Part shown: in pieces, positions 1 through 64,000 of the stretch
How positions within the stretch are numbered: position 1 is the first letter of the stretch
How the letters are laid out: every line of letters starts with the position of its first letter
Program-made: the position numbers and the translations under genes
The notes under the pieces: model-generated
The model's database searches: none
The model's input: only the letters and a program-made list of their open reading frames with translations
What the model was told of the DNA's origin: nothing
Assembly: GCA_963745075.1 (NCBI GenBank)
Contig: CAVUWV010000024.1
Span: forward strand, 192,001-256,000
Origin: Candidatus Hydrogenedentota bacterium
GTDB lineage: Bacteria; Hydrogenedentota; Hydrogenedentia; Hydrogenedentales; SLHB01
Direction of reading: 5' to 3'
Length of the DNA stretch: 64,000 nt

Positions 1-2
1 AA

Positions 3-2102
3 ATGCAGACAGAACCCGAGCCCAACCTCTTGCTGCGATTGGCGCTTTCCTATCGCGAAAGTGTCGTGACGCGTTTGACCGAAGCCGAGGACGCGTTCGC
101 GGTCGGCACGATCGACGAAGCGCAATTCGGCTCGACGTTACACCAGCTTCAGTCGGAGCGAAAGGTATCGGACGCCGCCATCGATCGGTTTCGAAGGCTG
201 GCCCAGAAACGTGGGGAATCATTGCGTGCGGAATTGCGGGCCTGCCGGTATGAGCAGGCTCACCTGCCCGAGCGCGTCGCATCCCGAGAATTAACCCCGG
301 CAATCGCCAACGACCGGAACCGGGCGTTGGCCGCCCGGATCGAAGACTTCCGCACCAAACTGCGCTACGCGGAGGCGAGTGTGCTCGCGAAGACCGCCGA
401 GGAACTCGGTGGCTTCATCGATCTGCCCTTCGATCAATATGCCGCCAGCATTGCCGCTGCGTCCGCCGCCGCAGCCTTGCCCCCTCCGGCTCCTACGGGC
501 AATCCCAAACGCTGGGAGTTGGCGGTCGCCATCATCGGAGCGGCGGTTTGCGCCGTATCCCTCTTCTTGCCTTGGGCCGTTCATGGTGGAAACACCGTTT
601 CCCTCTTCTCGGGCGGCCTGGCTCGGACTTTGGGAGAGCCGAGCCATTACGTGGCGCTCGCCTGGATCGGGTACGGCGTGATGCCTTGGCTGGCCGTGGT
701 GCTGCTGCTTCGCGCACGGGGCGCCGCGCTCGGGTGGAGTGTTCTGGGGACGGGACTTGTCATGCTTGCCGGCGCACTCACACCAATGCTGCTCGCGGGA
801 GCCGACCGGGTCCACGAAGGGGATATCCTGCAGCTTTGGTCGGCCGTTCATCTTGGGCCCGCGATCTACGCCGGGTCCGCAATCCTGCTCATTGTCATAG
901 GAGCGGCGCGCGTCAGTCCATGGGAAGATTCATTGGCCCACGCCCTGACCGTGTCGCTCGCCCTGGCCGGTACAGTTGCCGTCCTTGCCGGTCTGTTCGC
1001 CGTGTTCCTGTTTTTCGGCCCCCAAACGGGCAGCGTACAGTTCAGCGCGTCCCTGAGTGAAGGTGGAGACACTATACGCGTCGTATGCCGGAACGAGGGT
1101 CGCAACGCGATTTACGTGGCCGTACCATGGCCGGATGAAGATGCTGGCGCCCTCGTGGCTGCCAGCAGTGGACCCTTGTATGGTGTGCGCGTGGAGGTTC
1201 GCGAGGCGGAGGAGACGGAATTCAGTCCCTTGCCCTACTCCCAGAATCCCTGGAGCCTGCCGCAGACCCCACTACTGGAAGGACCAACCGTGGAGATCCC
1301 CCCGGGGATCGGCCAGGTCCTAATCCTCGATCTCAGACAATTGAGTGTCGTTGGCGCCGACGCTCAAGCCATCCGGCTCATATTCGTCCGGCGGAATGGC
1401 GCAGAAGTGAGCCGATTTGAAGCTTCCCTGCCGACTCGATACCTGTCGCCGACGCCCGAGACCCGAGTGCCAGTAACAGTTCCACGGCCGAACACCACGC
1501 CGCTTCCGAAGGGCAAGCCTGAACCGAAAACCAAGAAGGAAACAGCTCCGGAGTCCGTCGAGCGTGCGACCCCGCCCACCGGGTGGTTTGCTTTTGTCGG
1601 TGGCGTTGGCGACAAGGTAGCCATCGCGACGTGGGACGGTGCCGGCGTGTCGACCGGTTCCCGGCTGCTTGCTGCCGGCGACGCGATTGGGGAAGGGTGG
1701 TACCTGGTGTCCGTGGATTCCTCGTCCGGCGCGATTATCGTCCATCACGACCCTAGCGGAACCCAAGTCGATCTGCCGAAGGGCGAGCGAATGTCGTTCG
1801 GGAATGTCTCGCGTCGTGGGGATCGCTTAATTCTTCCGTTTCGGGAAGAAGGGGAAGAGGCGCCGGATCTCGTCGTCGGCCGGTTGATGACCGTATTCGC
1901 AGATCTCGAAGGCCTCGGCGTATCGCACTTTCTTGGCCCGGTTGGGTCCGTACCACTTCTTGAGACCGGGCTGCGCGATTTTCGCATGGGACACGAAGAA
2001 TCCGTCCCACGCTTCCCTCAACCATGTCCGTCGCGCCTGGGGGTCTTCCGGAACGGAATCCAATTGCCCCTGCAACCATGGCAGCCACTCGTAGACCTGT
2101 GA
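3..2102 (+). CDS. Hypothetical multi-pass membrane protein (N-terminal coiled coil, several TM helices, C-terminal soluble domains); true 3' end probably near 1800-1830
   Basis: Long ORF with hydrophobic segments at about aa 170-340 and a Pro/Lys-rich linker; last ~92 codons run antisense into the next gene. Confidence 0.6.
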   Translation: MQTEPEPNLLLRLALSYRESVVTRLTEAEDAFAVGTIDEAQFGSTLHQLQSERKVSDAAIDRFRRLAQKRGESLRAELRACRYEQAHLPERVASRELTPAIANDRNRALAARIEDFRTKLRYAEASVLAKTAEELGGFIDLPFDQYAASIAAASAAAALPPPAPTGNPKRWELAVAIIGAAVCAVSLFLPWAVHGGNTVSLFSGGLARTLGEPSHYVALAWIGYGVMPWLAVVLLLRARGAALGWSVLGTGLVMLAGALTPMLLAGADRVHEGDILQLWSAVHLGPAIYAGSAILLIVIGAARVSPWEDSLAHALTVSLALAGTVAVLAGLFAVFLFFGPQTGSVQFSASLSEGGDTIRVVCRNEGRNAIYVAVPWPDEDAGALVAASSGPLYGVRVEVREAEETEFSPLPYSQNPWSLPQTPLLEGPTVEIPPGIGQVLILDLRQLSVVGADAQAIRLIFVRRNGAEVSRFEASLPTRYLSPTPETRVPVTVPRPNTTPLPKGKPEPKTKKETAPESVERATPPTGWFAFVGGVGDKVAIATWDGAGVSTGSRLLAAGDAIGEGWYLVSVDSSSGAIIVHHDPSGTQVDLPKGERMSFGNVSRRGDRLILPFREEGEEAPDLVVGRLMTVFADLEGLGVSHFLGPVGSVPLLETGLRDFRMGHEESVPRFPQPCPSRLGVFRNGIQLPLQPWQPLVDL

Positions 2103-2648
2103 TTCCATGGCGTCCAGCATGTGCAACTTCGTTTCCATCACATCCGTCACATCGACCGCGATATCGGCTCGAAACGGGATGGGGCGCTGAAACGCGTCGA
2201 CCATGTACAAAAAAACCGGATTGCGCTCCAGTCGCGGTGCCTCCGGACAAAATCCGGGGACCGTAACCATGAAGGCCGCGTCTTGGACCAGAAGCGACGT
2301 GTATCGATGGTCCGGGTGGTAATCGTTGGTCCGGTGAGTCAGGACGATGTCCGCTTCCCAGCGACGGATGATGCGAACGACTTCTTTGCGGGCCTCGAGC
2401 GTGGCCTCCAATTCCCCATCATGATAGCCGAGGATCAGTTCCTGCACGCCGCCGCGCTCCGCCGACAGCCGGGCTTCCGCCATCCTCCGTTGCGCAAGTA
2501 CGCCCCCCGACCCGGCGTAGTGGCCAATGTCGCCGTTCGTCATCGAAACGAAAAGCACCCGGTGCCCCGCACGAGCCCACAGGACGGCTGTGCCGCCCAC
2601 GAAACATTCACAATCGTCGGGATGAGCGCCTACGCAGACAATGTTCAT
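1827..2648 (-). CDS. PIG-L/LmbE family deacetylase
   Basis: N-terminal GAHPDD and later HPDH metal-binding motifs. Confidence 0.9.
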   Translation of the reverse strand: MNIVCVGAHPDDCECFVGGTAVLWARAGHRVLFVSMTNGDIGHYAGSGGVLAQRRMAEARLSAERGGVQELILGYHDGELEATLEARKEVVRIIRRWEADIVLTHRTNDYHPDHRYTSLLVQDAAFMVTVPGFCPEAPRLERNPVFLYMVDAFQRPIPFRADIAVDVTDVMETKLHMLDAMESQVYEWLPWLQGQLDSVPEDPQARRTWLREAWDGFFVSHAKIAQPGLKKWYGPNRAKKVRYAEAFEICEYGHQPADDEIRRLFPFFPKRKN

Positions 2649-3388
2649 GGTTGCGAGGTATCAGCCGACCCTGCCGAGTCCGGAGCCTCGGGCGTACTGG
2701 TCGCCGAAGTGCCGGGCGCGCCGGATTCACTCTCACCGCCACCCGTTATCGTAACGCGGATCGGATTGCATTGCACGGCTTTGGTCGAAATATCCGAGGT
2801 TGCACTGTGCGGATCGATGACGTTCTCATGGGTTCCTTCAGGCAACAGGAAAAGCTCCCCGTCGATCGTGGCGAGGAAGGTTTTCGGGATGTGGTCGAAT
2901 GCTGAAAACAGATCGACAGTAACCTCCACGTCACTGTGTCTTGTGTCCTTTCCAAAAACACCTTCGATGCTGCCTACGGACTTCCCATCAACCATGATGT
3001 TGGCCCGCAATACCACCGGCGTCTGATCGAAGTCCCGGCTCGCCATCACCCGGTACACCGCATTCAGTTGCTTTGGAATTGGCGGCGTTATGTCGACATT
3101 CACTATCGACAAACGGTTCCGGCGGTTGTCAACTTCGTCAACCTTGACGTTTTCAGCGTACGAATCCTTAGCAATCCGGGCTTCCACCCAGATGCCTTGT
3201 TCGGCATCGCCAATGTCCGTCTTGACCGGTACGGACGTACTCGTTTCGACCGATGAGAGATCGTTCAGGTCCAACCCCTGTTCGTCGTCGGGAGACCAGG
3301 GTTTCTTAGGCGTGCAAGCGCACATGGAAAGGATTACGACTGCTAAAGGTATGTATCGAAGCTTCATAACGACGTTCACCCGTATCAA
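2645..3388 (-). CDS. Hypothetical lipoprotein
   Basis: Signal peptide with Cys (LSMCAC); 4-bp overlap with the downstream gene; start uncertain. Confidence 0.6.
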   Translation of the reverse strand: MIRVNVVMKLRYIPLAVVILSMCACTPKKPWSPDDEQGLDLNDLSSVETSTSVPVKTDIGDAEQGIWVEARIAKDSYAENVKVDEVDNRRNRLSIVNVDITPPIPKQLNAVYRVMASRDFDQTPVVLRANIMVDGKSVGSIEGVFGKDTRHSDVEVTVDLFSAFDHIPKTFLATIDGELFLLPEGTHENVIDPHSATSDISTKAVQCNPIRVTITGGGESESGAPGTSATSTPEAPDSAGSADTSQP

Positions 3389-3472
3389 AACTGCCGAAGA
3401 TTATCCAGCCACATAGGTCAACTCGCGGACATATTCCCACGAACCCGAATCATAGCAGTCGTTGGATGGAAA

Positions 3473-4195
3473 TTAAACATCCGTCCCGCCGACCGACGGG
3501 CTCGGCTTGCGGGGTGTCGGCACGGAGGCGTTCTGCAACGCGAAAAAGAATGCGTCGCGGTCCTTGTAGTCCGTGATAAATGTCGTGGCGCCCGCGTCTT
3601 GAAGGCGCTGCACATTCGATTCGTGGACGATGCCAACGAACCGCATTCCCAGCTCCGAGGCGGTCTGCACGTCCCACACCCCATCGCCAACGTAGATGAC
3701 TTCATCGGGTTCAATACCGCTTCGTTCGATTGCCACCTGCGCGATTTCGGCGCGCGAGATTCCGTCGTTGGCAAACGCGCCCGGCATCTGCGTGCCATCG
3801 ATGCCAATGCGGCCCAGTTTGAAGAGCGCCGTCTGACGCATTCCCCCGGTCGCCAGCGCGGCGCGAAGGTTCGCGGTTTCGGACATGCAGCGCAATACGT
3901 TGCGCGCGCCTGGAACGGAACGAAATTCCGCGGGCGCGCGGATAAATGCCCCTTCCAATTCCCGTTTGTAGTTGTCTTCGAACCGTTCAACTTCTTCGGC
4001 ACTCAACGACCCTCCACGATCCTCGTCGAGCAGTTCATGGAGAATGCCCACATCTGTTACGTGATTGTACCGGTGCCAATCGGTCGTTGGGATTTCCCGC
4101 CGGAATGTCTTCCGGAACGCCTTGGCGTAGCACGTGTTGTCAATCTGGCTCGTCGCTGTGAGCGTTCCGTCGATATCGAATAGGACAAGCTGCAC
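3473..4195 (-). CDS. HAD-superfamily hydrolase
   Basis: LFDIDGTL motif I right after GTG at 4195; YVGDGVWD motif IV. Confidence 0.85.
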   Translation of the reverse strand: MQLVLFDIDGTLTATSQIDNTCYAKAFRKTFRREIPTTDWHRYNHVTDVGILHELLDEDRGGSLSAEEVERFEDNYKRELEGAFIRAPAEFRSVPGARNVLRCMSETANLRAALATGGMRQTALFKLGRIGIDGTQMPGAFANDGISRAEIAQVAIERSGIEPDEVIYVGDGVWDVQTASELGMRFVGIVHESNVQRLQDAGATTFITDYKDRDAFFFALQNASVPTPRKPSPSVGGTDV

Positions 4196-4244
4196 GCTGC
4201 AAAACCTTTCTGCGTATCGGAGTCTGCCGGAACGAATGGCTCCC

Positions 4245-4565
4245 TCAGGAGTCTTCCCGATTCTTCGTCGCGTTCGACCCGGTCGAATTCGACTGGGCTT
4301 CTCGCAGGGCACGCCGAAACTCTTCGTCACCGAGCGTTTCCATAAATACATCTCGTTCCATAATTGTACGCTCCGCCCGGATAAAACGTAGATCGACCAG
4401 AACGCAGAAGAGCACAACCAGGAACAACAGCAAAAACAGGCCCCAATACCCCAGAAACAACCACGGAGAAACGACAGACGCTTTTAACTTGACGCCGAAC
4501 AACACCATCGCGCCGCAACACGCGAGGCAGATTCCTCCTACCAGACGCCAATGAGCCTGTTTCAC
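4245..4565 (-). CDS. Small two-TM membrane protein
   Basis: Two hydrophobic helices then a charged tail; co-oriented with neighbours. Confidence 0.6.
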   Translation of the reverse strand: MKQAHWRLVGGICLACCGAMVLFGVKLKASVVSPWLFLGYWGLFLLLFLVVLFCVLVDLRFIRAERTIMERDVFMETLGDEEFRRALREAQSNSTGSNATKNREDS

Positions 4566-4670
4566 TTCCGCAAGTCCTTACAGGTTCAAATCGTTATCCC
4601 GTTTCCGGGACACCACTTCAGAATCACAGCGTCTTCAGAACGAAGACGCTGTGATTTGACCGATCATTGC

Positions 4671-5087
4671 TCAAGACTCCGGAACCCACACCCGCTCCTC
4701 GTAGGTTTCCCCGGATTCCGTCTTGACCGTTCTTGTTTCCCAATGTCCGGCCTGGGCTTGCGACGTTGGAGCGGGCGCTGGAGCAGGCTGCTGCGGCGGC
4801 GGAGCTTGCTGTACCTGCTGCGTCTGCTGCTGCCTCGCCCGGCGGTCGCGGTGTTCGTCCACTTGGTCCCCGATAAGCGCACCCGTGAGGGCGCCGACAC
4901 CCGCGCCGATCAGGGCCCCTTCGCCAGACCGTCCGTGGGATTGGTTACCGATGATTGCACCGGCCCCCGCTCCCAGCATGCCACCCGCGACCGCGCCTTC
5001 CTGCGTAGGAGTCGTATTGCAGCCCGTAAAGCCTCCCAAAACGAGGGCCATCAGGGCGATTCCCATCGTCGTTCGATTCATAGTCAT
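4671..5087 (-). CDS. Glycine-zipper lipoprotein (copy 2, Gln/Pro-rich tail)
   Basis: Lipobox FTGC, then GAGAGAIIG..GALIGAGVGALTGALIG; start uncertain by a few codons. Confidence 0.8.
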   Translation of the reverse strand: MTMNRTTMGIALMALVLGGFTGCNTTPTQEGAVAGGMLGAGAGAIIGNQSHGRSGEGALIGAGVGALTGALIGDQVDEHRDRRARQQQTQQVQQAPPPQQPAPAPAPTSQAQAGHWETRTVKTESGETYEERVWVPES

Positions 5088-5119
5088 TAGGGAACACCTC
5101 CCGGACCTTCTTGCTGTCA

Positions 5120-5365
5120 CTATTTGTTCTCTTTGTCTTTATGTTCGTCTACTTGATCGCCGATCAGGGCCCCACCGAGGGCGCCAACACCCGCGCCAAT
5201 CAGGGCCCCTTCACCGGTCTTGCCGGACTGGTTGCCGATTATCGCGCCGGCGCCAGCACCGACCGCGCCACCGGTCATGGCGCCTTTTTGGGTAGGGGTA
5301 GTGTTACAGCCGAAAGCTACGCTCGCGGCTAACACCGCTACGATCGTAAGAACACGTGTAACCAT
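5120..5365 (-). CDS. Glycine-zipper lipoprotein (copy 1)
   Basis: Lipobox AFGC, same glycine-zipper core. Confidence 0.8.
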   Translation of the reverse strand: MVTRVLTIVAVLAASVAFGCNTTPTQKGAMTGGAVGAGAGAIIGNQSGKTGEGALIGAGVGALGGALIGDQVDEHKDKENK

Positions 5366-5537
5366 GGCTCCTAATCCTCGCTTTTCAAGTTTGCACACCT
5401 ACTCAAGTCTACCATATTTTGCGTACGTTGTTACCGCTTCACTGCCGAATAAGACGAAATGTGGTGTCGGCTATTCACGGATAACTTATCCCACCGAAAC
5501 GTCTTAAGTTTCGCATTCCGAAGCGGTGATTCGCTCG

Positions 5538-5566
5538 TTGCACTTCCGCGGCAGTACCGGTATAGT
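5538..5566 (+). promoter_or_regulatory. sigma70-type promoter of the MEMO1-family gene
   Basis: TTGCAC (5538-5543), 17 nt, TATAGT (5561-5566), 9 nt before ATG 5576. Confidence 0.5.
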
Positions 5567-5575
5567 ATCGCCATC

Positions 5576-6805
5576 ATGCCATTACCCCCGCTGCGATTTG
5601 TCGATGTCTCCCAATTGGAACATGAAGGTCAGATTTTGGTTTGCCTACGCGATCCCGAAGGCATCGTCAGCGACCCGGTCGTTATCAGTCCTGCGGGCTT
5701 CTTTATCGCTTCCTTACTCGACGGCGAAAATGAAATCGCCGACATCCGCCGGGCCTTCGCCGACTCGACGGGAGGGCGCGCGTTGCGCGAGAGCGACGTG
5801 GAGCAGGTTGTTACGTTCCTCGACGAGCACGGTTTCCTGTTGACCCCCACGTTTGTCGAGAAACGCGATGCGGTCCATCAGGCATTCCACCAATCCGAGG
5901 TCCGTCCGGCGTACCTCGCAGGCCGTTCCTACCCCACAGATCCCGATGAACTCAGGACTTACGTGGACGGTCTTTTCACGCGCACCGAAGGGCCCGGGGA
6001 AGTGCCCGCCAGACCCTGCGAGTCGGGCGAGCCCTTGCGCGGGCTCGTCGTTCCACATATCGACTTTGAACGGGGCGGCCACACGTACGCACACGGATTC
6101 ACCCGGATGGCCCAAGCCGGACGGCCCGACACGGTGGTCATCTTCGGTGTCGCCCACGCCGGACCGCCTGTCCCCTTTGTCATGACCCGAAAGGGATTTG
6201 AAACCCCCTTGGGCACCCTGGAAGTGGATCGCGAAATCATCGATGCGCTCACTCCCCAGGACGGTTGGGACCCCTTCGAACACGAAATCGTCCACCGAAC
6301 GGAACACTCCATCGAGTTTCAGGCGGTCATGCTCGCGTACCTCTACGGACCGGGCGTCAAGATCGTTCCCATCTTGTGCGGACCCTTCCTCTCCGAGCGG
6401 GAAGGGCTCGAACCGAATGTCGACGGGAGCGTTCGAGTATTCCTGGCAAATTGCCGCGACGTGATTGCCAATTGCGGCAAAACCGTGACGGTAATCGCCA
6501 GCGCGGACTTGGCCCACGTCGGGCAGACTTTTGGCGACGATTTCGATATTGACGACGCAATTATCTCGCAGATCCGCGCGCGAGACCTCGATGACCTTAC
6601 CCATGTCACCGCCATGCAACCGGAAGACTGGTACCGTGCCGTCATGTTGGATGAGAACCAGCGTCGGGTCTGCGGCCTTAACTGCATCTACTCGACGATG
6701 AAATGCGTCGAAGGCACCGTCACCACCGGCAAACTCGTTCATTACGACTACGCCCCCGACCCCGCCGGCGGCATCGTCTCTTTCGCGAATCTGGTGCTCC
6801 CCTGA
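5576..6805 (+). CDS. amrB: AmmeMemoRadiSam system protein B (MEMO1 family) with N-terminal PqqD/RRE-like extension
   Basis: RPAYLAGRSYP, PHID, EHSIEFQ, ASADLAHVG and VCG motifs. Confidence 0.85.
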   Translation: MPLPPLRFVDVSQLEHEGQILVCLRDPEGIVSDPVVISPAGFFIASLLDGENEIADIRRAFADSTGGRALRESDVEQVVTFLDEHGFLLTPTFVEKRDAVHQAFHQSEVRPAYLAGRSYPTDPDELRTYVDGLFTRTEGPGEVPARPCESGEPLRGLVVPHIDFERGGHTYAHGFTRMAQAGRPDTVVIFGVAHAGPPVPFVMTRKGFETPLGTLEVDREIIDALTPQDGWDPFEHEIVHRTEHSIEFQAVMLAYLYGPGVKIVPILCGPFLSEREGLEPNVDGSVRVFLANCRDVIANCGKTVTVIASADLAHVGQTFGDDFDIDDAIISQIRARDLDDLTHVTAMQPEDWYRAVMLDENQRRVCGLNCIYSTMKCVEGTVTTGKLVHYDYAPDPAGGIVSFANLVLP

Positions 6806-6806
6806 T

Positions 6807-9212
6807 TCAGGGCTCCCGAACCAGTTCCTCTTTCGTGTTGTTTTCCACGGTAACTGCGTATCCGGCGGGGGCATCCAGCCGGTAGTGGATGCCGTCCCCG
6901 GCTTTCCACCAGTGCATGGTGGCTGCCCCGTCCGGCAGGGGCCGGCGACCCTCGCACCACGCCAACGGGACTTCCGACAAGCGTAGCGTAATCGTCTTGT
7001 TCACGGGATCCACTGCGTAGACGCCCAGCACATCGCGGTAGAGTGTATGAACGATGTGCGACGCGAATCCGTGGTCGCAGCTCGCTGCCTCCGTGTCGTT
7101 TTCCCAGAGCGTACCGGTCCGTTCCGCCATGTAGAGCAGATAATCGATGGATTCCGGCAGAATTTCGGCGCCCTTGCCGTACCGAGACAACACCTCGAAG
7201 CGGAGCATGTTCCCCATAAAGGAGTTGGCGAAATGGACCTCTGGGTAGGCCTTCGTCTGTTTCCGACCCGGGCCGAACTGCGTGCAGAGCTTGTTCCAAA
7301 GGTCGGGATACGTCTCTGGCGTCGCCACGTCGAAGAAGAACGCATAGTACTGGCAGATCTCGCTGCGGTTGCGCGTGACTTCAAGTTTGCCGTCCGTCCG
7401 AACGGCATTGTCGACGAAGAATTCGCCGTCGTACGATTGATCCCGAATCACTTGCCGCAAGCGTTCCGACTCCGCTCGTAATTCAGGCATGTCGTATAAG
7501 CCGCCTACGGTATCCAACACCGCTGCGTACAACATGTTGGTGGGATAGTTCACGTCCTGCACGAACTTGTTCGCCTCCGACCATTCCACGAACACCCAAC
7601 TGTCCAGCTTCTCCAGCAGGCCGTCACCGTTCCGGTACGGCTCGAAATATTTCAATAGCGCCAATACCCGCGGTTTCAGCGCATCAATCATTGTCCGATC
7701 GTTGGTGCGGTCGAGATACTCGTTCAGCTGAATCACAAACCACATCGCCCAATTCGGAATATAGACCCCATCATTGTGATCCGCCGGATAACACATGGGA
7801 AGCATGCCTTTCGGCAAGTACTCAAAGTCGTCGGGCAGCATGAAGTTCTCGAAGAAGTTCTTCTCGACAACGGTGGTTCCACACAGGTCATAGGCCGTGC
7901 GCGCTGTGAACAGGCTATCCCCCAACCACCCCGCCCGTTCGCGAGACGGACAATCCATGAAGATATCGACGGCGTTTTGCACGAAGGTCTCGCGCCCAGC
8001 TTCGAAGAGGATGTTGAGCCGGTCGTCGCTCGCGGCAAAGTGTGCGCCCCAGGTGTCCGGATTCACGTATTCCCGCATATGGACATTCGACACCGTGCAC
8101 GCCCCGTCGAGCGCCATCAGCTTCACGTACTGCGCGGTATACGGCTCAAAGGACTCCAGGTTATACGTTCCCGGCTTCAATTCGTACAGGACGCAATTGA
8201 CGCAGCCAAGCCGCTTGAAGTCCACGTCGCCGTTCGAAAGGATTTCGTCAAACGTCATGTAGAACCGGGTTGGTTTCGTGCACTCCACGGTGGCTCCCAG
8301 GAATCCGGACCGGTTCGTGCCCAGACTAAAGATTCGATAGCTCCCCGGATCGATCGTCGCTTTGGTCTCTGGCCCGTAGACAATCCGTTCATGATCGGTT
8401 TCGTGCGAACGCATCTGCTGCAGTTCCGTTGACAGCACCATATCGAGTTCGTTTTCGGGGTACCCCTTGAGCTTGGGTCCGATATTGACCAGCGATCGAT
8501 CCTTCCACAGGTGTTCCGGTGCGACTCCGGTTTCCACCGTTCCCTCGGCCACTTGGAGTTGCGGCGGGAATTGGGTGTACGCGGGATACGAAACCCGGCG
8601 GGGGAGGAGCGGGTGGTCTGGCTGTACGGCACACGCCACCTGCGGATCGGGCGTTGCCCCGCCGGTCCGCCATGCATCCCAATCCGGACCGAGTCGATAG
8701 ACTTCAATGAATGGTCGCTGAAAACTGTACCGTTGAACCTTTTGCACGCGCTCCGTGATTACGTGGGCCTCGAAGTCTTTGCCGTCGGCGCCCGTCGCCG
8801 CCAGTACGTCGTCTCCGCGCAAAATCTCCGCGCGAACGAAGGCCGGCTGATCCAGCAGGTAATAGCTGTTCGCGTTGTAACCGGCCACTTCGATTGCAAC
8901 GTCATTGGCCCCGGCTTTCGTGAGGCTCGTGATATCCAATTCATCGACCCGGAAATAGGCGGGACACGCACGGGCCGGTCCGTGACACAGGAACTCCCCA
9001 TTCACAAACACGCGGTACAACGTCGAACCGGTGACCCGGAGCGTCACGCGTGTATCCGGTTCGCCGTCAAACGAAGCGTGGAACCCCACAAACAGATTCT
9101 TCTCCGTCTCACGATCCTTCGGCCAGATGGGGCGCGCGGCAGTGAAATGCGGTGTAACATCCGCCGATAGCGCCATAAGCGCGCTCGCGAGAACAGGAAC
9201 AATAAGACTCAT
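6807..9212 (-). CDS. Secreted GH78-like alpha-L-rhamnosidase family protein
   Basis: Signal peptide; DCPSRERAGWLGD and GTLWEN..SCDHG motifs of GH78-type barrels. Confidence 0.75.
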   Translation of the reverse strand: MSLIVPVLASALMALSADVTPHFTAARPIWPKDRETEKNLFVGFHASFDGEPDTRVTLRVTGSTLYRVFVNGEFLCHGPARACPAYFRVDELDITSLTKAGANDVAIEVAGYNANSYYLLDQPAFVRAEILRGDDVLAATGADGKDFEAHVITERVQKVQRYSFQRPFIEVYRLGPDWDAWRTGGATPDPQVACAVQPDHPLLPRRVSYPAYTQFPPQLQVAEGTVETGVAPEHLWKDRSLVNIGPKLKGYPENELDMVLSTELQQMRSHETDHERIVYGPETKATIDPGSYRIFSLGTNRSGFLGATVECTKPTRFYMTFDEILSNGDVDFKRLGCVNCVLYELKPGTYNLESFEPYTAQYVKLMALDGACTVSNVHMREYVNPDTWGAHFAASDDRLNILFEAGRETFVQNAVDIFMDCPSRERAGWLGDSLFTARTAYDLCGTTVVEKNFFENFMLPDDFEYLPKGMLPMCYPADHNDGVYIPNWAMWFVIQLNEYLDRTNDRTMIDALKPRVLALLKYFEPYRNGDGLLEKLDSWVFVEWSEANKFVQDVNYPTNMLYAAVLDTVGGLYDMPELRAESERLRQVIRDQSYDGEFFVDNAVRTDGKLEVTRNRSEICQYYAFFFDVATPETYPDLWNKLCTQFGPGRKQTKAYPEVHFANSFMGNMLRFEVLSRYGKGAEILPESIDYLLYMAERTGTLWENDTEAASCDHGFASHIVHTLYRDVLGVYAVDPVNKTITLRLSEVPLAWCEGRRPLPDGAATMHWWKAGDGIHYRLDAPAGYAVTVENNTKEELVREP

Positions 9213-9408
9213 GACAGTTCTCCTTCCCGGTCAATATAGAATTCAGCCCTTTGGAAATCTTGCCACAGCGGTCCGTCCGAACAATGTCGGCGCCTGCGAT
9301 TTGCGTGGTCTCGCCCTGCTGAGCAAATAAATGCGCAGACTGTATTCTTCTCAACATGGCACGTTGATACCCATCTCTCTTGGGGGCCAGGTCAAACGCG
9401 CCGAATCG

Positions 9409-11742
9409 TTACTCCTCGATGATGAAGCCGTGGTAGACCCCCATGTAGTAAGGCAGCAAGAATGAAGCGCCGTCGGACAAGTTGGTTCCGTTCCCGCCGT
9501 AATCGAGAGTCCACGGATCATGGTTCCAATGGTCCACAATGCGTTCGTCGATGGGAAGCACCCTCCCGCTCACACGATAGCCTCTCTTATCCCGGCCCAT
9601 GCTCCACTGAAGCGGAACGATGTCCAGACGGTGGCTGTTCTTCATTTCCCAGGCGATCAGGTCCAGCGGATAACGCTTCAGCGAATCGAGCGCCTCCTCA
9701 AAACACGACGTAGGCGCAGAAAAGGACCCTATCCGATAACCGCCGATCGAGGAAGTCGCGCCACTCAGGCTTGCCGCATAGATGTAGTTGAAAAGGGGGC
9801 ACAATTCCGGACTCTCCAGTCTCCAATAGCTGCTCAAGGAGTATGTATAGACTGTCCGGAGTACGGGGTCCGTCTCATACTTGAGCAGGTCGTAGTAGTC
9901 CATAAAGGCCATCTCGTCGTCAGATTGGTTGCCCGTGCCGGGGCCGGTCTGCATTTTGGGCATGAGCGTGTTTACTGCGTATCCGTGTTCCGTTACGAGC
10001 GAATCATAAGCCGCCCCAAACTTCGGATCGCCGGTAATGTGCTGAGCCGTCTTGAGGTAGGACAGAATACTCAGCGAATTGAGGCCGCGTGCACCGGCCC
10101 ATCGCGGGTCAAAGTTCAGGTCTTTCGGGCTGTAGCGGGCCCAGCGCGTGGGCTTGCCATCGTGGTCTACCAACTGGAAATCGTGGTCTACGAGATGGTC
10201 GGTGATGCGTTGAACGACTTCGCGGACACGCTCCTTCTCCTGCTCGGTTTCTGCCACCAAGTCATAGTAGGTCGCGTAGAAGAAGTAATGGCCGTCCAGT
10301 TCGTCCGAGCTGGTGTCGGACTTCCAGTACCATTGTCCATCCTCGCTGACCGGCCAGCGGGGGTCGATGACCTTCCACTGGGGATCGCGCTTTTGGGTCT
10401 CGCGATCTCGTTCTATTCGCCCTTCATTCGGGTCGGGACCGCTGGTCGGAAGGATGGTGCGGGCCGGAAACCCGGGAGGCGCGGGGTGGGTGCCGCCTTG
10501 AGTCACTTCGCTCAAAAAGGACACCGCTTCGAGAGCCTTGGTGGCCCGTCCCTTGGCTGCTGGGTCACCCGTGGCCGCGTAGGCAAAGCATTCCGAGGCA
10601 CCATACATACTGGTCCACAGACCGTCGTTGTCGCTGTCGTGTTTCTTGACGTTGGCTTTCACGCCGGGTTCCGGCAAGTTTACATCGAGAACATAGCCGA
10701 ACGGCGTGCGACGATGATACTTGTCAATCTCTTTCACGAAGAACTCCGCCTTGTCGCGCAGGGTGATAGGCCTCCGTTCAATCAGCCCCACACCGCTGGG
10801 CGTGGCAAACCAGGCGTTACCGTCTGGCGTGACCGCGATGGCACGAACTAAATCACTCGGAAGCCAGCGCTTTCCCTGGCGGTATTCCCAAGTCTCACCG
10901 TCGTAGCGGATTGCACCCAAGTCTGTGCCGAGCCAGACCACGCTTTCTTCGCCGGGAACAGCCACGGTGAACTGGTTGTAAGGGAGCCCTTCCTGGCCCG
11001 TGTAGAGGGTCCACTCGTGGTCCCGGCATCCCACACCCTGCGAACTCGCAAACCATAGGCGCCCTTGAATGTCGTAGGCCACACCGCGCACGTCGACGGG
11101 CGCCCAACTACGGCCCGCGCCATCCCGCGGGTGTATGGCTTCCCAGGAACCATTCATACGGACGAACAGTCCGGAGAGCGCCGCCACAGCGACCTCTCCG
11201 TCGAGTCCGGCGGCCACCTGACGCACTTCTTTGCTCGAGCCCAGCAAGCCATTGAGCGCCTCCACAGGGCGAAAGTCGGTTCCAGCCAACTCGAAAAGCC
11301 CTTGTCCCGTGCCCAAGTACGCCGTTTCGCCTTTCGCCAGACTAGTCAATTCTGAACTCTGAGGAACAGGCGAGATCCGTTTCGCATCGCCTTCAACCAC
11401 CCGATACAGAGCGTCGCCGGCAATAGCCAAGACGCCTGACACTTCCGGCGCGAGGGCAGATACCCGAGTGCCGGCCAACACGGAAAGACTCGACCACTGC
11501 CCTTCCTTGAAGCGAGCCAGCCCCTCGGCGGTGCCGGCGTAGATACTGCCGTCGGGCGCCACGGCCACAGCCAAGACGTCTTCGGACGGCAACCCGTCCT
11601 GGATGGTGTAAAACGTACGAACTTCCTGTTCGTACGTTGACACGCGAATGCCCTTCTCGTGACGTAGAGGTTCGGCGTAGCAGGTGAATCCGAACAGTAC
11701 GGCGCAGCTAGCAATCACGAACACAAACAGCGGTCGTTTCAT
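9409..11742 (-). CDS. Secreted protein with two-component-regulator-type beta-propeller repeats and a C-terminal helical barrel-like domain
   Basis: Signal peptide; GLPS..V.A.A...DG..Y/W.GT repeats; GGAGGGAG RBS before ATG 11742. Confidence 0.7.
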   Translation of the reverse strand: MKRPLFVFVIASCAVLFGFTCYAEPLRHEKGIRVSTYEQEVRTFYTIQDGLPSEDVLAVAVAPDGSIYAGTAEGLARFKEGQWSSLSVLAGTRVSALAPEVSGVLAIAGDALYRVVEGDAKRISPVPQSSELTSLAKGETAYLGTGQGLFELAGTDFRPVEALNGLLGSSKEVRQVAAGLDGEVAVAALSGLFVRMNGSWEAIHPRDGAGRSWAPVDVRGVAYDIQGRLWFASSQGVGCRDHEWTLYTGQEGLPYNQFTVAVPGEESVVWLGTDLGAIRYDGETWEYRQGKRWLPSDLVRAIAVTPDGNAWFATPSGVGLIERRPITLRDKAEFFVKEIDKYHRRTPFGYVLDVNLPEPGVKANVKKHDSDNDGLWTSMYGASECFAYAATGDPAAKGRATKALEAVSFLSEVTQGGTHPAPPGFPARTILPTSGPDPNEGRIERDRETQKRDPQWKVIDPRWPVSEDGQWYWKSDTSSDELDGHYFFYATYYDLVAETEQEKERVREVVQRITDHLVDHDFQLVDHDGKPTRWARYSPKDLNFDPRWAGARGLNSLSILSYLKTAQHITGDPKFGAAYDSLVTEHGYAVNTLMPKMQTGPGTGNQSDDEMAFMDYYDLLKYETDPVLRTVYTYSLSSYWRLESPELCPLFNYIYAASLSGATSSIGGYRIGSFSAPTSCFEEALDSLKRYPLDLIAWEMKNSHRLDIVPLQWSMGRDKRGYRVSGRVLPIDERIVDHWNHDPWTLDYGGNGTNLSDGASFLLPYYMGVYHGFIIEE

Positions 11743-12183
11743 AAGAACTCCCTCCATCGTTCCATCCCAGGGCGATTCAGAGACAAAGGTGCCGCGCACA
11801 AGCGTTTCTACACCACCGAATTGGTCCTGGCAAGTCCCCCTATTGCTGTCTTGCCTCGAAGCTGTTGGAGTCTCCGCTTCGAGGGTGTTTCCGGTCGGCT
11901 CAAAAGCCTGGTCATGTTGGCAACCCCTTTTCGAGCCACCTGGATTCTAGCGCAAACGTGAACCGCAACCCAGAAATGAAACCTGCGATATGTATTTCGT
12001 CACAGATGCCAATGTCGGCAATCGCCCCAAGAGCGACGCAAAACTAAACGTCCCGTTCCACGGTCGCTGCCGGCTGGTAGTGGCGGTCATCTTGGGGTGT
12101 TATACTGAAGTCTCTCGGGCTGAAGGCATTATGGAAAGTGATCGTGTGTGCGCGGTCAATCCAATTGGCAAGGATCTGTCAAT

Positions 12184-12628
12184 ATGAAAACCGAAACAAT
12201 TCGCGTTGGACAAGTCGGTATCAAGTTTCTGCTCGAAGCTGCCGGGACGAATGGATCCATGGCGATGTTCGAATTCGCCGTCCCAGTGGGCGCGAAGGTG
12301 CCGCTACCCCATTATCACAAGGAATACGACGAGACCATCTACGGAGTTGAGGGCGTGGTAACATTCACCGTGGATGACAAGCTGGTGGACATCGGCCCGG
12401 GAGAATCTTGTTTTATTCCGCGTGGCGCCGTGCATGGTTTTAACAACCGGAAGCAAACCGACGTTCAGGGCGTTGGCCATCGTTACTCCTGGGCTTATCG
12501 GTCCCCAGTTCTTCAAGGAGATGGCAGTGCTGATAAATGTGGAAGGGCCCCCGGATGGTGAAAAGTTGAAAGCCGTGATGCTGAAACACGGGCTTGTTCC
12601 CGTGATGCCGAAAACGGCTTCCCTATGA
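12184..12628 (+). CDS. Cupin-domain protein (frameshift near 12465)
   Basis: PHYH..DE..Y.VEG and IPRGAVHGF motifs; C-terminus ALAIVTPG..FF..HGL is in another frame. Confidence 0.8.
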
Positions 12629-13010
12629 ATTCCCCACGCGGGGTGACCAGCGCGTTGCGTTGTGTGTGCTTAGGGTGAGCTGCTGGGACGGAACATCGGG
12701 GAGACTCGCACCATGTTCGATTTCATCTTTGCCATACTCGCGTGGATCGTACGGATCATTTACTTCACCGGACGTCTCTTGACTGCCAACGATTTCAATC
12801 AGGAGCAAGATTACAATCCGTAATCGAGAGTTCGGTGACACGGATGCCGTCTCCACTGCGGGCGATTTACGCGGACAGCAAGCTGGATTCCCGCCCCTTA
12901 TACGCATCCATCTAACAATGCGCAGTTTTAACGACTACCGTGGCGCGACTTGATTGTCTTCTCCAATTGAATCTATCGTGCATGAAACGGTCGAACGGCT
13001 CGGTGAGTCT

Positions 13011-14702
13011 AAACCCAGCGCGGCATAGCCGCAACCAAAAGTGAGGAGATGAATGGCGTTTCCCCTTTGCAGATACAATAGGTATCCGCAGTGGTCTAAC
13101 ACGAGAAGGAGAAACGCCATGCTTGAGTTTATGCAGAAGTACCGGGATAAAGCCAGTTCGATTCTGAGCGGTTTTGATCGAATCGTCTTTCGAGGGCTTT
13201 TGCGGTCTATAGTCCATCCAGACGGCATGAAAAGGCACTTGTCGCGGTGTGACGTTCCCCGCCGCAACTTCGGAGCCCATGTGGAGGAGACGACCAAGAA
13301 ACTGAAAAAGGCCTCGTTGGCTCAGGCTGAACATCTGGATAGACCGGTCATCTACGTGCAATCGAGTCAAACCCGTAAGGAGACTATCGCCAGACAGGTA
13401 CTCGCGGAGAATCCCGTCGATTCCGGTTTGCTGTGCGTGCTTTCTTGTGTGGAGCCCTGCATGACCTACGAGATGTATCGCAATCGGGAGGCCAAGAAAC
13501 TGGAACTCGTCTATCGTCTGCGTAAGTGTCTCCACTTGTATCATTACTACGTCGATCCTCTGTTCGGCTTCATGCATGCCCGCATCCAAACCTGGTATCC
13601 CTTTCACGTCCAAGTCTGTGTGAATGGACGGGAATGGCTGGCTCGGCGAATGGATGCCGAAGGTTGCAAATACATCCGCTACGAGAACAGTTTCCCGCAT
13701 CTAGAGGACCCGGAGCGCGCCCAGCAATTGCTCGATGAACTGGTCCGTCTCAACTGGACCGAAACCCTTCACGAAATCGCCGCGCGGTTGAATCCTGCGC
13801 ATCAAGAGATCCTCGGTCCCTATGCCCGCTACTACTGGACCGCTCACCAAACCGAATGGGCCACGGACATCACGTTTACCTCGGCCCAAGACCTCCAAGA
13901 TATCTATCCTCAACTTGTCTGGGGCGCCATCACCACCTTTTCCACACGGCATGTCATGCGCTTTTTGGGCAAACAATTCCAACGCCACTTTGCCGGCGAA
14001 GTCCAGAGCCATTATCACGACCGTCTCGACGGCCTCTCCGTCAAACATGCCGTCAACAACAATTCCGTCAAGATGTATGACAAAGGGGCCCAAATCCTTC
14101 GCATCGAAACCACCATCAACAACCCCCACGACATCCCGGTCTACCGGCCCAAGGAAGGCGGTGACCCCAAAGACTTGGCTCACCGTTCCATGCGCAAAGG
14201 CGTAGCCAATCTCGAACGGCGCACGCAGGTCTCTCAACGCGCCAACGAACGCTACCTCGAAGCCCTGACACCATTCGATACCTCCACTCCCTTGGCACAA
14301 CTCCTCGCCCCCGTCACCAAAAGGGTCACCAAAAAAGGAACGACCTATCGCGGCCTGCGGCCTTGGGCACACCAAGACCTCGAACTTCTGCAAACCATCA
14401 ACAAACCCGAGTTTCTCATCGCAGGCTTCCGCAACAAGGACCTGTCCGCCATCCTTTATCCCAAGGATCAGGGCGACCTCCGTGCCCGACGCGCCGCCTC
14501 CGGTCGCGTCTCCTATCGCCTACGGCTTCTCCGAGCCCACGGTCTTATTGCCAAAACATCACGCACCCGTCGCTACCAAATCACCACCAAAGGAACTCAA
14601 CTATGCGCAGCCATACTCATGGCCCAACACGCAACTATCCAACAACTTACCCCCAAGGCCGCTTAGACAAATGCGAAAGTTTTTTACGATGTTTGCGGTT
14701 AG
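13011..14702 (+). mobile_element. Putative single-ORF non-DDE insertion element (boundaries approximate)
   Basis: Orphan 1.5-kb ORF between unrelated genes; GCGGC-ATA-GCCGC hairpin at left; structured leader; C/A-rich strand bias. Confidence 0.45.
13119..14666 (+). CDS. 515-aa protein with Rep_trans-like nuclease motif and C-terminal MarR-like winged helix; putative transposase/relaxase
   Basis: AGGAG RBS before ATG 13119; SVKMYDKG..LRIETTIN; wHTH-like GFRNKDL..VSYRLRLLRAHGLI.K..RTRRYQITTKG. Confidence 0.6.
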   Translation: MLEFMQKYRDKASSILSGFDRIVFRGLLRSIVHPDGMKRHLSRCDVPRRNFGAHVEETTKKLKKASLAQAEHLDRPVIYVQSSQTRKETIARQVLAENPVDSGLLCVLSCVEPCMTYEMYRNREAKKLELVYRLRKCLHLYHYYVDPLFGFMHARIQTWYPFHVQVCVNGREWLARRMDAEGCKYIRYENSFPHLEDPERAQQLLDELVRLNWTETLHEIAARLNPAHQEILGPYARYYWTAHQTEWATDITFTSAQDLQDIYPQLVWGAITTFSTRHVMRFLGKQFQRHFAGEVQSHYHDRLDGLSVKHAVNNNSVKMYDKGAQILRIETTINNPHDIPVYRPKEGGDPKDLAHRSMRKGVANLERRTQVSQRANERYLEALTPFDTSTPLAQLLAPVTKRVTKKGTTYRGLRPWAHQDLELLQTINKPEFLIAGFRNKDLSAILYPKDQGDLRARRAASGRVSYRLRLLRAHGLIAKTSRTRRYQITTKGTQLCAAILMAQHATIQQLTPKAA

Positions 14703-14772
14703 GGACCCAGGGGATGTTGTCAGGCATTCCCGTCCCATTCCACACTGAGATGATAACGGAGTACAAAAAGAT

Positions 14773-16140
14773 ATGAATCTTGTTGTGGCCGTCGGGTTCC
14801 TCGCTTTGGCGGCGACCGAACCACAGAGCTTCACCCTTCACGCAGGCACCAGCGTGTGGGACGTGGCGGCGCTCGACGTAAACGGGGATGAACGTGGAGA
14901 CGTCGTTGCCGTGTGTTGCGACGAGAATTCGGAGCCGTTGAACAAGTATCTTGCCGTCTTTCTCTGCGATGCGAATGGGGGATACCCTTCCGAACCCAGT
15001 TTCAAAACCCCACTCGATCCGAGCATCGGCGTGTTGTTCGAGGCCGAAATCGACGGGGCGCCTCCCAAGGAAATCATGGCCGCCAACGCCGAAAGCGTCA
15101 CCGCGTTCGGCTACCGGGACGACAAACTGAAACCCATTCGCGAGGTATCGTTTCCTTCGCTCTTCCCGAGCGGCTCCCGTGAACCGGGTTTTCTCAAGGA
15201 TGCTTCCGCTGACCTCGACGGTGACGGCATCGACGAGTGGTTTGTGCCGATGCCGTCGGGATTCGCAGTCCGCAATAGCGACGGGCTCCTTGCGGACATA
15301 CACTGCGACGTCAACAGCAGCATTCGCACGGGCTCCGGGATCTCGATCAACAACCGGTATCCCGCCTACGCTACGTTCGATCAGGAAAGCTCGAAACAAA
15401 AAGGCGTCGCTTTTCTCAGCGATGAATATGCGGATTTCGCATACGGAAACGGCTGGAAGCAGCACCAGCGATTCCGCATTCCCATCGACCTCGACGACAA
15501 ATGGGACACCAGCTCCGACATGGAGGACATCAACGGCGACGGAATGCCCGACCTCATCGTGACCCAGACGCAGGGGACCATCAACCTGAAGGCGTTGACC
15601 CAGGTCTATCTGGCGGAAGGAATCATGAAGTATCCCGACAAGCCGACCGCGACCTTCGAGTCCCACGGCTCGTTCGCCGCGCCTCTGTTGAAGGACGTGA
15701 ACGGGGACAAGAAGAAGGACATCATCTTCGTAAACATCCCGTTCGGCGTGAAGTTCTTCATCAACCTCTTCGTCTGGCAGAAGCTCGGCGTCAATCTTGA
15801 AATCTACATCTTCAATGGCACCGGGTTCGGCTCCAAGCCCGATTTTACGACCAGCGTATCGATCGAAGCGCCGGATGGAAAAGAGCAGGCCGCGTATTGT
15901 CTTGGCGATTTCAACGGCGATGGCAAAACCGACGCCGCCTTTGGCGCGGGCCGGACCAAGCTGCTCTTGCGTGCGGGGGGCGACGCGAAGTTCATCTCGC
16001 CAAAGCCGTACTTGACCCTGGATGTGCCGTCGTTTGGGATCGCCCACGCCCACAAACTGAACGACAACGACGCGGAAGACATTCTCATCTATCACCCCGG
16101 GATCTCGCTACGTGACCAAATCGAAGTCCTGGTCTTCTGA
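14773..16140 (+). CDS. Secreted FG-GAP/VCBS repeat protein
   Basis: Repeated D(V/L/I/F)(N/D)GD.. Ca-binding motifs; signal peptide. Confidence 0.85.
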   Translation: MNLVVAVGFLALAATEPQSFTLHAGTSVWDVAALDVNGDERGDVVAVCCDENSEPLNKYLAVFLCDANGGYPSEPSFKTPLDPSIGVLFEAEIDGAPPKEIMAANAESVTAFGYRDDKLKPIREVSFPSLFPSGSREPGFLKDASADLDGDGIDEWFVPMPSGFAVRNSDGLLADIHCDVNSSIRTGSGISINNRYPAYATFDQESSKQKGVAFLSDEYADFAYGNGWKQHQRFRIPIDLDDKWDTSSDMEDINGDGMPDLIVTQTQGTINLKALTQVYLAEGIMKYPDKPTATFESHGSFAAPLLKDVNGDKKKDIIFVNIPFGVKFFINLFVWQKLGVNLEIYIFNGTGFGSKPDFTTSVSIEAPDGKEQAAYCLGDFNGDGKTDAAFGAGRTKLLLRAGGDAKFISPKPYLTLDVPSFGIAHAHKLNDNDAEDILIYHPGISLRDQIEVLVF

Positions 16141-16281
16141 TGCCTTGTGCGAATCCACTCGGTTGTCCTTGCAGAAAGCGTCTTACAGCACCGACGGTCC
16201 TCGGTGATTCGTCGTCGACTCAAACTACCATTCCAACAACGCGAGCGCTAAGATAGTCGCGATTTCCCGGGAGCGAGCCCT

Positions 16282-16698
16282 ATGGGAGTGATCCGAAATC
16301 TGATAGGAATGTTACGAGGCGGAATGGACCCGTCTCTTGAGGGATCAAACGTGAAACCACTTTCAAGTCTGGAAGACTTGGACGCCTGCCTGAGTGCGTC
16401 CCAGGAGTCTCCCGTATTCATTTTCAAGCACAGCACGGCGTGTCCGATATCGTCGGAAGCATATCGCCACGTGGCGGCTTACGCGGAGAATATGGACGCA
16501 GACGATCCGCGCGTATATCTGGTGAAGGTCATCGAGGAGCGCCCGGTTTCCAACAAGATCGCCGAAGTGTTGGGGGTCCCGCACAAATCCCCGCAGATAA
16601 TCCTGGTGAGCAAAGGTGCGTGTGTGTGGACCGCGTCACATTATGGTATTCGTGAGGAGCGTATTCGCGACGCCACCACGACGCACTCACCGGATTGA
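16282..16698 (+). CDS. ytxJ: Bacillithiol-system redox-active protein YtxJ-like (DUF2847)
   Basis: FIFKHSTACPIS, H.SPQ and W.ASH motifs. Confidence 0.85.
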   Translation: MGVIRNLIGMLRGGMDPSLEGSNVKPLSSLEDLDACLSASQESPVFIFKHSTACPISSEAYRHVAAYAENMDADDPRVYLVKVIEERPVSNKIAEVLGVPHKSPQIILVSKGACVWTASHYGIREERIRDATTTHSPD

Positions 16699-17004
16699 CT
16701 AATCACCAAGCATTGTCCCAAAACCTGCGGGTATCGTCATTCTTCGCTTCGCTCCTAACAGGCCCCCGTAAGTCGTTTTGCGCCAATATCGGCGGCTTGC
16801 CCTTGCCTGTGACGGACTCGAAATCGGGATCGAGATCCCTATCGGAACTGAAAGCACTTGGCGCTTCCCACTTCGATCCAGAACCCGATTTCGAGACTAT
16901 TGCACGTCGCAACCATGCTCGACTGTTCTCGCCGCCAACAACCTCGATAGAGGTCCCCGGCTCAGAATGACAGCAAACACGTACCCATGGTTTGAGGATA
17001 GCTT

Positions 17005-18481
17005 CTAGGAAAACTGTAACGGCAACGTGCGAATTTCCCGCGTTTCCAAGTCCGCAACAACGACGCGATGGTTGTTGGTGTCCGCGATGTACAAGGCTCC
17101 ATTGCACGCTGTAACCCCGCTCGGTTCGTTCAACCCGGCATCCTCACCTTCGCCGCCACCTGGTTTGCCCGTTCCAACAAAGTTTTCGACAGTCCCGGTG
17201 GCCGGATACAGCACCTTGATCCGGTGATTGTATGTGTCCGCGATGAAGACCTTGCCGTCATGCCAGCAGACGCCGAGGGGATGCTGCAAGCGGGCGGCCT
17301 TCACGGGCCCCACACGATCGCCGAATTCGAACAACCCGGAACCGATTATCGTTTCCACCTCGCCGGAAGCACGCAGATCGCACCTGCGCACCGCGCTGAC
17401 TTCGCTGTCCGCGAAATAGAGGGAGTTACCCTTTATCGCAAGACCGCTCGGTTGGGCCAACTGTGCCGATTGGCCGGGCCCGTCCAGCAAGTTCTCCACG
17501 CCGGAACCGGCGAACAGGCGGAAATTGCGCGTCTCGACAGCGGCCCGCCAGATCTGATGAGAGCCCGCCATCGCTACGTAAAGCATATTATCGGCGGTTT
17601 CCACGTCCCACGGTGAGCTGAGCGGCGTGCCCTCGCCGCCCGTCATAGTCCGAAAATCACCTTGTATGCCGTTACCGCCAAACGTAGCAACACGCCGTGC
17701 CGCGAGGTGCAACGCGCGCACCGCGTGATTCGCCGTGTCGGCAACGTAGAGCACGTTATCTCGGAGGGCCATTCCTTGCGGGCGATGGAACCGGGCCTCT
17801 TCAAACGATCCGTCTTCGAGCCCATGCTCGCACGAGCCCGCCACATCCTGAACCGCGCCATCGAAGCCGCAGATTAGGATTCGGTTGTGATTCGTGTCCG
17901 CGATGAATAGTCGCGAATCGGCTCCGTCCGCGAGCACTTTACCGGGAAAAAGGAGTGATCGCAGGTCCAATGCGGCCGTCGTCTCACCAAAAACCATCGG
18001 TGTCTCGTCCAGGGAACCGTGTGCCCGGTGGTAACTCACCAGGTTCTCGATGAGCACGTCCATCTCGTCCCGATGTCCTTCACCGGAAAACGCCGCGACC
18101 ACCTCGCCATCGGGATCGATCAAGCAGAGCGTCGGCCAGGCCTGCGCACCGTACGCTTTCCAGATCCGGTATTCCCCGTCGTTAATCACGGGATGGGTAA
18201 TCCCGTGACGGACTACGGCACGCCGAACCGGTTCAAGTTGCCGCTCGTTCTCGAACTTGCCCGCATGAACCCCGATCACCACCAACTGATTGGGATACTT
18301 GGCTTCGAGGTAGGACACATCAGTAAGCACGTGCATGCAATTGATGCAGCAGGACGTTCCAGAAGTCCAGCAACACCACCTTGCCGCGGAGATCGCTCAC
18401 GCGCAACGGCGCGTCGCAATTCAGCCATTCCAATGCACCGTCCAACTCCGGAGCCAATCCGAAGGTCTCGTACCCCGCCAT
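17005..18481 (-). CDS. Thioredoxin-like plus NHL-repeat protein (NHLRC2-like); frameshift near 18358
   Basis: LRGKVVLLDFW then CCINCMH after removing one base; many ADT.NHR NHL repeats; GGAGG RBS. Confidence 0.85.
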
Positions 18482-18584
18482 GCATACCTCCCTTGAAATC
18501 GACCCCGATCCCGGAGCCGACGGCGTATACTATAGCAATCACAAGCAGTACACGCGAAGCAACGGGTTTGAAAAGGAAAGTACC

Positions 18585-19052
18585 ATGATGGTCTATCTCG
18601 TACAACACGGCGATGCGGTTGACAAAACCTACGACCCCGACCGTCCCTTGACCGACGCGGGCCGCCACGCAGTCGAACGGGTCGCGGCGTTCGTCGCCAA
18701 AGCCGGCGTAACAATTCCCGCGATCTGGCATAGCGACAAGACGCGTGCCCGGGAAACGGCCGAAATCCTTGCCGTCCATGTCGCACCAGGAATCTCCCCG
18801 GCGGAACGCAAGGGACTCAAGCCGAATGACGACGTAACCGCAATCGCAAAAGAATTGCAGGAACAAGAAAGCGACGTGGCCCTCGTCGGACACATGCCGC
18901 ACCTCTCCCGGCTGGCCGGACTCCTGACGACGGGAAAAGCCGATGCGGATGTCATCGCGTTCGAGCGCGGTGGCGTGGTCGCAATCCAGCGGGATGCAGC
19001 GGGGAAGTGGCGCATTGCCTGGGTGCTTCCGCCGTCCTTGCTCGTTCGGTGA
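18585..19052 (+). CDS. sixA: Phosphohistidine phosphatase SixA
   Basis: YLVQHGDA..DRPLT..G, HS.KTRA.ETA, LVGH.P motifs. Confidence 0.85.
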   Translation: MMVYLVQHGDAVDKTYDPDRPLTDAGRHAVERVAAFVAKAGVTIPAIWHSDKTRARETAEILAVHVAPGISPAERKGLKPNDDVTAIAKELQEQESDVALVGHMPHLSRLAGLLTTGKADADVIAFERGGVVAIQRDAAGKWRIAWVLPPSLLVR

Positions 19053-20123
<1,071 letters not shown>

Positions 20124-20177
20124 TCAACAACGTGAGAGTTCCCCCAACGAAAACTTCGCGTTCCTCAGATACGCGGA

Positions 20178-20645
20178 TCAAGAACCTTCGCCGGTGGTGA
20201 GCCGCAACGCCAGCGGAAAGTCGTCCACCAGAACAAATACCGTATTCTCGTCACCGAGGAAGGACTCCTTGCCGCCGGAGTCCATCGCGGAAACCTCCGG
20301 GACGGTAAGATCGAACACCGGCTCTTCCCCCCCTAGAGCGGTGAGCACATTGCCGCACGTAACGTTGAGTAGTTCCTTGAGTGCATCCTGGTAGATTCGA
20401 GGTTCCTCGGCGTCTTCCGGTTCCGTGCCCAGCAGGTTTGCCGCCAGATCCGGGCACATGGCCTGGGGGACGGCCAGCGACAACGAACCGGTCATGGCGC
20501 CTTCGAATCCCATCTGTGCCAGTAAAATTTCTTCGGCGTGTCCCGCAAAATCGTCGGGCGAGCCCTCGTCGCAGAACATGAACGCCATCTGCTCCAGCAC
20601 GTCCGTGAACACGCGGTTCAACACGACTTTTTGTTCCTCACTCAT
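20178..20645 (-). CDS. CheX/CheC-like phosphatase
   Basis: DALKELLNVTCGN (ExxN) motif. Confidence 0.75.
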   Translation of the reverse strand: MSEEQKVVLNRVFTDVLEQMAFMFCDEGSPDDFAGHAEEILLAQMGFEGAMTGSLSLAVPQAMCPDLAANLLGTEPEDAEEPRIYQDALKELLNVTCGNVLTALGGEEPVFDLTVPEVSAMDSGGKESFLGDENTVFVLVDDFPLALRLTTGEGS

Positions 20646-21024
20646 TGCCGGTCCCCAATACCTCGTCCAACACCTCCCGGATCTGCTCCGGCGTAAACGG
20701 CTTTCGAACGTATGCCCTGACTCCTTTTGCCTTCAGATCCTCGATTCGCGTCGCGCTGCCCTCGGTGGACACTACGACCACCGGAATCGCCTTCAGTACG
20801 TCGTCGTCCATCATGCGTTCGACAAGTTCAACGCCGCCCATATCGGGCATGTTGATATCGGTCAATACCAGATCGACCCAATTCTCGCGAAGCACCGCCA
20901 GCGCCTCGCGCCCGTTGGATGCCTGCAGGGGGTCGTTCAGTTCAATTCCGGACAGCTTCAGGGTCTTCAATAAGATTGAGCGAACCGTTTCAGAATCATC
21001 GACTACCAGAATATTCAGGGCCAT
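20638..21024 (-). CDS. cheY: Single-domain response regulator (CheY-like)
   Basis: LVVDDS, DINMPDMGG, KPF motifs. Confidence 0.85.
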   Translation of the reverse strand: MALNILVVDDSETVRSILLKTLKLSGIELNDPLQASNGREALAVLRENWVDLVLTDINMPDMGGVELVERMMDDDVLKAIPVVVVSTEGSATRIEDLKAKGVRAYVRKPFTPEQIREVLDEVLGTGNE

Positions 21025-21037
21025 TCCGTTGCTCCCA

Positions 21038-21886
21038 TCAGTCAGGTAAGGATTCGCAGATTTCATCCAGCGATTGGAGTACGTTGTTTACGACGCGCTC
21101 GGTGAGTGCCGGCGTCACGTGAAGCCGTTTCACCGCGTTCGCCGAGAGTTCATAGTTCAACCCGTCGACTTCCGCCGTCGTGCCGCTTAATCGAGCCATA
21201 TGATCGGCCACGTGTACCAAGTCCACCACCATCTTATCGTCATCCGGCATTTCATCCGGAAGATGATGCCAGCGTACTACATTCACCACACTTGAAGGAA
21301 TCTCCCACGATTCCAGCAGCGTTGCACCGACTTCGGCGTGGTCCACGCCGAGAACTTGCTGCTCCGCTCGCTCAAACGATAGCCCTTCGTCGAAAGCCAG
21401 CGCCAGTATCGGTTTGGCGTCGATCTCGAGAAACGTGCCCATCACGATCTTACCCAGGTCGTGAAGCAAGCCCGCCGTATAAATGTAATCGTACCCCTCG
21501 ATTTTCAGTGTCTCCGCCAATTGTTCGGCGGCCATCGCTGTCGCCGCGCTGTGGCGGAGCAGCCCGCCCGTGGGCATCCCGTAACCGGTAACTGCCGGCG
21601 TTGCCAACGGTGCGACCGAGGTCGTCAACACCAATTCGGTGACCCGTTTGGTGCCGAGTCGCACCAGCGCGTCACGCACCGATGCGATAGGGCTGGCGCC
21701 CCGGAAGTACGCCGAGTTCGCCAGCCGCAGAATATTCGAGGCCAGGCTCGGGTTAAGTTCAACCTCGCGCTGCAGTTCCACCAGGGACGTGTTCGGGCTC
21801 TGCGCCATTTCCAACACGCGGTTCGTCGCGATCGGCAAAGAAGGGACCTTGCGCACGTTCTCCAGGATTTCGTCTCGCGTACTCAC
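21038..21886 (-). CDS. HDOD-domain protein
   Basis: LRLANSAYF, AGLLHDLGK, DHAEVGA.L..W motifs; GTG start overlapping the cheD stop. Confidence 0.9.
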   Translation of the reverse strand: MSTRDEILENVRKVPSLPIATNRVLEMAQSPNTSLVELQREVELNPSLASNILRLANSAYFRGASPIASVRDALVRLGTKRVTELVLTTSVAPLATPAVTGYGMPTGGLLRHSAATAMAAEQLAETLKIEGYDYIYTAGLLHDLGKIVMGTFLEIDAKPILALAFDEGLSFERAEQQVLGVDHAEVGATLLESWEIPSSVVNVVRWHHLPDEMPDDDKMVVDLVHVADHMARLSGTTAEVDGLNYELSANAVKRLHVTPALTERVVNNVLQSLDEICESLPD

Positions 21887-22359
21887 AGCTCCTCCTCGAC
21901 CCCGCCCGATCGAACCGTCGTTCGCCCGGTGTCCATATAGAGCGTCAGCGTCCGTGCCACCGTGCCGCCCACCGCTTCGCCGGCGATGAGAATGTCGTTC
22001 TTCCACATCACCTTGCGGAGAACGGTATAGTTGCGTTCTCCGATCTTGAAGACCCCGTTATCCGAGAGCGGGGCCGCGCCCCCTGCAACCTTTACGACCA
22101 GCCGCCGCCGGCTCGCGCCAAGGTCGAGCACGGCTTTCAAGAGGGCCGGCACACCGGTGTCCGCGAACATCCATGGGGTGCGTTTTGCCCGCTCCGGGTC
22201 CAACCGCGAAAGGGGAAGCATGCAGTGAATCAGCCCGCCCACACGAACCTCGGGATCGTAAACGGCCACGCCAATGCACGAGCCCAGGGAATAGGTCACG
22301 AGAATCTCATCCGCCTGCTGCGATATCAGCATTTCGGATATGCCGACGGTCTTCTTCAC
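21883..22359 (-). CDS. cheD: Chemoreceptor glutamine deamidase CheD
   Basis: TYSLGSCIGV, GGLIHCMLP, IGERN motifs. Confidence 0.9.
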   Translation of the reverse strand: MKKTVGISEMLISQQADEILVTYSLGSCIGVAVYDPEVRVGGLIHCMLPLSRLDPERAKRTPWMFADTGVPALLKAVLDLGASRRRLVVKVAGGAAPLSDNGVFKIGERNYTVLRKVMWKNDILIAGEAVGGTVARTLTLYMDTGRTTVRSGGVEEEL

Positions 22360-22415
22360 GCTGTATATGCCCCTCGTACGTCTACATCTGCAAGCAACAA
22401 TAACACAGTAACGGC

Positions 22416-23216
22416 CTATTTTATGTATACCGATGGCTGAACGGTCTTGAACTCGCTGACCAGTCCGGTCAGGCTCTCCGCGTGTCCCACCATCAAGTAC
22501 CCGCCCGGTTTCAGCAGCCGGTAGACCTCCGCCAGCAACCGGCTGCGCACATGGTTGTCGAAGTAAATCATCACGTTCCGGCAAAACACGACATCCAGTG
22601 GTCCGCGCATCGGAAAAGGAGGCGTCGCCAGATTGAGGCGACGGAAGAGCACGAGGTTCTTCAAACGGTCCTTTACCCGATACATGGTCTGCCCGTCTTC
22701 CTGGTAGCGGTCGAAATAGCGCTCGCGCAGCGGCGCCGGTACGCTTGCGACCTTCTGCGCGTCGTAGATGCCCTGCTGACATTTCGCCAGCACGCGGGTC
22801 GAAATGTCCGTCGCCAGAATCCTTACGTCGGCGCCCGTATCCCCCAATTGCTCCGCAACCGTGATCGCGATCGTATAGGGCTCTTCCCCCGTGGAACTCG
22901 CCGCACACCAGATGCGGAAACGGCGCTGGTTCGCGCCCCGCCACTTCGCGAGAACGGAACGCAACAATTCGAAGTGTTGCGCCTCGCGGTAGAAACTCGT
23001 GACATTGGTCGAGATGGCGTCGATAAGCTCGACCAATTCCTGCCCGCTCTTGTCACGCGTCACGTAGTCGAAATAGGTGTCGTAACCCTCAATCCGCAAG
23101 GCCCGCATGCGTTTCCCCACGCGAGCGGAAACCAGCGCCTCCTTTTGATCGCCCAAGGAGATGCCGCTCTTCTCGTAGACCAGTTCGCGAAACCGCTCGA
23201 AAGTGCGGCGATTCAT
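22416..23216 (-). CDS. cheR: Chemotaxis methyltransferase CheR
   Basis: TNVTSFYRE, SSTGEEPY, FCRNVMIYF, GHAES motifs. Confidence 0.95.
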   Translation of the reverse strand: MNRRTFERFRELVYEKSGISLGDQKEALVSARVGKRMRALRIEGYDTYFDYVTRDKSGQELVELIDAISTNVTSFYREAQHFELLRSVLAKWRGANQRRFRIWCAASSTGEEPYTIAITVAEQLGDTGADVRILATDISTRVLAKCQQGIYDAQKVASVPAPLRERYFDRYQEDGQTMYRVKDRLKNLVLFRRLNLATPPFPMRGPLDVVFCRNVMIYFDNHVRSRLLAEVYRLLKPGGYLMVGHAESLTGLVSEFKTVQPSVYIK

Positions 23217-23240
23217 CGCAGAGGCCGCACCATGGCGCGG

Positions 23241-23726
23241 TTACGCATACCAATCACCCTCGCGAATCCGATGCACCTTGAGCACGGCCAGTTCCCCGGT
23301 GCCTGTGTCGAATAGTATTTTGCGTCCAACCGATCCTCCGGTATCTTCAGAAATCACGCGAATCTGCTTTCTCGATAGCGCTTCCCGCGCTGCGTGAACG
23401 TTACGCGCTCCCAAGCTGGGCTCCGTTACGCCCTCCGGTGCGCCGCCCCCCAAGATCTGTGCCACGATGTTCTCTCGCTCGGAACCGGCCTCCTCCATGA
23501 TCCGGACCAAGGCCGCGACCGCTACGTTGCCGAATCGAGGGGTGGCGTTCTCCCGGTCCGATACCTGCGGCATGAGAAAGTGGTTCATCCCACCGTAGCG
23601 GCGCTGCTCGTCCCAAAGACAAACGGCAACGCAACTGCCTACGACCGTGCGAAGAACGGTCGCCTTGCGGCTGAAGTAAATATACCCTGGTTCCACGTAG
23701 TACGAGGACCCTCGACTCAAGGTCAT
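23241..23726 (-). CDS. cheD: Second CheD-family deamidase
   Basis: TVVGSCVAVCLWD, GGMNHFLMP, G.RN motifs. Confidence 0.85.
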   Translation of the reverse strand: MTLSRGSSYYVEPGYIYFSRKATVLRTVVGSCVAVCLWDEQRRYGGMNHFLMPQVSDRENATPRFGNVAVAALVRIMEEAGSERENIVAQILGGGAPEGVTEPSLGARNVHAAREALSRKQIRVISEDTGGSVGRKILFDTGTGELAVLKVHRIREGDWYA

Positions 23727-23770
23727 ACTGGCGTTCGCTCTGCAAATTCCAGCCTGGTTGCGGGGGGGGA

Positions 23771-24136
23771 TTATCCCGCCTTACCAAGCACCTCCTGGAT
23801 CTTCGCCACAATGGTTGCCGGCTCGAACGGCTTGATGATGTAGTTATTGGCGCCGGACTTGAGCGCCTCGATCACGCGGCTCTTCTCGGCTTCGGTAGTG
23901 ACCATGATGATTGGCATCGTCTTGCCGAGTTGCCGAATCGCTTTCACCGCATCGATGCCGAGCATATTGGGCATGTTCCAGTCCATCAATACCAAACCGT
24001 AGTCATTCGCTTGGACGGCATCCACCGCTTCTTTCCCGTCCGCGGCCTGATCGACTTCTTCGATGTTGGCGCGACCGAGCGCCCCAATCAGCACTTTCCG
24101 CATCACCGCGGAATCATCTACTACCAATGCCTTCAT
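23771..24136 (-). CDS. cheY: Chemotaxis response regulator CheY
   Basis: VVDDS, DWNMPNM.G, MVTTE, KPF motifs. Confidence 0.9.
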   Translation of the reverse strand: MKALVVDDSAVMRKVLIGALGRANIEEVDQAADGKEAVDAVQANDYGLVLMDWNMPNMLGIDAVKAIRQLGKTMPIIMVTTEAEKSRVIEALKSGANNYIIKPFEPATIVAKIQEVLGKAG

Positions 24137-24148
24137 GCTCCGTCCTCT

Positions 24149-24631
24149 CTATTTGGGGTTCTGCTCAAACGTCACGCGCAGGCTGAATTCGCCCAGCGAA
24201 CTGCTGAACGGCACCTCAAGCCAAACCGCCTGTGAAGGATAGTCGATACTGTAATTGTTCCCTCGCACCACGGTCGGCAGACTCAGATCCATCGGCTTCT
24301 CGTCGTCCTTCACGAGCTTCGCTTTCGCGCTGCCCGCGACGATGTTTACAAGCTCCGCAATACCGTCCGAGACGGTCTCGTCGATTATGGTCACGTGCGT
24401 TCCCAACAGTTTGCTAACCATGGCCAGCGCCGTCGCGGTCGGAAAAGACAGCGCCACGGTCCCGCGCGTCGGCCCGCTCATGCCGATCAGCGCCATGATA
24501 TCGCGCGGGTTGTTTCCGCCCGCGCAAACACCGATCTCGCCTCGGGACACCTCCCCCTCCAACATCGTCTGAAATAATTCGTAAACGGCCTCGATAAAGG
24601 GATTTATGTTCTCAACTTTCATAGATAGCAT
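24149..24631 (-). CDS. cheX: Chemotaxis phosphatase CheX
   Basis: INPFI start, DGIAELVNIVAGSAK, SLPTVVRG. Confidence 0.9.
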   Translation of the reverse strand: MLSMKVENINPFIEAVYELFQTMLEGEVSRGEIGVCAGGNNPRDIMALIGMSGPTRGTVALSFPTATALAMVSKLLGTHVTIIDETVSDGIAELVNIVAGSAKAKLVKDDEKPMDLSLPTVVRGNNYSIDYPSQAVWLEVPFSSSLGEFSLRVTFEQNPK

Positions 24632-24710
24632 GCTGGATTCTCACTCCAATTTCGTTGATCCCGTTCTCATGTTCCGGCCGCTCAGCGCATCGATTTGAGT
24701 GGTCCCGGTC

Positions 24711-26092
24711 CTAAATGTTTTCAAGGTGAACCCTGTCGCCGACTCGTCGCGCCCGAAGAGGGCCCGTCAGCGCTTCTCGAACGTGCAATCGCACTTGGTC
24801 GATACAAAACGTCGTTTCCGGATAGACCACCCCCCGAATCGTAATCGCCGGACGAGGACCGGACTTCCGGTTCTCCACTTCCTGCTCCAGCTCGGCGATT
24901 TCCTCCTTCATCGTTTGCTCCGTCTCGATCAGCTTGCTCACCGCATCCCGCTTTTCGGCCGGCATCTGGTCCAACTGTGGAGCAAGCGGGACGACGGCGT
25001 CATGGATGCGGGCCACGTCCCCCCGGAGTTTGGTGAGCTTCTGATCCTGCATGCGTCGTTCTTCCTCGTCTTTTTCAGTTATCCCCACAGACAACACCGT
25101 GGGAACGAGCGCCGAACTGCCTGCGTCCCGCGCCTCGATAGCCTGCCGGCCATAGACCCGCCCACCGACAATTCTACCTTCGGGCGCCAACACACGTCCC
25201 CCCGCAGTCACGATCGAGTGAACGATTTCGCGATCCACCCACACATCCAATCCCGCCACGACCCCGGCATCGATAATAAACTTCGACCGCAGGGACCCCG
25301 CGGCCTTCACGGGTTTCTCCCGCATGCCGGTAAGCCCGGATGCAATCTCCAAGTCCCCGCCGGCTTCCACATCAGCCGTCTCGATATATCCACTTACCTT
25401 CACATGGCCCAGGCAGCGGACCCGAGAATCCGCCTCGATGTTTCCTTGAACTTCGAGTGCGCCCGGGTGGTCGATGTTCCCGGTTGCCAGCCCCACGTCG
25501 CCCGTGACCGTGTATACCTCATCCACGGACAGCACGTTGCCGATAAACCGGACGCGTCCGTCCCGATCCGCCTCATACGTATGGGTCGCTTCCTCAAAGC
25601 GGACGTTCTTGCCCGTCCGAATGCGCACGTGCCGCGGCCGGGGGGAGCCAACCGCTTGCCACGAACATCGATCCCGTCTTCCCCCGGAATCGCCGGCGTC
25701 ACCGTAAGCAGACGTTGCCCCGCCGCCACGGACGGATTGGACTTGTATTGCCGATAGTCGACCGCCCCGGTTGCCTCGTTTTGCACGAATTCGTGGCTGA
25801 AGAAATCGCCTCCCCAGTCGAGCACCGGTTCCGTCGGCGGTGTCGGCGCCTCGCCCTGCGCAATGAGCAGTTCCACCGGATTCGTACCTGCGTTCAGGCA
25901 ACGCGCATACGCATCGACCAGTTCCTCTCGCGACGCAAGTTCCGTGATACCTGCACCGCGCGCGGCCTCCACCACGGCATCTGCGAACTCTTCAGGCACA
26001 AAGGTAGCGGCATCGCACTGGGCGACCGCAGACAACCGATCCGGACTCACGACTATCTCCAGGGCCTTGTCATCCGGCATACATGAGACCAC
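24711..26092 (-). CDS. FapA/DUF342 family protein (frameshift near 25620-25680)
   Basis: G.VDYR, G.DG.DV.G in one frame; GDV.LATGNID..G and C-terminal coiled coil in the next. Confidence 0.8.
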
Positions 26093-26185
26093 GCTCGATC
26101 GCTTCTCGCACGCGCGAAACTCCTCTCCGTCTTCCGCGTCCCGTCAACGTCTTGCGATAAAGGTCTACTTAAGCGAACAATCGGA

Positions 26186-26722
26186 TCAAGCCGATTCGGC
26201 GACTTGGGACATCGCGTCCAGCTCGTTCCAGGACAGTACCTTATCCGTGTCCAAAAGTATTACCACTTTCGACCCCACTTTTCCCATCGACGAGATAAAC
26301 TCGGTCTGCGATGTCGACCCCAGTGTTGGCGGCGGTTCAATCTGCTCGCTGCGAATGTCCACCACCTCCGCAACCTCGTCCACAATGACGCCCATGGTCA
26401 CCTGCTGGTGGTCCCGGGATACCTGCACAACAATAATGCACGTGAGGTTGGTGTCTTCTTGCGACTCCATGCCAAACTTGGCGCGAAGATCCACCACCGG
26501 AATCACCTTGCCGCGCAGATTAATCACGCCACGGAGAAACCCCGGCGTTCGCGGCACTTTGGTCACCGTCGTCATTCCGATGATCTCCTGGACTTTCAAA
26601 ATCTCCAGGCCGTAAACCTCCTTACCCAGGATAAAGGTCAAATATTGACCCGCACCGCCGACCGCATCCAGTTGCATCGCGGCCGTTCCGTGTCCTTCGC
26701 TGCTTTCCAGTGTGTTTGACAT
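26186..26722 (-). CDS. cheW: Chemotaxis coupling protein CheW
   Basis: YLTF.LG.E.YG, GVINLRGKVIPVVDLR. Confidence 0.95.
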   Translation of the reverse strand: MSNTLESSEGHGTAAMQLDAVGGAGQYLTFILGKEVYGLEILKVQEIIGMTTVTKVPRTPGFLRGVINLRGKVIPVVDLRAKFGMESQEDTNLTCIIVVQVSRDHQQVTMGVIVDEVAEVVDIRSEQIEPPPTLGSTSQTEFISSMGKVGSKVVILLDTDKVLSWNELDAMSQVAESA

Positions 26723-26802
26723 GATCTATCTCCTCAACCAATGCGACTTTATTCCGAACCTCAGTATGCTGCGTCGTGTTTTCATCCAATTTGTCCGGCC
26801 GG

Positions 26803-29253
26803 TCACGCGGTTGGCGCCAATTGTTCGGCGGGGATCTCGATTGGATCCTCCTCCGTTCCGTCATGCTTGGACGCAAGCGAGACGATGCCTCCCACATCCA
26901 GGATCAGGCCAACCGTACCGTCCGACATAATCGCGCCGCCGGCAACACCATCCAAATCCTGCATGGCCTGACCCAACGACTTGATTACAATTTGCTGTTG
27001 TCCCACGAGTTCGTCGATCAGCAATCCGACCTTGCGCCCTTCGTTTTCAACGATCATCACCAGCGCGTTCGAGGGTTCCCGCTTGGCTTCCCTGATCCCG
27101 AAGAGCCGGTAAAGTCGGAACAGGGGAATCAATTCCCCCTGCAAACTAAGCACTTCACCCCGGCCCACCACCGTGGAAACCTGGCCGGGTTCGGGTTGGA
27201 TGGAGCGTACCACGGAGAGGGTGGGTACGATATACCGTTCCTCTCCAACCTGTATCACCATGCCTTCGATGATCGCCAATGTCAGGGGAAGACGAATGCT
27301 GAACACGCTTCCCTTGCCCGTTTCGCTTTGGATCTCGACCTGTCCACGAAGGGCGTCGATGTTTCGACGCACCACGTCCATGCCGACCCCGCGGCCCGAA
27401 ACGTCCGTGATCGCTTTCGCCGTCGAGAACCCCGGCTCGAAAATGAGGTTCCACACCTCGCGATCCGTCAACGACTCCGAATCGCGAACCAGTCCGCGCT
27501 CCCGGGCCTTCGCGAGGATCGCCTCCCGGTCCAACCCTCGTCCATCATCTTCGATTTCAATGTAGATGCTGCCGCCCTTATGAAACGCTCGCAGGGTGAC
27601 CCGCCCGGCTTCGGGCTTTCCGCCTTGCCGGCGTTCTTCCCCCGAGGTCTCAAGTCCGTGGTCGCACGAATTGCGAATCATGTGGACCAGCGGATCGCCG
27701 ATCTTGTCGACGACCGTCTTGTCCAACTCCGTATCTTCCCCCTCCATGACAAAATCGATCTTCTTCCCGGATTTCTTTGCCAAGTCGCGGACCAAACGGG
27801 CCATCTTCTGGAACGTTGCCCGCAAAGGCACCATCCGCAACGACGTACCCATCTCCTGGAGTTCCCGCGTGATCTTGTCCAACTGCCCGAGTTGCCTCGT
27901 CAGTTGTGCGTTGCCGACGTGACTCACCTCGACCGATTGACACACCATCGATTCTGCGATGACCAGTTCGCCAATCAAATCGATAAGCCGGTCCAACCGA
28001 TCGGCATCGACTTTCACGGCTTCCTTGACTTCCACCGGGCCGTGGCGCTGTTTCTGCGCGCGCAGCGCAAGCGCTACGTCTTTGGCCCCCACCTCACCCG
28101 ACTTCACCAAAACCTCACCGATTCGCGGCGACGCCGGCGAAGCGCTCTGTTTCTGAAGGGCCCGCGCGATGTCCTCAATCCGAGCCGCCCCCATATCGAC
28201 CAGAATTTCCCCCAGCAATCGGGGAAACTCCTCCTGCTCCTGGTGGGCCAATGCCTGATCCAACTGGCTGCGACTGATGACAACATCGCGAATAAGCAGT
28301 TCACCCAACAGGCGGCTTTCTTCAAGGACCCGCTGACGGTCGGCGGCGGCGTTCACCGCGGGCGCGTCCGCGAGACCGGCTTCTACCAGGATTTCCCCGA
28401 CGCGGCCTCCCGTTGTGTTCTCCAGTTCCCTCGGAGGCGCCGGCGCTAGGCCGGATGTTGCCGCCACCAGACGTTCCACCAACGCCGGCAGTTCCGGCAC
28501 TTCGGGCAAGTCCTCGCCCGACCCGAGCGAATTCGCCACGTCTTGGACGAGTTGCTTCATGAGATCGACCGACTCGAAGGTAATGTCGATATTGCCGCCG
28601 ACCAGATCCAATTCTTCCTTGCGCGCCTTGTCGAGAAGACTCTCCGCCTGGTGCGCCAATGTCTGCACGTCTGCCAGGCCCAAAAAACCTGCCACACCCT
28701 TGATGGTGTGAAACGCGCGGAACACTGCGTTTAACGCGTCGGCGTCTTTGGGGTTGGATTCGATGGTGAGTAGATGAACGTCGGCATTATCCAGATGCTC
28801 TTGCGCCTCTGAAATGAATTCCGCAAGAAGGTCCGGGTCGCCCTCCAACGCGCGTGATATCGATTCCACGGTGCCGGCCGACTGGGATACCGTAGCACTC
28901 GACTGGTCACCCGTCGCAGTTTGGAGAGATGCCATCGCTGCATCGCCGGGAAAGTCGACTTCATCTTCCGACCGGCCGTCGCGCGCAATGCCTTGCACTG
29001 CTTCTACCACGCGACCCACTGTTTGCATCGCCTTGTCCGGCCCGGCAACTTCGCCGAGGATAATCTGCTCGATCAGATTTGCGGCGGCGTCCACCTCCTG
29101 CGAAGCCCTTGCCATCCCCTGCGACTTCGCCCATTCGCTCACCTGCCCAAGGTAGGTATGCAGTGCTGCGAACGTTTGAAGGTCCGCGGCATCCGCCAGC
29201 ACAATCCCTTCGGACAAAGCATTCAGTGTAGATAGAATGTCCTGGTCGCCCAT
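26803..29253 (-). CDS. cheA: Chemotaxis histidine kinase CheA with four MshEN-like repeats
   Basis: Hpt FRAFHTIKG; HMIRNSCDHG, DDGRG, SGRGVGMDVV; C-terminal CheW domain; GGAGG RBS at ATG 29253. Confidence 0.95.
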   Translation of the reverse strand: MGDQDILSTLNALSEGIVLADAADLQTFAALHTYLGQVSEWAKSQGMARASQEVDAAANLIEQIILGEVAGPDKAMQTVGRVVEAVQGIARDGRSEDEVDFPGDAAMASLQTATGDQSSATVSQSAGTVESISRALEGDPDLLAEFISEAQEHLDNADVHLLTIESNPKDADALNAVFRAFHTIKGVAGFLGLADVQTLAHQAESLLDKARKEELDLVGGNIDITFESVDLMKQLVQDVANSLGSGEDLPEVPELPALVERLVAATSGLAPAPPRELENTTGGRVGEILVEAGLADAPAVNAAADRQRVLEESRLLGELLIRDVVISRSQLDQALAHQEQEEFPRLLGEILVDMGAARIEDIARALQKQSASPASPRIGEVLVKSGEVGAKDVALALRAQKQRHGPVEVKEAVKVDADRLDRLIDLIGELVIAESMVCQSVEVSHVGNAQLTRQLGQLDKITRELQEMGTSLRMVPLRATFQKMARLVRDLAKKSGKKIDFVMEGEDTELDKTVVDKIGDPLVHMIRNSCDHGLETSGEERRQGGKPEAGRVTLRAFHKGGSIYIEIEDDGRGLDREAILAKARERGLVRDSESLTDREVWNLIFEPGFSTAKAITDVSGRGVGMDVVRRNIDALRGQVEIQSETGKGSVFSIRLPLTLAIIEGMVIQVGEERYIVPTLSVVRSIQPEPGQVSTVVGRGEVLSLQGELIPLFRLYRLFGIREAKREPSNALVMIVENEGRKVGLLIDELVGQQQIVIKSLGQAMQDLDGVAGGAIMSDGTVGLILDVGGIVSLASKHDGTEEDPIEIPAEQLAPTA

Positions 29254-29331
29254 TCCTCCCCCCCAGTATGGCTGCGTTTCTCGCTGTACTATGTCGTACC
29301 CGCCGCCGAGACGGTATGTCCCGCCCGTCAC

Positions 29332-29371
29332 GAAATCGCTTTTGGCAACCGGTCTACAAAAAAGCGATTTC
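29332..29371. repeat. Perfect 12-bp inverted repeat in the cheA leader
   Basis: GAAATCGCTTTT (29332-29343) and AAAAGCGATTTC (29360-29371). Confidence 0.7.
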
Positions 29372-29551
29372 TGCGAATCTCGCTTCTGCCTGCTCAAAAG
29401 GTTACCACTTATTCTCCTGCAAGTCAACGGTGGACCGCGTAAATCGAGTAAAACCAGATGGAATGCCGGGGAATGCGGTACTTATCGTAAATATTGAAAT
29501 TAGCACATTTGCGGATGCCGACGACTCAGGGGAAATTCCTATATCTGCTGC

Positions 29552-29566
29552 GCAAATCGCGTGCCA
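29552..29566 (-). promoter_or_regulatory. sigma54 (-24/-12) promoter upstream of the che operon
   Basis: Minus strand TGGCACGCGATTTGC, exact TGGCAC-N5-TTGC consensus. Confidence 0.7.
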
Positions 29567-29671
29567 CTCAAATTGCGTGTACGGGCGAACGCGGAGAAGC
29601 GCAACCTGCGCGCGCCGGGAACCCACGCGATCGATGGAAAGGGGAGTCGTGGCCCAACGATGGACCTGGGA

Positions 29672-30220
29672 CTAATCGAGAGCGAACACCACCGCCGTGA
29701 GGACGGTGGTCCAAAGCCCGTTCTTGTTACCTTCGGCCGACTGACAGATGTTTCGCGTCTTGAAAATATGTCCGCTGGCTTTGTAAATCTGCTTGCGTTC
29801 GTCCCACGCCTTATCCGGATCGAACTCGATATCAAGGGTGGTCGCCAGCATGGTGGCCGCAAGATCCTCCGCGTATTCACCTGCAATGGCGCTTTTTTGG
29901 CCGTAAGCGTGGTGTTCGGAAATATAACCGTACTGCTGCTCTTTCTTTTGCGGCACAGCGAGGCCGACGGATGCGGCGATGAGGCGGTTGGGTTCGCACG
30001 TGTCCGCGCGGGACATCACGCAGAATACAATCTGGCCCGGTTCCAGAAACTTCAAACCCGCGTTGCGCGAGATAATCTTGCATTTGGGCGGGAAAATACT
30101 CGACACGTAGACGAGATTGAACTTCTCGATACCGGCATCCCGCAACGCACTCTCGAACGATGCAAGCCGCTCTTTGTGAACGCCGACGCCACGAACGAAA
30201 AACGCGCGCTTGGGCACCAT
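29672..30220 (-). CDS. pdaD: Pyruvoyl-dependent arginine decarboxylase
   Basis: [25 protein letters not shown] (SS autocleavage site), YGYISEHH; start may be up to 15 codons earlier. Confidence 0.9.
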
Positions 30221-30413
30221 ATCGCCAGGTATTTGCTGATGCATCTTCTTCAGGGACCCCTCCATGATTCTTCGATAGGATTGAAAAAGCGAGACAACTT
30301 CAGTGTCTACGGTTCCGCACATTACCCACCGGAACCGCGAACGCTAGTATAGTCCGCGAGGTCAGGTCGATCAACCAAAATGGCACGGTGAATTTGCCAT
30401 TTCTGGGCGGCTG

Positions 30414-31268
30414 TCAATAGGCGATCACCTGGACCTCGCTATTGATCGTCTCGGCGCTTGTTTCACCGCTGAGCAGCGACTTCTTGAATCCCAGGAAGAG
30501 CCGGTCGCGGCCGGTAACGCGACCGCCAAACCAGGAGAATGATCGCGCGACGCCATTATCCGTCTCGGTATTCAGACCGGAGGCCTTCGGCGCTTCAACG
30601 ATCACGATCACCCGTTCCGCATCGGGAATACCGGTCAAGCGATGGCCGTATCGGGCGACCGTTGACACGACCGTTTCACGAAGCGTCTTGACCCGTTCCT
30701 TGTTGTACGTGAGCGGACCGCCACCTATTCCGGGAATTAGATCGAAGAACGCATCGGCGACCTCACGGTCCACCATCGGCGACTTCTCTTCGAGCCCCGA
30801 TGCCTCCGGACCTGGGACGAAGAGTTCGTCGGTTCGCACGCGGTCCTCCAGCCCATCGAGGCGTTTCGGTTGTGGTTCGGCGCCATGGGAGGGGGACGCG
30901 GCCCCCTTCCGTGGCTTCTTTTGAAACTTCTCCCACAGGTCCGGCTCCTCTACGCTCGGAGCCGTTGGAGCGGGCTGGTTCGGCGGCTCCGTGATTAGGA
31001 AAGCCACCGGAACCGTAAAGATCGCGCCAACCGTCGGAATGTACTGTCCCTCAACCGTGGATCCGAAGGCACGAATTTGCCCCGCCAATCCTTTCCATCC
31101 TTCCAGGTCCGCCTCGTCCAGGCTGCGCTCGATGACTTTGGCCATGATCCCTACCTGGCTGTCCATTTCTTCCGATTGCTGGCCGTGCTCAGGTTCCCCA
31201 CTGGCGATGAACGGCAGCAGAAATACCGCGAGCCCAACCATGACGCTTCGCAATAGTGTCTGGCTCAT
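30414..31268 (-). CDS. Hypothetical exported protein
   Basis: Signal peptide, GGAGG RBS, 284-aa ORF. Confidence 0.65.
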   Translation of the reverse strand: MSQTLLRSVMVGLAVFLLPFIASGEPEHGQQSEEMDSQVGIMAKVIERSLDEADLEGWKGLAGQIRAFGSTVEGQYIPTVGAIFTVPVAFLITEPPNQPAPTAPSVEEPDLWEKFQKKPRKGAASPSHGAEPQPKRLDGLEDRVRTDELFVPGPEASGLEEKSPMVDREVADAFFDLIPGIGGGPLTYNKERVKTLRETVVSTVARYGHRLTGIPDAERVIVIVEAPKASGLNTETDNGVARSFSWFGGRVTGRDRLFLGFKKSLLSGETSAETINSEVQVIAY

Positions 31269-31542
31269 GTTTCCAACCTCCTGGTTGCTTCGATCGGCCC
31301 GTCGATGTCATTGCAGAGACGGGGGACCGGTTGACGATGCACGCTCGTTCCAGCTATCTCACTCGCACGTCATGCCACACGCATTTGTTGGCGCTGCGCA
31401 CAGTGCCTAACAACCATCTAACCACAAACTCATTCGATTTGCACGCAATCGATCTCGTTTAACCTGCGTTTGTTTTCCAATGGCTGCGTTTCCGGAAAAC
31501 GCTGGGAGGGGACGGTGCGTTCCAAAGGAGTAAAGGGGAATC

Positions 31543-32700
31543 ATGATTACACGAAAACAAGGTTTTACACTGATCGAACTCCTCGTTGTGATCACCATCA
31601 TCGGTATTCTCGCGGCGATTTTGTTGCCCGCGCTGGCCCGCGCCCGCGAGGCCGCCCGCCGCGCAAGCTGCCAAAATAATCTGAAACAGATGGGCATCAT
31701 CTACAAAATGTACGCTAACGAAGCCAACGGCTCCTTCCCACCTATGCAAGGTCCAGACTTCTACTTCACAGACGAGGATGGAATTGATCCTACAGGTGAT
31801 GCCAATTATGACGGATGTAACTATCAAAACGGTGTCGACATAGCGCCGCTCTCGCAAACCATTTACCCGGAGTATCTGACAGACTGGAATGTGTTCCGAT
31901 GCCCGTCCGACCCAGACTCCGCCGAATCAGTCGAAGACCATCTGGAGATCGTCGCCCAGGTTAGTAATAACGGCACTCGCTGCATAGGAGCAGGTCAAGC
32001 GAGCGGTCACTCTGACAGCTATCAGTACCTGGGCTGGGTCATCGACGGCGGCGATGGTGACGATCCTTACCAGGTCGTTCCGGCAGCACTAACGGGTTTC
32101 GGTCATGGCTTTCATATTCCGTATCACGTTCTGGGGGCTTTTACGTTGCTCTATCTGGGTCCGCTCGGTGATGGCAGCTATGGAAGTGACAACCGAATTG
32201 GAGTTCCCGGCAGGTGTTGGGACAGCGACGCGAAACCTCATGGACTCCACCCTCGATCTCGGAGACATCGGCTTTGGGGGCATCGGAAACAGTCACAGTG
32301 ATAGTGTCTACCGGCTGCGGGAAGAAATCGAACGCTTCATGATTACGGACATCAATAACCCTGCCGGTAGTGCCATGGCGCAGTCAGAGATCGTGGTGAT
32401 GTGGGACCAGATAAGCAAAACTCCTGGCGACGACACAAGTACGACCATGAATCACATCCCAGGAGGCTGTAATGTGTTGTATAGGATGGTCACGTCAAGT
32501 TTGTGAAATACTCGCCTGCCGGCGAGTTCCCCGTCAATCAAGCGTGGGGCGATGTCGTATCGGGCGTCCAGAACGGCGTATTTTTCCGCGTTGCTTCCCT
32601 AGTCGCCATTGACGGCTTGCATCAATACACCATGGAACCACCACTCGAGGCTCTCGCTTCAGGTGGTGGTTCCCGTTGTTCTTCTAAACGGTTCGGGTGA
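31543..32700 (+). CDS. DUF1559 prepilin-type N-terminal methylation / H-X9-DG protein (at least two frameshifts; 3' end uncertain)
   Basis: [42 protein letters not shown] then DGHVKF in a shifted frame. Confidence 0.85.
32634..32673. terminator. Hairpin after the DUF1559 gene
   Basis: GGAACCACCAC / GTGGTGGTTCC perfect 11-bp stem between convergent genes. Confidence 0.5.
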
Positions 32701-32755
32701 TGTCCGTCGGCGGCTCGATAGATGCTCCCCGTTAATCGATCGCCACGTTGGTTAG

Positions 32756-33103
32756 TCATGAGCCCCGATCCTCTTTCGGCCTAACCTTCCAGCGCCACTT
32801 GTATTTGAAGAAGACCGATGCCTTGTCGAGATCGGCATCGACATCCGCGCTCAGGCCCTTTTGTCTTCCGATATTCAAGGTGGGCTTCCCCTCGTCATCC
32901 ATCTGAATCGCCGCCCGCGTGGCGTCTTTTCGGCCCGCGAGCACCCACTCGCCGTTGTCCATTCGTTTTTCACGAGCCGTCAGTTCCCACTCGTGCTGCT
33001 GGTGTTGAGACCATGCCTTCGAGAAGGGCTGGTCACGGGGGAGCTGCGTTACGCAACCCAGTGACGGAAGCAGAAAGAGCAAAACTAAGACGGCAAATCG
33101 CAT
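32756..33103 (-). CDS. Hypothetical lipoprotein
   Basis: Lipobox SLGC. Confidence 0.6.
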   Translation of the reverse strand: MRFAVLVLLFLLPSLGCVTQLPRDQPFSKAWSQHQQHEWELTAREKRMDNGEWVLAGRKDATRAAIQMDDEGKPTLNIGRQKGLSADVDADLDKASVFFKYKWRWKVRPKEDRGS

Positions 33104-33193
33104 GATGACCGATCTTCGGGATTTCGTCCGCGTTGCATATCGCCTACCGGATCACATTATACTCCCAGCCTGTTCTCCAAGGGGGCGAAGCCG

Positions 33194-34942
33194 GTGAATC
33201 TCAATCCCATCGATGCGGCGATAGTCGTCGCGTACCTGATACTCGTGCTAGCCATTGGCGCGTACATGGAACGGCGCGCCAAGAAGGATATGGAGTCCTA
33301 TTTCCTCGGCAGTGGCAGCATGCCATGGTGGCTGCTGGGCATGAGCGGCAGCAGCACCTTCTTCGACATCACCGGCACGATGTGGATGGTGTCGGTTTTT
33401 TACGTGCTCGGCATGCGGGGGATGTGGGAGCACGCCTTCTGGTGCTTTCCCTTCGCGGGATTCGTCCTCGCGTACAAGGCGAAATGGGCCTATCGCAGCG
33501 GCGTGTTAACCGGCATGGAGTGGCTGGTGTTCCGCTACGGCACCGGGCGGGCCGGCCAAGCGGCGCGTCTCGTCAGTGTGACTATCCAGTTGATTACGTT
33601 AGTCCTCATGTTGGGCTACGCCGGCACGGGGGTCGGCAAATTCGTCGCCGAGTTTCTGCCGTGGGACCGTTCGGTGATTATTCCAATTCTGTTCGGATTC
33701 ACCGGACTCTACGTCATCCTGGGGGGATTCTTTAGCGTCGTCTACAGCGATTTTATTCAGACAATACTGCTTTCGTTCGCCGCCCTTTACATTGCCGTCG
33801 TGGCATTCCTCGGCATCGAACCCCACGCCTTTCGCGAGACGGTCGGCTCCGACTGGTTCAGCCTGTTGCCGGTGATGCGCCTGCCCAAACCGTCCGCGGA
33901 CTATCCCGACCTCTTCGGACTGCTGGTCGTGTTGTGGGTCAGCAAGGGGTTGATCGGCTTGCTGTCCGCCGCTGGGGGGAGTATGGATTTCCAGCGATTC
34001 CGCGCGGCGCGAAATGAGGCGGAGGCCAGCAAGATCGGCCTCGCCTGGGGTCTCGTCATCAGCGTGCGTTGGGGGATGGTGATGGGGTTCACCGCCTTCG
34101 GTCTTTCGATTCTCGCGGCCCAGGGCAACGTGGTCGACAGCGAAAGTGTGCTTCCCATGATGATAAACCGGGTGTTGCCGGTTGGAATAAAGGGGGTCAT
34201 TATTGCCGGACTGCTGGCCGCATTCATGTCCACCTTCGATTCGACGCTCAACGTGGCCGCGTCCTTCATCGTCAATGACCTCGTCAAACCCACCTGGAAG
34301 ACCGCAAGCCCTCGAACCCTCGTGAGGACCGGATACGCTGCCACCGCCGGCGTGCTGGCCCTCGGCATTGTAATCAGCATGTATACCGAGAGCATCGCCA
34401 AGATATGGAATCCCATCAACTTCGCGCTGGGCGCGGCCTTGATCGGACCGGGGCTTCTGGGGGCCTACTGGTGGCGGCTCGGCGGTTGGGCGGTGGTCAT
34501 GAGCGGCGCCTGCACCTTACCCGCGGCATTCTACATCAAAGTCTTCACGGATTGGCGGGAGTTGCAGTACTTTCCCGTCTTGTTGGGTATCAGCGTGACC
34601 TCTACGCTCGTCGGCGCCTTTTTCTTTGCGCCCGCGCCCGAAGAGGCCCTGAAAGATTTCTACCGGAAAGTACGTCCCTTCGGATTATGGGGCCCCGTTC
34701 GCAGGATGTTGGAAGCAGACGGCGAAGACTCCCGGCGGCCCGAATCCGACCGGTATGACATCCCCGTGGCCATTGTTGGCACCGCCTTCTTCATCGTGTT
34801 GTACATCCTCGTGATGGACGTGGTGCTCCACAACTGGGCGCGCGCGGGGATTCTTGCCGCCTGTACCGGCGGGGGCGCTGTCCTTTTGTACCGGCTTTGG
34901 TGGCGGCGACTTCCGCTCGCTGATTCGGAGGACTCTCCCTAA
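33194..34942 (+). CDS. Sodium:solute symporter (SSS) family transporter
   Basis: YFLG...PWW, many TM helices, AGLLAAFMSTFDSTLN. Confidence 0.9.
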   Translation: MNLNPIDAAIVVAYLILVLAIGAYMERRAKKDMESYFLGSGSMPWWLLGMSGSSTFFDITGTMWMVSVFYVLGMRGMWEHAFWCFPFAGFVLAYKAKWAYRSGVLTGMEWLVFRYGTGRAGQAARLVSVTIQLITLVLMLGYAGTGVGKFVAEFLPWDRSVIIPILFGFTGLYVILGGFFSVVYSDFIQTILLSFAALYIAVVAFLGIEPHAFRETVGSDWFSLLPVMRLPKPSADYPDLFGLLVVLWVSKGLIGLLSAAGGSMDFQRFRAARNEAEASKIGLAWGLVISVRWGMVMGFTAFGLSILAAQGNVVDSESVLPMMINRVLPVGIKGVIIAGLLAAFMSTFDSTLNVAASFIVNDLVKPTWKTASPRTLVRTGYAATAGVLALGIVISMYTESIAKIWNPINFALGAALIGPGLLGAYWWRLGGWAVVMSGACTLPAAFYIKVFTDWRELQYFPVLLGISVTSTLVGAFFFAPAPEEALKDFYRKVRPFGLWGPVRRMLEADGEDSRRPESDRYDIPVAIVGTAFFIVLYILVMDVVLHNWARAGILAACTGGGAVLLYRLWWRRLPLADSEDSP

Positions 34943-36429
34943 CCGTCCGGCTTCCACCGATACGTCGCGACTGCTTTCGCCGGAACGGCGGCCTGCAACA
35001 TCTCATCTTCCCACCGCACGCGCAGTTTCTGCTCTTCGTCGGACGGATTCGCGACCACCAGCACGTAGCTTCCGTCGGTATTGCGGAACGCCACGTGGGC
35101 AAGGCCCGCACTGGATTCGCCTGAATCGATTCGGACCGCACCGGGGCGGATGAACTTCATGAACTGGCCGTACACGAAGTAGTCGAGGTTATACGTGACC
35201 GCCCGGCTCTCGGTATCAATCGTGATACAAGTCCTGTCGGCATCGAACGGCCCGTTGTTGGGTTCCCCGTTCTCGTCCGCGATGGTTACCCACGCGTTAT
35301 ACGAGCGGGCCCAATTGCGAAGAAACCCGATTATGGCGACCGCGCCGTCTACGCCATACATGGACCCCTCGGACAGATATACATCCTTGTCCGGAAACTC
35401 ATCGTGAAAGGCTCCCATATCGGATGGCTTGCCCGCATAGGGATGAAACGCCGTGGCGCTGACGTACTGCGCCGCGCCCGGATCGCTCAAAATGTTTCGG
35501 GGATACCAGAGATTGTTCAGGTTGTGATCGAAACACCAGATCTCGGTGTCGATCCCCGCGTCGCGAATGGCTGGACCGAGATGGTCGCGAATAAAATCGC
35601 GCTCGGCGTGCCCCATGATTTCGAGCGGCACCGGCCACCAGGTGTCCTCATCCACCACGAGCGACCACTGGCACGACGGGTACCACCAGCTCAAGACATC
35701 GTCCCGCTTGTTAACGCCCGGCTCGTTTTGCACGGTAACCGCGTAGATGGGGATGCCCTCGGCCCGGTAGGCCTCGATGAACTTGACGAAGTACTGCGCA
35801 TAGACCCCGTAGTACCGGGGATATAAATGACCGCCAATCATGTCGCCGCAGGTCTTCATCCATCCCGGCGGGCTCCACGGGGACGCGTAGAAGCGGAGGT
35901 CCGGGTTTTTCTCCAGCGCAAGTTTCAGAATGGGGATGATGTAGGCCCGGTCCTTCTCGATCGAGAAATGGTCGAGATTCATATCCGTTTCGCCGGGCGG
36001 CATGTCGTCGTAGGTGTACCATGGCTCGCCCGTAAAATCCGGCGTGCCGATGCAGATGCGCATGGTGCTCATCCCGATGCCCTGGTCCGGAGAAACGAGC
36101 TTTTCCACTACGGCCTCGCGCGCTTCCGGGCCGAGACGCCACAGGTTCGCGCAGGTTGTGTGTTCCAGAGACGAGCCCATGCCAAGCATGGTCTGATACG
36201 TGCTTGATTCATCAATTGCCAGATCCGCGTCGCCGCGCCCCGCCGAAAACCGGAGCGACTTCTGCGGGGAAAGCGTCTGCTGCATATCCGAAGTCGTGAG
36301 CCAGCATTCGACAACGGTATCGGCTGACGCCGACGCGCCGCAGACCAATACCGATACGAGAAGCACGATACCCGCAAACGGAAATCCACCGGTGAAGGTC
36401 ATAGTGCACGGGTCCTCTTCGTATTCCAA
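34939..36429 (-). CDS. GH30 glycoside hydrolase (glucosylceramidase-like)
   Basis: ASPWSPPGWMK, TVQNEP acid/base, FDHN, H.YAG, YLSEG nucleophile region. Confidence 0.9.
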   Translation of the reverse strand: MEYEEDPCTMTFTGGFPFAGIVLLVSVLVCGASASADTVVECWLTTSDMQQTLSPQKSLRFSAGRGDADLAIDESSTYQTMLGMGSSLEHTTCANLWRLGPEAREAVVEKLVSPDQGIGMSTMRICIGTPDFTGEPWYTYDDMPPGETDMNLDHFSIEKDRAYIIPILKLALEKNPDLRFYASPWSPPGWMKTCGDMIGGHLYPRYYGVYAQYFVKFIEAYRAEGIPIYAVTVQNEPGVNKRDDVLSWWYPSCQWSLVVDEDTWWPVPLEIMGHAERDFIRDHLGPAIRDAGIDTEIWCFDHNLNNLWYPRNILSDPGAAQYVSATAFHPYAGKPSDMGAFHDEFPDKDVYLSEGSMYGVDGAVAIIGFLRNWARSYNAWVTIADENGEPNNGPFDADRTCITIDTESRAVTYNLDYFVYGQFMKFIRPGAVRIDSGESSAGLAHVAFRNTDGSYVLVVANPSDEEQKLRVRWEDEMLQAAVPAKAVATYRWKPDG

Positions 36430-36453
36430 TCGCTGCGGAAACGTCTTGGAGGA

Positions 36454-37458
36454 TTACTTGGATTGATCAACGAGCCAAACGTTCCGGTACTGCACGAAGT
36501 TATGGTGCGCCTGCAACTTCACATGACCCGGTTCACTGGGTGGCGGCATCAGACGGTCCACTTCTTTCCAGCCCGTTCGCCACGTGAGTTCCTGGTTGCT
36601 ATGGATGATCACACCGTTCTGGTAGACCGTCATCCGGCCGTACTCTTGCAGGTTGCCCGCGGCATCGTAGCGAGCGGCCCGGTAGTAAATGTCGTAGGTC
36701 TGCCACTGGAGCGGCGGGCGGCAGGCGTTCACGCGCGGCGCCGAAAGTTTATACAGCGCGCCGCATTCGTCGTAGACCCCCTCCAGTCCAAAGGAATCCA
36801 ACACTTGGACTTCGTACTCGTCCTGCAGGAACACGCCACTGTTCCCACGCCCCTGGCCGCGCGACATGGGCATGAGCGGCAATCGGAATTCCACGTGCAA
36901 CTGGAGGTCCGTGTAGGTCTCCTTGCTCACCAGATAATCGCCGTCCGGCGTGACCAACAGCGTGCCGTCATCCAGAATCTTCCAGCCCTCGGTACCGGTC
37001 CACGCGTCGAGATTCGTGCCGTCGTACAGAACCACCGCGCCTTCCGGCGGCTTGATCCCGAGCGTGGGGGAGGAAATGACCTTCTTCTTCATGGAATACG
37101 TTAACTCGCCCCGCTTTCCGGTGAATGTCGTGCCGTCCGTACTCCCGGTGAACCCGTCCACGTCGAATTCCAGCTTTCCATGCTTGGGCTGAACCTCGAC
37201 ATCCAGCAAAACGGGGCAGCGCATGTCCAGCCGATTCACAATCTTGATGCGATATGTATCGTTACCCAGCGGATACACCTGCGCGGCAGCATCCGGGTTA
37301 ACTTCCTCCTTCTCGGACCACCGCCCCACGTAGTTCCCCAGAAAGGGGTCCCCTTTGGTGGGAAACACATCCTGCATCGTGACGTCCGCCAGTGCCGGCG
37401 CCACCCCGATAATCACAAGTCCCAAGATGACCGTTGTCCGCATAAATATCCGTGTCAT
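36454..37458 (-). CDS. Secreted DUF1080 (3-keto-disaccharide hydrolase) domain protein
   Basis: LHVEFR, RGNSGVFLQ.YEVQVLDS, WQTYDI, LQAH..VQYRNVW. Confidence 0.85.
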   Translation of the reverse strand: MTRIFMRTTVILGLVIIGVAPALADVTMQDVFPTKGDPFLGNYVGRWSEKEEVNPDAAAQVYPLGNDTYRIKIVNRLDMRCPVLLDVEVQPKHGKLEFDVDGFTGSTDGTTFTGKRGELTYSMKKKVISSPTLGIKPPEGAVVLYDGTNLDAWTGTEGWKILDDGTLLVTPDGDYLVSKETYTDLQLHVEFRLPLMPMSRGQGRGNSGVFLQDEYEVQVLDSFGLEGVYDECGALYKLSAPRVNACRPPLQWQTYDIYYRAARYDAAGNLQEYGRMTVYQNGVIIHSNQELTWRTGWKEVDRLMPPPSEPGHVKLQAHHNFVQYRNVWLVDQSK

Positions 37459-37555
37459 GCCACTTTCCTCCGTTGAGTCAGTAAGGTCCTTAGCGTTGCA
37501 CATGCCGCGGGGCGATTCAATGTTGCGGATAGGCGAACTTTCAGCGTCCCGCGTC

Positions 37556-39100
37556 TCACACGGCGTGATGGTTGGGGCCGTACCGGATGGAATCATTCTG
37601 CACGGCAAGATCGCCATCGACGATCCAGGGTTCGCCACGAACGGAAAGGTGGGCGACCATACGTTCCCGCCATTCGACAAGCTGCCGAGCGTGTTTGGCG
37701 AGGGGCGCGAGGTCTTCGAGTTCGTGTGGATCACGCTTGAGGTCGAACAGTTGCTGCTGGCCGGTCGTCGTGAAATAGAGGTATTTGTAACGTCCGTCCG
37801 TGAGCGCAACCCAGGCATTCTCATGCCAGTAGCAGCGGCCATGCTCGAGGTCCAGGACCTCGCGCCAGTGTCTTGTTTTGCCGCGTACGATATCGAGCAT
37901 GCTTGACCCTTCCATAGGAGCGGGTTTCTCAATCCCCGCCGCGTCCAGGAATGTCGGCAGCACGTCGCGCAACTCGACCAAATGGTCGGACTCGATGCCG
38001 CGTTTCTTCCCGGCAAACTCCCGCATCGATTCCGGCCAGCGCACGATCATCGGAATCCGTGCCGAGCCATCGTAGGCGTAGGTCTTCCGCCACAGATGTT
38101 GGTCGCCCATCATGTCACCGTGGTCGGCCGTGAACAGAATTAGCGTGTTCTCCAATTCGCCGCGTCGCTCCAAGGCGCTAAGCACGCGTCCCAGTTGCTC
38201 GTCCACGAAGGAGATGGCTGCGTAGTAGGCCGCGCGCGAAGCGTGGATATCCGATTCCGGGTAATTCCCCCGAGGCGCGTTTGGGGTGTCTTCAACGCTT
38301 CCGATAAAGCCGCCGTAGAGTTTTTCCGCCCAGTCTCCAACGTGTGCGCGCGGCAAATCCATTTCCTGGTAGTGGTCCATGAACCGCTTCGGCGGGTCGA
38401 ACGGAGGATGGGGCCGTTGAAACGACACCTTCAAGAACCACGGCCGGTCGCCGTCGTAGGTGTTCAGAAAGTCGATGGCCCGTTCCGCCGTCCAGTACGT
38501 CGGATGCAGCGCGTCGTCGTAGGGATAGGTGCGTCCGCCCCGGTGGTCCGTGTACCCGAGCCCGGTAATATCAACATCCTTATCGGGATAGTTCGCCTCG
38601 AACCACCGGCGGTAGTCGCATTTGAACTTCTCGGGCGTAACCGCGCGCCACCCTTCTTCGAGAATGATGGATTCATAGCCGTGGTCGTGACTGGCGAAGT
38701 GCATCTTCCCGACGGCGTGCGTCCGGTATCCGGCCACCGTGAACATGCGGGGCTTTTCGTGCGTGTAGCGCGTCGCCATGGGCGCGTAACACAGGACCCC
38801 GTGCCCCCAGGGACTCATCCCCGTGAGCAGGCTCGCCCTCGCCGGCAAACACGATGGAAGCGAGGTGTACGCTCGACGGAATCGGATTCCCTCCCGGGCC
38901 AGGCGATCGATGTTCGGCGTGGTTATCCAATCGGCTCCGTCGCAGCCGAGACAGTCCCCCCGATGTTGGTCATCCATCAGGAAAAGAACGTTGACCCGTC
39001 GGGAGGGGTCGGCGTCCTCGGCTGCGGTGCTCAGGGACGGCAGCCCCGCTGCGCCCAAACCGGACATGGCCGCCGCCCGGATAAACTCCCGTCGTTTCAT
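37556..39100 (-). CDS. Tat-exported Cys-type arylsulfatase
   Basis: KRREFI twin-arginine; SCLPARASLLTG; GKMH; ADHG. Confidence 0.9.
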   Translation of the reverse strand: MKRREFIRAAAMSGLGAAGLPSLSTAAEDADPSRRVNVLFLMDDQHRGDCLGCDGADWITTPNIDRLAREGIRFRRAYTSLPSCLPARASLLTGMSPWGHGVLCYAPMATRYTHEKPRMFTVAGYRTHAVGKMHFASHDHGYESIILEEGWRAVTPEKFKCDYRRWFEANYPDKDVDITGLGYTDHRGGRTYPYDDALHPTYWTAERAIDFLNTYDGDRPWFLKVSFQRPHPPFDPPKRFMDHYQEMDLPRAHVGDWAEKLYGGFIGSVEDTPNAPRGNYPESDIHASRAAYYAAISFVDEQLGRVLSALERRGELENTLILFTADHGDMMGDQHLWRKTYAYDGSARIPMIVRWPESMREFAGKKRGIESDHLVELRDVLPTFLDAAGIEKPAPMEGSSMLDIVRGKTRHWREVLDLEHGRCYWHENAWVALTDGRYKYLYFTTTGQQQLFDLKRDPHELEDLAPLAKHARQLVEWRERMVAHLSVRGEPWIVDGDLAVQNDSIRYGPNHHAV

Positions 39101-39398
39101 GGCTATCGTCCTCGATGGTTCTTCGTTCGTTTTTCGCACATTCCACTGTAACCATCCCCGAGGTGGGATTGCGAACCCGGACCGGGCCCCCGTGGGCCGG
39201 CATTGGGACCGCCTGGGCCGTTCTCGTGGACGCAGAAACGGATGCTGGTAATGCCCTACCCAAGTCTGCTACTGTCAGTATCGGAACGAGGGGTTTGGCA
39301 AGGGGATCTTTCCCGCAAATGTGTGCTCGCTATCCGTCGATAGCGGGAGTCAGCCCGCTCGTAAGGTTACAATGTGAGTAAAAGAAGGAGAGGAAGTC

Positions 39399-39599
39399 GT
39401 GGCCACAGGTACCGTCAAATTTTTCAACGATCAGAAGGGCTATGGTTTCATCACGCCGGATGAAGGGGGTGGAGATCTATTTATCCACGTCTCGAACATT
39501 CAACCCCCGGCTGCGACCTTGAGTGATGGGCAAAAGGTGGAGTACGAAGTCGGTCAGGGACGAAAAGGGCCCGAGGCGCAAAACGTACGCCCCCTGTAA
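39399..39599 (+). CDS. Cold-shock protein
   Basis: GTVKFFN..KGYGFI, LFIHVS RNP motifs; GGAGAGG RBS. Confidence 0.95.
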   Translation: MATGTVKFFNDQKGYGFITPDEGGGDLFIHVSNIQPPAATLSDGQKVEYEVGQGRKGPEAQNVRPL

Positions 39600-39970
39600 G
39601 TAGCGATACCGGAGAGACTGCGGTAACGTTTCGAGTTTCGAAAACTCTTCGGCGTTGAATCGTTGCCCAGCTTAGAGCACTGAATCTCGGATTACTGGTG
39701 AGGCGCGTCTGAACTCGCTTTTACTTCACGTGCCTCGACGGCGACTTGCTCGCAGAGTGCGATCCATTCCTTATCGGTCATATGATCGTATGATGTGGAT
39801 TGGAGCGCATCGCTGCAAAGTTGCTGTTCGGCATCGCGCGAGTATTGCGAGTCGCGGGCGATTCCAACGTGTTGTTTGGAATTAATCATGCAACACTTTA
39901 GCACACGGCCGATGGAAAAGTCCCGCCTCGATTTGAAAAGCGCGATACGTCGCGAGAAAGGGAAGATGTC

Positions 39971-40123
39971 TTGGCAAGACGAAACTACCAATTTGAAAAA
40001 CGTCAAAAAGAAATCGCCAAGCAGAAAAAGCGTGAAGAAAAACTGCGCAAAAAACGTGAAAAGGACAACCCTTCCGCCGAGGACGAGGCTGAACGCTCCG
40101 CAGAAGAAGAATCGTCTGACTAA
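39971..40123 (+). CDS. 50-aa basic/acidic small protein (below the ORF-track cutoff)
   Basis: TTG start after GAAAGGGA; MARRNYQFEKRQKEIAKQKKREEKLRKKREKDNPSAEDEAERSAEEESSD. Confidence 0.65.
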   Translation: MARRNYQFEKRQKEIAKQKKREEKLRKKREKDNPSAEDEAERSAEEESSD

Positions 40124-40392
40124 CCACTTCCGGCCGATTTGACGTTCCAACCGGCCTCCATATTCCCGCTCCTAAGTTCGCCCGTTGACGCGATTCCTCG
40201 CGATCGGTTAGCATCACGCCCTCAACCATGCCCAGGGCGTGGCAATTCCTCTGGGGAGCACTTCTCACCGCACCCAGAGTGATGGGTCCGCAAGACAATC
40301 GCTCTTGGGCGGTGCGAAATGCGGACTACAGCGGGCGTCCGATTCGGTGTCGTCGTACGAAATCGCATCGCGCCGCTCAACCGGGGGACAGT

Positions 40393-40941
40393 ATGAAGAC
40401 CGTATGTGCGTGGTGTAAGACGGTATTGGGCGATGAGTGTCAAGGCGACGCCCACCCGGTCACCCACGGGATCTGCTTGCAGTGCGCGCAACAGTTCTTT
40501 TCGGAAGTGGGGGAACCCCTTCGCGAATTTCTCGACCAACTGGGGGTACCGGTGCTCGTGGTCGACGAAGACCCCGTCGTGCAAACCGCCAATTCCCAAG
40601 CCCGTGAGTTACTGGGGAAGGACTTGCACGAGATTGAACAGCACCGACCCGGCCAGGCAATCGATTGTATTCACGCCTCAAACCCCGGCGGTTGCGGTCG
40701 CCAGGTGCACTGTCAAAGCTGTACGATACGCCAGTTGGTACTGGAAACTTACGCGACGGGCGAGGGGTTTACACGAGTCCCCGTATTTCCGGATCTTCAG
40801 TCCGGCGCGGGCATCCGCAAAACGCGTGTCGAAATCTCCACCGAAAAGGCGGGAAACATCGTCCTCTTGCGGTTGCATGAAATCCGGGAAGCGGACACAT
40901 CCACGGCGCCGTTCCACGCCCCCGCAGCCGACCCGCGTTGA
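40393..40941 (+). CDS. Cys-rich zinc-ribbon plus PAS-like protein
   Basis: CAWC..THGICLQC; LGVPVLVVD..ANSQA..LLG PAS-like; CIH..GCG..CQSC. Confidence 0.7.
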   Translation: MKTVCAWCKTVLGDECQGDAHPVTHGICLQCAQQFFSEVGEPLREFLDQLGVPVLVVDEDPVVQTANSQARELLGKDLHEIEQHRPGQAIDCIHASNPGGCGRQVHCQSCTIRQLVLETYATGEGFTRVPVFPDLQSGAGIRKTRVEISTEKAGNIVLLRLHEIREADTSTAPFHAPAADPR

Positions 40942-41030
40942 CCTGACAACTCCTTGTGATTGGTGGTGTCCTCGGCTATTGTACGACGCCGTTTTGACGA
41001 AGCGTGACTTCGCACCGTGAGGAGGCCAAG

Positions 41031-41840
41031 ATGCGGCATTTACATGCCAGTGCGCTTATTGTATTGACCTTGTGTTCCCTGCGATCGTTGGCGGCCGGTC
41101 CCGCGGCGAAACAGGCGCAGCAGGTTCCCCACTGGCGCGAGCCCGCGCGCGTCGCGCTGGAGCTTCGCGGTGGAAAATCCAACAACGTCGCGAATTGGGA
41201 GATCCATCTCGCCAAACACGGGGACTTCCTCCTCGACGTTGCTGAACCCTCAGAAGCCGGCTCGCCGAAAGGGCAGATCCTCGTCCTCGGCGGCCAGGTC
41301 ATGGCGGTCCATGGGCTCGAATTGGAAAAGGGCTATGAAATCGATGCCCTTGATATGCCAGCCTTTCACTTTCAATTGCTCTATAGTCTGCTCGAAGCAG
41401 TGTTTCCAGCGGGCCCCGAGAGCATTTCCGAGACCCGGGAAGTCGACCATTCGGAAAACGATGTTCCGATTACCGTCGGCACCGCAAGCGCCACGGGCGA
41501 ATTTGCGGCGCCGTGGTATGTCCTCGGCACGGTGTCGCGTAAAGATAAGCACACCATCGCCTACGACCTTTCCTTCACGTTCATGGTCGACCCGGAAACC
41601 GCGACCATGTTCAAGCTGCGACTACTGGGTATCTGGACCGACGGAACGGAGCCGCAAGATATCGGCGACGACTTCAATATCCAGGGATGGACCGTGTATT
41701 CGATCGGTCCGTTTCAGAGCGATACCGACCAGGGTTCCGTCATGGAATTCGGCGCCCAACCCACGGGCGAATCGTACCGGACGGCCGGCGAACTGCGCAC
41801 AACCCTCGGCGATATGCCAGACGACAAGCCGGACGAATAG
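41031..41840 (+). CDS. Hypothetical exported protein
   Basis: AGGAGG RBS, signal peptide. Confidence 0.65.
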   Translation: MRHLHASALIVLTLCSLRSLAAGPAAKQAQQVPHWREPARVALELRGGKSNNVANWEIHLAKHGDFLLDVAEPSEAGSPKGQILVLGGQVMAVHGLELEKGYEIDALDMPAFHFQLLYSLLEAVFPAGPESISETREVDHSENDVPITVGTASATGEFAAPWYVLGTVSRKDKHTIAYDLSFTFMVDPETATMFKLRLLGIWTDGTEPQDIGDDFNIQGWTVYSIGPFQSDTDQGSVMEFGAQPTGESYRTAGELRTTLGDMPDDKPDE

Positions 41841-41956
41841 CCGGGTTCTCTTCTCGACCGCTCCGCGCCTTCGCTGCCATGACCCTACTCCCGGAGATGA
41901 TCTCAACCATCTCGATCTTGTACGGTAGTCCCAACCATGCAGGGAGGGGCGGATTG

Positions 41957-43352
41957 ATGAATACACGGACTGCGCGAGAATGGTCGCGGCGGGAGATGTT
42001 GGAACTCATGGCAAGCGGGACACTGGCAGCGGCCTTTGGCGCGGGCACGAGTTGGGCACAACCCAAACGCAAACCGAACGTTATCGTCATCTATACCGAT
42101 GACCAGGGTTCGGTGGATATGGGCGTTTACGGCGCGAATGACCTGATGACACCGAACATGGATGCCCTCGCCGCGCGCGGGCGTGCGCTTCACGCAAATG
42201 TATGCACCCGCCCCCGTGTGTTCACCGTCGCGCGCCGGCATGTTGACCGGACGCTATCCGGTCTCCGCTGGGGTTCCGGGCAACGTGTCGTCCAAGCCGG
42301 GCAATTCGGGCATGCCGACCGAACAGGTGACCATGGCCGAGATGTTTAAGGCGGCCGGCTATGCCACGGCCCACATCGGCAAATGGCATCTTGGGTATAC
42401 GCCCGAAACCATGCCCAATGCCCAAGGCTTCGACTATTCCTTCGGATTCATGGGTGGCTGCATCGATAATTACTCCCACTTCTTCTACTGGTCGGGACCC
42501 AACCGCCACGACTTGCATCGAAATGGGGAAGAGGTCTTCTGCGACGGCGAGTACTTCCAGGACCTGATGATTCGCGAAGCGGACAAGTTCATTCAGGATC
42601 ATCACGACGAGCCGTTCTTCATGTACGCCGCATTCAATTGTCCGCACTACCCGTATCAGGGATATGAACGCTGGATAAAGTACTACCGCGACAAAGGCGT
42701 GCCCTATCCCCGCGACTTGTACGCCGCCTTCCTGTCCACCGAAGACGACCATATCGGCCAATTGCTCGGCCTTATCGACAGCGCGGGGCTGCGGGAAGAC
42801 ACCATCATCGTGTTGCAGTCCGACCAGGGTCATTCCACGGAAGAACGCGCCCACTTCGGCGGCGGCAGCGCAGGGCCATACCGTGGGGCGAAATTCAGCA
42901 TGTTCGAAGGCGGCATTCGGATCCCCTCAATCGTATCCTGGCCCGGTCACCTGCCCGAGGGCGAAGTCCGCGATCAAATGGCCCACGGCTGCGACTGGAT
43001 GCCGACGCTGGCGGCGCTGGCCGGCGTCGATACGGTACCGGAGGGTATCGACGGCCGGAGTATTGCCGACGTGATCGAGGGTGCGTCGGCACCCTCGCCC
43101 CACGATCATCTCATCTGGCACTTGCACGAGGGGGATAAGGCAAGCTGGGCCGTCCGCGAAGGCGACTGGAAGCTGTCGGTGAACGTCCGCGACACGACCG
43201 ACGGCCAGAACGTGAAGACCATCGAAGGACCGTTCCTCGCGAACATCGCGGAGGATGTCGGCGAAACGACCAACGTCGCCGCCGACCACCCCGACATCGT
43301 CGAACGTCTGACCAAAATCCACACGGATTGGCTGGCGAATCAGCCGGGGTAG
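41957..43352 (+). CDS. Tat-exported sulfatase (frameshift near 42180)
   Basis: SRREML, PNVIVIYTDDQG; then VCSPSRAGMLTGRY and GKWHLG in the next frame. Confidence 0.9.
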
Positions 43353-43376
43353 ACGAATTCGTTCGCGCTGACAATC

Positions 43377-43411
43377 AAAGAAGGCACGGTATATAGCACC
43401 GTGCCTTCTTT
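43377..43411. terminator. Bidirectional rho-independent terminator
   Basis: AAAGAAGGCACGGT-ATATAGC-ACCGTGCCTTCTTT perfect 14-bp stem between convergent ORFs. Confidence 0.75.
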
Positions 43412-43450
43412 AGCTAAAGCGTTTACCTAAAGCGACTCGAAAGCAGCCGC

Positions 43451-43549
43451 TTACATGTCTCCCTTTCCGGGCTTGACCGGCTTGGCCTTCACGGGCACGC
43501 CCGCACATGCCGGAACTTTCGTCTTGGACGTCGACTTCACGTGCTTCAT
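43451..43549 (-). CDS. 32-aa basic micro-peptide A
   Basis: AGGAG RBS; MKHVKSTSKTKVPACAGVPVKAKPVKPGKGDM; paralog at 44871-44973. Confidence 0.6.
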   Translation of the reverse strand: MKHVKSTSKTKVPACAGVPVKAKPVKPGKGDM

Positions 43550-43881
43550 TCTCGTTCTCCTCTCGGGTTGCTGACCGATGCTGGCACACATACCGCCCAC
43601 GGTCGAAAACATCACGCCCTGCAGCAACGTTTTCGCCAAGTCGGGGATTAGACCTCACAGGAGGTGGCGCGGTTTGCCCGTGCATACGGTATGGTGGAAT
43701 TGTTTTTTGGCCTAAGTAATTTCGAGACAATAACTTATAGTTTACGGGGACAACATCGCCCTGTTGAACGCTTTACAAAAAGCGCTTATACGCCGATAAT
43801 TAATAGGGACAACGCTAAGGTCCAGGAGCCGTGGGACCTGGGGAAGGACGAGCAACTACGTTGTCGGAAGGGAGTTAGACC

Positions 43882-44751
43882 ATGAAGTACGCCATCACAC
43901 TGATCGCCGCGGCCGCGCTCTGCGGCACCACCTATGCCGACGAAACCGTGGACCTCAACCAGCATCTCTCCCTGACCCTGCGCGCGTGGCGCGTGGACTT
44001 TAATGCCGAAACCTCACTCGTCAAAGACCTTAAGGGCGACAAACTCGATCTGGACGACGAACTCGCCATCGACGACGACTACAGTCCCGAGGCTATCCTG
44101 CGGTGGCAGATCGTGCCGCGCCACGCCCTCGAGCTGGCCTATAACCATATGAGTTTCGACGGGGACGAAATCGTGGCGCAGGGCGTCGTGATTGACGACA
44201 GCTTCATTCCGCTGTTCGCTCATCTCGAAGTCGACTCCAACCTGAATTTCCTCCGGCTCGACTGGCGGCGGTCGTTCTTCGAGCAGGATGCCCGGTTCAA
44301 TATCGACACTATCCTGGGCGTCCAGGGGTTCGATGTCGAGGGTGAATACGAGGCCTACCTGCCCGGCGGTGGTTGGCGGAAAGCCTTCCCCGATTGGGCG
44401 CGGGACCTCCGCCGGGACATCGGCCATTTCCTGCCCGACAAACTCGACTTCCTGAACACCGATCTCTATTACCACGACAAAGAGGACATCACGGCCGGGC
44501 TGCCCATCGTCGGCCTGGGCCTTCAATTCCGGCCCATCGACCGGCTCACCATCAGCGGCCAAGCTTACGGCATGTACGCCGGCGACTACGGCAACTTCTT
44601 CAATGCGGAAGCGGGTCTAAAATTCCGGCTGACCAAATGGCTTGAACTCGAAGGCGGTTACCGCTATTGGAACCTCGAGTACGACGACAGCGACGACGAC
44701 TACCAAGTCATCATGAACGGCGCCTTCGTCGGCGGCACGGTATCGTTCTAG
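43882..44751 (+). CDS. Outer-membrane beta-barrel protein
   Basis: Signal peptide, alternating beta-strand pattern, LEGGYRY, C-terminal Phe. Confidence 0.8.
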   Translation: MKYAITLIAAAALCGTTYADETVDLNQHLSLTLRAWRVDFNAETSLVKDLKGDKLDLDDELAIDDDYSPEAILRWQIVPRHALELAYNHMSFDGDEIVAQGVVIDDSFIPLFAHLEVDSNLNFLRLDWRRSFFEQDARFNIDTILGVQGFDVEGEYEAYLPGGGWRKAFPDWARDLRRDIGHFLPDKLDFLNTDLYYHDKEDITAGLPIVGLGLQFRPIDRLTISGQAYGMYAGDYGNFFNAEAGLKFRLTKWLELEGGYRYWNLEYDDSDDDYQVIMNGAFVGGTVSF

Positions 44752-44796
44752 GGAGGACCGGGAGCGCCGGGCATGGCCAGCTGGGAAAACCAGTAA

Positions 44797-44832
44797 CGGG
44801 ACCCATAGGACAAACAAGACCTATGGGTCCCG
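44797..44832. terminator. Hairpin between the convergent barrel gene and micro-peptide B
   Basis: CGGGACCCATAGG / CCTATGGGTCCCG perfect 13-bp stem. Confidence 0.6.
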
Positions 44833-44870
44833 GTTCTCTGAATACGATTAACCACGAGGCTGAATTACTC

Positions 44871-44973
44871 TCATGCACGGGCTTCGTCCGGCTTCACCGG
44901 CTTTGCTTTCATCACTGCCATACCAGCCAGCTTCGGGAGCATTCAACTTCGATAGATGCTTAATATGTTTCAT
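44871..44973 (-). CDS. ~33-aa basic micro-peptide B (one extra base near 44942)
   Basis: AGGAGG RBS; removing one base gives MKHIKHLSKLMLPKLAGMAVMKAKPVKPDEARA. Confidence 0.55.
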
Positions 44974-45394
44974 GGGACAGCCTCCTGTTGTTTTGTCACC
45001 ACGACGTGTATACCCGAATCGGCCGGCAGATGTCACGCAAACCGTCACCGGCCTGCCTCCGTCATACTCGCGAATCGCGGGTATCCATCTTCATTCTCCA
45101 TCTCTGGACCCCAAGAATTCTGAACCACGAAGGACGCGGCGAAGACCTCTTCTGCTCGTCCGCCAGCCTCCCGACTGGGGGGTGCCGTGTCTTCTTCTTT
45201 TGACGATACAAGGGGGGTGCGGGGCTGGGGTGTAGTTTGTCATGGACGGCGATCTCCCCATAAACATAGATCGGGTAGGGGGTTGCGCGGAAATCTGACC
45301 GGAGGCTGGAGTCCGGAGGCTGGAGGGATTGGGGGGTGCATCCTTCCCGCCGACCCAAGGCGAAGGTACGGGCGAATCGTTTTAGCAGTTTCCC

Positions 45395-46199
45395 ATGAAG
45401 CCGGGCGATCTTATTTTGGCTGATCGCGGATATTGCGCGGCAAACGGCATCGTGTATGTCGACGCGAGCGACGCCTTTGTGACGTACGCTTCAACCTCAA
45501 CACGTTCCCCTATGAGGACCGTCCGGACGGCCCTTCGAGCTGCTGAGTCGCTTGAAGCGCTTTACGAAAACCGGCGCGATTCGCGATGTGGCCGGTATGG
45601 ATACCCACGGACGAAACGCACAGCGTTGCCGGACGTGATCTGCGTCGTGCGTAAGACTCAAGAAGCTATCCGACAGGCCCACAGAAAACTTCGGCAGCGC
45701 GCGATCTGCAAAGGGTCATAAGCTGCGGCCCCAAACACTCGTCTACGCGGAATACGTCATCGTCTTCACCACCTTTCCCGAAGAGGACTTCTCCGCTGCC
45801 GTCGTGTTGGAATGGTACCGCATTCGCTGGCAGATTGAACTCGTATTCAAACGCTTCAAGCAGATCGCTCAGCTAGGCCACCTACCAAAGCACGACGAAG
45901 AAAGCGCTCAAGCGTGGCTCTACGGCAAACTCTTCATCGCCCTGATAACCGACAAGCTTATCGGTCACGCAAATCGTTTTCCCCCTGGGGATACGAAATG
46001 GACACGCCGCCAGCCCCCGAGTCCGTGGCGTGAGTTCGCCTTCGCCTTCCACCAAGTCGGCGCGCCATCGATCCCGCTGCCCCTGCGCGACGCCATCGAC
46101 AACTGGAACGCGATCGCACGGGCGCTGGCAGAGAAGCCGCGAAACGACGCCTCCAGATGAGCTCTACAATCATTTGAAACAAGTTAGCGCTTATGGGGG
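45395..46199 (+). pseudogene. IS4-family (DDE_Tnp_1) transposase remnant, 5'-truncated and frameshifted, with probable right end
   Basis: GDLILADRGY and WYRIRWQIELVFKRFKQ (YREK) motifs; candidate end AAGTTAGCGCTTATGGG at 46181-46197. Confidence 0.8.
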
Positions 46200-46725
46200 T
46201 GCACCCCCTTTTGCTTTTTGACGATTCAAGGGGGGGTGTGCCGATCGCGGAGTGCGGTCCCCGCGGTAGGGGATTTCCAAAAAGCCTCCGACGAAGCGCC
46301 GGCGCGCAAATTTGGGAGTCAAAACACTCGACCGGTCTCGATATCGTGCCGTATGGGGCATTCTCGAAAGACGTTTTCGTCGAGTTTCGGCGCTCCAGAT
46401 CTGTGCTGGGCTTTTTGGAAATCCCCGGTAGCGAGGATGACGGGCGCGTTGGGTGTTGTTTGGCATGGGCGGAGTTGTCCTTACTTATATGGCCCGGGGT
46501 GTTGCACCGAATCAGGCTGGAGTCCGGAGACTGGAGGTCGTAGCGGCCTCCAGTGTACGGAGTCCTGAACGCCAAAGATGTCCGCGGTGTAACGCCAATC
46601 CCGCGACGCCTTCAAACGGACCTGCCGACAAATGACGACAATCCCAGACCATCCATCAAAGAATTCCCGACCGGCTCAATCCGCGTATCCCAATCCGCAA
46701 TCAAGAACGTCCGGTACCACTGACT

Positions 46726-47520
46726 CTAATTCGGAACATCCATTCGCACCAGACGGAAGCCGAGGTCGCTGCTGGTATTGGCCGGGACCAAGCTTTCTCG
46801 ATTCGCGGAGCGGCAGGATTCCGAAGAAGCTTCCCAACTTCCTCCCCTAACTACGCGGGTGTTGCCCGTGCCTGGCCCCTGGGGATCCGTAACGCCTCCC
46901 ACCGGGTAGTCACCGTACCGATCCTGGCACCATTCATAGACGTTTCCGCTCATGTCGTAAAGGCCCCACAGGTTCGGCATCTTTCCTCCCACGACGTGGG
47001 TTGCGGATGCACTGTTGCCGGAATACCACGCGTAATCGTCAATCGCCGTATAGGACGGATCGTCGCCCCAATAGAAACGGCTCGTGGTACCCGCGCGGCA
47101 CGCGTATTCCCATTCCGATTCCGTGGGGAGGCGGTACAACGCCGCAACGCCTTTCGCGCCATTCAAGGCGTCGATGAAGTCCTGAACGTCATCCCAGCTC
47201 ACCTGCTCGACCGGATTGTCAAAGTAGCTGAATTTCGAGGGATTATGACCCATTACGGCTTTCCACTGGGCCTGGGTCACTTCGTATTTTCCCAACCAGA
47301 ACCCAAACGTGATCGTTACCGCGTGTCGCGTCTCATCGGCCTCGCGGTCCGTTTCATTCGACGGACTTCCCATCATATACGTGCCCGGCGGACACCACTG
47401 GAACTCGATGCCGTCGAAGGTCTGGGTTTCTCCCGGGATATGGCCGCCGGCGCAGCTGGTGGCGAATGCAAGACACAAGGCGGCCGACGCCGTCCCAATC
47501 ACGCGGAAGAGCGATTTCAT
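46726..47520 (-). CDS. Formylglycine-generating-enzyme (SUMF1/FGE-sulfatase) domain lipoprotein
   Basis: YEVTQAQW, RLPTESEWEYACRAG, GLYDMSGNVYEWC, RGGSW, GFRLV. Confidence 0.9.
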   Translation of the reverse strand: MKSLFRVIGTASAALCLAFATSCAGGHIPGETQTFDGIEFQWCPPGTYMMGSPSNETDREADETRHAVTITFGFWLGKYEVTQAQWKAVMGHNPSKFSYFDNPVEQVSWDDVQDFIDALNGAKGVAALYRLPTESEWEYACRAGTTSRFYWGDDPSYTAIDDYAWYSGNSASATHVVGGKMPNLWGLYDMSGNVYEWCQDRYGDYPVGGVTDPQGPGTGNTRVVRGGSWEASSESCRSANRESLVPANTSSDLGFRLVRMDVPN

Positions 47521-47764
47521 AGCACACACTCCTTATGGGATGGTGCACAAGACGGCGCCCGAGGCTCAATCAGCGAGGAGCGGACACGTGCCTTGCACGT
47601 ATTCCGGTTTAACAGAAACAGAGGCCTTGCAGAGTTCCCTGTCAACCCCAGTATACGCCGGAGCGTGCAATCCCGCAACGACCCCGAGCAGGGCAGTTCC
47701 CGAGGTCAAGACGGACCTGGATAGGGCACCAATCCTGCAACGCCTGCTGTCTCCAGGATCTGGA

Positions 47765-47844
47765 ACCGCGAAGCCGCGAAGTTCGCGACGAAAAGAACGA
47801 GACCCCTCGCGTACAAGACTTCGCGGCCTTCGCGCCTTCGCGGT
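47765..47844. repeat. Imperfect inverted repeat built of CGCGAAG units
   Basis: ACCGCGAAGCCGCGAAGTTCGCGA vs reverse complement of 47821-47844, 3 mismatches in 24. Confidence 0.7.
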
Positions 47845-48079
47845 GGGATCTCTCCTCCTCCCAATCCGCATTCCGCAATCCACAATCGGTACCCCCTCTG
47901 CGTCATAACGTCTTAGCGCCTTTGTGTTGAACGAACCACGCTGCGATTGCCGGTTACATTGCACGATATTGAACCACGGGGACACGGGGAACACGGGGAG
48001 AGGCTGCAGATGGGTTCCCCCACGGGCAGTGTGGCTGTCAGGGCGGCCACACTGCCGCAGCATCCGTTGTCCTGGGCCT

Positions 48080-48159
48080 CCGTCATCCTGAGCTTGCGAA
48101 GGATCTCATCCTCCCGACGCCCGACTGACCAGAGATCCTTCGCAAGCTCAGGATGACGG
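48080..48159. repeat. Palindromic element with perfect 28-bp arms
   Basis: CCGTCATCCTGAGCTTGCGAAGGATCTC (48080-48107) and its exact reverse complement (48132-48159). Confidence 0.9.
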
Positions 48160-48319
48160 CTACGACGGGTTCTTCAACACAACGGCGAGTGCGATTGGTC
48201 ATCCTGTATCTCCGCATTCTTCGTTCATGATTCTTAATTCATAATTGCCCCCTCTTCTGTTACTATAGACCCAGTAAACCGCATCGGGATCAAACACCCG
48301 GACCGGGGAGGGTTTCGCC

Positions 48320-49384
48320 ATGGTCCTGTACCTGATCATTGCCGTCGGCATCATTGCCCTGATCGTGTTGCACGGGCTGTGTTTGCCGAAAGCGTCGGGC
48401 GTTATCGGGCATGCTTTCAGAGCGCAGCCAATTGCTGCTCTTGGCGCAACTCTGACGGTAACGCTTGCTTTCAGCGCGGACGCCCAATACTTCTCCGACC
48501 CCCGACCGTCGGCAGAAGTTGGGATTCTCGAGGAGGTCTACTTTGGAGAGGCGTTTGTCGGCTCTCCTCAATCAGAAGTTGAAGAACTCTATAGACCCAT
48601 TGTTCGTGTAGCCTTTTCTTGGTGGGGGGACTATTGGCGGAGCTATCAGTATTCCTTCGAGCAGGCCGCGAAAGAGGGGTCTAACTCCTTCTCCTTCTGG
48701 AGGCAGCGTCATTGGTATCTCCGCGAATCTGATGAGCGATATCAGGATGTGGTGAGTCTTGGGGAGCCGTGGGCATCTTGGCAAACGTGCTTCGCAGGAC
48801 AACATGTCATTTCGGCGCCGACGGACGCTAACCCCCGAAGCACGGACTTTTCGGGCTGCCTAAATCACCCGGTTCGTCCTCCCAAGGTGCTCTGCACACG
48901 GAAACCATTCCCCGATACTGACGGCTGGTCCAATCAGAAGTCGATCGAATTCGCGGATTTGCCGTCAAATGTCATCAAGGAAATCGAGAAGTACCTGTTG
49001 AACGACGTGATATTGGAAATGGCCCAGGCCGAAGTTGTGGACAAGAAGACCGTCGCGAAATTCGTTGAATCGGTATCATGCAGAAGGAATAGCAAGCACT
49101 ATGGCATCTATGAGGTGCGCGTCAATTATGATGAAGCCGATTCCGACTTGATCGACCAGTCCAAGATGCCCATCGAAGATCCGGTCTGTATATGCACCGG
49201 CCCGGAAGCAGACGGCGAGGCCTGGCTGCTCGGTGACGGACTGAAACTGTTTTTCATCGGCGACCTCACCGGAAACGGTGAGTCCGAACTCGTCTTCTGG
49301 ATCGACGGATACAACAGGAACGGTTATCTGCTTGCAAACAGCGACCTGCGCGCCGTGGCAACCTACGAATGGTCGTATCATTAG
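48320..49384 (+). CDS. Hypothetical membrane-anchored/exported protein
   Basis: GGGAGG RBS, N-terminal hydrophobic segments, GDLTGNGESE motif near C-terminus. Confidence 0.65.
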   Translation: MVLYLIIAVGIIALIVLHGLCLPKASGVIGHAFRAQPIAALGATLTVTLAFSADAQYFSDPRPSAEVGILEEVYFGEAFVGSPQSEVEELYRPIVRVAFSWWGDYWRSYQYSFEQAAKEGSNSFSFWRQRHWYLRESDERYQDVVSLGEPWASWQTCFAGQHVISAPTDANPRSTDFSGCLNHPVRPPKVLCTRKPFPDTDGWSNQKSIEFADLPSNVIKEIEKYLLNDVILEMAQAEVVDKKTVAKFVESVSCRRNSKHYGIYEVRVNYDEADSDLIDQSKMPIEDPVCICTGPEADGEAWLLGDGLKLFFIGDLTGNGESELVFWIDGYNRNGYLLANSDLRAVATYEWSYH

Positions 49385-49560
49385 GCCGAGTCAAGGCGGA
49401 TGGGCGAAAGATCGCCTCAACGTGTCGATATTCTGCATCTGCCGGGTTTTGCGCGGAAGTATGCATGGAGCGTGGCTCATCCGGAAGGTTCATTCATTGT
49501 GGATGGTTCGGGCCAACTAACGGGTGTGTGTTTTAGTTCACAATTTTGGACACGGAACGA

Positions 49561-50304
49561 ATGGCCAACAATCCAAATAGGCAAGCGTGCCGACTTTGTG
49601 GTCGCCACGAAGATCTCCGCAATTCCCACATCATTCCGGAGTTTCTCTATAAGCCACTGTATGATTCCCAGCATCGTGTCTTCCGCCTCTCGACGGGTGA
49701 ACGGCCAAAGCGCATCTTTGAACAGAAGGGCGTAAGAGAACGGCTGCTCTGCGAGTGTTGCGAGACTCAACTCAGTCGATATGAACGTTACGCACGAGGC
49801 ATCCTCGTTGGCGGTGAAGAGATTGGAATCATTACAGATAAGCCAGCCGCTTTCGCGGCGCGAGTGGACTACGCAAGATTCAAACTGTTCGAGATTTCCA
49901 TTCTATGGCGTGCTGGTATCGCTTCCGTGACCGAATTTGCTGACGTGATCCTCGGCGACCATGAGCAGCGGTTGCGGCAAATGCTTCTTGACGAAGACCC
50001 AGGGGCTGCTCAAGAGTACGGTTGCGTGCTCCTGTGGCCGACTGTGCATCGAGATGTCTTTGACCAATTCATCATGTCGCTTGGACGACAAGAGATAGGC
50101 AATTTGGCCGTCCAAATATTCGTTTTTGGTGGCATGTGCTGGATTTTCTCGCTTGCGAGCACAGCAATTGACCGCAACCAGGAAATGTTGTTTCTGCAAA
50201 GTGACGGCGAACTACGGATCATGCGTGGAGATCACGGAATCGGTGCGTATGTCACGCGCTTGGCTGTCGACCTCTACAACAAGAATCCGCACTTCTTCTC
50301 CTAA
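49561..50304 (+). CDS. HNH-like zinc-binding nuclease-domain protein
   Basis: CRLC..SHIIP..LLCECCE N-terminal pattern. Confidence 0.6.
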   Translation: MANNPNRQACRLCGRHEDLRNSHIIPEFLYKPLYDSQHRVFRLSTGERPKRIFEQKGVRERLLCECCETQLSRYERYARGILVGGEEIGIITDKPAAFAARVDYARFKLFEISILWRAGIASVTEFADVILGDHEQRLRQMLLDEDPGAAQEYGCVLLWPTVHRDVFDQFIMSLGRQEIGNLAVQIFVFGGMCWIFSLASTAIDRNQEMLFLQSDGELRIMRGDHGIGAYVTRLAVDLYNKNPHFFS

Positions 50305-50458
50305 TTCGCTTTAGGCCTAGCCAAGGACGACGAGGCAAAGAGGGAGAAGAACCAAGAACAACTTCGGGTTATGCTGGGGTTTAGAATCGAGTCGGCGCTC
50401 GGTCGGGGCCCTACCAACGCTAAATTGGGTACCAACAGAACAGGAGAGCCAGCTTCGA

Positions 50459-50788
50459 ATGCCAGATCGACCAGCAATTACAGCGGATTTGTACCGAAGG
50501 GTCATGGTTGAGGCAGGCTTTCGCTGCGCTATTCCTACCTGTCAACATCCAGATGTCGTGGTCCATCATATAGTTCCGTGGTCAAAGTGCAAGGAGCACT
50601 CCTTTCCGAATCTAATCGCTCTCTGTCCAAACTGTCACATGCGTGCTGATTTGGGAAAGATTGACCGAAAGGCACTCCGAATGTACAAGGCGCGCTTAGC
50701 TTCCTTGTTCCACTATCCGGACATGGAGCTAGAGTGCGTCGCCGATTCTGCGGCCGCTGACCAACGTGAAGATGTACGCTGCGGATGA
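50459..50788 (+). CDS. HNH endonuclease domain (probable N-terminal half of a fusion)
   Basis: RCAIPTC..VHHIVPW..NLIALCPNCH. Confidence 0.85.
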   Translation: MPDRPAITADLYRRVMVEAGFRCAIPTCQHPDVVVHHIVPWSKCKEHSFPNLIALCPNCHMRADLGKIDRKALRMYKARLASLFHYPDMELECVADSAAADQREDVRCG

Positions 50789-50833
50789 GTTACGAAGTGC
50801 TTTTCGGATGAAAGGGAAGGCTTTCCGGCGTAT

Positions 50834-51463
50834 ATGATTGAAGTGGAGTACCCATATGTTGCCTTACCGCGAACCGAGATTGCAGCCGAACTCAACCGCG
50901 TTATCGAGCGCGAGTTAAATGACGAAGTCTCGGGCTTTCGAAAACATGTTGTCGATTACGTGGGCGAGCATTGGAAGAAATCGAGTGACTACGTACCCGA
51001 GTGCACCTTGTCCGGCTCCTTCAAGTTGTCTCTACTTTCGGAAAAGCTCCTGAGCCTTCGTTTTGCGTTCAGCGCATACACGGGAGGAGCCTACTCGAAC
51101 GTCAGCTATTTGTCGCTTACCTATCAACTGAGTCCGGAAATTCGCCAACTTGAATTTCAAGATGTTTTCTGTGATGTGCGTGGCGCATCCGAAGCCATAT
51201 CGACCTACTGCATTAAGGAATTGACCGCGTCTTACGGTCCCGAGTGGCTGGAATTCGGTTCTTCGGAAGGGGCAGGTCCAGATCCGATGAACTTTACGTG
51301 TTTCAATCTCCACGACCACGGCGTTTCCATCAACTTCCATGACCACCAACTTGGAGGCAAGGCTTGGGGCGCTCCGTCCGTTCTTGTCCCATACCACGTC
51401 TTTCAGGATTGGCTTAACCCGAACTGTCCAACGCACAATCTCCAGTTTTGGGGTGAGCATTAG
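50834..51463 (+). CDS. DUF3298/DUF4163 (RsiV/PdaC-like) domain, in frame with the upstream HNH ORF
   Basis: IEVEYP, LLSLRF..YTGGAY.N, F.L...G..I.F..QLG..AWG...V.VPY. Confidence 0.7.
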   Translation: MIEVEYPYVALPRTEIAAELNRVIERELNDEVSGFRKHVVDYVGEHWKKSSDYVPECTLSGSFKLSLLSEKLLSLRFAFSAYTGGAYSNVSYLSLTYQLSPEIRQLEFQDVFCDVRGASEAISTYCIKELTASYGPEWLEFGSSEGAGPDPMNFTCFNLHDHGVSINFHDHQLGGKAWGAPSVLVPYHVFQDWLNPNCPTHNLQFWGEH

Positions 51464-51587
51464 GCAAGGCCTGACCTCTTTGCCATCTCCCGCCCTCATC
51501 CGCTATCCTATCGCCATACGCGTAACCCCGCGCGATGCAAGGCGCGATGACCAATGTAGTCGAGTGAGCGTTTATAATAGACAGGCA

Positions 51588-51654
51588 ATGTAGCGCAGTC
51601 ACGCTATAGCGCGACTGCATCTCCGGAATAGCAGGCGGGACGCCTGCGCTACAT
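51588..51654. repeat. GTAG-type REP doublet (REPIN-like)
   Basis: Both ends read ATGTAGCGCAG inward, each followed by its own hairpin. Confidence 0.65.
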
Positions 51655-51698
51655 GATGCTCACGCGATTCAGGATAGGGAGCATAACCCGAGCGAGCG

Positions 51699-53053
51699 AT
51701 GAAGTCTGAGAAAGCATACATACAGACCTTTGGCTGTCAGATGAACGAGCATGACAGTTTCCGGATGATGGAGGTCTTCGGCCGTGAGGGGTTTCAATTC
51801 ACCCAGAACCCGGAGGAGGCGTCGTTGATTCTGCTGAACACGTGTTCGGTGCGGGAGAATCCGGAGAACAAGGTCTACAGTCTGTTGGGGCGGCTGCGGA
51901 AGTTGAAGCAGCGGGACCCGGATCTCATCATCGGCGTGGGCGGGTGCGTGGCGCAGCAGGAGGGCGAGACCATCCTGAAGCGCGAGAAGACGGTCGACAT
52001 GGTCTTTGGTCCGGACAACTTCTTCAAGCTGCCGGAGATGATCGCGTCGGTGCGGCGGGGCGAGCGGGTGTTGATGACGAAGTGGATGTCCCGCCGTGGC
52101 GGGACGGACCGCGTCCAGAATTTTGTGCCCGAGGAATGGGTCGAAGGCGGGCACGTGGAGGGGTGCAAGGCCTACGTGTCCATCACGAAGGGCTGCGACA
52201 ACTTCTGCACGTTCTGCATCGTGCCGTTCACGCGGGGGCGGGAAGTCAGCCGCGAGGCGGACAACATCCTGCGGGAAGTGCGGGACCTCGTCGAGCCGCG
52301 GCGCGAAGGAAATCTGGTTGCTGGGCCAGAACGTGAATTCGTATCGGGCCCACGACGTGGGGTTCTACGAACTGCTGGACCAGGTGTCGCAGGTCGAGGG
52401 GTTGATGCGCGTGCGGTTCACGTCGCCCCATCCCAACGATTGGAACAACCGGTTGTCCGACCTCATGGCCGAACGGCCGACGATCTGCAACCAGTTGCAC
52501 CTGCCGTTCCAGGCGGGGTCCGACCGCATGCTGCCGATGATGAACCGGGGCCATACCATCGACGAGTACCTGGCAGAAAGTGCGGTACATGCGCGCGATC
52601 AACCCGTCCATCGAAATCAGCACGGACCTCATCGTCGGGTTCCCGACGGAGTCGGACGACGATTTTGAGGGGACGCTCCGCGTCGTCGAGGAAGTCGGGT
52701 TCAGCCAGATCTTCCCCTTCAAATACTCGACGCGTCCCAACACGAAGGCCGCGAAGATGGAGGACGACGTCCCCCGCGCGGTGAAGGAAGAACGGCTGGC
52801 GCGGGTCATCGCGTTGCAGGAACGCATCACCCACGAGCGCACGGCGCACTACGTCGGCACCGAGCAGGACGTCCTCATCGACGCCGCCAACCCGCGTCGA
52901 CGCAACGCCATGAACGGCCGGACGGATGGGTTCCGCCCGATCACCGTCTCCGGCGGCGATTTCGAGATCGGCGATATGGTCCGGGTCCGCGTCACCGCCG
53001 CCAACTTGCATTGGTTGGAAGCGGAACCGGTGAGCGTGGCCGCAGGCGTCTGA
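51699..53053 (+). CDS. miaB: tRNA-2-methylthio-N6-dimethylallyladenosine synthase MiaB (frameshifts near 52293 and 52575)
   Basis: TFGCQMNEHDS, NTCSVRE, GCDNFCTFCIVP radical SAM motif, LLGQNVNSY, TDLIVGFP, TRAM domain. Confidence 0.9.
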
Positions 53054-53061
53054 ACCGGACG

Positions 53062-53228
53062 GAAGAACATCCCCCTTGATCCCCCTTCAAAGGGGGAATT
53101 CCGAACACCCAAGTCTGTTGGCATACGTGCGGCCGAGTGACAACGGTAAGGTTCTGGTAGCCGACCACGCAACGCAAAGCGTTGTGTATCATTCCCCCTT
53201 TGAAGGGGGATCAAGGGGGATGTTCTTC
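53062..53228 (+). repeat. ~166-bp palindromic unit, copy 1
   Basis: Perfect 38-bp arms GAAGAACATCCCCCTTGATCCCCCTTCAAAGGGGGAAT (53062-53099) and 53191-53228; 91-nt spacer. Confidence 0.95.
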
Positions 53229-53265
53229 TCGTGTTCTTTGCGTTCTCCTGGTGGCAATTTCTCCC

Positions 53266-53294
53266 TTCACTTCACCGGTTTCGGTCGGTATAAT
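53266..53294 (+). promoter_or_regulatory. sigma70 promoter of folD (leaderless candidate)
   Basis: TTCACT-17 nt-TATAAT, 7 nt before ATG 53302, no SD. Confidence 0.6.
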
Positions 53295-53301
53295 CCCGCC
53301 T

Positions 53302-54150
53302 ATGTCTACACAAGCCAGTATCATGGACGGCAAGACCGTCTCCAAGCAGATCCTCGACAATTGTGCGAACCGGGTGAAATCCATCGTGGAACGGACCGGC
53401 GTGACGCCGTGTCTGGCGACGGTGTTGGTGGGGAGCGACCCGGGCTCGGCGACCTACGTGAAGATGAAGGTCCGGCGGTGCGAAGCCGTGGGCATGAAAT
53501 CGTTGCGGGTCGACATGACGGAGACCACGACGACCGAAGAACTCGTCGCGAAGATCGCGGAGTTGAGCAATGACCCCGCCATCCACGGCATCCTGCTGCA
53601 ACACCCCGTGCCGAGCCAGATCGACGAGCGTGCGGCGTTTGAAGCCATTGTGCCGAGCAAAGACGTAGACGGGGTGACCATCCACAGCTTCGGGACGACG
53701 AGTTTCGATCTGCCCGGCTTCGGGTCCTGCACGCCCGCGGGCATGATGCGGCTGCTCGACCACTACAAGGTGGAGATTAAGGGCAAGCATGCCGTCGTTA
53801 TCGGGCGCAGTCCCATCCTCGGAAAACCCATGGCGATGATGCTCCTTGCGCGGCATGCGACCGTGACCATCTGCCATTCCCGCACGCAGAACCTTCCCGA
53901 TGTATGCCGTCAGGCGGACATCCTCGTCGCGGCGGTCGGCAAGCCGGAGTTCGTCAAGGGCGACTGGGTGAAGGAAGGGGCGATCGTGCTCGATGCCGGG
54001 TACAACGAGGGCAACGTGGGCGACGTCCATTACGAAGGTGCGGCGGCGCGCGCGAGCATGATTACGCCGGTGCCCGGCGGGGTCGGTCCCATGACCATCG
54101 CCACGCTCATCGACCAAACCGCTGACGCCGCAGAACGGCTGATCAAATAG
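53302..54150 (+). CDS. folD: Bifunctional methylenetetrahydrofolate dehydrogenase/cyclohydrolase
   Basis: S.TYV.MK, HGILLQHP, KDVDG, GRSPILGKP, TPVPGGVGPMT. Confidence 0.95.
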   Translation: MSTQASIMDGKTVSKQILDNCANRVKSIVERTGVTPCLATVLVGSDPGSATYVKMKVRRCEAVGMKSLRVDMTETTTTEELVAKIAELSNDPAIHGILLQHPVPSQIDERAAFEAIVPSKDVDGVTIHSFGTTSFDLPGFGSCTPAGMMRLLDHYKVEIKGKHAVVIGRSPILGKPMAMMLLARHATVTICHSRTQNLPDVCRQADILVAAVGKPEFVKGDWVKEGAIVLDAGYNEGNVGDVHYEGAAARASMITPVPGGVGPMTIATLIDQTADAAERLIK

Positions 54151-54151
54151 G

Positions 54152-54316
54152 GAAGAACATCCCCCTTGATCCCCCTTCAAAGGGGGAGTTTTGCTCATGT
54201 CCGTGTGTCGACTTTTACGTCGTACTTTGTCTCGAAGCGGGATCGTTGGCGACCCATAACGCAACGCAACGCGTTGCGGAGAATTCCCCCTTTGAAGGGG
54301 GATCTAGGGGGATGTT
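54152..54316 (+). repeat. ~166-bp palindromic unit, copy 2 (upstream of DUF559 gene)
   Basis: Same arms as copy 1; right arm variant GATCTAGGGGG; begins 1 nt after the folD stop. Confidence 0.95.
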
Positions 54317-54376
54317 ATCTTATCTATCACAGATGGTTAAGCTTGCCTGCCGAACCGAGGGGGGACTTACGAATCA

Positions 54377-54781
54377 GTGTCGAGGCGCAATCGGATAGTG
54401 GCGTACAACGCTAAACTGCGTCCGCTGGCGCGCGCGTTGCGAAAGAATAGTCCGTTGGCGGAAATCGTACTCTGGCGATCATTGAAGGGAAAAGCGCTGG
54501 GATGTGAGTTTCACCGGCAGGTTCCAGTTGATGAGTACATAATCGATTTCTTCTGTCACGAACATTTGATCGCAATTGAGATTGATGGTTCCAGTCATGA
54601 TCCGCTTGGCGGATATGCCCGCGATCAGGCCAAAGACGAACGCTTGCGTACTCTCGGGGTACGTGTATTGCGCTTTCGCGATACGCGAGTACTCAAAAAT
54701 GTCAAAGGTGTCGTTGATGAGATTCGCGGCGTTCTCGACAAAAGTGAAACCGGCGATTCACGACCTGTTGGATTGCAATGA
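54377..54781 (+). CDS. DUF559 / Vsr-like PD-(D/E)xK endonuclease
   Basis: ARALRKN..AE..LW..L, FHRQ, YIIDFFC, IEIDG..H, RD..L..LG.RVLRF. Confidence 0.9.
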   Translation: MSRRNRIVAYNAKLRPLARALRKNSPLAEIVLWRSLKGKALGCEFHRQVPVDEYIIDFFCHEHLIAIEIDGSSHDPLGGYARDQAKDERLRTLGVRVLRFRDTRVLKNVKGVVDEIRGVLDKSETGDSRPVGLQ

Positions 54782-54945
54782 AGAACATCCCCCTTGATCC
54801 CCCTTCAAAGGGGGAATTTGGCTTATCCTCGTTTGAGGTGATTTACGTCTGGATGTGATCCGAGAGTAGGTTGTCGCTGGCCCCTAAGCGCGACGCAAAG
54901 CGTCGCGTACAATTCCCCCTTTGAAGGGGGATCTAGGGGGATGTT
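54780..54945 (+). repeat. ~166-bp palindromic unit, copy 3 (downstream of DUF559 gene)
   Basis: Left arm overlaps the TGA stop at 54779-54781; right arm variant GATCTAGGGGG as in copy 2. Confidence 0.95.
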
Positions 54946-55045
54946 TTCTTAACGCAACTTTGCGCCGGGAAACTCAGATTGCGTGAGCATCCCCGGCCCT
55001 GGGAAGGTGGGATTAAGAGCGAGTCACGTGCGGTAGGAGTTTGGC

Positions 55046-56538
55046 ATGGAAACGGAAGTTCTGATTGCAACGAAGATTGAGGCAGACGGTCCGACGGCGT
55101 TGGTGGTGCCGGTCGCGGAAGACCATACTGGGCCGCTGTTCAGAGCCACTTGGACGAAGCGGACGCCCGTGTCGCCGCGCGGGTACTCGAATCCGGCGTG
55201 TTCAAAGGGAAAGTGGGGGATGTCTATTGCTTCCCCGCCGTGGCGGGTCCGTACGTGTGCGTGGTGTTGGTGGGGCTAGGCAAGGGCGACGTTATCGACG
55301 CAGAGCAACTTCGCCGCGCGGGCGGCAAGGTGGTGGAGTCGCTGGGTCGCCACCGCATCGAGACCTGCGCGGTCGATTTGTCGAAGAACGCGGGCTGGCC
55401 GTGCGAGGCGCTGCTCGAAGGCATCGCTCTCGGACAATACCGTTTCGAGAAGTACAAGAAACCGTCGGAAGACGAACCGCAAATATCTGTCAGCAATTTC
55501 GTGCTGCTGAACGGCGATGACGCGGTCAAGGAGCGGTGTTGCCACGCATTGGCCTTGTGCGAAAACGCGAACTGGGCGCGCGACCTTGCCAACCGGTCAT
55601 CCAACGACCTCACGCCGGGCCAACTGGCCTTCGAGGCGCGCGGTATTGCCGAGCACCACGATTGTTGCAGCTACGATTTCATCGACGAAGGTCGCATGCT
55701 CGAACTCGGTATGAACGCCCTGCTCGGCGTGACGCGCGGGGCGACCGAACCGGCCAAGGTCATCATTCTCAATTACCATTGCTGCCCCGACGCGCCGACC
55801 CTGGCCATCGTGGGGAAGGGCATTACCTTCGATACCGGCGGCGTCAGCATCAAACCGTCGCAGGGTATGGAAGAGATGAAGTTCGACATGTGCGGTGCGG
55901 CGGCGGTGCTTGGCGCGATGCGCACCGTCGTGCAGACCCGCCCGGGGATCAACGTGGTCTGCGTCGCGCCGGCCGCGGAGAACGTGGTCGGGTCCCGCGC
56001 GCAAAAGCCCGGCGATATCGTGCGCGCCTACAACGGCAAGACCATCGAAGTGAACAACACCGATGCCGAAGGACGGCTCATCCTCGCGGACGCGCTGGCC
56101 TACACGGCAGAACAGTATCAGCCCGACAAGATGGTCGATCTGGCGACCCTGACCGGCGCGGCTATCGTCGCCCTGGGCCATTACGCGGCAGGCGTCATGG
56201 CTACGGATGATGCGTTATACGCGTCGTTGCAGGCCGCGGCAGACGCCACTGGCGAACGCATCTGGCGGTTCCCCCTGTGGGACGACTACTCGAAACTGCT
56301 TGAAGGCACCCACGCGGACCTCAGCAATATCGGTCCGCCCAAGGAAGCTGGTACAATAATGGGTGGCTGTTTCCTGAAGGAATTCGTCGGCGACACCCCG
56401 TGGGCGCATATCGACATCGCGGGCACGGCCTGGGGCGGGAAAAACATCCCGTACCTGAACCCGAAACATGCCACCGGCTACGGTGTGCGCATGCTCTCAG
56501 AATGGATACGGCGAGAAGCCGGCATTGTGAACTCTTAG
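55046..56538 (+). CDS. pepA: Leucyl aminopeptidase, M17 family (frameshift near 55140)
   Basis: GKGITFDTGG.SIK, MKFDM.GAA, NTDAEGRL.LAD, ATLTGA, HIDIAG; AGGAG RBS. Confidence 0.9.
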
Positions 56539-56569
56539 GTCGTTCGATAGTCAATCCAAGGATTTGAGG

Positions 56570-56735
56570 GAACATCCCCCTTGATCCCCCTTCAAAGGGG
56601 GAATTCGTCGCAATGCTTTGCGTTGCGGTTCAGAGATGCTGGGTACACGCCTCGTAAGCCAGAGTCATTCGGCAACTACCGAAAACTACGATGAGCCCAA
56701 TTCCCCCTTTCGAAGGGGGATCAAGGGGGATGTTC
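56570..56735 (-). repeat. ~166-bp palindromic unit, copy 4 (inverted spacer polarity)
   Basis: Same arms with one extra C in the right arm; internal hairpin lies next to the left arm. Confidence 0.95.
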
Positions 56736-56821
56736 TGCGGGAAAAAGTGGCTTCGGAAGTGTATCCTTAATCGCGGAGAATTGTATTGCGCATTCAGGCA
56801 TTAGAGCATCCTGGTCAAAAC

Positions 56822-58156
56822 ATGAGTAATTGCATCCCACATAGCGGTCAGCCTCGGCGTGCTTCCGTGCACACGCTTGGCTGCCGGCTGAACCAGTCGG
56901 AGTCGAGCCTCATCGTCGAGCGTCTCGAAGCCGACGGCTATGAAGTCGTGCCTTTCGGCGAGCCGGCGGAACTCGGCATCATCAACACCTGCACCGTGAC
57001 CGGCGAAGCAGATGCCAAGTCGCGGCAACTGGTGCGTTCCTTCATCCGGAAGAATCCCGGCGCGTACACGGCCGTAATTGGTTGCTATTCGCAAATGGGG
57101 TACAAGGCACTCTCGGACATTGAAGGCGTTGACCTCATCGTCGGCAATCAAGAGAAGCTCAACGTGCTGGACTACGTGGCGGCGGGGAAGAACGACACGC
57201 CGCTGGTTGTGCGCGACCGGATCGATCGCGACGATTTTACGATGGAAGTGGTCGGCAATGCGCCGGTAACGCGTCGCGCCAATCTGAAGATCCAAGACGG
57301 CTGCGACTTCATGTGCAGCTTCTGCATCATCCCCTTCGCCCGGGGCCGCGCGCGCAGCCGGGCGATGGATAACCTGCTGGACGACGCCCGACAGTTGCTC
57401 GAACGCGGTGCGAAGGAACTGGTGCTCACCGGCGTAAATGTTGGCACGTATGACTGCGAAGGCATGACCATCGTGGACGTGGTGGATCGCTTGGATGCCA
57501 TGGACGGCGTGGAACGGATTCGGATCAGTTCCATCGAGCCGACGACGATCCCGGAAGCGCTCTTTGAACGGATGTGCGATCCGGATCACGCGCTGGTACC
57601 TTATTTGCACATCCCGTTGCAGTCGGGTTCGAACCGCGTTTTGGAATTGATGAAGCGGCGTTACTCGCGTGAAGCGTTTCTGGCGTTCATCGAGACCGCC
57701 GACGCTGCGGTGCCGGGTCTTTGCATCGGCACGGACGTGTTGGTCGGATCTCCGGGCGAAACAGACGATGATTTCATGGAGACCTTCCGGCTCATCGAGG
57801 AAAGTCCTATCGCCTACGCTCATGTCTTCAAGTACTCCGAGCGGAAAGGCACATCGGCGTCGCGCTACGCGGACAAGGTCGATCCCCAGACCATGAGCCG
57901 ACGCAGTGCGGCCATCCGACGTTTGAGCGATGCGAAGCGCCGCGCGTTTTACGAAGCACATCTGGGGCAAACGGTTGAAGTACTGTTTGAACACCAGGAA
58001 AACGGGTATTGGGCCGGCTACACCGGGAATTACATCCGGGTCGCGGTTCGTTCCAGTGATGGGTTAGTTAACGAAATGCGCGGCGTCGATCTGTCCGAAT
58101 TGAAAGGCGATTTCGCAGTCGGTTCGCTGGTCGAAGCGTCGGCGCTCACACAATAG
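56822..58156 (+). CDS. mtaB: tRNA t6A37 methylthiotransferase MtaB
   Basis: TLGCRLNQSES, NTCTVT..AD.KSR, KIQDGCDFMCSFCIIP, RIRISSIEP. Confidence 0.9.
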   Translation: MSNCIPHSGQPRRASVHTLGCRLNQSESSLIVERLEADGYEVVPFGEPAELGIINTCTVTGEADAKSRQLVRSFIRKNPGAYTAVIGCYSQMGYKALSDIEGVDLIVGNQEKLNVLDYVAAGKNDTPLVVRDRIDRDDFTMEVVGNAPVTRRANLKIQDGCDFMCSFCIIPFARGRARSRAMDNLLDDARQLLERGAKELVLTGVNVGTYDCEGMTIVDVVDRLDAMDGVERIRISSIEPTTIPEALFERMCDPDHALVPYLHIPLQSGSNRVLELMKRRYSREAFLAFIETADAAVPGLCIGTDVLVGSPGETDDDFMETFRLIEESPIAYAHVFKYSERKGTSASRYADKVDPQTMSRRSAAIRRLSDAKRRAFYEAHLGQTVEVLFEHQENGYWAGYTGNYIRVAVRSSDGLVNEMRGVDLSELKGDFAVGSLVEASALTQ

Positions 58157-58162
58157 GAAATC

Positions 58163-58987
58163 ATGGCTACACCTTCCGCCATACTCGAAGAAAGCGCGCT
58201 GGAGAAAGAGGAGCGACTCAAGGATTTGCTCCGCGACTACGGCGCGATCGCCATTGCCTACTCCGGCGGGGTGGATTCGACGTATTTGTCCGACGTAGCC
58301 CATGAGACATTGGGCGCCCATGCTCGCATTATGTTGGGCGATTCCCCCAGCATTCCGCGATCAGAAGTCGCGGAGGCTACGGAACTGGCCCGGGAGAGAG
58401 GCTGGAATTTTGAAGTGCTGTTCACCGACGAATTTGAGAACGACGACTACCTCAAGAACGACGGCACGCGCTGCTACCACTGCCGTACCGAGTTGTTCAC
58501 CAAGATGCGCGCATTCGCGGAGTCTTCAGGGATTCCGAAACTCGCGTATGGCGAAATTACCGATGACTTAGTGGATACAACCCGTCTGGGCGCAAAGGCG
58601 GCGAAGGAGTTCGCTGTGGTGGCGCCGTTGGTCGACGCGAATATGACCAAGGCGGAGATTCGTGTGTTGAGCGAACGGCGTGGCTTGCCCACGGCGGATA
58701 AACCGTCCTTTGCGTGCCTGTCGTCGCGATTCCCGGTGGGAACGCGGGTCACGATTGAAGACTTGCGGAAAGTGGAGAAGGCGGAAGAAGCGTTGAAGAA
58801 GCTGGGCTTCCGTCAATACCGCGCGCGGCATCACGGCGACCTATGCCGCATCGAAGTCGATCCCGACGACTTGCCGCGTCTGCTCGATGGCGAACTTCGC
58901 GACGCGGTTGTGGCGTCGGTTCGCGGCGCCGGATACCGATTCGTCACCATCGATCTTTCCGGCTACCGCACCGGAAGCACTGCGTGA
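58163..58987 (+). CDS. larE: LarE-like ATP-dependent sulfur transferase (PP-loop)
   Basis: AYSGGVDS PP-loop, RCYHC, KPSFACLSSRFP, GYRTGS. Confidence 0.85.
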   Translation: MATPSAILEESALEKEERLKDLLRDYGAIAIAYSGGVDSTYLSDVAHETLGAHARIMLGDSPSIPRSEVAEATELARERGWNFEVLFTDEFENDDYLKNDGTRCYHCRTELFTKMRAFAESSGIPKLAYGEITDDLVDTTRLGAKAAKEFAVVAPLVDANMTKAEIRVLSERRGLPTADKPSFACLSSRFPVGTRVTIEDLRKVEKAEEALKKLGFRQYRARHHGDLCRIEVDPDDLPRLLDGELRDAVVASVRGAGYRFVTIDLSGYRTGSTA

Positions 58988-58996
58988 CGATTTGCG

Positions 58997-60407
58997 CTAC
59001 CCGATCACGATGAGGGTGATCGATTCGTAAAGCGCCGCGAAGAGCAGCAGCAATCCCGGAAGAACGACCGTCCCTACAATCAGGGGCGGAATCTTACGAA
59101 ATCCTTGGGTCCCGTCGTCGGAACGAATCGCCCGCCAAATATAGATGGGGTAGAGGCAGATTCCGAAGGCTGCGATCACGTAGGCTTCCACCTCCAACGA
59201 CAACGTGATCGAGTGGTAGGTGAACCGCGCCAAGAGATTGGTCCACAACGGGGCGAGCGCAAACCCCGCGATGGCGAGGTTCAGCATCGTCTTGACGAGT
59301 CCCCAAAACGGCACGATCAGCGACGGCGCGATGCTGAAGGTCAAGGTCTGAACGACGTAGTTGTTCCAGAAGGTGAAGAACGTTGCGCTGACGATATTTC
59401 CACTGACGTACGCCGCGCCGAGTTGTTTTAGTTCGCCCGTCGTGAAAACCTCGGTGACGTACGTGAGCACTTGCAGGTTGAGCAGCGGCACGGCGAAGGC
59501 CAGGAGCGCCGCTCCCATCAATGCGCCGTAACAGAGTACGTGAACCGTTGCGAATAGTCCTCGGAACTCGTGCATCGGCGCGATGATACCGGCCAACGCA
59601 GGGACGTGCACGAACCGGGCCAGCAACCGTACCTGTAGGACCGCGCCCCCGATTACGACCAGCAGGATTCCCAGCATCCCTCCCCAGGCGATGGGCATCG
59701 TGGTCGGGATTATCGGGGCCATCATCTGCTGGCCTTCTTCATCGAGTTTCGCAACCTCGTCCCTGGACAAGTCGCGGCGTTGCCCTTCCGGATCGAGCCA
59801 GCCCTTCGTCGCGCCTGCCTCTTCCGTAAAGAGCGGCGCTACGGAATCGTCGTAGGGAAGGAGATAGGCGAAAGCCATTCCAGCGGTTCCCCGTTGCAGT
59901 TTTCCGACGACAGTAAACGTCTGCCCGTCGACGGTAAACGTGTCCAGACGGCACAACTGCCCGGCGAGGACTTCGTGCTTACCGGGTTCGGGCGGTCTGC
60001 CGGAAGCCGTGAGCGACTGCCACACTTCCGGTGACAGATCTGGTTGCGAAGATTCGTTCCCGCATCTTGAGGCCCAGCAGCTCGACGGCTTCGCTGCCTT
60101 CGTCGAAACTCTGGAGTTCCTCCGCCAACGGAGACGGCGGGAAGTTCTCGTCGGAAATCTTGCGCGCGTATACGGTGTGCACGCCTTCCCATGGCGGCGC
60201 GCCGGAGAGGGAGATGAGGGCATCGCGCCAGACTTGGCCGGATTGCTGACGGGCCTCCCATAGCGCCATGGTCGAGATAATTAACACGCCGGCCAGCACG
60301 AATGCCGCGGGCCATCGCAACGGCCTGTTTGCCGTTGGACGCGGCGGTGGTGTCGTGGAACTCAACGGTATACTGGTTTCGACGATTTGGAATTCATCGG
60401 TGGACAT
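58997..60407 (-). CDS. Membrane protein with C-terminal SpoIIM/DUF95-like multi-TM domain (frameshift near 60030)
   Basis: Two overlapping ORFs; FWNN..HS..LE and LL.AALYE motifs. Confidence 0.6.
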
Positions 60408-60470
60408 CGAAAACGGGGTACTCCCTGGATTCGAATTGCAGCGTAATGCGGCCGTTTACGACTGACGCCC

Positions 60471-61850
60471 TCAGGACTGGAAGCTCATCGACTTGACGAT
60501 GTGGTGGAGCACGTCATTGAAGAACGGCTCCTGATCGGGGCCCATCCAGGACATCAAGTACATCTCATATCCATGGGTCTCCTTGCGCGGCAGCCCATAG
60601 TATTTCTGGGGCGAAATATAGCCCACATAATCTCCCGCGAAGCTCAACACCCACAAGTCGACACCCTGTTTCGCAGCCCACGCCTTCATTTCGCGGCTGA
60701 TCTCGCCGCTCATGTCGCAGGGGGTCCCGAACAGGAACACGTCCCCCAGGCGAATGCCGGAAATCCAGGCAATATTATCCACACCGGCGAAAGAGAGGAA
60801 GTACGGTGACATGCGCCAATTCGGATTGAGTCGAAATTGTAACGAGGGCGTCTCGAAGTGGAATCCCACGGATGCCACTTCGATGCGATCGGAAAACTCC
60901 GCGCTTTCGGCATCGTTCAAGAGGAGGTCCGCGAGCGTGGTCCCCAAGGTCTCCGCTCTCGTGAAGCCATCCGGCCCGCTTGTCTGCGCGCTCATACTGC
61001 CGACGGCGCCGGCCAGAAACACTGCCATCCCACCGGTCTTGGTTTCGATGGCGCGTTCGAGGTATCCGGGATAGTCCGCGCTGAACTCCATGTTGCTGGA
61101 TCCGACAACCGTTGCATGGGCCGAGTACGACACCACGTGACAGGTCTTACCGTCCTTGTGTTGAAACACGAGATAGCTCAACTCGCTGTCCACCGGGCCG
61201 TCGTGCGCGCGGTTTTTGATGTACTCGGGCGCATCCACGCTGCCTTTTGCAAAGGTCGCGGGCTTGAGGTTCTGGTAGGCTTCGACGATAGCCGTGCCGA
61301 AGGCTTCCCCGATGGACTGGGCGACCGACTCGTCGTAGGTTCCACCGAACATCGATGCGGCGAGCCCCGGACCCCAGGCCCCGGGCCCGGAATGCGTGTG
61401 GGACGCGTTGAACAGGATGTCTTCCGGTGCAAGCCCGACGGCCTTTGAGGCCATCGCCCGTGCAATGTCGGCAACATTATCCGGCACGATGAGCATGTCC
61501 GATCCGACCAACACGGCGGTATCGGCGCCGTCGCTCACGGCAACCGCTTTCGCGTACAGCTCGTCGTGGACACCTGTCGACGGCTTCCCATGGCGATCCC
61601 CGAAGCCGGCCAGGGGCGTCCCAACAGGAGGGGTCATGCGCGCGCTCGCCCAGCCCGCCTGGAGCGTGCCGGGTTCACCGACGGTGGTGTCCTGAAAGCT
61701 CGTATCCGCGGCCTGGATGGCATTCTGATAAAACCCTTCGTCGGTTACTTCGGTTGCGGCATAGGTGGGCCACGGTCCGACGAAAACGAGAAAGAGGACC
61801 ACAAGCAGGGCCAAAACGATCCCTGCGCCGGTGAGGGTTTTCTTAAGCAT
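60471..61850 (-). CDS. Neutral/alkaline non-lysosomal ceramidase N-terminal-domain protein
   Basis: PLAGFG.R..GVHDELYAKA, ASHTHSGPG, HAT, SADYPG. Confidence 0.8.
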   Translation of the reverse strand: MLKKTLTGAGIVLALLVVLFLVFVGPWPTYAATEVTDEGFYQNAIQAADTSFQDTTVGEPGTLQAGWASARMTPPVGTPLAGFGDRHGKPSTGVHDELYAKAVAVSDGADTAVLVGSDMLIVPDNVADIARAMASKAVGLAPEDILFNASHTHSGPGAWGPGLAASMFGGTYDESVAQSIGEAFGTAIVEAYQNLKPATFAKGSVDAPEYIKNRAHDGPVDSELSYLVFQHKDGKTCHVVSYSAHATVVGSSNMEFSADYPGYLERAIETKTGGMAVFLAGAVGSMSAQTSGPDGFTRAETLGTTLADLLLNDAESAEFSDRIEVASVGFHFETPSLQFRLNPNWRMSPYFLSFAGVDNIAWISGIRLGDVFLFGTPCDMSGEISREMKAWAAKQGVDLWVLSFAGDYVGYISPQKYYGLPRKETHGYEMYLMSWMGPDQEPFFNDVLHHIVKSMSFQS

Positions 61851-61902
61851 GGGCGTTACCTTTGCCGGAGCGCGAATCGGATGAATGCGCCCCAAACGTC
61901 TC

Positions 61903-62934
61903 CTACTGGTCTACAGAAGCTTTCAACACATTGTCGTTAGCGTAACTCACAAGTTCAAACGCATCGCGCGCCTGCGCCAAAGGGAATGAGTGGGTGATGA
62001 GGGATTTGACATCAAGGCGCCCGGTGGCAACGAGATGGATCGCGGCCGGGAAATTGAAACGGAATCGCCGGCACCACGTAATCGTCAGTTCTTTGCGGCG
62101 TGCAACATCCACGGGAAAGCGACCGTATTCTTCTCCAGAGATCCCGGTGAGCACGCAGCGGCCGGCCGGGCGGGCTACGCGGCACGCGAGATCGGGGGTT
62201 TCTGTGGACCGCGCGCAGTCGATTGCCACGTCAACGCCTCGTCCGTTGGTCGCATCCATAATCGCTGCGACGGTGTCCGCATCGGATACGTTCATTGCGG
62301 TGTCGACACCATACCGTTCCGATGCGGCGACACGGTAGTCCAACAAGTCCGTGCCGAGGATGGCGCCCGCACCGGCGACTCGCGCCACTTGGGCCGTGAG
62401 CAGGCCAATGGGGCCGAGCCCGAGTATGGCCACGGCCTCGCCGGGTATCAGGTGCGCCAGTTCGATGGTGTGCAAGGCCACCGCGAGCGGCTCCATCATG
62501 GCCGCCTCGGCCGGAGACACCACGTCGGGGACGGGAAAGCAGAAGGCCGCGTGTACCGCGATATACTCGCACAGGGCGCCATCGTGGGGCGGTCCGCCGG
62601 GGAATTTGAGGCTTTGGCACACGTTATAGTGGCCTTTGAGGCAGTATTCGCAGCGCAGACACGGAATCCCGGGTTCGACTGCAACACGCTTGCCGACCAG
62701 CGTTGGATCCGCTTCGGCGCCGACTGCTTCCACGATACCGGCATATTCGTGCCCGAGAATCAGCGGATCCGTGACGACCGTCTTTCCGATCCGGCCATCC
62801 ACGTAGTAGTGCATGTCGGAGCCGCACACGCCGGTCGACTCAATGCGGATGAGGGCCTCGACGGGACTGGGCGTTGGAACCTCAACGTCGACCGTCCGCA
62901 TGTCACGGGGGGCGAACCACTTCACAGCTTTCAC
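61903..62934 (-). CDS. Zinc-dependent medium-chain (sorbitol-dehydrogenase-like) dehydrogenase
   Basis: GVCGSDMH, GHE, CLRCEYC..C structural Zn, GLGPIG. Confidence 0.9.
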   Translation of the reverse strand: MKAVKWFAPRDMRTVDVEVPTPSPVEALIRIESTGVCGSDMHYYVDGRIGKTVVTDPLILGHEYAGIVEAVGAEADPTLVGKRVAVEPGIPCLRCEYCLKGHYNVCQSLKFPGGPPHDGALCEYIAVHAAFCFPVPDVVSPAEAAMMEPLAVALHTIELAHLIPGEAVAILGLGPIGLLTAQVARVAGAGAILGTDLLDYRVAASERYGVDTAMNVSDADTVAAIMDATNGRGVDVAIDCARSTETPDLACRVARPAGRCVLTGISGEEYGRFPVDVARRKELTITWCRRFRFNFPAAIHLVATGRLDVKSLITHSFPLAQARDAFELVSYANDNVLKASVDQ

Positions 62935-63112
62935 GTGAGAACGTATACTCCGTTTTCATTTGGAGAACTTCAGCCGGGAATCTATCAAACGGCAACATGT
63001 GAAGGTAGCACTTGGGGGGGAGTAAACACAAGCAGGTCCAAGTCAAAACGGGGAAGGAAGTTGTGCGTGGCGAGCCGGAGACGCGGGGGATCGTCTCGGC
63101 GGCGGCAGGGGC

Positions 63113-63676
63113 TTAGTTGAATGACTGCGACGCAGCGGTCCCGTTGGAACCCGTCTGCAGCCCTTCGGCCATGCTCGTGTGCCGCTCGATGGCGAGGTTC
63201 ATGAAGTCTTCCGCCAGATTGGCATCTACGGGAAAACTCGTCACGGTGTAGCCAAACTCTTTCACGATCTGCTTCAAGTCCGCGCTGAGCCGTTCAATTA
63301 CCCGCCGGGCGCCTTCTTCGGGCGTTTCCACGAGCAGAATTGCCAGACCGTGTTGGTTCAGACTGAACACCTGGTCGGTGGAACGGAGTTCATCGGAAAG
63401 TTGCATACCGATACGGGGCACGACATCGTCCGTATCTTCGGCGATCGACAATGTAACGAGAGTCGTCGATGCCGGGTATCGTATCGAGCGTTCAATCTCT
63501 TCGCGGACGCGCGCATGCAGATAGGTTTCCGTCCGTAGCCCGCTGGAGGGATCGCGGTACGCAAGTTTTTCTAACAAATGGCAACGTCGTTCCAACTCCG
63601 TGCGAAGTTGAACCTCTTCGCGTAAGCGGTTTTGCAAGTCGTCTATGGCATTTCGTAACTTCTCGATATCATCCAT
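63113..63676 (-). CDS. Coiled coil plus degenerate GGDEF-like domain protein
   Basis: LAYRDPSSGL..EEIERS.RY, LR.TD, ILL.ET..EGA; GGDEF signature absent. Confidence 0.7.
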   Translation of the reverse strand: MDDIEKLRNAIDDLQNRLREEVQLRTELERRCHLLEKLAYRDPSSGLRTETYLHARVREEIERSIRYPASTTLVTLSIAEDTDDVVPRIGMQLSDELRSTDQVFSLNQHGLAILLVETPEEGARRVIERLSADLKQIVKEFGYTVTSFPVDANLAEDFMNLAIERHTSMAEGLQTGSNGTAASQSFN

Positions 63677-63707
63677 TCGTGATCTCCCTCCCAGCCTCGA
63701 ACGGGCC

Positions 63708-63722
63708 GCAAAACACGTGCCA
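63708..63722 (-). promoter_or_regulatory. sigma54 promoter of the GGDEF-like gene
   Basis: Minus strand TGGCACGTGTTTTGC, exact TGGCAC-N5-TTGC consensus. Confidence 0.7.
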
Positions 63723-63828
63723 ATTGGGAACACGAGTTGGACTTCGTTATAACCCATTGGAACTTAGTGGTTTGAAGATCTGTTGAATTTCGGATGGCGA
63801 CTGTGGCAGAGTGTTAGATGGGTTTTAG

Positions 63829-63846
63829 GTTGTCATATTTGACAAC
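63829..63846. promoter_or_regulatory. Palindromic operator / putative upstream activator site
   Basis: GTTGTCA-TATT-TGACAAC perfect 7-4-7 palindrome about 110 bp upstream of the sigma54 site. Confidence 0.5.
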
Positions 63847-64000
63847 TTTTTTATTGTTGGTGACAAGATCTTCCAGGTGAAGTTTCGATCCAACTCTTGA
63901 CAAGTCCATCAAAGGCCGGTAGCATGGTAATTGTGTACGTGAGGGCCAATTAGTGCGTAAACTGTAAACGAGTGTCGCTACATTGGAACTGCCATCCGCC

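Follow-up and report, generated by a model that had tools for sequence, protein, structure and literature searches.

A multicopy insertion sequence family with a predicted Rep_trans-like transposase and asymmetric ends

In the 64,000-nucleotide stretch of Candidatus Hydrogenedentota DNA analysed here (the window), one basic open reading frame stands between a cupin gene and an FG-GAP-repeat gene. The first-pass annotation took it for the gene of a candidate mobile element encoding a Rep_trans-like nuclease fused to a winged helix. This raises the question of whether the locus is mobile, where it ends and what kind of enzyme could move it.

Copies and boundaries of the element

We found that the genome holds six copies in total. 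The other five match window positions 13014-14712 at 99.94% with sharp ends, and the outer flanks of the six are unrelated to one another; one copy, on C14, carries a nonsense change. These common ends in different flanks bear out the proposed mobility, and single-copy conservation, named beforehand as counter-evidence, was not seen. The element is a real insertion sequence that was active recently, a point we regard as virtually certain. Its GC content is 54.9%, compared with 58.4% for the window. Its boundary features are as follows.

13015..14706, forward: the complete insertion sequence of 1692 bp (family homology sets the crossover point inside the CCCAG repeat)
13014, forward: host C directly preceding the cut, at target -1 (all 46 paired family loci have C here)
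13015..13018, forward: CCAG tetranucleotide at the left end, a target-like NYAR belonging to the element (CTGG when read on the bottom strand)
14699..14706, forward: right terminus TTAGGGAC (family form TTAGTAGT)
14707..14712, forward: host target CCAGGG (empty site C|CCAGGG, the bar marking the cut)

In the family, the left end reads C|NYAR-C-GCGG-hairpin-AACC and the right end TTAGTAGT|NYAR; regular expressions located the left end in 59 of 80 loci and the right end in 58 of 80, many of the others being truncated by contig ends. Homology with these ends was used to choose 13015-14706 for the window copy, about 4 nt rightward of the ends first drawn, its crossover being ambiguous over 5 bp. 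A direct repeat of 5 bp, CCCAG, lies at 13014-13018 and 14706-14710 and had been overlooked. We rejected it as a target duplication because the left and target 4-mers are equal in only 13 of 46 two-ended loci and differ in the other 33. As first reported, no terminal inverted repeats were seen.

The empty site reads CCCAGGG for all six copies. In G041 there is an empty paralog that agrees exactly with locus L023 on both flanks, and the cut falls after the C. At L015, excision at C|AC restores a His found in 3/3 homologous repeats, whereas the rival cut yields Pro. An empty-site count with 15-mers, underpowered at 30 loci, gave two cases for the C|NYAR cut, none for the rival cut and 28 ties. 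The paired loci, the paralog and L015 together show that insertion occurs at C|NYAR without target duplication. Many relatives (L011, L012, L033, L042, L050, L052, L318-L324) insert into short tandem repeats of the CACAGAG or CACGGA type, where C|ACAG or C|ACGG is available as a site. L057 and L058 form a lineage whose ends are atypical and lie inside a TCCGGAAAACC...GGTTTTCCGG palindromic repeat.

The check for extra copies and empty sites thus yielded five further copies; an exact empty site of the window copy was not found, as three same-genus genomes are without the entire 9.2-14.8 kb block (5.6 kb). That block (~9200-14800), which holds a 796-aa propeller gene, the cupin gene and the insertion sequence, is missing between the rhamnosidase and FG-GAP genes in the three genomes, which makes it a small lineage-specific island. 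The cupin gene (window 12148-12628, forward) is split over two frames; a contig of run X1 is one base shorter at 12464, so either a recent frameshift or an error of assembly explains the split. In a 97%-identical relative, 26 of 38 listed coding differences fall at third codon positions by our own count. Another identical repeat occurs six times in the genome (C32:138594, C26:74058, C18:120011, C15:206938, C13:171601 and C8:64233) and is probably a different multicopy element.

Five of the six copies sit at the foot of a REP hairpin, the window copy being the sole exception, and 16 empty close copies of that hairpin exist in the genome. With ~30 broad REP hairpins versus 901 CCCAGGG sites, five of six in REPs is far above chance (about 1e-5 by simple arithmetic); selection against insertions in genes contributes to this excess. 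Elsewhere in the genome, three loci have Y1_Tnp genes flanked by such REPs, a situation that would suit a reading in which the element is cargo of a host REP-associated Y1 transposase (RAYT) and its gene a passenger. We consider this highly improbable, as the sixth copy and most copies in Thermoguttaceae and in genome G282 lie outside REPs, several interrupt genes, and the end motifs track the gene down to 29% protein identity.

We also found at least four non-autonomous elements of 161-384 bp with both ends in the same genome, and further ones in the same genus and in genomes G041, G042 and G044. Mini-elements of the own genome (G000) are located as follows.

C10:322219-322560: mini-element, both ends
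C13:59242-59670: mini-element, both ends
C14:268635-268874: mini-element, both ends
C28:144329-144489: mini-element, both ends

The cargo of these mini-elements consists of REP hairpins and a AAATCCGAAGCACG-type repeat, and two of them directly precede another left end. The transposition system may shuffle other repeat families.

The predicted transposase and its family

The 515-aa basic frame and its C-terminal winged helix were confirmed, together with the following features.

13119..14666, forward: putative transposase gene, 515 aa, pI 9.7 (open reading frame; close homologues)
13119..14282, forward: TBP-fold / Rep_trans-like catalytic domain, residues 1-388, with D20 (13176), E246 (13854), Y320 (14076) and E330 (14106)
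14286..14663, forward: MarR-type winged helix, residues 390-515 (fold search, Z about 9)
13053..13121, forward: leader RNA hairpin, arms 13053-13067 and 13106-13121
13074-13079, forward: -10-like TACAAT inside the leader stem, a weak signal

The longest frame opens at 13053 (537 aa). We set the start at the 13119 ATG because close homologues are 514-516 aa long and the conserved leader ends there. That leader is predicted from its sequence to fold into a hairpin that sequesters the ribosome-binding site and the start codon: of 60 distinct leaders that passed a loose filter on the bases preceding the start codon, 59 have a ribosome-binding region that folds back, versus 35% of shuffles, and the outer pairs show two-sided changes in 6 of 7. 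The -10-like motif is weakly enriched in the stem (22 of 41, versus 12.6 expected). By general knowledge of insertion sequences, the hairpin likely blocks translation of read-through transcripts.

Two structure models of the protein were confident (pLDDT 93.5 and 93.0). In the fold search, residues 1-388 matched TBP (Z 8.1), RepDE (4cwc; Z 7.0, rmsd 4.5, 174 aligned) and RepSTK1 (4cij; Z 6.8, rmsd 4.8, 190 aligned). These scores are middling; TBP and Rep_trans are equal or almost equal, and a partial match to phosphoglucomutase ranks among them. Foldseek against the PDB was weak, with 4cij at E 5.7e-3 and rank 16, below unrelated rows; against BFVD it returned the inovirus Rep A0A345MNV4 (E 7e-4) and A0A2N9QVX7. 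The available text of PMC13107129 reports both as BFVD matches for the Rep_trans-related RepSNJ2 and calls A0A345MNV4 Rep_trans. Absence of structural similarity to Rep_trans, the other counter-evidence named beforehand, was therefore not seen.

The residues point the same way. D20 (124/124), E246 (131/131), Y320 (132/132) and R328 (132/132) are invariant and K322 (125/132) and E330 (131/132) nearly so. D20, E246, Y320, R328 and E330 were all placed in strands, Y320 in strand 315-322 and E330 in strand 326-333. KMYDK and LRIETT, picked out in the first reading, were located at 318-322 and 327-332. Thus D20, QTE246WATD, Y320DK and LRIE330 follow the Rep_trans motif order of D, RxD, YxK and RxE, in which a strand carries the Tyr (PMC5714925, available text), and the VIA range starts at 13 versus 39, consistent with D20 corresponding to D46 if ungapped. 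When aligned by hhalign with 17 Rep_trans-like proteins, themselves weak to passing PF02486 matches, QTEWATD fell on RxDxxxD and KMYDK on IYDK at a probability of 5% and E 0.008; a cropped hhalign test was no better than shuffled columns.

Neither Pfam nor NCBIfam has a family that matches the transposase, and PF02486 was matched neither by it, nor by 89 representatives, nor genome-wide. None of the HUH families in Pfam or NCBIfam matched, and the invariant columns are without a conserved HxH pair; a genome scan with PF01797 did not match the six copies. Among 90 proteins none matched PF25227 (DUF7845) at E 0.001, assuming that the Pfam set includes it, as it does PF25213 and PF25607. PDB sequence searches gave nothing significant, the ESM Atlas unnamed clusters only, PHROGs winged-helix matches only, and Rfam no match. 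A divergent family of 426-aa Rep_trans-like proteins was seen at L371 (G815:C21), with 18 relatives mostly under the Pfam cut-off.

We call the protein Rep_trans-like and not a PF02486 member, because fold and ordered residues agree and sequence homology is not significant; to this extent the proposed nuclease identity stands. On the models, the enzyme is very probably one that uses Rep_trans-like tyrosine chemistry. Alternatively, the TBP-like fold might be convergent or repurposed, in a double-strand site-specific recombinase with crossover in a short shared core or in an enzyme of non-tyrosine chemistry. TBP scores as well as Rep_trans, sequence homology is not significant, and Y141, Y143, E112 and D250 are further near-invariant residues. 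Yet the D..E..YxK..RxE order is that of the Rep_trans motif list (PMC5714925, available text), and tetranucleotides that differ in 33 of 46 loci need no shared core, so we judge this reading quite improbable.

The family is large. Of 7,998 candidates scored, 7,824 matched it, and it comprises at least 5,903 representatives clustered at 50% identity (E 0.001). Among GTDB stretches, 443 of 515 were confirmed as family members, in many phyla. In its own phylum 29 of 135 genomes match, and in four other groups 2-4 of 151 genomes do so at E 1e-100, centre genomes included; the nearest named relative is from Hydrogenedentota. A Pfam scan of 89 representatives let none pass the cut-off, five giving weak winged-helix matches. 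Thirteen plasmid records match the family, and among 68 stretches of viral contigs there was one partial match. A Paraburkholderia plasmid member, at 29% identity with both end motifs present, is labelled 'ArsR family transcriptional regulator' in RefSeq, which is a mislabelling; down to this identity the end motifs accompany the gene. Paraburkholderia phytofirmans OLGA172 is non-pathogenic and can be cultured, and it offers a source of the element family. A search of the openly accessible literature found no description of the family or of a Rep_trans-fold transposase.

End structures and the proposed route of transposition

The ends of the element differ from each other, and three further features bear on the direction in which it would move.

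13020..13040, forward: left-end hairpin GCGGC-ATA-GCCGC (13020-13032) followed by AACCAAAA (13033-13040)
14667..14693, forward: imperfect right-end dyad, at a fixed distance of -40 to -14 from the cut, degenerate in its own lineage
14702-14703, forward: candidate two-base guide GG, right-end bases -5/-4

The hairpin, first noted near 13019, and the short tail TTTGCGGTTAG, found exactly at 14692-14702, were thus as described. Among 121 distinct left ends, two-sided changes maintain the stem while loops vary from 2 to >20 nt, so we regard the stem as a conserved structure. As a pT181-type nick site the hairpin was rejected: the junction is 5 nt away on its outer side, the loop is free to vary, and the earlier suggestion of a rolling-circle nick origin there fell with this. 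The left hairpin is likely a single-strand termination signal, a role that fits the hairpin near the 3' end that terminates Helitron transposition (PMC4778049, available text), and the left-end CCAG is by analogy with IS91 geometry (PMC13181058, available text) a likely terminator cut site. At the right end, the dyad reaches 64% Watson-Crick pairs at one centre versus at most 36% at others (34 family ends). It is likely a double-strand binding site. Rep_trans proteins bind inverted repeats just downstream of the nick (PMC9371924, available text), and since such sites lie downstream of nic the dyad, which is 3' of the cut when read on the bottom strand, would fit one there.

The reading that we prefer, with a probability of roughly 55%, is a rolling-circle-type single-strand transposition with its origin at the right end, in which the predicted enzyme is a tyrosine nickase with the Rep_trans (TBP) fold and not an HUH protein. 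The winged helix would bind the right-end dyad as double-stranded DNA, and Y320 would nick the bottom strand at the right junction and join its 5' end, with D20, E246 and E330 holding a metal. Host replication would displace the bottom strand toward the left end, where the left hairpin would fold on the displaced strand and lead to a second cut after the element's own tetranucleotide. The strand, perhaps circular, would then be joined to a target, often at the foot of a palindrome, chosen partly by pairing of -5/-4 with +2/+1.

The polarity could also be reversed, with the left end as a top-strand origin and the right end as the terminator. Read on the top strand, the left hairpin too follows the cut closely on its 3' side, and the own genome has a slight excess of solo left ends over right ones (about 12 versus 8). 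In genome G042, loci L281, L289 and L287 carry tandem 128-bp units, each starting with a left end, so that three to four left ends precede a single right end; such arrays fit opposite polarity or nesting. Against this, mismatches in the inner left stem of the 121 ends are biased to the bottom strand (eight top A.C, that is bottom-strand G.T, versus one top G.T), although outer and loop-closing mismatches favour the top strand (four top G.T versus none). A hairpin with a variable loop suits a single-stranded signal, and the dyad lies at the right end. Furthermore, a 51-nt repeat at L063 ends exactly at a right end and starts at an internal GCAG; this single case resembles, and so suggests, a product of early termination. 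We therefore consider the reversed polarity improbable. Several copies in G042 have common left flanks, and as read-through these were rejected, the copies being nested in mini-elements; with nesting as the explanation, read-through capture of flanking DNA is a putative feature only.

The same Rep_trans-like tyrosine enzyme might instead act in an IS200/IS605-like peel-and-paste manner, cutting single-stranded fork DNA at both ends, excising a circle and resealing the donor without rolling-circle synthesis. The end geometry of IS608, with a target tetranucleotide outside one end and its own inside the other (PMC3201880, available text), also fits, as do the guide-like pairing and the many two-ended mini-elements. 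However, the right-end dyad pairs poorly (64%, at fixed spacing) and resembles a double-stranded site more than a single-stranded hairpin, and the protein carries a winged helix that binds double-stranded DNA. In two single-contig genomes with seven copies each (G039 and G282), the strand of the copies changes four times on one round of the chromosome. Wherever the origin is placed, this is incompatible with a strict replichore bias, and it mildly disfavours this route; in the element's own genome the skew was too noisy for such a reading. We consider it unlikely.

Both routes leave room for a circular form. The search for circle junctions found no circle or empty-site joints in contigs from eight of 19 sequencing runs, where contigs prove presence and not absence. 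Among 120 metagenome junction loci none looked circular; 33 pass a loose left-end test, a few of these by chance, and 29 of the 33 are without the gene in the available DNA. Right-left junctions are not proof of circles, because insertion before a resident left end also makes them. L073, L172 and L175 show a head-to-tail layout, in which a right-left junction has transposase sequence to either side.

Pairing between the right end and the target bears on target choice. With junction-pattern loci excluded, position -4 of the right end is the complement of target +1 in 35 of the 45 end clusters. In a set of 47 clusters, to which nine hand-registered ends from distant lineages were added and from which 3 of 94 rows off register were dropped, -5:+2 and -4:+1 are both complementary in 36. 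The guide-target pairs are GT-AC (24), GC-GC (5), AG-CT (4) and GG-CC (3); complementarity holds for 12 of 14 non-GT guides and, over all guides, for 81 of 100 sites. None of 5000 shuffles reached the observed complementarity, in a statistic that ignores kinship; related loci are not independent. A GC guide arises several times on the tree, with one reversion, the target changing along; these switches were read on a quick tree with 55 automatic end labels, about 11 of them corrected by eye. An exception is the TAGTAGA|TCAG lineage, where 4-5 clusters have T:T, and the left tetranucleotide does not follow the rule. On these alignments, bases -5/-4 likely help to select the target by pairing with +2/+1, an IS608-like hint.

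Comparison with known systems

Within the available text of the papers cited here, rolling-circle initiators have two unrelated folds, HUH and Rep_trans, and transposases are described only for HUH (IS91, IS200/605, Helitron and RAYT). The present element family would supply the missing Rep_trans-fold case, and it escapes Pfam and NCBIfam despite at least 5,903 clusters and its spread over many phyla. We tentatively propose, at a little under even odds, a new prokaryotic transposase class: a very large unannotated insertion sequence family that combines a Rep_trans/TBP fold with IS91-like rolling-circle ends and IS608-like DNA-guided targeting. If this is true, target choice could be reprogrammed by changing two right-end bases, and mini-elements would also transport and rearrange interspersed repeats, REPs among them. 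The element itself would be a scar-free inserter of 1.7 kb with a single gene, whose target may be programmed by base pairing.

DDE insertion sequences are set apart by their terminal inverted repeats and target-site duplication, both absent here. IS110/IS1111 elements encode a DEDD recombinase, and one of their non-coding ends is long (bridge RNA), whereas the present protein has no Pfam match, and its non-coding ends are just 104 and 40 nt long and have no Rfam match.

As in Helitrons (PMC4778049, available text), the bottom strand ends in a hairpin and then, in many lineages, a CTRR-like 4-mer (CTAG, CTGG). The element is prokaryotic and without HUH or helicase, and its hairpin abuts the end, in contrast to the position about 11 nt upstream given in that text. 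IS200/IS605 elements, as represented by IS608 (PMC3201880, available text), likewise have asymmetric ends and a target tetranucleotide outside one end, and the candidate guide pairing adds to the likeness. Their enzyme is a small Y1 HUH protein, whereas here it is a 515-aa TBP-fold protein with no tnpB; compared with IS608, the guide is 2 nt adjoining the cut, and no strict replication-strand bias was seen.

IS91 comes closest in the layout of its ends, by the available text of PMC13181058 and PMC5714925: there are no inverted repeats and no duplication, a tetranucleotide target lies beside the gene-downstream end, and the element's own tetranucleotide adjoins a palindrome at the other end (the last from PMC13181058). 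The IS91 enzyme is of the HUH (Y2) type, whereas the present protein has a different fold without an HUH family match, and the element needs C at -1.

The Rep_trans/MOBT proteins (PF02486; RepDE 4cwc, RepSTK1 4cij, RelSt3) share the TBP-like fold, a strand-borne YxK Tyr followed by RxE, the order of the acidic triad, a helix-turn-helix DNA-binding module and an inverted-repeat binding site near the cut. The element's protein differs in having no Pfam match, a catalytic domain longer by about 200 residues, E for D in motif I and a Tyr-to-Glu spacing of 10 versus 23. Rep_trans nicks CT'AA in the loop of a GC-rich hairpin (PMC9371924, available text), whereas the element's cut lies outside a hairpin with a variable loop. 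Rep_trans/MOBT proteins act on a plasmid, phage or ICE, whereas the element is a chromosomal insertion sequence. Rep-Arvir/RepSNJ2 (DUF7845, PF25227), as described in the available text of PMC13107129, likewise join a Rep_trans-like domain to a MarR-type winged helix; their best BFVD matches are the same, and an inverted repeat with the cut site again lies just downstream of the gene. They belong to archaeal viral or plasmid replicons and carry KHYYM, whereas the element is a bacterial multicopy insertion sequence with YDK.

Follow-up and report, generated by a model that had tools for sequence, protein, structure and literature searches.

The window, the whole 64-kb stretch of DNA analyzed here, contains a gene for a DUF559 endonuclease set between the host genes folD and pepA. 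The gene is directly flanked by two inverted-repeat doublets, and two further doublets stand alone nearby. The features are as follows.

53062..53228, + strand: doublet 1, solo, 3′ of miaB; arms 53062-53099 and 53191-53228; inner hairpin 53168-53186
53302..54150, + strand: folD, host gene left of the cassette; PF02882 and PF00763
54152..54316, + strand: doublet 2, after folD and 5′ of the nuclease gene; inner hairpin 54260-54278; right arm is the TCT loop variant
54282..54817, + strand: arm-gene-arm core (reverse arm, DUF559 gene, forward arm); ACAT ends face the gene
54377..54781, + strand: DUF559 / YcjD-like Vsr-fold endonuclease gene; 134 aa, GTG start; PF04480, E 4e-27
54780..54945, + strand: doublet 3, overlapping the nuclease stop codon; inner hairpin 54889-54907
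55046..56538, + strand: pepA (M17 aminopeptidase), host gene right of the cassette
56570..56735, − strand: doublet 4, solo, 3′ of pepA, polarity opposite; inner hairpin 56609-56627

All four units (163-168 bp) lie where the initial annotation placed them, and their arms are near-identical and inverted as it described: 33-38 nt long and 94%-100% complementary in units 1, 3, and 4, with unit 2 alike by inspection. Each arm does contain a hairpin, but not with the 2-nt loop originally drawn; ViennaRNA gives 7 pairs and a 4-nt loop. The spacers were described as near-constant in length and diverged in sequence, which holds, but they are not featureless, since most doublets carry an inner hairpin beside one arm. 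This hairpin gives the doublets a polarity, and that of unit 4 is opposite to that of units 1-3. The right-arm variant GATCTAGG of copies 2 and 3, thought to be private to them, is instead rare: the TAGAT linker occurs in five of the 236 arms in the genome, together with two near-variants. Copy 3 overlaps the DUF559 stop codon (TGA at 54779-54781), as noted before, and the distances read from the sequence for the other units are 9 nt (miaB), 2 nt (folD), and ~30 nt (pepA). Such closeness to a stop codon, about 30 nt at most, is true of the four units in the window but not of the family, in which 22 out of 83 doublets lie ≤30 nt from a stop codon (crude ORF caller). pepA has an apparent frameshift near its 5′ end, its long ORF being listed from 55150.

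The nuclease gene is the only DUF559 match in this 6.8-Mb genome (G000). The earlier classification of its product as a Vsr-like PD-(D/E)xK nuclease, rather than an HUH enzyme, is borne out by the PF04480 match and by Foldseek. The best structure is 3HRL from N. gonorrhoeae (E 1.8e-7), which is also the best sequence match, and there are weak matches to the homing endonuclease I-Bth0305I (3r3p, E 2.8e-3) and to Vsr (1vsr). Among 82 homologs, E29, E68, D70, and H74 are invariant and D57 is present in 81; these acidic and histidine residues probably correspond to the catalytic residues of Vsr. DUF559 is, to our knowledge, a very common nuclease family almost without an assigned role.

The repeat is abundant genome-wide. 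The 17-mer arm core has 193 exact copies, far above chance (reversed control, 0), and we find 236 arms, comprising 104 inverted doublets and 28 singles (~88% of arms in doublets). The likeness to REPIN doublets first proposed is upheld: the 104 doublets surround variable spacers, and 98 of them fall outside called ORFs (crude ORF caller). Spacer cores have a mean identity of 0.49 (2485 pairs). An inner hairpin lies next to one arm in 71 of the 88 standard doublets (loop AAA in 37, GAA in 19), and a related GAA-loop hairpin is found in nine more of the 88.

What the first reading missed is that these arms belong, by their predicted folding, to the known BoxC/PIT/TM triplex-motif class, as a sequence family different from TMECO. 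Each arm consists of three blocks that fit the purine-motif intrastrand-triplex pattern of that class, and the third block mirrors the purine strand of the hairpin in every arm type. We scored the pattern with our own script, using Class II purine-motif criteria (a pyrimidine block, loop, purine block, loop, and mirrored third block, with a stem ≥7). All eight window arms and 204 out of 236 genome arms fit, compared with two of 3000 random windows. Beside DUF559 loci, the pattern is present in 56/80 and 32/49, against 1/41 and 0/30 distal controls. A TMECO-like two-block motif has no match in G000, and the arm sequence departs from the TMECO consensus. Caulobacter CIR, cyanobacterial SDR, and RIME repeats may be kin. 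According to the available text of PMC4666352, BoxC/PIT/TM repeats, familiar since the 1990s, are tied to genome instability and have no known mobilizer or function. A TMECO oligonucleotide is described there as folding into a triplex in vitro, the triplex being undetected in duplex DNA and by in vivo footprinting. The same text names no partner enzyme, with no occurrence of ycjD or endonuclease.

The association of repeat and gene extends across taxa, as the initial annotation had predicted. With strict arm patterns, which replaced a lax pattern that over-called arms, an arm lies beside the gene in 71 out of 80 close-homolog metagenome loci but in only nine of 179 distal windows. For the nearest clade (80 metagenome loci), there are 156 arms in 36,216 gene-adjacent bp and 12 in 77,705 bp farther away, with 1.6 in shuffles. 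Where both flanks are present, 40 of 64 metagenome loci, on unrelated contigs, have a reverse arm, the gene, and a forward arm, and the outer arms are present in only six and nine of the 64. The cross-taxon constant is thus the arm-gene-arm core (54282-54817), and not 54152-54945, which had been taken for the autonomous unit. The predicted covariation of arm sequence and protein is also seen: arm type changes 15 times on a 79-row protein tree, compared with a shuffled mean of 34.9 (none of 200 as low), where kin are not independent and the arm labels were set after the sequences were viewed. In five genomes (G003, G005, G016, G035, and G054), genes of two DUF559 clades occur, and each clade has a distinct arm type next to it. 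In a sample of the phylum, all 16 genomes with the gene clade (E<1e-40) carry 32-274 arms, and 26 out of 119 genomes without it carry at least 10. A single-protein scan of genome contigs returned only two distant loci, and viral contigs gave 14 matches to the protein, mostly distant. Our literature search found no paper linking DUF559 to these repeats.

A similar arrangement is found in E. coli. In K-12, a TMECO repeat lies 168 bp past the stop of the DUF559 gene ycjD, and in strain MS20675 an intact doublet overlaps the ycjD stop. Four genomes with ycjD have 23, 27, 26, and 15 TMECO copies (K-12 has 23 TM copies), and four without it still have 14, 16, one, and six. Since related genes carry matching repeats elsewhere, including in E. 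coli, the nuclease is likely to be the missing partner that spreads this class of repeat.

Comparison with congeners yields empty, solo, and cassette alleles, all three of which had been proposed as worth seeking; a clean empty site or a consistent insertion junction was found in none of the congeners compared. The site of doublet 1 has no doublet in G003 and one detected forward arm in G005. The solo copies of the window had been read as progeny of the cassette or recombination scars. Scarring has some support, since at folD-pepA, G005 has a solo allele that resembles the scar of a deletion between arms. Descent does not: the spacer cores of units 1 and 4 share 0.48-0.55 identity with those of units 2 and 3 (background, 0.49), and genome-wide, pairs <6 kb apart (0.507, n = 16) barely differ from distant pairs (0.492). 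We also rejected the idea that G000 solo doublets at the cassette sites of G001 and G005 are cassette remnants, the spacers looking unrelated by eye.

Spacers are flipped between their arms in four of 12 congener comparisons. Doublet 3 is likely the same unit in G003 and G005 with its spacer flipped, being the best of 160 comparisons for both (identity 0.65 and 0.63, respectively). The ortholog of doublet 4 in G003 is 0.75 identical, and the G003 unit upstream of that genome's nuclease gene matches doublet 4 in inverted orientation (0.76); one local spacer copy was seen in G003. Spacer hypermutation, suggested by a single pair (0.67, flanks 0.94), was rejected, as eight same-orientation pairs average 0.912 against flanks of 0.920-0.938. 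The DUF559 copy of G001 contains an internal stop. A G005/G003 empty-site pair was considered for target specificity and set aside: its junction coincides with the stop codon of the neighbor and is therefore uninformative. Intergenic tracts among the congeners are often replaced wholesale, at times by other repeat families.

We favor, with a probability of roughly 0.6, the reading that the DUF559 nuclease is the cognate enzyme of these repeats, one that would nick the folded arms and leave host repair to copy, flip, and delete the units; by this route the nuclease would drive the spread of the repeat. The arms would fold as a triplex in single-stranded or supercoiled DNA, and the protein would bind and nick the folded arm much as RAYT serves REPINs. 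Host repair might then act by break repair or template switching. No fixed-length repeat exceeds background at the ends of 93 doublets, and this lack of a target duplication points to spread other than by cut-and-paste. The nuclease gene itself may be gained and lost through recombination between arms. A wider proposal, which we hold tentatively and rate below even odds, is that DUF559/YcjD proteins in general are nickases specific for triplex DNA, by which cognate BoxC/TM repeats are copied and rearranged. They would form a second REPIN-like replicator, independently evolved on a PD-(D/E)xK enzyme, with a range that takes in both this phylum and E. coli K-12.

The strongest alternative, unlikely in our view, is that the repeats spread without the gene, through triplex-induced replication stalling and host repair, and that the gene is a selfish rider whose own movement exploits the arms, solely as handles for recombination or as targets for homing. 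No cognate gene was seen in 26 of 42 arm-rich genomes of the phylum, among them G007 (100% complete, 58 arms) and the G000 congener G002 (93%, 146 arms); however, REPIN populations likewise persist and decay after RAYT loss, as reported in the accessible part of 10.1101/2021.07.10.451892, and among arm-rich genomes the median arm count is higher with the gene (~88) than without (~42). The gene occupies three loci among four congeners, and the doublets flanking it are direct near-copies in G005 (0.90) and G001 (0.73), as a rider might leave them, whereas ycjD in E. coli is a single-copy gene whose locus was the same in all rows inspected. The resemblance of the fold to the I-Bth0305I homing nuclease domain and the instability of TM loci in E. 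coli (PMC4666352, in the text available) would suit a rider, but the conservation of arms between close congeners (0.99, compared with 0.92-0.94 for flanks) argues against one.

An improbable alternative places DUF559 in host repair, acting like a very-short-patch enzyme or resolving triplex and hairpin obstacles, with the flanking repeats a relic of its arrival. The Vsr fold and the conserved acidic and histidine residues are consistent with this, as is Caulobacter VsrA (PMC12907096, in the portion available), a DUF559-domain protein put forward as an enzyme of mismatch repair. VsrA induces SOS when a methyltransferase is mutated, and it is unlinked to the gene for that methyltransferase. Yet we find no C5 cytosine methyltransferase (PF00145) in G000 (89.7% complete) or among 57 neighboring ORFs scanned, and the patchy distribution, the unstable position of the gene, and the covariation of arm sequence with protein clade all argue against this reading.

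It is very unlikely that another transposase (RAYT or DDE) mobilizes the doublets in trans as MITE- or REPIN-type elements and that the nuclease gene is just a frequent neighbor. G000 does have 16 Y1 transposase matches, and its most recent doublet duplicate (0.97 identical) traveled as part of a longer element, which has terminal inverted repeats of its own as well as 5-bp direct repeats. However, these arms bracket none of the 16 Y1 loci, in keeping with the initial annotation. The arm nearest to any of them is a truncated one of 21 nt, 206 bp away from a Y1 gene that has different repeats of its own. The missing target duplication also speaks against such a transposase, and none was found among the doublet neighbors scanned (57 of 109 ORFs). 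Finally, maintenance of the units as RNA-level signals behind genes (terminators or mRNA stabilizers) is extremely doubtful: 50 out of 83 doublets lie ≤60 nt from a stop codon (crude ORF caller) and arms score as terminator-like (11 sites compared with 4.0 in shuffles), but doublets show no excess in convergent-gene intervals (23/98 vs. 414/1771, crude ORF caller), no Rfam family reached threshold (the sole sub-threshold match lies outside the repeat-gene region), positions turn over quickly (G000 lacks an arm at 31 of the 48 G003 sites that were mapped), and the purine-motif triplex reportedly does not form in RNA, nor do PIT elements have terminator activity, in the available text of PMC4666352.

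Pairing BoxC/PIT/TM repeats with DUF559 makes both directly testable, even in E. coli K-12. The present genome is an unusually clean case, having one gene, ~100 doublets, and relatives in which empty, solo, and cassette alleles can be seen, as can spacer flips. If the pairing is true, a small nuclease that recognizes triplex DNA would represent a new kind of specificity.

Among known systems, the protein shares its fold and catalytic-type residues with E. coli Vsr, Caulobacter VsrA (as far as the available part of PMC12907096 describes it), and 3HRL, but unlike Vsr systems, its gene is bound to repeats, in a genome in which no C5 methyltransferase was found. I-Bth0305I, an EDxHD homing endonuclease (PMC3239194, available portion), offers a Vsr-like nuclease domain serving a selfish element; here, in contrast, we see a free-standing, single-domain ORF of 134 aa that lacks a distinct DNA-binding region at the N terminus and lies in neither an intron nor an intein. 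DDE-transposase MITEs differ in their target-site duplications, which the 93 doublets lack. The repeats resemble BoxC/PIT/TM elements, as set out in the available text of Holder et al. 2015 (PMC4666352), in their pyrimidine, purine, and mirrored purine blocks, short loops, intergenic location, frequent inverted pairs, copy number differing among relatives, and unstable loci. They differ in that ~88% of arms are paired in doublets, whose spacer is nearly constant and which include an inner hairpin, and from TMECO in having 7-8 triads of C5/G5 rather than the nine of its consensus. REPIN-RAYT systems, as portrayed in the accessible part of 10.1101/2021.07.10.451892, share the two inverted palindromic arms, the variable spacer, roughly one hundred copies outside genes, and a partner gene in single copy with that repeat on its flanks. 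Here, however, a Vsr-fold PD-(D/E)xK nuclease takes the place of the HUH tyrosine transposase, the arms are of triplex type, and the gene changes locus within the genus, whereas RAYTs typically stay put. By analogy, then, the system appears to work like REPIN-RAYT, yet it is not a member of that family.

The four repeat units described in the initial annotation are present in the window as it reported them, each a doublet of two inverted arms (33-38 nt) around a spacer. The DUF559 nuclease gene starts with the GTG at 54377, in agreement with the gene starts of congeners.

53062-53228: unit 1, after miaB
54152-54316: unit 2, after folD
54377-54781: DUF559 gene, between folD and pepA
54780-54945: unit 3, overlapping the DUF559 stop codon
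56570-56735: unit 4, after pepA

The 17-mer arm core occurs 193 times in this 6.8-Mb genome (reversed control, 0), and BLAST finds 236 arms, of which 28 stand alone and the rest form 104 inverted doublets. The length of 88 doublets is 155-172 bp, and spacer sequences differ widely, with a mean core identity of 0.49 in 2485 pairs. An inner hairpin lies beside one arm in 71 of the 88, with a strand-specific loop of AAA (37) or GAA (19), and nine further doublets carry a related GAA-loop hairpin; such triloops form stable single-stranded DNA hairpins. Since the inner hairpin gives the doublet a polarity, unit 4 is seen to be reversed. Most doublets are intergenic, and convergent gene pairs in this genome hold no excess of them. 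They cluster mildly: 21 neighbours lie <6 kb apart, where random placement, uncorrected for intergenic space, gives 8.9 on average and at most 18. Target duplications were looked for at the doublets, and none exists.

Two neighbouring genes have broken frames: miaB (51699-53053) is broken into ORFs in three frames (51699-52784, 52096-52668, and 52580-53053) and aligns as a single long match in congeners, and pepA has a 5′ frameshift (55046-55150). Assembly indels are the probable cause of both, which means that single-base arm variants may be errors too. The window also holds a small HNH endonuclease ORF (50459-50788) in an unannotated gene cluster upstream of miaB, direct repeats at 4852-5215 (74 nt, two copies) and 17062-17907 (30 nt, three copies), and a perfect 28-nt inverted pair (48080-48159) of a CGTC-type REP-like repeat. 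This repeat, with 54 copies of its core motif genome-wide, is a family separate from the DUF559-linked arms.

The G-rich strand of the arm carries in turn a pyrimidine block, a purine block, and a mirrored purine block, separated by loops; BoxC/PIT/TM repeats have been described with this class II purine-motif intrastrand triplex pattern (PMC4666352). A script built on the criteria in that paper found a perfect 8-triad pattern in all eight window arms and a qualifying pattern in 204 of the 236 arms genome-wide, compared with two matches in 3000 random windows. In the GATCTAGG arm variant a loop is the only part altered, and in other arm types changes in the purine strand of the hairpin are mirrored by changes in the third block. 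From these patterns, the arms are predicted to fold as intrastrand triplexes.

The proposed association of repeat and DUF559 across taxa is borne out: Of 583 metagenome loci in the nearest DUF559 clade the best 80 were taken, and 71 of these show the strict arm pattern, versus nine of 179 distal windows. At the same loci a more general detector finds 156 arms in 36,216 bp beside the gene and 12 in 77,705 bp farther out (shuffles, 1.6), with arms upstream at 39/70, downstream at 44/73, and on both sides at 30/63. Where both flanks are available (n = 64), a reverse arm lies upstream at 44, a forward arm downstream at 50, and both at 40; outer arms are rare (six and nine). The conserved unit is therefore 54282-54817 only, and not the whole of 54152-54945, which had been put forward as the autonomous unit. 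Genes neighbouring DUF559 at these loci are diverse, with one recurring context, a helix-hairpin-helix gene plus a tyrosine recombinase gene. For the alternative that the repeat flanks a RAYT or IS transposase, no case turned up among the loci covered: Besides its single DUF559 match the genome yields 16 matches to Y1 transposases, none of the 16 bracketed by these arms, and the 57 neighbour ORFs scanned of 109 candidates include no transposase or C5 methyltransferase. One Y1 gene (contig C31:12900-13600) lies between inverted repeats of its own; a truncated DUF559-linked arm is found 206 bp upstream of it.

Arm type and protein covary. On a tree of 79 proteins, arm type is accounted for by 15 changes, versus a shuffled mean of 34.9. 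The tree comprises 30 proteins drawn at random from the 80 metagenome loci and 49 more, among them plasmid records from Sinorhizobium, Azospirillum, Deinococcus, cyanobacteria, Photobacterium, and Sphingomonas; it is short and weakly resolved, and its labels were assigned after viewing and are shared among kin. Five genomes with two DUF559 clades are the stronger control, and in these each clade lies beside its own arm type. In a sample of 135 genomes of the phylum, the 16 with the clade at E < 1e-40 all bear 32-274 arms; at least 10 arms occur in 26 of the remaining 119. G097 and G100, whose matches to the clade are weaker (E = 1e-34 and 1e-38), were set aside; both lack arm-pattern matches and have variant arms adjoining the gene, and including them gives 16/18. 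The gene thus predicts the repeat, yet 26 of the 42 arm-rich genomes show no gene, as might be the case if the gene rode on repeats that spread without it. We regard this main rival as unlikely, and prefer a reading of the nuclease as the repeat's cognate enzyme.

In E. coli, the DUF559 gene ycjD is found in 3378 of 5426 genomes. K-12 has 23 copies of TMECO, the triplex-motif repeat of this species, one of them 168 bp beyond the ycjD stop, and in MS20675 an intact doublet overlaps that stop. TMECO counts are 23, 27, 26, and 15 in four genomes with ycjD versus 14, 16, 1, and 6 in four without, a comparison confounded by phylogeny. Four ycjD-less genomes (L300-L303) have an MFS transporter gene beside sapF at the ycjD position.

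The folD-pepA site in congeners holds the allele states that the initial annotation had suggested seeking: empty (G001 and G002), arm and doublet without the gene (G005), and gene-bearing (G003, and the present genome, G000). The downstream doublets of G005 and G003 share 0.76 identity. In intergenic sequence these two appear nearer each other than either is to G000, so G005 likely lost the gene, probably by recombination between direct-repeat arms. At another site G005 has a cassette (1063 bp, versus 94 bp in G003). A third site, with a cassette in G001, is occupied by solo doublets in G000, G003, and G004 and by a different REPIN-like doublet family in G002 (L191); several repeat families seem to take one another's place at shared intergenic positions. 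The two doublets flanking the gene have an identity of 0.90 in G005, 0.73 in G001, and 0.62 in G000; those of G003 and G035 are unrelated. Of 58 arm clusters in G003, 48 mapped to G000, with arms there at 17 and none at 31. A second DUF559 clade in G003, G004, and G005 (L010, L012, and L030) has a 318- to 372-aa open frame within a forward-reverse pair of another arm type and is absent from the orthologous G000 site (C31:~33050-33140).

Spacers also invert. Among 23 doublets examined in G004, eight have no G003 locus for comparison and 12 have a comparable orthologue, eight in the same orientation and four spacer-inverted (0.75-0.93); three are without a G003 doublet by script, one being a further inversion in which an arm is degenerate. 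One of the inverted pairs may be made up of paralogues, and some inversions read from assemblies may be artefacts. The best match of unit 3 is inverted in both G003 and G005, and unit 4 has an inverted match in the unit upstream of the G003 nuclease gene. A published screen lists DUF559 genes as over-represented in its predicted inversion targets (odds ratio 14.3; PMC9881135). One recent doublet duplicate travelled as cargo, whole in the middle of a different, ~270-bp element (C1:~401250-401530 and C31:~9918-10190) that appears MITE-like from its imperfect terminal inverted repeats and 5-bp direct repeats, different at the two sites; other related pairs have only arms and spacer in common.

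The structure model of the nuclease (pLDDT 86.5) matches 3HRL and, weakly, I-Bth0305I and Vsr. Across 82 homologues, E29, E68, D70, and H74 never vary, and 81 of them have D57; these residues would correspond to the catalytic residues described in PMC3239194. Caulobacter VsrA, also a DUF559 protein, is reported to cause SOS in a methyltransferase mutant, with mismatch repair proposed as its role (PMC12907096); G000 has no C5 methyltransferase match. We give a probability of roughly 60% to the reading that the nuclease, by its predicted activity, is the cognate enzyme of the repeat: It would nick folded arms, repair at the nicked arms would copy, flip, or remove units, and the gene itself would be gained and lost via arm recombination.

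No link of DUF559 or ycjD to these repeats was found in a full-text literature search, on which subscription papers and supplements could still bear, nor is it made in the accessible text of PMC3424549, PMC3184786, and PMC3733652. The locus contributes a single-gene, hundred-doublet case, an allele series, and spacer inversions. REPIN-RAYT systems have a similar working, but membership fails on the enzyme; the arm repeat, although not TMECO, belongs to the TM class of BoxC/PIT/TM repeats.
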